DNA of 20,000 nucleotides, from the NCBI GenBank assembly GCA_052055015.1, contig JBQJIT010000010.1, one strand, 5' to 3'. Positions 1 through 20,000 of the stretch are shown here, one piece after another (positions within the stretch are counted from its first letter, which is position 1; the number at the start of each line of letters is the position of its first letter). The notes under the pieces were generated by a model that made no database searches, had not been told where the DNA came from, and saw only the letters and a list, made by a program, of their open reading frames with translations. This stretch comes from Malassezia furfur (Eukaryota). The position numbers and the translations under genes were made by a program.

Positions 1-70
1 GTCGCGACCCCGGGCGCCTTCCTCTCTGCCATCACACCCCAGCGAGGCACTCGGACCGGATACAAACAAT

Positions 71-1577
71 ATGGTTAGCAGATAAACGCGGCGATGCGTT
101 CAGGATCCGGAACGACGGAAGTTGTGCCACTTGTCATGTGCGGCAACGCCATGCATCAATGACTGCATCTCTGGACTGCCGCGGAGCCATGGCGGCCTAG
201 CCACGTAGCGCCGCGCCGCGGAGGCGCCCTGCGTCGTGAACACGGGGCGTGCGGTGCGGCGGCTCGATGCGACACGGGTGCGACATGTCGACGAGCAGTG
301 GCCTGGAATAAGGTCCGACGATGCGCGCCGTCCACACCCCACTCGGTCGGACAGTCGGTGGGCCGTGGACGGCACCGATTTGCAAGGTGCGAGCTGTACG
401 TGCGTGGTGGGTGTGCCCGTACGACGGCGTCCGTACGGGAGGGGACGGTGCCTATGTGGCGCTGTGCCGTGTCGAGGCCCAGGCCGCGCCGTGGGCGGCC
501 TGTAGGCCCGTGCGATGCAAGAGCGTCGGACGGACGCGAGATGAGACATGGGTGGCCCTGCCTGAGGCGTAGGGTGGCGTACGAGAGCAGCAGCTGCGGG
601 CACCTGCTGGCGGAGGTCTGCCGTCCCGCGCCGTGTCTGCCCCTCCCCTGCCTCCCGGTGATGATCCGAGATGCAGTCATTGAGCGTGAGCCAGGGCCTG
701 TAGCGCCGATGCGCTGCGAGGAAGGTTCCTGGCTCGGCCCGTGCGATGCGGGCCGTGCATCGCGAGAGGCGATGGGATGCGCGTGTCGCTGGACAGAGCG
801 ACCGACGCCGGTCCTGACGTGGAGCCAGCGCGAATGTGTTGGAATGTGTACTTACCCCGCTATTTTTTTCGCTGACAGTCTACGAACCTTGACAAATGTA
901 CGTTGTGCCCACTGACGCAGCCCTTGACGACATCATCTCGACGAAGCGCAAGCAGACGCCCCGTCGCCCCGCGAAGCAGTCGAGCGCCAAGAAGAACAAG
1001 GGTGCCAAGGCTGCTGCGCTCGGTGGCTCGGCCGCTGCGGCTGTCAGCAACGCTAACCGCCAGCAGCCGCCGGTCGTGTTCCCGGGGCGCAACCAAAAGG
1101 GCCCGGGCAGCAAGGTGATTGTGAGCAACCTGCCCGTGGACGTCACCGAAGCGCAGGTCAAGGTACGTGCATCTGCTTATATGCCAGGAGCTCTTCTCGA
1201 CGACGATCGGCCCGCTGCGCCGTGCGCTGATGAGCTACAAGGCCAACGGCCAGTCGACCGGTGTGGTTACGGTCGAGTTCCAGCGCGCCGAGGATGCCAA
1301 CCGCGCGTATGCGCAGTACAACAACCGCCTGATCGACAGCAAGCGGCCGCTCAAGATTGAGGTCGTGGTCGACCCTGCCCGCGCGACGCCCGCGATCGCG
1401 GCCAAGCCCGCGGCCAACAAGGCGACCAAGAACAAGGCGGCCAAGAAGGGCGGTGCCAAGAAGGCTGCACCGCGCACGCCCAAGACCGTCGAGGACCTGG
1501 ATGCCGAGATGGAGGACTACGCAAAGCAGGGCGCGTCGGAGAATGCGCCGATGCAGGACGCCCAGCCGGCCGCGTAA
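71..1577 (+). CDS. YRA1: RNA-annealing / mRNA export adaptor, Yra1/Mlo3/ALYREF family. Proposed exons 71-73, 879-897, 921-1162, 1188-1577 (217 aa)
   Basis: The spliced product reads M-STNLDKSLDDIISTKRK (N-box, cf. yeast Yra1 MSANLDKSLDEII), then an RRM (KVIVSNLPVDVTEAQVKELF...GQSTGVVTVEFQRAEDANRAYAQYNNRLID..PLKIEVV) and a C-box KTVEDLDAEMEDY. GT-AG introns restore the frame. Exons 2-4 are well supported. Exon 1 (ATG at 71 in an A-rich context, ACAAACAAT-ATG-GTTAGC) is the only ATG-GT I found upstream and is less certain. Confidence 0.88.
74..878 (+). other. Predicted long first intron of YRA1 (805 nt)
   Basis: Donor GTTAGC directly follows the ATG. The 3' end TATTTTTTTC-GCTGAC-AG (U-tract, branch point, acceptor) joins in frame to TCT ACG AAC CTT GAC AAA. 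The acceptor is well supported. The donor is inferred. Confidence 0.65.
150..688 (+). repeat. Long-range inverted repeat / RNA stem: arms 150-186 and 652-688, perfect 16-bp core 156-171 with 668-683
   Basis: TCAATGACTGCATCTC (156-171) is the exact reverse complement of GAGATGCAGTCATTGA (668-683). It extends with bulges and G-U pairs to about 33 bp. Confidence 0.85.
898..920 (+). other. YRA1 intron 2 (23 nt)
   Basis: GTACGT...CACTGACGCAG. Removal gives LDK-S-LDDII, the conserved N-box. Confidence 0.9.
1163..1187 (+). other. YRA1 intron 3 (25 nt)
   Basis: GTACGT...GCCAG. Removal joins ORF 896..1360 to ORF 1167..1577 as QVK-ELF within the RRM. Confidence 0.9.
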
Positions 1578-1705
1578 ATAGAGTCGTCGACCGTAGTTTG
1601 CGATGCGACGCCGTGGGACGTGGCGAGGGGCCCGTGGGGCGGGGCGCGTGACGCTGCGCCCGCGTACCTGTGCCTCCACTTTCGCCGACCGACCGTGCGC
1701 TGGAC

Positions 1706-4700
1706 ATGGGCGAGCCGGGCAGGGGGCGACGTGCACCGCGCGCGGTGCCTGCCTCGCCGCTGTTCGTCGATGCCGAGTTTGCCAAGATGCGTGAAGCGGC
1801 GCCCAGTCCGCCCGGATCGAGCGAGGGCGTCGCGGCGCTGAACGCAGCGCTACTCCAGGCACAGATCTCGTCGCCGATCGTCTCGGCCTCGGCCTGGGAC
1901 GAGGGCGCGGAGCCGGACCGCGCGGGCACACGGCTCACCGAGCTCGTTGAGGAGCTGCACAGGTGCCCGCCGACCGACTATTCCGAGATGGTGCGTCGCC
2001 GACGCTGACCCAGCTCCGCATTACCACCGACGTACACCATGTGCTCATCGAGCACCGCGGCGCGGCGCGCGTCTACGAAGGATTTGGGCGCTACGGCGGG
2101 TTCCTTGTGGTGATGCAGGTACTCTCCTTTCTGCAGCTTGGTGCGGACGATGCGGCGCGCGTCATGCGGTCGCAGCTGCTGCTTCGAACGCTGACGCTGC
2201 TGTGCGATGCCATTACCTACAGCCGCACGAACCTCTTCTCGTTTGCACACATGCCCGGCTGGGATGGTTTTCTGCACTCGCTCGAGCTTGCGGCGGACGC
2301 GGGTGCTGCACAGACCACCGCGAGCCGCCTGGTCGCGCTGCTCTTTGGCCTTGCGACCGGCGACGTGGCGGGCGGTGCGCAGCACTTTGGCGTGGTATGG
2401 CGCGCGCTGCCCGACGTGCTTGCGCCCGATGCCACGGTCGCTGACGTGCGCATGCGCCTGCCACACTGGCGCACCCATGCCCTTGTGCATCCACGCGCCA
2501 TTGAGGGCGCGCTGCGCATCGCCGCGGCGGACGACGCCGTGCTGCTTGCGTCGTATGCGCTGCTCACCGACCTCACCGGCGCACCACGCAACGTAGTTGT
2601 GCTCGCGCGCTCGTCCTTGGTCTCACGCATGCTGCGTGCGTGGCTCGACGAGGGCGTGCCGGCGACGCCCACACGCACGCTCGTGCACGCGTGGCGTGCG
2701 CACCTGCTTGAGACGGTGCTGTGCGACGGGATTCGTTCCTCCGAGGATGTGCAGCTTGTGCTGCAAATGCTCACAAGCACGCCGCTCGACACACAGCTGC
2801 CGCTGCTGCACCTGCTACGCGGCGTCGCGCGCTCGGCGTACCGCCCAAGCGCGCTGACGTTTGCGCCGAGCACGTCGCCTGGTGGCGGCGGCGCCTACGT
2901 TGCGGCGCTGCGGCGCGCTTTTCCGCCAGAAGACGCGCGCTCGAGCGGCTACTCGCTGGCGGTCACGCTGCGTGTCGACCATGCAGACGGCGATGGGACG
3001 CTCGACCTCGTGACGATCGGCGACCGTGTGCGCCTCGCGCTCGACCTGCGCACGCTGCGCCTCGTGTATGCCACGGCGGCGCCCATGACGCTCGAGCGCG
3101 CACAACTGTTGCTGCACACGTGGCACCACGTCGTGCTCACGCACGCGCGCGCACCGGCGCACTCGCCGTCGACACTGCACGTGTACGTCGACGGCCAGCG
3201 TGTCGCGAGCGTGCAGGCAGTCTACCCTGCGACGCTCGCACGCGCGCCGCTGCTCGTCGGCTGTGCACCGAATCAGCCTGGTGTACGTGCGGCGCACCCC
3301 GCCTCGGCGACGTGGCTGCTGAGCTCGCTGCTGCTCCAGGACGGCGTGATGCCGTCGTCGGTGCCGCTGCTTCTCGCCCTGCTCCCGCCGCAGTACATGG
3401 GCAACCTGCAGGGCGCGCTCGCGCGCTTTCTGCCGTACGCGGCGCAGGCGCGCATGGAGCGCCGCCTCGCGCAGCTTGCCGCGGCCAACGCCCATGCACT
3501 AGGCCACGGCGAGACGCGTGCGTACGCGGCGCTGCACACGGCGCTGCACGATGCGGGCGCCGCCGTCTTCCCCCTGGCGCACGTGTACATCCACCTCGGC
3601 GCAGCACACACCCTGCGCACCGCGACGGGCGTGCTGCTGCTCGACAAGGCCATGCCGAGCGTCGATGCGGCGGTGCAGTCGCCCGGCGGGCACGCCCGCA
3701 TCCTGGGTGTGCCGACCATCACCGTGCCGCGCGACGTCGGCGACGCGGTGTGGTCCGCGGGCGGCGCTGTGGGCCTGCTGCAGCTCGTCGAGCGGGCCGA
3801 GTCGGGCGCGGCGCTCGAGGCATGCGTGCGCCTCTTCCTCGAGCTGGTGAGCCGCACGTGGCGTCTCGCGGCGGACGCCGAGCGCGCACGGGCGTACCAT
3901 GTGCTCGGGTTGCTGCTGCGCGACCGCGCAGCGCGGCTCACGCGCGGCACGCTTGACGCGTTGCTCGATGCGTGTGTTGTACGGGGTATGCTGTGCAACG
4001 TGCCGCTGTACCGTGCCGTGCTCCTCGACGCGTGTCTCTGGGCGCAGACGTCGCACGAAGTCCAGGATGCGTACCTCGCGCACTTCCGCACCGTGCTGCG
4101 CGGTGCGACGGGCGCCAGCAACGCACAACGCCTCGCCAAGTCGCCCGTCCTGCGCCACGTGCTGTACGTTGCGCGCCTCGCACCGCACCGCGCGGACGCA
4201 TTGCAGGCGCCGCTCGCCGACGCCGTGCACGTCGTTCTTCATGCGCTGGTCTCAGCCCGCTCGGTTCAAGCGCTCTTGTTGTTTGTGGTAGCTTACCTTG
4301 CACCCTGGACGCCGCCTGCACCGCTGCACGGCACCGCACGTACCGACGCCGACGAGGTGCGCAGCGTCGAATGCGCTGCCGTACAGGTGCCGCCCGCACA
4401 GCCGTCCCCGGACGCGCGCCTCGCACGCCTCGCACACGCGCTGCTGCTGCGCTTTGTGGACGTGTACGCGGGCGATGCGGGGCGCCTTGCACGTCTCGCG
4501 CGGTGGCCGTGCGCGCGGCGGCTCGTGCTGCTCGTGCGTCCCGGCATGGCGCCGGACGTCGCGGCGCCGGCACTCGCTCTCATCGCGCAGCTCCTCCCCC
4601 ATGCACGTTTCCGCGAGCAGTGGGATGCGCACGGCGGATTCCGTGTGCTGGAGCGCGCACTGCCGCCCATGTGGGATGCGCCCGACGTGCTGCCGGCGCT

Positions 4701-7700
4701 GTGGCACATGCTGCTCGGCGCACGCGAGCCGCGTGCATCGCTGTATGCGACGTATGCACCGCGCTTGCCGCCGGCGCCGCTTGCGTGCCCCGCGGCGCTG
4801 CGTGTGCTGCTGTTGTGCATCGCCGAGGGTCTCGCGCACGAGCGCACCGAGGTGCGCCACCGGCGCCGCTCGCTGCCGACCTCGCCACAGCAGGCCGCGG
4901 CGTCCGCTCGGCGCGTGCGCCTGCAGGAGTCGGTGCAGCTGCTCGTTGCGTACGCGCCGCACCCCGAAATGGCGCGTGGCCTGCTCGTCGCCCCGTCGCT
5001 GCTGTGCCTTCTGCACGCGCTCACACCGCTGCTCGCCATGGACGGCGCGCCACCCAGCGCGCTCGTCACGGTGCTGTGCACGGACCTGCTCGAGATGCTG
5101 GCGGCGCGCATCGCCGCGTCCATCACCGCGAGCGGCACCATCTCGCTGCTGACGAGTGCGCACCAGGCGATGCCTACGCCTGATCCCGTACTGCAGTCGC
5201 GGCTATGTGCACGGCTGTACACGCGCGTCGTGGCGCACGTCTTCCCCCTGCCAAGCGCGACGCGGCGTATGCTGTCGATGGGCGCCGCGCTGCTCAAACT
5301 CGCGACGAACGAGTCGATCGGGGATGTGCCGCTGCAGAACGAGCTGTTTGTTGCCGGCGCACACCTGCTGGACGCGGCCGCCGCGCACCCAGGCTACCTC
5401 ATGCCGCGCTCGGCGTCGCAGGCGGCCGCGGCGATGCAGCGCAATGTCCTGCATGCATTTGCAAGCACGCCCCTCGATGCACGTACGTCGCCGCCGTGCG
5501 TGTTCTGCGCGACGTACTGGGCGCACCTCGAGGCAGACACGCCGTTTGCGCAGTGCGTCGCGAACCGCACCGTTGCGCGCATCCGCACCGTGTGGGATGG
5601 GGACGCAGCCACCACGCTCGTCCTCCTCGCCGAGACGCACCCCGAGGTGGTGGCCGAGGGTGCCTTGATGGAGCTGGTTGATGCGCTGCGCCATGAGCAC
5701 TCTCTATCCCTGCCCATGCCGCCGTTCGCTGAGGTGTGGGCGGCCGCCGAAAGCGACCAGGCGCTCTTCCGCCGCGGACTGCACCTCGACCGTGTGGCGC
5801 AGCTGCATACCTCGCTGTTCAAGCCGAGTGCGCGTGCCCAAGGCATCCTAACGACACACGCGCGCCTCACTCAATGGCACGCGTCCGTTGCCGAGACGGA
5901 CCGCGTGCAGTTTGCGCGCTATGCCCAAGATCTGCGCGACGATGCGCACTACGTGCGCCAGGCGTGGCTGGACGCGAGCGAGGCGCTGGCGCTGCAGCGC
6001 GGCGCGCCGCACGACTGGCAGCTCGATCCCACCGAGGGCCCCGGGCGTGCGCGACTCAAGCTCTTCCCCGTGATGCCGAGTGATGCTGTGCCGACGGAGC
6101 GCAGTGCGGATGCGGCGCTTCCCAAGGAGCTTGCCGAGCTGGCGCCGGACGATGTGGGCGGGACGTCGGATGCGGCGCTCCTCGATGATGCCCAACTCGC
6201 TGCCGAGATCGAGGCGGGCACTGCGCCGCCCGAGGCTGCGCCGGCCGCCCCAGCGCCGGCCGGTGCGCCGCCAGGCGCCCCTGCACCCGAAGCGCCGCCC
6301 GTGCCGCTGCCTGACGACGCGGACGACACGTACCGCATCGTGTTGCGCTCGCTGCATCCCGGCGAAACCGCCGAGGCGCTCATCAACGCGTCGCGCGTGC
6401 TAGGCATCGAGACGCGGGGCTGCCTCGTGGTGGCGAGCGCGGAACACCTATATGTGCTGGACGACTACTTCCAGCGCCCCTCGGGCGAGATTGTGCATGT
6501 AGCCGATGTGCCGACCGCCGAGCGTGACGAGCTGATCGCGGCCGCGTTTGCGTCCGCACAGCCGTCGACCACACCGCTCGAGCACGCCGCGGTGCTGTGC
6601 TGGGCCTGGGACGCCCTCACGCTGTGCCTCCGCCGCGCATGGCTGCACCGCCGCACGGCGCTCGAGCTGTTCTTTGCGGACGGGCGCAGCTGTCTGCTCG
6701 TGTTGGCCGACGCCGCCCACGTCGAGCAGGTGCTCACGCTCGTGCGCGCCAAGGCGCGGCGGGCGCTCACCGAGGCAGAGCGCATGATCGACGGCCTGCG
6801 CGAGCCGCCCAGCGTCCCGCATGCCGCGCAGCGCCTCCCCGGTGTGCTCCGCCGAACGCACGCTGTGGCGCCAACGACGCGGGCGTGGCAGGAGGGCCGC
6901 CTATCGAACGCGGCCTACCTTATGGCGCTCAACACGCTCGCGGGCCGCACGATGAACGACCTCACCCAGTTCCCCGTGTTCCCGTGGGTCATCGCCGACT
7001 ACACGAGTGGCACGCTCGACCTCGACACCGCCACGACTTTCCGCGACCTCGCGCGGCCCATGGGTGCGCAGACCGAGGCGCGGCGAACGGACAGCGCCGA
7101 GCGCTACCAGCAGCTGGTCGAGGTCAACATGGACCCGTTCCACTACGGCACGCACTACTCGACGGCCGCGAGTGTGTGCGGCTTCCTGGTGCGCCTGCGC
7201 CCCTTTGCGCACTGGCTCATCGAGCTGCAGGGCGGCAGCTTCGACCTTGCCGACCGCATGTTTGCCTCGGTCGGCCGCGCGTTCCACTCGGCCTCGGCGC
7301 AGGCGCGCGGCGACGTGCGTGAGTTGATCCCCGAGTTCTTCTTCCTCCCCGAGCTCTTTGTCAACACGAACCACTTTGCGCTCGGCCGCACGCAGGCCGG
7401 CTCGGCGATCGGCGACGTGGAGCTGCCGCCGTGGGCGCACGACGACCCGTGGCTGTTTGTGCAGCTGCACCGCGAGGCCCTAGAGTCGCCGTACGTCAGT
7501 GCGCACCTCCACGCATGGATCGACCTCGTGTTTGGGTACAAGGCGCGAGGCCAGGCGGCCGTCGACGCCCTCAACGTGTTCCACCCGCTGTCGTACGCAG
7601 ACAGTGTGGACGTCGCGCGCATCGACTCGCCGCTCGAGCGCGAGGCGGCTGCCCAGGTCATCCACAACTTTGGGCAGACTCCGCGCGCGCTGTTTGCACG

Positions 7701-8826
7701 CCCGCATCCGCCCCGCGACGTGCGCACGGTCGACGACCTTGCGCGCACGCCGCACCTGCTCGTCCCGGCACGCGGACCTGCCGCGCAGCTCGGCGCACCG
7801 GTGCACGCGCTCGGCGGCACGCCCACGGCCGTACGTGCCGCGCGGCGCGGCGAGGCACTGTTCCCTGGCGCCCTGCTCACGTACGGCCACCTCGACGGCT
7901 CCATGCACGTCGTCCCCACGCAAACGCCGCACACGCCGCACGTCACCGAGCAGGCGGCGCCCGCCCGCATCACGGCCGTCGCCATCGTCGGCACGACGCA
8001 CGTCGTCGTCGGCGCCGAGGACGGCACGGTGCAGCTCTTTGGGCTGCACACCACGCGGTCCGAGCTCGAGCCGTGCACAGTCTGGTCGGGCCATGCGGCG
8101 GCGGTCGTGTGTGCGGCCGCGAGTGCGACGTGGCGCATCGCCGTGACGGGCGCGGCGGACCATACGGCGATCGTGTGGGACGTGACGCGCCAGCGGTACA
8201 TCCGCACGCTCCGTGGGCATGCCCAGCCGCTGGCGCACGTTGCGATCGACGACGAGCGCGGCTACATTGCAACGGCGGCGGGCGACGAGGTGTGCGTGTA
8301 CTCGATCAACGGCCATCTCCTCGCACGGCAGAGCACACGCGCGGCGACACGCCGGCCCCTGAGTGCGCTCGCGTTCTGTGCGCGTGACTTTCACGTCGGC
8401 GGCCTCGCTGTGCTCGTTACGGGGCACGCGGGGCAGCTGCTCGTGTGGCGCGTCGCATCGAACCACGAGGCGACGCCGAGCGACGCGCCGCGCTGGCGTC
8501 TAGCGTTGCAGGCGACGCTCGACGCGCCCAGCCAGGCGCCCATCACCGCCGTGCACGTCGCCACGCTCGACACGCTGTGCACCGGCGACGAGGCCGGCGA
8601 CGTGTATACGTGGTCGCTGCCCGGCGCCGCGGTGACACCGCCGCGGCTGCCCGAGGGCGTGTGCATGAACGCCGCGTGCCAAAAACGCTTTGGCTTTCTC
8701 GAGCTGAAGCGCACCTGTGGCGCGTGCGGCGGCGTGTTTTGCGGCGCGTGCACGGTGCCTTACAAGGATACCCGCCTCTGTACATACTGCGCGGCGACGC
8801 TGAGTGCGCGGGGCCTTGAGCTGTAG
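1706..8826 (+). CDS. BEACH-domain protein (Beige/Bph1/Lvs/WDFY3-like): ConA-like lectin, PH, BEACH, WD40 repeats, C-terminal FYVE-like finger. Exons 1706-1990 and 2014-8826 (~2365 aa)
   Basis: BEACH motifs WQEGRLSNAAYLMALNTLAGRTMNDLTQFPVFPWVIADY, HYGTHYS, DVRELIPEFF, VELPPWA, WIDLVFGYK and FGQTP (~6874-7716). PH motif RRAWLHRRTALELFF. ConA-like WHHVVLTH...YVDG. WD40 GH...WD repeats. Eight-Cys finger at 8662-8790. The start could instead be the ATG at 1787. Confidence 0.92.
1991..2013 (+). other. BEACH gene intron (23 nt)
   Basis: GTGCGT...GCTGACCCAG. Joins ORF 1670..2008 to ORF 1963..8826 in frame (YSEM-LRIT). Confidence 0.8.
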
Positions 8827-8892
8827 CCGCGCAGCGGCTCCTTCATAGTCGGGATATACAGGGTGCGTCTGCGTCTCTACTCTACATCACGC

Positions 8893-9978
8893 CTAGGCGG
8901 CGTCGCCGGTCGGTGCCGACTCGGCAATCTTTTGTTTGAGGTTGGCAATGATCGACAGGTAGGCCTCGCTTGCCGGACTGTCGGGGTGCTCATCGACAAA
9001 GCTCTCGCCGAGGTCGCAGCACTTGGCGATGCGCGGGTCGAGCGGCACGCTGCCGAGGAACGGCAGGTCCAGTTCTTTGCACAGCGCCGCGGCGCCGCCC
9101 GTCGACGGGTAAAAGATGTCGGAGCGTCCATGGCACGCCGGGCACACAAAGCCGGCCATGTTCTCGACCACGCCGAGGATCGGCACGTTCATTTTGCGGC
9201 AGAAAGAGATCTCTTTGCGCACGTCCTGCAGCGACACCTCCTGCGGCGTCGTGATGAGCACCGCGCCGTTGATGCCCGATTCGCGCAGGAAGCCGACGAT
9301 CGACAGGTGCTCGTCCGACGTGCCGGGCGGCGTGTCGACGAGCAGGTAGTCGATCACGGTCTTGGGCGCGTCCGGCCCGAGCTCGTCGGCGAGGCCGCCG
9401 GACCAGTCGACATCCTTGAGGAACTGCTTGATCAGCCCGTTCTTCTTCGGCCCGCGCCAGATGATGGCGCTGTCGGTCGAGGGCAGAAGGAATTCGATCG
9501 ACATGCACGCGAGGTTGTCCGAGACGTAGACGGGCGACCACCCCGACGAAGACGCGTGGATCAGCTGGTTGCGCAGGCCCAAAATCGTCGGGATCGACGG
9601 GCCGCACACGTCAATGTCCATCACGGCGGTCTGCGTCGCCTCGTCGCACGCAAACGCCCAGGCGAGCTGCGCGGTAAAGGTGCTCTTGCCGACGCCGCCC
9701 TTGCCGCTGAGGATGAGCACCTTGTTCTTCACGCATGCCATCCGCTCGCGGATCAGCGGCAGATCGGGGTCCGGGCCCTTGGGCGCCGTCTGGCACGCAT
9801 TCTGGTTAGGGCAGCCCTGGCAGGCGTCGGCCTTGCCGGCCTGTTCGGATTCCACACCCGGGCAGTGCTCCGGCGCGTTCTCCGGCACCTGGTCCGGGAG
9901 CGCACGCGCGATCGCCTCGGGCGGCTCAACACGCGTTATGGGCGCGAGCGGCACCGGTGGCGCACGCACATCGACCAT
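8893..9978 (-). CDS. NBP35: Cytosolic Fe-S cluster assembly scaffold NBP35/NUBP1 (361 aa, no intron seen)
   Basis: N-terminal ferredoxin-like Cys motif PEHCPG...[11 protein letters not shown], which distinguishes it from Cfd1. Also deviant Walker [40 protein letters not shown] and [11 protein letters not shown]. Start at ATG 9978 (MVDVRAP). Confidence 0.95.
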
Positions 9979-10015
9979 GGTAGCAATCCAACAACGATCG
10001 CGCCATCGCGCTGAC

Positions 10016-13000
10016 TCAGCTATGGGGAACCGCCGCGAACATCGTGTGGAGGGTCGCGTGCAGCAGGGGGAAGTCGTGGAACTCGGCGAGGGCGCGCGCC
10101 TGGTGCAGGCGGCGCAGGGTATCGTGGGGCGGTGTCTTGTGCACCCAGGCGCCGGAGCACTGGCAGTACGGTGCGAGGTTGCTGGTGCGCATCCGCCGGC
10201 ACCGCGCGCAGTGCACGTCCTGCACGGCGTGCTGCGCGACATGCTGCTGCACCACCTGGATGAGGCGCATCTCGATGTTTGCGCGGTCGTAAGGGAAGTC
10301 GCAGCGCGAGCAGCGCCACTCGCGCGGCGTCTGCGCGGCACTTGCGATCAGGTCCGCGTCACGGCATAGGTCGAGCGTGCGGTCGTCGTTGCAGAACTGG
10401 CAGATGACCCACGGCAAGCGGAAGGACAGACAGGGGTTGCGCCACTCGGCCGCAGGCGCAAACTCGCGCACGCCGATCAGGTCGAGCAGGTTGCGCTTGC
10501 ACACCTGCGCCTCGAGCGCGCACTCGCGGTGCAGCGCGAGGATGCGCGTCGTCGCCTTGATGAATTCCAAGGCGGGGTTCGTCAGCGAAAGGTGCGAGCC
10601 GGGTAGCTGGGGGAAGGCCCATGCCGCGGCGTCGTGAGCGTCGGGCGCCTTGAGCTCGGTCTGGATCGCCTGCACGGTACGCAGCAGGCGGCGCGTCATC
10701 GTCTCGGCGATGATGTGGCGCACGTCGTCGGCGTGCGACGGCGCCGCCAGCGCCGCCTCGGCCTTGTCCTCTGCCTCCTGCGAGGCCGCAAGTCGTGCGG
10801 TACGCATCGTCGGCCGCCCGTTTTGCAGGGCGACGGCGCGCTGCTTCGCCTTGTACAGCTCGTAGATATACGATCCGATGGCCTTGGCGAAGCGCGTCTG
10901 CACCGCCGGCGGCAGGAACTCTTGCACGTTCCACGCCATCTCGATGTCAAACTGCTCCGTGGGCACGAGCGCGTCGGGCTCGTGGCAGATGACGCCGCCC
11001 ATGTTGGCGATGTCGAGGAACACGAGATACTCCCAGAAGTGCACGATGCTCAGCCCCAGGTGCTTGAACAGCTCGCGCCCCGTCACGGCGCTCAGCAGGT
11101 AGCGCCCAAACGCCGCGGCGCTCCCCGCCGTCGGCTTGTTGGTCAGGAGGAAGAGGCGCGTGTAGGAGGCATACACCACGCTCACGCCGAGCCGCCGGAA
11201 CTCGGCGAGGAGCTGCAGCATCGTCTTGCGCATGAGCCGCTGCAGGAAGCGCTGCAGCGCGGGCTCAAACAGCGCCGAGCGCGTGCTGCACGCCCACCGC
11301 CAGAAGTTGTCGGCGAGCAGCGCGCCGTACGTGGACGTGCCGCGCGTCTTTTCCACGTGCCACGCCTTGACCATGGCGCGCACCGTCGAAAAGGTCTGCG
11401 CGGTGAGCACCGCATCGCCGAGGTCCGCCGAGAGCGGCACATCGCCCTGTGCGTACTCGTCGAGCGTGTGCGAGGCTGACTCGAGCGCGAGCGACGCGCC
11501 GCCCGTGCCCTCCATCGCGTTCACCGAGGCGTACTGCAGCACCACGTCGAGCGCCAGGTCGGTGAGCGCGACTTCGAGGCAGACGTTTTCGTAGGCGCCC
11601 GCGTTGGTGATCTCGAGCGTCTCGAGCTCGTCGGCGTGCCCGGCGTGCGCGTCGAGCTCGCGCCCGCCGAGATCCGGCAGCGCAGACGGCGACCACCACA
11701 GCACCATGTCGTTCTGCTGCAGGCGGCGCGCAAAGTCGAGGTCGCTGCCAAACACGGCAAAATCGCGCGGCAGGTTGCACAGCGGCACGTCGAGGTGCGC
11801 ACCGAGCTCGACCCACCGCGCAATCCACGCGGCGGTGCGCAGGTAGCAGTTCACGAAGCGGCGCGCCGCATACAGCTGCCACCCGAGCGCGGAAAACGCG
11901 TCCTCCTGGCGCGCCGCGGGGATCATCAGCACGGGCAGCTGCGCGCTGACGTGCAGGTGCGTGTCGTAGTACGACAGCGGGCGCGACGAGCAGACCGCGA
12001 GCTGCGTCGGCATGGCGCGCAGCGCACGCAGCTCCTTGAGGTCGTGCTGCAGCGCACGCAGAGCGCGCGCCTCGGTCGTGTGCACCTGCACGTGGTCGGT
12101 GTGCACCGCCGCGGGGTAGTCAAACGCGCCCTCGCCGTCGACGACGCGCCCGGCGCGGCGCATCGCGTCGAGGCGCTCGGTGTACAGTGCCTCGACGCTC
12201 GGCCACTGCTTGAGCCCCGCCGAGTCGACGAGGTGCACACGCACGGCGCCTTCGGGCGCCACCAGCACCAGCACGTGGCGGCGGTCGAGCGACGCATGGT
12301 ACAGGTACAGGTGGCGCAGCGCGCGCCCGTGCTGCAGGTAGGTCGCCGAGGGCAGCGCCACGTGCATCAAGTCGGCGAGCGGCAGCCCGGCGTCCAGCGC
12401 GTGGCTCAGGCGCGACGCGCGGCTCGGCTGCAGCGCACACGCCGCGCCAAGCTGCAGCAAGGCGCGCACGTCGAGCGGCACGTGCCGCTCGAACACGCCG
12501 TCGACGTGGGGGTGGTGCAGGAGCGTGGCAAAGTGCGTCTCCTCCTCGACAAACACCTCCTCCGGGACGGTGAGCTTCACGAGGTGCCGGCACGGCACGC
12601 CGCGTGGCAGCGTGCGCGTCACCGGCTCCACGGTATAGCGGTCCAAAAAGGCCTCGGGCGGCGGCGCGTGCTTGAAGTTGACGTACAGCTCACGTGGCAC
12701 GAGCAGCTTGAGGCACTGCAGCTGCCGCGCCACGTACACCCACAGCCGGAACTCGCCAGGGCGCGGCGTCGCAGCCAGCTGCACCACGTCCCACGCGCTC
12801 GCGGCCATCGCGGTGCTGCGCTGCGTGAGCATCGCATGCAGCGTCCCGGCGCCCGCGCCGGCACTGGGCTGGCCCGTGCGCCGCGCCGCGCGCTGCTGCC
12901 GCCAGCGGACGCGCATCGCCGCGACGTAGCCGGGGTAGTCGACGTGCAGGTCGGGCACGGGCGGGAGCGGCGCCGGGGCCGGCGGCGCAGCGCGCTCCAC

Positions 13001-16000
13001 GGGCGCGGGCGCCGCAGGCTTGGCGCGCTGGCGCACCGCGTCGCTTTGCATCAGCGTCGCGAGCTTCACCTGCGTGTGCTTGTCGGTGCGCGATGCGACG
13101 CGCTTGAGCAGCCAGTCGGGGTGGCGCACGCGCGGCACAGGGTTCGGCACCTTTTGCATCGCCGCGGGGATTGTGATGAGCTTCTGGATGACTCCCGCAA
13201 AGCGCTCAATGTAGTAGTCCCAGTCAAGGATGCTGCGCAGGTCAAAGTCGGTGATGCTGCTGTCCTTGAGGAAGCGCCGCAAAAAGTGCTCCTTGACCGG
13301 CTGCTCCGCGTTGAAGATCGCCACGGGCACGGCGCGGTCGGTGACAGGCGCGCCGTACGGCTTGGCAGACACGATAAACTTGCACGCCAGGCCCTTATCC
13401 TTGACCACTTGCTGTCCCAGAATCTCGGCGAGGCGGCGCGCGGTGGTGATGGCGGTCGACTTTTGCGTGCCGTACTCGCTGAGGAGCTTCGACATGCTCT
13501 TGTTCTCGGCAATCAGGTCAATCAGCTCCTCGTCGTGGAGCGTCGAGCCCTTGGAGTAGAGCACGTCGAGCCACTGGTTCGCGACCTGCGCCACCGCCGC
13601 ATAGCAGCTCACCAGCGAGTCGCCCAGCAAAAACTTGCTAAAGATTTGCTTCTGGAAATCCTTGATGAGCTGCAGCTCGCCACGCCGCTTCACTTCGAAG
13701 CCTTTGAGCTCGGCAAGCGAGCCGTCTTCCTCAAACACGGCGTAGCGCTTCTTGAGCAACTTGTCCTCCTCCTTGCTCGACGGCAGAATCATCGCGCGGT
13801 AGGGGCCGTCCAGCTCGAAAAAGATACTGTTCTCGCTGTGCACCGCATATTTGCCCGTGCGAGGGTCGACGAGGTCGTGGTACTGGTGGTTCGTGAAGCG
13901 CTCGTGCACACGGTAGTTGAGCATCGTACACGGGTACGACACGCCAAACTTTTTGCCATTCGCAAGCGTGAACGTAAAGTTCTCGGGGAAGGTGCCCGGA
14001 AGCATGCACCAGATGCCGTCCGTGTCGAGCTCGAGCGGACGGCCGATGCGGTCGACAAGCTCCTTGGCCATCTGGATGATCGTAGCACCCGTCAGGCAGG
14101 TGATGCCCGCCATCTCCATCGAGTACCATCGCGCGCCTTTGCGCATGACGTAGCCGTAGAAGGAGTTCAAGATACACTTGTGCGCGAGCTGCAGCGAGTC
14201 GTACAGCACAATCATCTTTTTCGCCTCGAGCGTGTCGGCGAGGCTGCCCGCCGAGTGCGCCTTGTCCAGGTTCTTCTTCCAGGTCTTGTGCAGGCCCTTG
14301 TACTCGTACCGCCGGTCGCGGAAGTCGCGCACCGTGTTGATGTAGAACGGATTCTCGCGCTGGCAGATGATCGCTTCGCGCACCACCGTCTTGGTGTCGT
14401 GCACGCGCTTGTACACCTTGCGGCTGTACTCGGCCAGGCGGCGCTGCAGCAGCGCCGAGCGCTCCGCGGCGCTCAGCTCCGCGAACCGCCGCGGCTTTCC
14501 ACGGGGGTCCTTCGCGGGGAACGTCTCCATGTCGAGCGCGTGTTGGATCATGTTGATCTCGTCGCGCTTTGCGGGGAAGTACTCGCCACGCCACGCCCAC
14601 TTCATGCGCTTGTCGCACGACATGCCCGGGCGGTTGTAGTCACACGACGCACACGTCCCCTCATCCACGACCGAGTCGGGCTGTAGGCGGTTGGAAAGCA
14701 TGATGTTGGGGTACATGGCCGCAACGTCCAAGTGGTAGATTAGCGGCTTGTCCTGCCGCACGGGACGGTCGCGCAGAGCCTCCAGCATCGTCTGGATCTC
14801 ACGCTTGACCTCGTCAAAGTTGGTCACGTCGTCGAACGACAGCTTGCCCTCCTCGCGGATGCTGAAGCGCAGCGCGCCATCCAGCTCGTCAATCAGCGTC
14901 TGGAACGCCTCGGGCTCCAGACGGAAGTCGGTGGGAATGTCGCTGCGGAAGACGCCGGCCTCGAGCGCCTCGACGTGCCCGCCGACGTACGTCTCGGACT
15001 CGAGCAGGTGGCCCTCGTACGTGTTGCCGATCGGGTCCTGGTGCCGGTTGGGCATCAGAATACCGCCCTTGTACGCCTGCACCATCAGCAGCGTCTCGCA
15101 CAGCGTGCCCGAACCCTTGCGCAGCACCTCGTCGGGGTTCAACGGGATGATGTTGCACAGCGAGAAAATGAACGGGTGCACGTACTTCATGTACAGGTAG
15201 TACGTCGCCACCGCATCGGACACGGAGTACTGTGCGAGCGTCTGCGGCTGCTCCGAGGCATACGGCGTCATCAGCTCGGGGTCCAGCTCCATTGGGTCGT
15301 ATCCGAGCTTGGCCACGGTCACCGCCTTGAGGCCCTGGCTGCCCTGCGGCAGGTACGAGTCGCGCTTCACCCACCGGAAGCAGTCGAGGTGCGCACAGTG
15401 CCGGCTCTTGAACTCGTTGTCCGAGTCCATCGCGAAGCCGATCTCCTGCTCCATGTCGAGGCCACGAATGCGCGCGCGCGTTTGCACAAACGGAAAGTCG
15501 AACGAGTCACCGTTGTACGTCGCAATCACCGTCGGCCGCGCCTCGCGCACATGATCAAAGAAGCGGCGCAGGAGCGACACTTCGTTGGGCTCGTTGAAGA
15601 TGACAAACGGGCCTTCGTACTCGTCCTTGGGCGTGTACTCGAAGTCGTCGATGTCCTCACTGATCACCTCGCGGTTCGTAATGAGGAAGCCCTGGCCATC
15701 GATCATGTACGAAATCATCATCACCACGTCCGACTCGGCGTCGGGGAACTTGAGCGGCTGCTTCGTCGTCTCGATATCGAACGCCATCACCACCGGGTCC
15801 GCACGCTTGACGCGCTCAGGCACAGGCTGAAGCTCCACGGTGCCTTCGTGGAAGCGCACATCATACCACAGTCCAACGCGGATTTCTGCCGTTAGTTGTA
15901 CACGCACGATTGTCGATCGCCACACGCAAGTAGTACGGCACATCGTACTCGTACAGCGCCGCGATACACTGCTCGGGACTTCGCCCGCCCGTGCGCTTGT

Positions 16001-16721
16001 ATTTCGAGGAGCGCTGTGGCGCCGAATTCACCTCGCCGTCCAGCGACACTTGGTATTCCGGCGCATCGCCCGAGGCGCTCGAATCTTGGAGCACATTGGC
16101 GTATGCCTCGACCGCAGACACTTCGCGCTGCGCCTTTTCGGCCAGCGGGAGCAAGTCGCGTCGCACAGTCAGCAGGTCGTGCACGTTCGTGAAACGCAGC
16201 TGTAGCACCGTTCGCTTGTGGCCCACGAGGTGGTTGGGCAGCTTCAAGTCGTCCACCTCTTTGGCCTCGACCGAGTGCACGAGCCCCTCAAAGCGGCGCT
16301 TTAGCCACTCTTCTACCACCGACTCGGTGCCGGGGTAGCACCCCACAAGGAAATAGGGCTGGTACACGATGGTCACTTTGAACATGGACGCATCGTCCTC
16401 AATAAAGTAGTAGTCGACGCCCGATTTGCCACCGGGGTGCTGCTCGTCGGGGAGCAGCGTCGGATGCATATTCACCAGCCATGCCTGGCGCGGCTCGCCC
16501 TGATCGAGGCGCGCAAATCCCATGCGCTCGTCGATGGCATCCGACTCGCGCACTTTGGCGAATCGTTCTTCCACCTGCGACGCGGCATAGGCATCGTTGG
16601 AGCGCGCGAGCGTGGCAGACATGCGGTCACCAGGACGCTGCATGCTACCACTCCCGCGCTTGCGGAACGTCCCGCGCCCACGGCCGCTGCCGCCACGCGA
16701 CGGCGTCCGTCCGAGTGCCAT
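10016..16721 (-). CDS. POL2: DNA polymerase epsilon catalytic subunit. Exons 16721-15908 and 15885-10016 (2227 aa)
   Basis: Exo[15 protein letters not shown], ExoII YNGDSFD, motif [13 protein letters not shown], CysX CASC..C, motif [11 protein letters not shown], motif C ELDTDGIW, and C-terminal CysA (CQFC...CSRC) and CysB (CARC...CQC). N-terminal WLVNMHPT...VDYYFI. Confidence 0.97.
15886..15907 (-). other. POL2 intron (22 nt)
   Basis: Minus strand GTGCGTGTACAACTAACGGCAG with a canonical ACTAAC branch point. Removal gives AIDN-Q-IRVGLWY, joining the two Pol2 ORFs. Confidence 0.93.
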
Positions 16722-16811
16722 CGTCCCTGGAAGCGTGTCGCGTCGAAGGGCCGACCGCGTCGCGTGTATTAGGTAAGCGCATGGGCGCGGCGTGCGGTGC
16801 CTCCGGCATGC
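16722..16811. promoter_or_regulatory. 90-bp divergent intergenic region (POL2 / small ORF) with three MCB-like CGCGT cores
   Basis: CGCGT (= ACGCG on the minus strand) at 16739-16743, 16756-16760 and 16761-16765 between two divergent ATGs. The high GC background weakens the motif's significance. Confidence 0.4.
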
Positions 16812-17213
16812 ATGTCGCGGCGCGTGCACAAGGGCGGTACGGACACGGCGGCGATCCGCGCGCGCCTGCGGGAGCGGTGTCGTGCACAACTGGAGCTCGA
16901 ACGTGGACAACGTAGAGCACAGGCGGTCGCCAATGCGCGCGCACCGTCGTCCACATGGTGGGCCGACGCCGTGCACGCCGAGGCCCATCAGTCGCCTGCA
17001 CTAAGTGAAGAGGTAATTGGGCAAATCCTTCGCGAGGAGTACGAACGGACCCGTGAAATGTACGAAAAGGATGGTGCCGAGGCGCTCGGCGAGCCCGACA
17101 TTGATCAGATGTTGCTACTGGAAGAAGAGATTCGGAACGAACGCGACACGAACCCTCCGCGGCCGCGGCCGGCCGCGTCGCAGGAAGCGCACGCCATGGA
17201 CATGGACATGTAA
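16812..17213 (+). CDS. Small helical protein (133 aa), putative RPA-interacting protein (RPAIN/RIP)-like, lacking the C-terminal zinc finger
   Basis: The ORF fills the gap between POL2 and the next gene and is followed by an AT-rich 3' region. Pattern RR.HK...LRERC...R..R, then IGQILREEY and LLLEEEIRNE, resembles my recollection of the RPAIN N-terminal and middle motifs. The CDS is likely real. The family call is tentative. Confidence 0.6.
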   Translation: MSRRVHKGGTDTAAIRARLRERCRAQLELERGQRRAQAVANARAPSSTWWADAVHAEAHQSPALSEEVIGQILREEYERTREMYEKDGAEALGEPDIDQMLLLEEEIRNERDTNPPRPRPAASQEAHAMDMDM

Positions 17214-17252
17214 TTATATTCGCAGTTATGATATTACATTAATGCGGGATTA
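17210..17252. terminator. AT-rich convergent 3'-end / polyadenylation region
   Basis: TAATTATATT...TTATGATATTACATTAAT lies between two convergent stop codons in otherwise very GC-rich DNA. Confidence 0.45.
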
Positions 17253-17285
17253 GCGAGACACAGGAGCGGACACGGAGATGAGCAA

Positions 17286-18308
17286 TTAGTAGTTGTTGTA
17301 GCCACCGCCGCCGTAGCCACTGTTGTAGCCACCGCCGCCCATGCCACCACCCATGCCACCACCCATGCCACCGCCCATGCCACCACCGCCGTAGCCGCCG
17401 CCCATGCCGCCGCCCGCGGCGCGGCGCGTCAGATAGAACAGCAGGCCGGCGAGGATCAGCGTGGGCGCAAAGTGCAGCAGCGTCGACGCCATGCTGATCG
17501 ACTCGTGGTACGACACAGGGATGCGCTCGTTCGACGGAATGCCCAGCTCGCGCTGTGCGTCGTCCAGGTGGCGCTCAAACGCCTCGACCGAGCCCACGCT
17601 GAACCAGTACTGCGGCGCGCCCATCAGGCTGCCGCCCGGCGCCGGCGAGGCGCCGCCCGTCGCGTTGTTGTGCAGGTACACCTGCACCTTGGCACGGTTC
17701 ACCACCACGAGGCGGTCGACGAGGCCCTTGTCGAGGAACGCGGAGCGGAACTCCTGCCACGTAATCTCACGCGACATGGGCTCCGGCGAGGTGTAGCGGT
17801 ACAGGATGTAGGTCGTGATCGCCGTCGCGATGATAAAGTTGAGGTTCAGGCGCAGCTCCTGCGGCTGGTTGCCGTTGGGGTTCGGCTTGCCACCGGGCTT
17901 GCCGCTCGACGCGTTCGCGCCGTCGTCGCCCTTGTCGGCATCGCGTCCGCGCGCCTGCTTCGAGGCACGCGCGTCCTTGGAGTCCTGCGCGCGGTCGTTG
18001 CGCTCAAAGAACTGCTTCAGCTCCTCGGGGACATCCTCCTTCTTCGTCTTCTTGCCCTCCTTGGCCTCGCGGATGCCGCGCTCAAGCGACTCGTGAAACT
18101 CTTTGCGCTTCTTCTCTTCGGGGTCGGGGTCGGCGGGCGTCGCGTACGCACGCACCGCGCCGAGGCGGCCGGCGCCCGAACGGGGCACCGACAACGCCAC
18201 AGCGCGGGGGAGGTGCGAGCGCGCCGACGCCATACGCAGCATCGACGCGCCCGGCATACGCATCCGCACCGCCTGCAGCGGAGCTCGTGCTAGGGACGGT
18301 GTCGACAT
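17286..18308 (-). CDS. Truncated or chimeric mitochondrial m-AAA protease subunit (AFG3/YTA10 or YTA12 type): presequence, TM1, intermembrane-space domain, TM2, then a Gly-Met-Tyr tail (340 aa)
   Basis: Arg/Ala/Ser-rich presequence ending RAYATP. TM1 FIIATAITTYILY. REITWQEFRSAFLDKGLVDRLVVVN...FSVGSVEAFERHLDDAQRELGI...IPVSY is typical of the FtsH extracellular domain of m-AAA subunits. TM2 FAPTLILAGLLFYL. No Walker A/B or HExxH follows. Confidence 0.8.
   Translation of the reverse strand: MSTPSLARAPLQAVRMRMPGASMLRMASARSHLPRAVALSVPRSGAGRLGAVRAYATPADPDPEEKKRKEFHESLERGIREAKEGKKTKKEDVPEELKQFFERNDRAQDSKDARASKQARGRDADKGDDGANASSGKPGGKPNPNGNQPQELRLNLNFIIATAITTYILYRYTSPEPMSREITWQEFRSAFLDKGLVDRLVVVNRAKVQVYLHNNATGGASPAPGGSLMGAPQYWFSVGSVEAFERHLDDAQRELGIPSNERIPVSYHESISMASTLLHFAPTLILAGLLFYLTRRAAGGGMGGGYGGGGMGGGMGGGMGGGMGGGGYNSGYGGGGYNNY
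17299..17415 (-). repeat. Gly-rich coding repeat (GGGM/GGGY units, 12-bp period)
   Basis: Plus-strand CC(A/G)CCCATGCCA tandem units at about 17335-17385, and GCCGCCGTAGCC and GTTGTAGCCACCGCCGCC duplications. Confidence 0.85.
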
Positions 18309-18528
18309 TAGCACGTCGACCAGTGCACGGACAGGTCAGATGAGGCCGTCCGCGGTGGGGTGTAGGCTGGCGTGGCCGCGATCGATCTGCGCCACCCAGC
18401 GCGCTCGGTGCACGTGCCTCGGCCGAGGGTACGCGCCCGTGCATATGCGGAGCGCCAAATCGCAGACGACGACGCGCGCCGCCAGCGAGAAAAAGCGTGT
18501 GGCTCGCGCGCAGAAGCAACGCGGGGTC

Positions 18529-18542
18529 GTGTGTGTGTGTGT
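18529..18542. repeat. (GT)7 microsatellite in the divergent intergenic region
   Basis: GTGTGTGTGTGTGT read directly. Confidence 0.8.
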
Positions 18543-18691
18543 TGCGGGACGTACGACGCGTGCTTGTCCCTGGATACCTCTGGCGAACGCGCTAGGATTG
18601 TGCAACGCGCATCGCGTAGGCACACGAGTTTGCTTCGTCCGCTCGCGCGCTCGGCGATCAGCGTCCGACGCGACGCGTCGAGCTTGACGCA

Positions 18692-18754
18692 ATGGACCTC
18701 TCGACGTGGATCCGGAAGAATGCCGAAGTGCAGCAGAAGCAGCAGCAACAACAA

Positions 18755-18786
<32 letters not shown>

Positions 18787-18796
18787 ACAACAACAA

Positions 18797-18828
<32 letters not shown>

Positions 18829-18838
18829 ACAACAACAA

Positions 18839-18873
<35 letters not shown>

Positions 18874-19441
18874 GTCTGTGGCCCAAGGGATGATGCCTGG
18901 CACAGCGCAGGGCAATCCGCGTGAGACTACACCGCTGCATCATGCCGCACAGCAGGCACAGCAGGCACAGCAGGCGAATATGACGGGACAGCAAGGCATC
19001 CCTAACTACGCGGTGGGTGCACAAAACATGTCGCAGCCCCAAGTGATGCAGGGCATCCAAGCGAACGTCGCGGCGCTCCAACGGCAGTGGTCGCTCGTTA
19101 ATGCCCAGCCGGATGGCCCAAACAAGACAGCGGCGCAGCAGTTCCTTACGAACCAGATGCGGCGGCTACGGACGATGCATGATCAGGTCGTGAACCAACG
19201 TGCGAACGAAGGGCAGTCGCCGTCGATGCCAAATACGCCAGGGTCGTCGTTCGTGGGTGTGCAGCAGCGGATGTCACCGGCAACAGCAATGACAAGTTCG
19301 CCGATGGGTGTGCCGATGCAGCAGCAGCAGGCGCAACAGCAGCAGCAGCAACAACAACAACAGCAGGCGCAACAGCAGCAGCAGGCGCAGCATCATCAGG
19401 CGCAGCAGTCTCAACAGCAGCCACAACACCCTCAACACCCT

Positions 19442-19487
<46 letters not shown>

Positions 19488-20000
19488 AGCAGCAGCAACA
19501 GCAGCAACAGCAACAGCAACAACAGATTGCCCAGATGCTGCAGCAGCAACAGTACCAGCAATACCAGATGCAGCAGTACCACCAAATGCAGACGCGGACG
19601 AATGCCCAAAGCCTCGCGGCGTCCGGCCAGTCGGCGCAAGGTGCGCCTCCGGCACAGCCGAATCCGTATGCGAATGCGTCGATCCTTGCACAGCAGCTCA
19701 GCGCGGCCCAAGGGGCAGCGACACAGCACCTTCCGCCGCACATCCAGCAGCAGCTGCAGCATGCGGCGCAGATGGGTCTGTCGCACGGCATTCAGCCGCA
19801 TATGCTGCAGCAGTCCCTGCCGCAGGCGCAGCCGCCCATCGTGCAGCAGGCGCCGACTGCGCCGAATGCACAGGCGGCGCCGCAGGCCTCGCCGATCCAG
19901 ACGCACCCGTCGGCGCCGCCGCAGTCGTCGCGCTTTGCGCCACGGACGCTGCCGCAAGGCGGCCCGGGCATGCCGCAGGCGCCGCAGGCGTCGCCCAAGA
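18692..20000 (+). CDS. Glutamine-rich low-complexity protein, 5' partial (runs off the window). Possibly a transcription coactivator or chromatin factor
   Basis: ATG 18692 (MDLSTWIRKNAEVQQKQQQ...) opens a frame with no stop to 20000, which is why it is missing from the ORF track. Q/A/P/M-rich. No folded domain is recognisable within the window. Confidence 0.85.
18740..18871 (+). repeat. CAG/CAA trinucleotide repeat encoding Q44
   Basis: 132 nt of CAA/CAG codons only. Confidence 0.95.
19319..19525 (+). repeat. CAG/CAA-rich repeat: interrupted Q/A/H/P tract followed by an uninterrupted Q28 (19442-19525)
   Basis: Read directly from the sequence, in frame with ATG 18692. Confidence 0.93.

Follow-up and report, generated by a model that had tools for sequence, protein, structure and literature searches.

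The YRA1 gene of Saccharomyces cerevisiae is interrupted about 285 nt into its coding region by an intron of 766 nt, which has a deviant branch point and a normal donor. It serves as a textbook example of self-limited expression by means of a long intron that splices poorly. For the pre-mRNA of this gene, an autoregulation is described that acts by nuclear export and by Edc3p-mediated decay (PMC2864733), and several functional elements are ascribed to the intron in the cited accounts (PMC2864733, PMC2911113). A long intron is reported for all hemiascomycete YRA1 genes; in Yarrowia lipolytica, intron 1 measures 850 bp, and transcripts that retain it are presented as targets of NMD (PMC2911113). 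In the basidiomycete Cryptococcus neoformans, YRA1 intron retention is reported to increase in upf1-delta (PMC5006051).

Here we examine a 20,000-nt stretch of DNA from a Malassezia furfur-like genome (contig JBQJIT010000010.1; hereafter, the window). The host gene of the intron considered below is YRA1/ALYREF, encoding an mRNA export adaptor, and all of the features described lie on the plus strand. A reading frame of 216 codons, ending in a stop, is obtained by joining positions 879-897, 921-1162 and 1188-1577, which constitute coding exons 2, 3 and 4 (the last including the stop codon). These are separated by intron 2 (898-920, 23 nt, GTACGT...CTGACGCAG) and intron 3 (1163-1187, 25 nt). Exon 3 matches M. 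furfur YRA1 entries at 100% identity and encodes the first half of the RRM; exon 4, with 96% identity to M. furfur YRA1, carries the second half together with the C-terminal box, and taken alone it matches the Pfam family RRM_1 (E = 1.2e-7; 32 bits, cut-off 20.7). The family FoP_duplication scores 24.2 bits on exon 4, just under its curated cut-off of 24.6, and PF13865 is precomputed for many homologues. The N-terminal box NLDKSLDDII and the C-terminal box EDLDAEMEDY, which we take to be a hallmark of REF proteins, are both found in the spliced frame and have aligned counterparts in YRA1/THO4 entries of Malassezia, Ustilago and agaricomycetes.

Exon 2 reads TCT ACG AAC CTT GAC AAA T (879-897), that is, S-T-N-L-D-K followed by the first base of a Ser codon. 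A first-pass annotation of the sequence had remarked that STNLDK follows directly upon the acceptor at 878 without a Met of its own, and we agree: an in-frame TGA (873-875) lies one codon before the acceptor codon (876-878), so that read-through from upstream cannot provide the Met, which must instead be spliced in. The annotation took it from position 71, as the only upstream ATG-GT, and thereby implied an 805-nt intron (74-878) with a GTTAGC donor; both the coordinates and the donor agree with the sequence. The claim of uniqueness is correct for an exon of exactly ATG, since 1-878 contains a single ATGGT, the one at 71. It is incorrect in a broader sense, as the same interval contains 46 in-frame ATG...GT candidate first exons, among them MCWN/GTGTAC (834-845). 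The corresponding numbers are 11 and 32 in L004 and L001, two loci that represent other Malassezia lineages, and ATG followed by GTTAGC is the sole candidate first exon common to the window, L004 and L001.

The sequence ATGGTTAGCA, which marks this start, is present as a single copy in the window when both strands are searched, against a mean of 0.01 in shuffled sequences, where one of 200 shuffles contained a match. It occurs exactly once in five of six related loci, each time upstream of the homologous acceptor; the sixth, L003, is a 1,015-nt contig that does not extend to the region of ATGGTTAGCA. A conserved promoter block, common to this gene and the divergent UcrQ/QCR8, precedes the homologous ATG in L004 and L001, with no other ATG in between. 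The promoter of the M. furfur-like gene lies off the window, which starts within or close to the transcript: positions 1-70 contain no ATG and are a probable 5' UTR, and transcription would start upstream of the stretch or within its first bases. The ATG itself (71-73) has an A at -3.

Evidence from other species points to the same N-terminus. The RNA-seq-informed models XP_027484682 (M. restricta) and SHO77390 (M. sympodialis) begin M-ASNLDK and M-SSNLDK, respectively, the former coming from an annotation restricted to introns derived from RNA-seq and the latter being identical by eye to the translation of L001, and a third annotated model, KAL4401290 of M. pachydermatis, also begins in one of these two ways. 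Fully spliced RNA contigs that are M. globosa-like (P0167, P0195 with four contigs, and P0202) begin MASNLDK. Between them, spliced RNA contigs and RNA-seq-informed models place M-xSNLDK at the N-terminus in four other species. No spliced M-STNLDK junction was found among the 15 members listed for the M. furfur-like cluster of 16, and we therefore infer 73^879 splicing in this lineage from sequence conservation alone. On these grounds the gene would very probably have a first coding exon consisting of ATG only, followed by a phase-0 intron of 805 nt (GC 66.8%) with a GTTAGC donor, and splicing would yield a protein beginning M-STNLDKSLDDII... This model amounts to a correction of the public record: the three M. 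furfur YRA1 models in GenBank have three different starts, all of which miss the ATG-only exon and would thus be wrong N-termini, and several other Malassezia YRA1 entries are truncated or extended.

Intron 1 had been described as more than 30 times longer than the other introns nearby, a contrast that holds for three neighbours (898-920, 23 nt; 1163-1187, 25 nt; 1991-2013, 23 nt). In M. restricta the published median intron length is 30 nt (n = 2,150); for M. sympodialis the mean is given as 30 bp (n = 5,350). When Malassezia YRA1 loci are compared, the long start-codon intron recurs in two other lineages, with 403 nt in L004-6 and 467 nt in L001/2 against 805 nt here. The suggestion that a long intron has outlasted genome compaction is thus borne out, with 403-805 nt in three lineages against a norm of about 30 nt in the genus. 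For M. psittaci and M. cuniculi, too, an intron of more than 100 nt is implied by read-through models. That a long intron is retained where introns of the genus measure about 30 nt argues for selection on length itself, and the long YRA1 intron appears to be a genus-wide feature kept by selection. The intron bodies are barely alignable between the three lineages, and short-word BLAST found no conserved block longer than 14 nt inside the intron (aligned end to end with MAFFT, the introns did not match up even at their shared donor). A search for internal duplication as the origin of the extra length in the window found just a 14-nt direct repeat and a 16-nt inverted repeat.

The donor GTTAGCA (74-80) is identical in the three lineages and, as part of 10 identical nucleotides made up of ATG and donor, has stayed frozen in an intron that otherwise drifts. 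The earlier description of it as non-consensus is apt in that it differs from the local donors GTACGT, GTGCGT and GTATGT, a pattern read from individual introns (a regular-expression search with an ORF filter gave too few for a consensus). The donor is, however, less aberrant than was implied, as GTTAGT is the donor of the 24-nt intron 2 of YRA1 in L001. With GTTAG-type donors at work in other Malassezia introns, weakness of the GTTAGCA donor is put forward here as a proposal only. Towards the 3' end, the element TGGAATGTGTACTTAC (840-855), with a GTRCTTAC core, is conserved in the window, L004 and L001. It is probably a distal branch-site-like sequence, although it resembles a weak donor too; CTTAC is the sole branch-like motif in another intron of L004. 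Positions 861-878 contain a T7 tract, GCTGAC (871-876), the TGA noted above and the acceptor CAG (876-878). GCTGAC is a second, proximal branch-like motif. Removal of intron 1 would then involve the donor GTTAGCA, a branch region at GTACTTAC (848-855) and/or GCTGAC, and the acceptor CAG.

If intron 1 is kept, the frame opened at position 71 is ATG GTT AGC AGA TAA (71-85), or MVSR-stop, exactly as the first-pass annotation had it. In the relatives, L004 reads MVSMKKYGDP-stop at this place and L001 MVSIYNVGARLAS-stop, so that retention brings an early stop at codon 5 in the window, codon 11 in L004 and codon 14 in L001. RNA-derived contigs in which the sequence upstream of the acceptor is kept and the downstream introns are spliced were found in four Malassezia lineages: M. 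furfur-like (P0161 with seven contigs, P0189 and P0191), M. restricta-like (P0128, P0124 with four contigs, P0130, P0131 and P0003), a further Malassezia species (P0132 and P0007) and M. globosa-like (P0199); these are assembled contigs, which carry no quantities, and the retained forms may be nuclear precursors. Outside the genus, U. maydis also has a contig with its first intron retained (P0153). Appreciable retention of intron 1 is nonetheless likely, and in M. furfur the intron would be spliced less efficiently than the downstream introns of about 25 nt. Transcripts that retain it would yield the four-residue peptide MVSR and no Yra1, and would probably be degraded. One lineage of M. furfur differs by 1 nt, which brings internal ATGs into frame (MCTYHATFFGRQ-STNLDK); in that case an extended Yra1 might, in principle, be made from an RNA that keeps the intron or starts inside it.

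Judged by its sequence, the Malassezia intron is a member of the known group of long YRA1 introns, with an ATG-only exon layout that recurs across the genus. Its position differs from that of the S. cerevisiae intron; in Malassezia the first coding exon is a bare ATG, and it is the donor that departs from the local pattern. Because exon 1 is reduced to ATG, the retained form encodes no fragment of Yra1. As far as the yeast gene is described, the two share membership of the same family, a single intron of exceptional length in a genome with few introns, and an unspliced RNA that is unproductive. The gene of Y. lipolytica (YALI0A20867g) is reported to combine a long first intron with inefficient splicing and an unproductive retained form (PMC2911113), a combination that Malassezia would share if its splicing is as inefficient as we suppose. 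The branch motif TGCTGAC is placed 3 nt from the 3' splice site in Y. lipolytica (PMC2911113), and the Malassezia GCTGAC lies 1 nt before the AG. Y. lipolytica differs in being an ascomycete in which NMD has been shown for the retained form, whereas the Malassezia form is known from sequence and contigs. C. neoformans YRA1 (CNG03240) provides a basidiomycete case with an intron-retaining mRNA (PMC5006051); however, its genome is intron-rich, and the likeness drawn from the published account is one of retention.

The explanation that we favour, if by a modest degree of confidence, is that a conserved start-codon intron is inefficiently spliced and has a role in Yra1 dosage. Retention would set this dosage or feed back on it, as in S. 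cerevisiae, Y. lipolytica and C. neoformans. The stronger proposal, by analogy with those fungi, that splicing of intron 1 is subject to Yra1-dependent feedback is quite possible, but we would put it slightly below an even chance. The start-codon intron might instead be real but constitutive, with retained contigs that are ordinary nuclear precursors, no feedback, and a length kept by promoter-proximal elements, by intron-mediated enhancement, by the spacing of a divergent promoter or by mere tolerance. In keeping with such an account, the intron lies directly downstream of the bidirectional promoter region common to YRA1 and UcrQ, its poorly conserved body spans a twofold range of lengths (403 to 805 nt), and retention is not exclusive to intron 1, as P0201 looks like an M. 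globosa contig that keeps intron 2. We nevertheless consider it rather unlikely, given that at least 400 nt have been kept in three lineages despite the genus norm, that a non-consensus donor is frozen across 10 nt amid a drifting intron, and that YRA1 introns are long or retained, and coupled to decay, in three other fungal lineages.

A start other than ATG 71, with the 5' end of the mRNA inside 74-878, is very improbable. Translation would then begin ahead of a short intron at 846-878 (giving MCWN-STNLDK), at an internal in-frame ATG, or at a non-AUG codon. In-frame short exons do precede GTRCTTAC in all three lineages (MCWN/GTGTAC in the window, MRWNS/GTGCTT in L001 and ...WWNG/GTACTT in L004), but the nearest in-frame ATG for the L004 exon is 52 codons upstream, and none of the retrieved RNA-derived contigs has a ...WN-STNLDK junction, all of them reading through GTRCTTAC to the acceptor. 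An ORF in M. furfur RNA contigs starts MCTYH..., 12 codons before STNLDK, and the three GenBank models for M. furfur start at internal ATGs; these models are, however, mutually inconsistent, and in the window the ATG at 844 lies in another frame and the TGA at 873-875 stops read-through. The candidate non-AUG codon, ACG at 882-884, is unconserved, with GCA TCA in L004. The short-intron MCWN model and the non-AUG start were accordingly rejected, the one having no junction in the retrieved RNA contigs and the other no conserved codon, and the M-xSNLDK termini of four other species speak against this alternative as a whole.

That the length is accounted for by a separate gene or a non-coding RNA (e.g. 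an intronic snoRNA) in 74-800 is hardly credible, as the long ORFs on both strands of intron 1 are expected at 67% GC and four ORFs inside it matched no Pfam family, Rfam gave no match at E <= 1 in window positions 1-2000, L004 or L001, conservation between lineages inside the intron never extends beyond 14 nt, and the intron, which has a perfect 16-nt inverted repeat and folds better than shuffles in the window (z = -4.9, 0/20) and in L001 (z = -3.25), folds no better than shuffles in L004 (z = -0.59).

The arms of this inverted repeat lie at 156-171 and 668-683, with 496 nt between them (self-BLAST E = 5e-4), and form a helix in the MFE fold. The repeat is present in this lineage only; no further copies, as might mark a MITE-like insertion, were found within the 20-kb window, and no target-site duplication was seen at the repeat. 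In the long zipper-stem introns of S. cerevisiae RPS17B and RPL7B, a segment close to the donor is complementary to a distant one ahead of the branch point; the counterparts here would be the 156-171/668-683 stem and a second pair, GGA(T)CCGG/CCGGTCC. The CCGGTCC motif (808-814) is found in each of the three lineages, 65-85 nt before the acceptor, and its complement GGA(T)CCGG lies close to the donor (101-110 in the window). Among 400 shuffles, a duplex energy as good was reached by 1.5% for the window, 34% for L004 and 38% for L001. The structural branch distance is 19.3 in L004 against 18.2 in dinucleotide shuffles (58% of 60 as short) and 10.2 in L001 against 14.3 (17% as short); the figure of 2.0 for the window is one without shuffle control. 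Unlike the yeast zipper stems, the Malassezia pairing thus has no clear excess over shuffles in two of the three lineages, and a zipper stem stays no more than a tentative idea, the duplex energy being significant in the window alone.

Our preferred reading, of an inefficiently spliced start-codon intron with a role in Yra1 dosage, can be extended to a broader and much more speculative one, which we hold to be doubtful at present: a long, poorly spliced YRA1 intron might be an ancient dosage sensor of mRNA export, maintained on either side of the ascomycete-basidiomycete split, even in genomes whose other introns have all been reduced to about 25-30 nt, and rebuilt in Malassezia at the start codon. 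The parts of such a sensor would be the ATG-only exon with its frozen, weak donor GTTAGCA, the distal GTRCTTAC acting as branch site or decoy donor ahead of a T-tract, and lineage-specific long-range stems (the 16-bp stem here) that make an over-long intron spliceable. Yra1 bound to nascent RNA would tilt the outcome, towards splicing on one side or export or decay on the other. That Malassezia keeps a long intron in this gene also suggests that splicing-based dosage control of the export adaptor may be general in fungi. M. furfur and M. sympodialis are reported to be transformable (PMC5654937), and Malassezia YRA1 would offer a compact and tractable system for asking how a spliceosome tuned to tiny introns copes with a long one.

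We found that nucleotides 879-1577 of the window code for a Yra1/ALYREF-type protein, split into three plus-strand pieces (879-897, 921-1162 and 1188-1577) by introns of 23 and 25 nt. The second piece matches M. furfur entries at 100% identity, and the third, 96% identical to one GenBank M. furfur YRA1 entry, gives an RRM match (E = 1.2e-7) and a FoP_duplication match close to threshold. The frame opens S-T-N-L-D-K-S-L-D-D-I-I, the family's conserved N-terminus without its methionine; the first-pass annotation had noticed this at the acceptor at 878, and the observation is confirmed, as the codons directly upstream are TGA (873-875, in frame) and CAG (876-878). A read-through start is therefore impossible in this strain, and the methionine must be supplied through splicing at the 878 acceptor. 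The next gene downstream lies on the same strand (1706-8826) and begins about 130 nt past the YRA1 stop; it has a large ORF, given as 2,287 aa, and a 23-nt intron at 1991-2013, and by eye it has a BEACH/WD40/FYVE-type look.

Because positions 1-878 contain 46 candidate first exons (in-frame ATG...GT), the window sequence by itself leaves the donor undecided, and it is comparison that decides. Scanning JGI metagenome contigs with aligned Malassezia Yra1 proteins yielded six related loci (L001-L006), five of them informative, L003 being a 1-kb contig that ends before the region. L004-L006 are M. restricta/arunalokei-like, with introns mutually 98.5-99.8% identical; L001 and L002 have identical intron sequences, and their protein agrees by eye with M. 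sympodialis SHO77390. With the window, these make three lineages. The 10-mer ATGGTTAGCA occurs exactly once in each of the five informative loci, upstream of the homologous acceptor by 403 nt (L004-L006) or 467 nt (L001 and L002), and once in the window, at 71 (shuffle mean 0.01; a match in 1 of 200 shuffles). L004 has 11 candidate first exons and L001 has 32, of which just one is common with the window: 'M' followed by GTTAGC. In both loci the ATG of this exon is the first one 3' of a conserved promoter block (GCTCGGGGTTTTACGGAT.ACCAATC ... CGGCCGAATAT, with TATAAA additionally in L004), which is located between YRA1 and a divergent, minus-strand UcrQ/QCR8 gene (cytochrome bc1 subunit 8; L004 1730-2062, L001 1615-1990) in these two lineages. 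A CCAAT-containing motif lies in the intergenic block shared by L004 and L001; the window starts downstream of the equivalent region, and no ATG was found in its positions 1-70.

The ATG-only YRA1 model is silently present in three annotations, in which M is joined directly to the conserved exon: M. restricta (XP_027484682, starting MASNLDK), M. sympodialis (MSSNLDK) and M. pachydermatis (a recent entry, MASNLDK). RNA-seq support for 99% of introns is given for the curated M. sympodialis annotation in Table 2 of PMC5389616, and we assume that the MSSNLDK entry derives from that annotation. The gene model is most directly supported at the RNA level by M. globosa-like Logan contigs that begin MASNLDK (protein handles P0167, P0195, with four contigs, and P0202; each 913-952 nt) and are spliced at all introns visible in the genomic read-through P0100. 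Thus the ATG-only coding exon at 71 and the 805-nt intron (74-878) proposed at first reading are borne out by the shared ATG-GTTAGC, the orthologue models and these spliced contigs, and we consider this gene model very likely to be correct. It puts the M. furfur YRA1 annotation right: the three GenBank models, starting MCTYHATFFGRQ-, MGCACRW...- and MYVVPTDAA-, are mutually discordant, and each reads through intron sequence. The frames of the first two are out of register with STNLDK in the window, and the stretch is therefore free of coding constraint. Compared with window 844-878, another M. furfur lineage (P0001, P0161, P0179) differs over the final ~36 nt of the intron by a 1-nt indel together with several substitutions; internal ATGs, out of frame with STNLDK in the window, are consequently in frame there, and were used by annotators.

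Intron 1 is as exceptional in length as first supposed: the local introns checked in the window measure 23, 25 and 23 nt, against 805 nt, and published mean or median values for the genus lie near 30 nt (M. restricta, mean 37.2 and median 30.0 nt, n = 2,150, PMC9241646, Table 1; M. sympodialis, mean 30 bp, n = 5,350, as given in PMC5389616). GenBank models that read through the intron point to an open stretch 5' of the acceptor of at least ~186 nt (M. psittaci) and ~102 nt (M. cuniculi); on this basis, and with introns of 403-805 nt in the lineages compared, a long first YRA1 intron looks genus-wide in Malassezia. Beyond M. furfur it is seen in the other Malassezia lineages (403 and 467 nt); in U. 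maydis (MSMNIDKP...) and Microstroma (MNLDKP...), the ATG and the N-terminal box instead share one exon. The two small introns at window 898-920 and 1163-1187 are missing from M. restricta-like loci.

Several contigs must be RNA-derived because their downstream introns have been removed, and these still carry sequence 5' of the intron-1 acceptor. They are M. furfur-like (P0161, seven contigs, the longest 1,531 nt; P0189; P0191), M. restricta-like (P0128, with at least 210 nt of intron; P0124, four contigs; P0130; P0131; P0003), M. globosa-like (P0199) or from a further species (P0132, P0007), and, being assemblies, they yield no quantities. No spliced M-STNLDK form was found among the 15 listed of 16 members of the M. 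furfur-like cluster. One contig, P0201, has the appearance of intron-2 retention, and some of the RNA-derived contigs end in what is presumably Illumina adapter (read as ...DRKSVV). A retained transcript would read MVSR-stop in the window, in agreement with the first-pass annotation; in L004 it would read MVSMKKYGDP-stop, and in L001 MVSIYNVGARLAS-stop. In U. maydis, the YRA1 model (cluster P0151, P0153, P0010) starts MSMNIDKP-LDQIM; the P0153 contigs (21 Logan contigs) retain the first intron, after the MSMNIDKP exon, which suggests that Ustilago, too, retains its first YRA1 intron, located where Malassezia has intron 2. Judging from the relatives, appreciable retention of intron 1 is likely.

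The body of intron 1 (66.8% GC) is hardly alignable between lineages, and has four small conserved elements: the donor GTTAGCA at its start (three lineages); GGACCGGGRCAGAC at +73/+80 in L004 and L001; CCGGTCC, which all three lineages have 65-85 nt before the acceptor; and TGGAAT..GTRCTTAC, which precedes the acceptor by 24-47 nt in three lineages (window 840-855, L004 2659-2675, L001 ~2615-2634). CCGGTCC is complementary to the GGACCGGGRCAGAC block and to CAGGATCCGG at window 101-110. The last element could be a branch site, a decoy donor or a protein-binding site. As CTTAC is the sole branch-like motif of another L004 intron, the element may plausibly serve as a distal branch site; a T-rich tract comes after it (861-869 in the window). 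It also resembles a weak donor, which would define a normal-sized intron of 31-54 nt: in each lineage a short in-frame exon might terminate directly ahead of GTRCTTAC (MCWN in the window, MRWNS in L001, ...WWNG in L004), and use of GTRCTTAC as a donor was seen in no contig. Read as its reverse complement, the core is a consensus donor (GTAAGTAC), and we take the core to match the 5' end of U1 snRNA. Read-through peptides of other species have V-L-T or A-Y-P at this place, consistent by back-translation with GTACTTACC or GCTTACCC. In some tiny Malassezia introns (L004 ~3090-3125; window 1163-1187) CTRAC is absent, and the only such motif close to the acceptor is CTTAC, CTCAC or CTTAT, from which the branch consensus of the genus looks like CTNAY.

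In the window alone of the three lineages, a perfect 16-nt inverted repeat (156-171 and 668-683, 496 nt between arms; self-BLAST E = 5e-4) forms a helix in the predicted fold and has no further copies within the 20 kb. It could be a structural stem looping out most of this lineage's extra intron length, or its arms could mark the two ends of a small insertion. The concept of stems 'zipping' an intron is presented in PMC2536676, and the window intron folds at -443.6 vs -408.7 kcal/mol in shuffles (z = -4.9; 0 of 20 shuffles as good). As a general explanation, such stems found no clear support against the controls: fold z-scores are -0.59 in L004 and -3.25 in L001; structural branch distance, compared with shuffles for L004 (19.3 vs 18.2) and L001 (10.2 vs 14.3), is 2.0 for the window; and duplex energy is beaten by 1.5% (window), 34% (L004) and 38% (L001) of 400 shuffles. 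A separate gene within intron 1 is very unlikely, with no Rfam match at E ≤ 1 in window 1-2000, L004 or L001 and no Pfam match for four ORFs inside the intron.

According to PMC2911113, the YRA1 homologues of all hemiascomycetous yeasts contain a long intron whose branch motif is divergent; the same source gives a length of 850 bp for the first intron of Y. lipolytica YRA1, places TGCTGAC three bases away from its 3' splice site, and describes its splicing as inefficient and its retained form as degraded by NMD. Intron-retaining C. neoformans YRA1 mRNA is reported to be up-regulated in upf1-delta (PMC5006051), and S. cerevisiae YRA1 pre-mRNA, the precedent originally invoked, to undergo autoregulated export and Edc3p-mediated decay via modular intronic elements (PMC2864733). 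Malassezia YRA1 appears by analogy to fit this pattern, with the difference that its intron lies directly after the ATG and that the frozen odd signal is the donor. By the same analogy, Yra1-dependent feedback through intron 1 may reasonably, if tentatively, be proposed. Full-text literature searches gave us no printed description of the long start-codon YRA1 intron of Malassezia, and for YRA1 intron retention in basidiomycetes they yielded only the Cryptococcus paper as relevant. The Malassezia YRA1 intron is thus an addition to the known long or retained YRA1 introns of fungi.

Follow-up and report, generated by a model that had tools for sequence, protein, structure and literature searches.

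A lineage-specific long-range stem in the oversized first intron of a Malassezia YRA1 gene and its possible part in splicing

The first intron of YRA1 in Malassezia furfur begins directly behind the start codon, is 805 nt long and contains an inverted repeat far beyond chance, whose two arms are predicted to form a stable stem of 33 pairs. The position of the intron and its length class are conserved in two related species. We tentatively read the stem as a lineage-specific zipper or loop-out helix in the YRA1 pre-mRNA, which would make an abnormally long regulatory intron spliceable. We infer for this reading that the helix may form in vivo, that it may aid or modulate splicing and that the intron may be autoregulatory. 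Among genes restrained by an oversized intron of their own, YRA1 is the textbook example, to our knowledge in ascomycete yeasts only so far. The whole stretch of DNA analyzed, 20,000 nucleotides, is called the window below.

The YRA1 gene and its long first intron

The gene in the 20-kb window was identified as YRA1. Its best homologue is YRA1 of Malassezia furfur (96% identity), and exon 4 matched the Pfam families RRM_1 (E = 1.2e-7) and FoP_duplication (E = 5.5e-5). The spliced model encodes 217 amino acids without internal stops and aligns end to end with the proteins of relatives, and with these domains and this best match the host gene passes as a Yra1/ALY/REF orthologue. Yra1 is an essential mRNA-export adaptor of the Yra1/ALY/REF family and an RNA-annealing protein. 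Transcription of YRA1 possibly starts upstream of the window. The gene model and the predicted intron structures are listed in Table 1.

Table 1. Features of YRA1 and of its first intron (positions in the window)
Feature	Position	Strand	Basis
End of exon 1: 5' UTR, rich in pyrimidines, with the start codon ATG at 71-73	1..73	+	ATGGTTAGC at 71
Intron 1 (phase 0), 805 nt, beginning right behind the start codon	74..878	+	Orthologous introns, spliced model
Intron 1 signals: 5' splice site GTTAGC, CTGAC, AG	74-79, 872-876, 877-878	+	
Outer helix, 5' strand; part 96-114 pairs with 806-820; holds GGATCCGG	96..141	+	MFE fold
Stem, 5' arm; perfect core 156-171	150..186	+	Inverted-repeat search, fold
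Enclosed domain, GC-rich and heavily self-paired, 465 nt	187..651	+	Fold; no family match
Stem, 3' arm; perfect core 668-683	652..688	+	Inverted-repeat search
Outer helix, 3' strand; CCGGTCC at 808-814	779..820	+	MFE fold
Conserved intronic motif GGAATGTGTACTTACC (in relatives GGAACAGTGTGCTTAC, GGAATGGAGTACTTAC), U-rich tract behind	841..856	+	Local match
Exon 2, 19-nt micro-exon, codes STNLDK and first base of next codon	879..897	+	NLDKSLD[DE]II
Intron 2, 23 nt	898..920	+	
Exon 3	921..1162	+	
Intron 3, 25 nt, within the RRM	1163..1187	+	RRM_1 match goes on in exon 4
Exon 4: remaining RRM, FoP/C-terminal box, stop codon	1188..1577	+	Pfam

The very short exon 2 was placed at 879-897 because the N-terminus NLDKSLD[DE]II is conserved in relatives (P0003, P0007). 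This exon is preceded by AG and an in-frame stop, TGA at 873-875, and coding sequence must therefore reach it via splicing. The orthologous locus L001, from another Malassezia, has a 19-nt exon 2 as well, and a scan of 25 other fungal loci for the N-terminal exon motif found it in L005 alone. Translation of unspliced YRA1 RNA yields four residues (Met-Val-Ser-Arg) and then a stop. Other starts were considered and rejected. A first exon from ATG 671-673 to the GTGAGC at 686, which lies within the 3' arm of the stem, would be in phase and was dismissed because the junction ATG/GTTAGC is common to all three species. Starting at ATG 896 (reading through intron 2) or at ATG 844 (the start used by the M. 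furfur model) loses the conserved NLDKSLD motif. At least one public gene model of YRA1 lacks exon 1 together with a portion of the RRM.

We compared the first intron with those of L001 and of a second Malassezia locus, L004. The sequence ATGGTTAGC is present once in the window, once in L001 (at 3204) and once in L004 (at 3316), upstream of YRA1 each time, and the ATG/GTTAGC junction is found in all three loci. The first introns of L001 (3207-3673) and L004 (3319-3721) are 467 and 403 nt long, whereas the remaining eight introns of the three genes measure 23-32 nt. Hence the same gene has, in three Malassezia species, a first intron of 400-800 nt as against about 25 nt for its other introns, and intron 1 of the window is far above ordinary length and long in both related species too. 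Ordinary introns of the genus run to about 25-30 nt, and the curated mean intron of M. sympodialis is given as 30 bp in Table 2 of PMC5389616. At the 5' splice site, C is found at +6 in all three first introns and in none of the eight others, eleven introns being too few for a consensus. Intron 1 may be poorly spliced. Further Malassezia YRA1 loci were not found among the genome-contig and viral-contig collections searched. The first-pass annotation had placed the stem inside a YRA1 intron, which the comparison of predicted gene structures bears out.

The introns of the window, L001 and L004 can be aligned in short blocks only; when the three intron regions were aligned with MAFFT, the ATG/GTTAGC anchors fell out of register and the alignment was discarded. 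The intron of the window matches that of L004 locally at 85% over 20 nt, coinciding with the motif at 841-856, which occurs in L001 too and is implied in P0001 of M. furfur and in P0122. The GGAATGTGTACTTACC region is possibly a true or alternative branch site. Two of the tiny introns of L004 have CTTAC ahead of their 3' splice site. Two branch-point candidates are seen in intron 1 of the window, CTGAC at 872-876 and CTTAC at 851-855. In the window, L001 and L004 alike, reading by eye showed CCGGTYC at 24-30 nt upstream of the conserved motif GGAAY...CTTAC.

The 33-pair stem and the domain that it closes

The inverted repeat described in the first-pass annotation was recovered in full. The 16-bp cores at 156-171 and 668-683 are 100% complementary, with the arms 496 nt apart, and the four extensions proposed for them pair as claimed, giving 33 pairs, of which 30 are Watson-Crick and three G-U (152-686, 177-660 and 178-659), without mismatches inside the paired segments. 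Searching the 20-kb window for the arm sequence with up to three mismatches returned two matches, which are the two arms, against 0.09 expected. When the 805-nt intron was shuffled 60 times with its dinucleotides preserved, the longest perfect inverted repeats came to 8-11 nt, compared with the 16 nt observed, and the repeat is far beyond chance. A 14-nt direct repeat (505-518/736-749) is borderline with respect to chance (E = 0.12).

When region 150-688 was folded and compared with shuffles, a check that had been suggested for the stem, it reached -304.5 kcal/mol (z = -5.0) and none of 100 shuffles was as good. The fold of the whole intron keeps the stem, with mean pair probabilities of 0.96 (151-176/663-687) and 0.92 (178-189/649-659). 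In folds of partial transcripts, local pairing already occupies the 5' arm (mean pairing probability 0.63-0.74), so that formation of the stem would need refolding.

The G-U pairs had been taken as a sign of RNA structure rather than a DNA repeat, and this argument is weak. The best duplex of the arms has -56.3 kcal/mol on the plus strand and -55.3 kcal/mol on the minus strand, on which the three G-U pairs are C-A. The minus strand of 150-688 likewise folds better than shuffles (z = -3.6), and the probability that three of three transition mismatches fall as G-U by chance is 0.125.

Because the domain is so strongly structured and is closed by a terminal helix like many stable RNAs, it could be an intron-hosted structured non-coding RNA, snoRNA-like or other, with its ends set by the stem, but we consider this highly improbable. 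High GC alone gives strong folding for any sequence here, and Rfam returned no match at E <= 1 for window positions 1-2000. The sole Rfam match in L001 and L004 was a weak sR44 with 19.7 bits (threshold 45) far from the intron, the enclosed domain is not conserved in either locus, and no C/D or H/ACA box arrangement was seen when the arms were read by eye. With no Rfam match and a domain that is not conserved beyond close relatives, the earlier suggestion of an undescribed structured RNA found no backing. The long open reading frames at 298-912(+) and 159-680(-) matched no Pfam family.

Distribution and possible origin of the stem

We searched for counterparts of the stem in relatives. The introns of L001 and L004, which come from two more distant Malassezia, contain no sequence counterpart of the arms. 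The 3' arm is unchanged in the closely related lineage of P0122, where 16 consecutive residues of the minus-strand translation over 646-693, covering the whole arm, are identical. In the central part, about 85% of the residues of this lineage (P0122/P0125) are identical, and since 16 unchanged residues at 15% residue divergence have a chance probability estimated at about 0.07, the conservation of the 3' arm is not significant. Among three same-lineage variants, three residues vary, none of them in the arms. The 5' arm of the P0122 lineage was sought with a 167-aa minus-strand ORF, which gave no match, and with a 65-aa plus-strand ORF, which gave five matches (E 1.7e-5 to 9.8e-4, 27-43% identity, proteins of 548-1442 aa), none of them looking orthologous. 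As far as sequence comparison goes, the stem is lineage-specific and seen only in close relatives.

The window intron is 340-400 nt longer than its orthologues (805 nt compared with 467 nt in L001 and 403 nt in L004), so that the stem may be no more than part of an insertion specific to the lineage. In such a case, the unit at about 150-688 would be a foldback or MITE-like insertion or an inverted duplication within an already long intron, and its pairing would be an unselected by-product that at most renders the insertion harmless. We regard this as unlikely on balance, while giving it real weight. The distance from GGAYCCGG to CCGGTYC, two motifs shared by the three loci, is by eye about 697 nt in the window and 290 and 228 nt in L001 and L004, and both of these relatives lack the arms. 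The perfect 16-bp core with its decaying flanks resembles a fairly young inverted repeat, the repeat has a weak 57-nt extension at 68% identity, the arms have 44% GC in surroundings of roughly 70% GC, and the stability of the duplex is equal on both strands.

Several observations argue against an insertion of this kind. The unit has the terminal inverted repeats of MITE or foldback elements (16-bp core, 33 pairs), but there is no target-site duplication in the sequence, as no direct repeat lies beside 150/688 or 156/683. The 20-kb window contains no second copy of the arms or the domain. A 174-aa minus-strand ORF spanning the unit led to only two clusters among 357 candidates and gave no sign of dispersed copies; this search covered 5.8 billion protein clusters within the bounds of ORF calling and a length band of 95-305 aa. 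P0122 maps to the YRA1 intron locus and runs into unique flanking intron, and P0121, at the protein level, matches the 174-aa ORF over its full length with 99% identity. The unit is older than the split from the lineage that is about 85% identical at the residue level. Finally, each of the three pairs that are not Watson-Crick is G-U on the strand that is transcribed, which is a weak point (p = 0.125).

Intron architecture, possible roles and known systems

The whole intron is predicted to fold at -429.1 kcal/mol (z about -6) into three stacked long-range helices, of which the 150-186/652-688 stem is the innermost and strongest. The helix 96-141/779-820 has 35 bp with bulges (mean probability 0.76), and the helix 74-93/856-876 has a probability of 0.66. 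According to our tentative proposal of a loop-out helix, the stem would loop out the central 465 nt of intron 1 and stack on these two helices, and the three together would fold the intron as a rod with the 5' splice site adjoining the branch-point region. The long intron itself might serve feedback control of the Yra1 level, by analogy with yeast YRA1.

We compared these helices with the zipper stems of Saccharomyces cerevisiae as they are defined in the consulted parts of PMC12350175. The 33-pair stem agrees with the definition in its position, since within one intron both arms lie downstream of the 5' splice site and ahead of the branch point, and it also agrees with the second point of the definition, its 3' arm being 166 nt from the branch point at CTTAC (A854) or 187 nt from that at CTGAC (A875). 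The linkers of zipper stems total 42-85 nt (PMC12350175), a rule that the stem does not follow, with 76 nt on the 5' side and 166 or 187 nt on the 3' side (about 242-263 nt in total). The 15-bp helix 96-114/806-820 fits this geometry, with linkers of 22 and 55 nt. The first-pass idea that most of the intron is looped out is plausible, the stem being predicted with high probability and stacking on two outer helices, but the linkers of the stem by itself lie outside the zipper geometry, and it has no sequence counterpart in L001 or L004.

A helix of zipper geometry is predicted in all three introns (15 bp in the window, 17 bp in L001 and 11 bp in L004). Any such helix was present in 8 of 50 shuffles of the window intron and in 20 of 150 for both L001 and L004, and one of equal or better free energy in 2 of 50 (window), 0 of 150 (L001) and 9 of 150 (L004). 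The complementarity between the 5' and 3' zones of 150 nt was reached by 1/40, 0/40 and 0/40 shuffles of the window, L001 and L004. The stability of the L004 intron is shuffle-like (z = -0.35, with 35 of 100 shuffles folding as well). In the MFE fold of the window, the graph distance separating the branch point from the 5' splice site is 5 compared with 10.1 +/- 4.6 in shuffles, 20% of which are as short, and the corresponding fractions are 36% for L001 and 71% for L004. The graph distance does not tell the real introns from shuffles and was therefore abandoned as a criterion of zipper function. RNAalifold applied to L001 and L004 gave 64 pairs, 24 of them changed on both sides, and this was set aside as evidence of covariation because two sequences are over-fitted. 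It also gives GGACCGGG another partner than the single-sequence folds do.

The stem could also act as a regulatory switch, in which Yra1 or some other factor either favours the stem or competes with it and so toggles splicing of intron 1 as a feedback loop. The host gene is a YRA1 orthologue, the consulted sections of PMC2864733 and PMC2911113 describe yeast YRA1 as autoregulated through its long intron, and RPL7B offers a precedent of a zipper and anti-zipper toggled by Rpl7 (PMC12311795, in part). Moreover, within partial transcripts the 5' arm can pair locally in other ways, and the non-standard 5' splice site GTTAGC is conserved in all three loci. However, no defined alternative structure and no protein-binding site were identified, and because L001 and L004 lack the stem, a switch that depends on it would be limited to the clade. 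We hold it to be very unlikely. Specifically, that the stem is the moving part, its formation being aided or opposed by Yra1 and deciding between splicing and discard of the transcript, appears distinctly unlikely to us. If it were true, there would be a structure-based feedback loop in a basidiomycete, at an intron position other than that of ascomycete YRA1 and with a regulating first intron about 27 times longer than normal Malassezia introns, and this would suggest that long introns were recruited convergently and repeatedly to control YRA1.

The Malassezia stem shares features with several known systems, and differs from each of them. As in a MITE or foldback element, inverted repeats bound a unit, of about 540 bp, that one lineage has and two others lack at the orthologous place; here the target-site duplication is lacking, no second copy was found in the 20-kb window or by the ORF-based search, and the interior is GC-rich. 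In the zipper stems of S. cerevisiae (RPS17B, RPS6B, RPL7A/B and others), a stretch lying downstream of the 5' splice site pairs with one upstream of the branch point, as is predicted here, and a shortening of the distance has been proposed; according to the consulted parts of the same reports, these stems are poorly conserved in sequence between species (PMC2536676, PMC12350175). The Malassezia stem is much longer (33 bp), would close 465 nt and is a predicted one, it belongs to a basidiomycete whose introns measure about 30 nt, and it is the predicted outer helix 96-114/806-820, and not the 33-pair stem, that fits the zipper definition. In RPL7B, the zipper stem serves autoregulation: a long-range stem in the first intron enhances splicing, and the gene's own product represses it (PMC12311795, in part). 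RPL7B has a mutually exclusive protein-binding structure, whereas no such conserved alternative was identified in Malassezia.

A further parallel lies in the YRA1 genes of the Saccharomycotina. The consulted part of PMC2911113 reports long YRA1 introns in all hemiascomycetes, with a first intron of 850 bp in Yarrowia lipolytica. Both groups share the gene family, an intron many times the genome norm, possibly non-standard splice signals and a protein that cannot come from unspliced RNA (PMC2911113, PMC2864733, both in part). In S. cerevisiae the 5' boundary of the intron is at coding nucleotide 285 (PMC2864733, in part), whereas the Malassezia intron follows the ATG. In Cryptococcus neoformans, upf1 mutants show increased retention of a YRA1 intron, according to the portion of PMC5006051 consulted. 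Within the portions of papers covered by our literature search, we found no treatment of the Malassezia YRA1 intron. That this intron is long, differently placed and equipped with a conserved odd 5' splice site and predicted long-range helices suggests that the long-intron solution for YRA1 is very old or has arisen repeatedly. For the question whether RNA structure enables a short-intron spliceosome to cope with a long intron, the Malassezia YRA1 intron also provides a clean natural test.

The YRA1 gene model and its first intron

The first-pass annotation had placed the stem in an intron of YRA1, and comparison with relatives supported this placement. ORF 1188-1574 encodes an RRM and a FoP C-terminal box, and its best relative among 126 matches is 'YRA1 [Malassezia furfur]' (96% identity), which identifies the window as Malassezia DNA near M. 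furfur. The N-terminal motif NLDKSLD[DE]II, which opens the relatives P0003 and P0007, is split by an intron in the window. An in-frame stop (873-875) lies just upstream of the micro-exon 2, hence the start codon must come by splicing from upstream. ATGGTTAGC was found once in the window, at position 71. Searching metagenome contigs with the protein of exon 4 yielded 30 loci, two of which (L001 and L004) are other Malassezia YRA1 genes. These two share a promoter block upstream of an ATG/GTTAGC junction, which is common to all three genes, and have a 3' splice site immediately before (A/S)SNLDK. Based on this junction and 3' splice site, intron 1 would span 74-878, with a length of 805 nt, and 467 nt and 403 nt in L001 and L004, respectively. 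The spliced model (71-73, 879-897, 921-1162, 1188-1577) encodes 217 residues without a stop and aligns with the relatives from residue 2 to the end. Unspliced RNA of the window would encode four residues followed by a stop. The other eight introns of the three genes are 23-32 nt long, and introns average 30 bp in the curated annotation of M. sympodialis (PMC5389616, Table 2). The 5' splice site has C at +6 (GTTAGC) in 3/3 first introns versus 0/8 other introns.

Exon 2 is flanked by introns of 805 nt and 23 nt; L001 shares this 19-nt exon, and L004 lacks the second intron. The public model P0001, named YRA1 [Malassezia furfur] by its source, seems mis-annotated: its first 12 residues are readthrough of the 3' end of intron 1, with the upstream ATG exon unused, and it lacks 18 RRM residues around intron 3 (ELFSTTIGPLRRALMSYK in the window). 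The promoter block GCTCGGGGTTTTACGGATKACCAATC, which contains a CCAAT box, is conserved in L001 (∼3025-3050) and L004 (∼3122-3150), where it precedes the YRA1 ATG by ∼170-190 nt. A small divergent gene lies on its far side from YRA1. The window begins too far downstream to include this block. The genes beside YRA1 in the window are ordinary nuclear housekeeping genes.

Features of the YRA1 locus, neighbouring genes, and helices with zipper-stem geometry
Feature	Coordinates	Strand	Details
Exon 2	879-897	+	19-nt micro-exon, STNLDK plus one base; CTGACAG directly before
Intron 2	898-920	+	23 nt
BEACH/WD40 protein	1963-8826	+	∼2287 aa
NUBP-type P-loop NTPase	8896-10341	-	
DNA polymerase epsilon catalytic subunit	10019-15943	-	
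FtsH-type protease fragment	17289-18314	-	
Helix, window	96-114/806-820		15 bp, -19.7 kcal/mol; shuffles with any such helix 8/50, equal or better energy 2/50
Helix, L001	intron positions 15-35/386-403		17 bp, -25.7 kcal/mol; shuffles with any 20/150, equal or better energy 0/150
Helix, L004	intron positions 20-33/321-332		11 bp, -12.2 kcal/mol; shuffles with any 20/150, equal or better energy 9/150

Predicted long-range pairing in intron 1

A repeat search recovered the perfect 16-bp inverted repeat reported before (156-171 and 668-683, arms 496 nt apart), and each of the extensions listed in the first-pass annotation paired as claimed. The resulting stem has 33 pairs, 30 Watson-Crick and 3 G-U (152-686, 177-660, 178-659). 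Its pairing is broken by bulged positions 155, 172, and 182 and by a short internal loop (176/661-664). With up to 3 mismatches, the arm sequence had two matches in the 20-kb window, the two arms themselves (0.09 expected). Dinucleotide shuffles (n = 60) of the 805 nt around the stem had perfect inverted repeats of at most 8-11 nt, compared with 16 observed, and the RNA fold of 150-688 reached -304.5 kcal/mol (z = -5.0), which 0/100 shuffles equalled. Hence, the inverted repeat is real and beyond chance. The argument that its G-U pairs favour a plus-strand RNA proved weak: the best arm-region duplex has -56.3 kcal/mol on the plus strand versus -55.3 on the minus strand, the minus strand of 150-688 also folds better than its own shuffles (z = -3.6), and chance alone would turn all 3/3 transition mismatches into G-U with a probability of 1/8. 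Whatever its origin, the stem would form a helix in the pre-mRNA and is predicted to be very stable. We consider it very improbable that the stem delimits an undescribed structured ncRNA hosted by the intron, as proposed before; an Rfam search (window 1-2000, E ≤ 1) gave no match.

When the whole intron was folded (MFE z-score ∼ -6), the stem persisted with pair probabilities of 0.96 (151-176/663-687) and 0.92 (178-189/649-659). Two further long-range helices formed outside it, one of 35 bp with bulges (96-141/779-820, probability 0.76) and one that joins the 5' splice site to the CTGAC region (74-93/856-876, probability 0.66). Among the helices of this predicted long-range pairing, the stem is the strongest. 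Zipper-stem geometry, with 42-85 nt of total linker outside the helix (PMC12350175), was found for the 96-114/806-820 part of the outer helix and for one helix each in L001 and L004; the linkers of the stem itself, about 242-263 nt in total, exceed this range. Complementarity between the first and last 150 nt was above shuffles, with the observed value reached in 0/40 (L001), 0/40 (L004), and 1/40 (window), and the long-range helices of the three introns share a GC-rich complementary pair, GGAYCCGG/CCGGTYC. On the opposing side, the whole L004 intron was no more stable than its shuffles (z = -0.35), and the MFE graph distance from the 5' splice site to the branch point was not unusual in the window, L001, or L004. 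RNAalifold on two sequences was set aside as covariation evidence because it was judged over-fitted.

The unusual 5' splice site GTTAGC (74-79) is complementary, with one G-U, to GCTGAC (871-876) and paired in the MFE structure; in L001 its partner is instead the GCTTAC motif, and the pairing is weak (probability 0.19). The intron also contains several strong hairpins of local sequence (327-373, 416-439, 480-502, 734-772), inside as well as outside the stem-closed domain; they are imperfect palindromes 23-49 nt long. The motif GGAAY..GTRCTTAC is kept near the intron 1 3' end in all lineages seen (window 841-856, L001 ∼3621-3636, L004 ∼3660-3676). It precedes the 3' splice site by 24-47 nt, with a U-rich tract after it. 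Since two tiny introns of L004 have CTTAC immediately before their 3' splice sites, this motif may be a real or alternative branch site, instead of CTGAC/CTAAC beside the AG. The motif may also resemble the 5' end of U1 snRNA.

Conservation and origin of the stem

The arms had no counterpart in the L001 or L004 introns. The extra length of the window intron is central, between motifs shared with these two, so the stem appears to belong to a lineage-specific expansion. Closer relatives were sought via a 174-aa minus-strand ORF running from arm to arm (159-680), which gave two clusters among 357 candidates. The first (P0121, P0123, P0124; 99% identity) is the same lineage, with three variable residues, none of them arm-encoded. 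The second (P0122, P0125) is a related lineage in which 200 residues map to positions 855-279 of the window minus strand, with a single change of frame; 77/91 residues of its central part are identical to the window, and a run of 16 identical residues over 646-693 covers the entire 3' arm (estimated chance probability of an unchanged arm ∼0.07). Hence, the unit is older than the split from the P0122/P0125 lineage, whose 5' arm was not retrieved by searches with other ORFs. Among the loci compared, the stem is restricted to the M. furfur-like clade, and any function of it is putative.

As the main rival to a function, the stem could be what neutrally remains of an insertion or an inverted duplication, which we regard as rather unlikely. 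For a MITE, the specific origin raised earlier, the sequence covered gave no sign: there was no target-site duplication at either plausible unit boundary, no second copy of the unit within the 20-kb window, and no dispersed paralogous copies in the 174-aa ORF search. Two short direct repeats, 505-518/736-749 (GGCCCGTGCGATGC, 14/14 identical) and 497-510/695-708 (GGCCTGTAGGCCCG, 86% identical), connect sequence within the stem-closed domain to the 3' flank of the intron; they are borderline chance or possibly a trace of local duplication. Predicted proteins P0121, P0123, and P0124 in public collections correspond to the 174-codon ORF (156-680), which has no Pfam match, lies antisense within the intron, and is almost certainly spurious. 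Its exact arm-to-arm span arises because the arm sequence, richer in AT, supplies an ATG at one end and a TGA at the other.

Possible roles and known systems

We tentatively favour, at somewhat below even chance, a zipper-type or loop-out role of the stem within a long regulatory intron of the YRA1 type. This role and a neutral relic are compatible, as a self-pairing insertion could be the kind that a length-sensitive intron tolerates. A switch responsive to Yra1 itself, also proposed before, seems improbable, although RPL7B provides a case of a zipper stem serving autoregulation (PMC12311795).

All hemiascomycetous yeasts are reported to have a long YRA1 intron with a divergent branch site, and the retained form of the 850-bp first intron of Y. 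lipolytica YRA1 is an NMD target (PMC2911113). In S. cerevisiae, the intron occupies nucleotides 285-1052 of the gene and contains modular elements for decay and translational repression (PMC2864733), and upf1 mutants of the basidiomycete C. neoformans show increased YRA1 intron retention (PMC5006051). Zipper stems are described as poorly conserved in sequence (PMC2536676, PMC12350175). A literature search found no paper on a Malassezia YRA1 intron; supplementary tables of the Malassezia annotation papers may list the gene model. Overall, a long-range intron stem and a long YRA1 intron are both of known kinds, and what is new here is the unexpected host and the new intron position.
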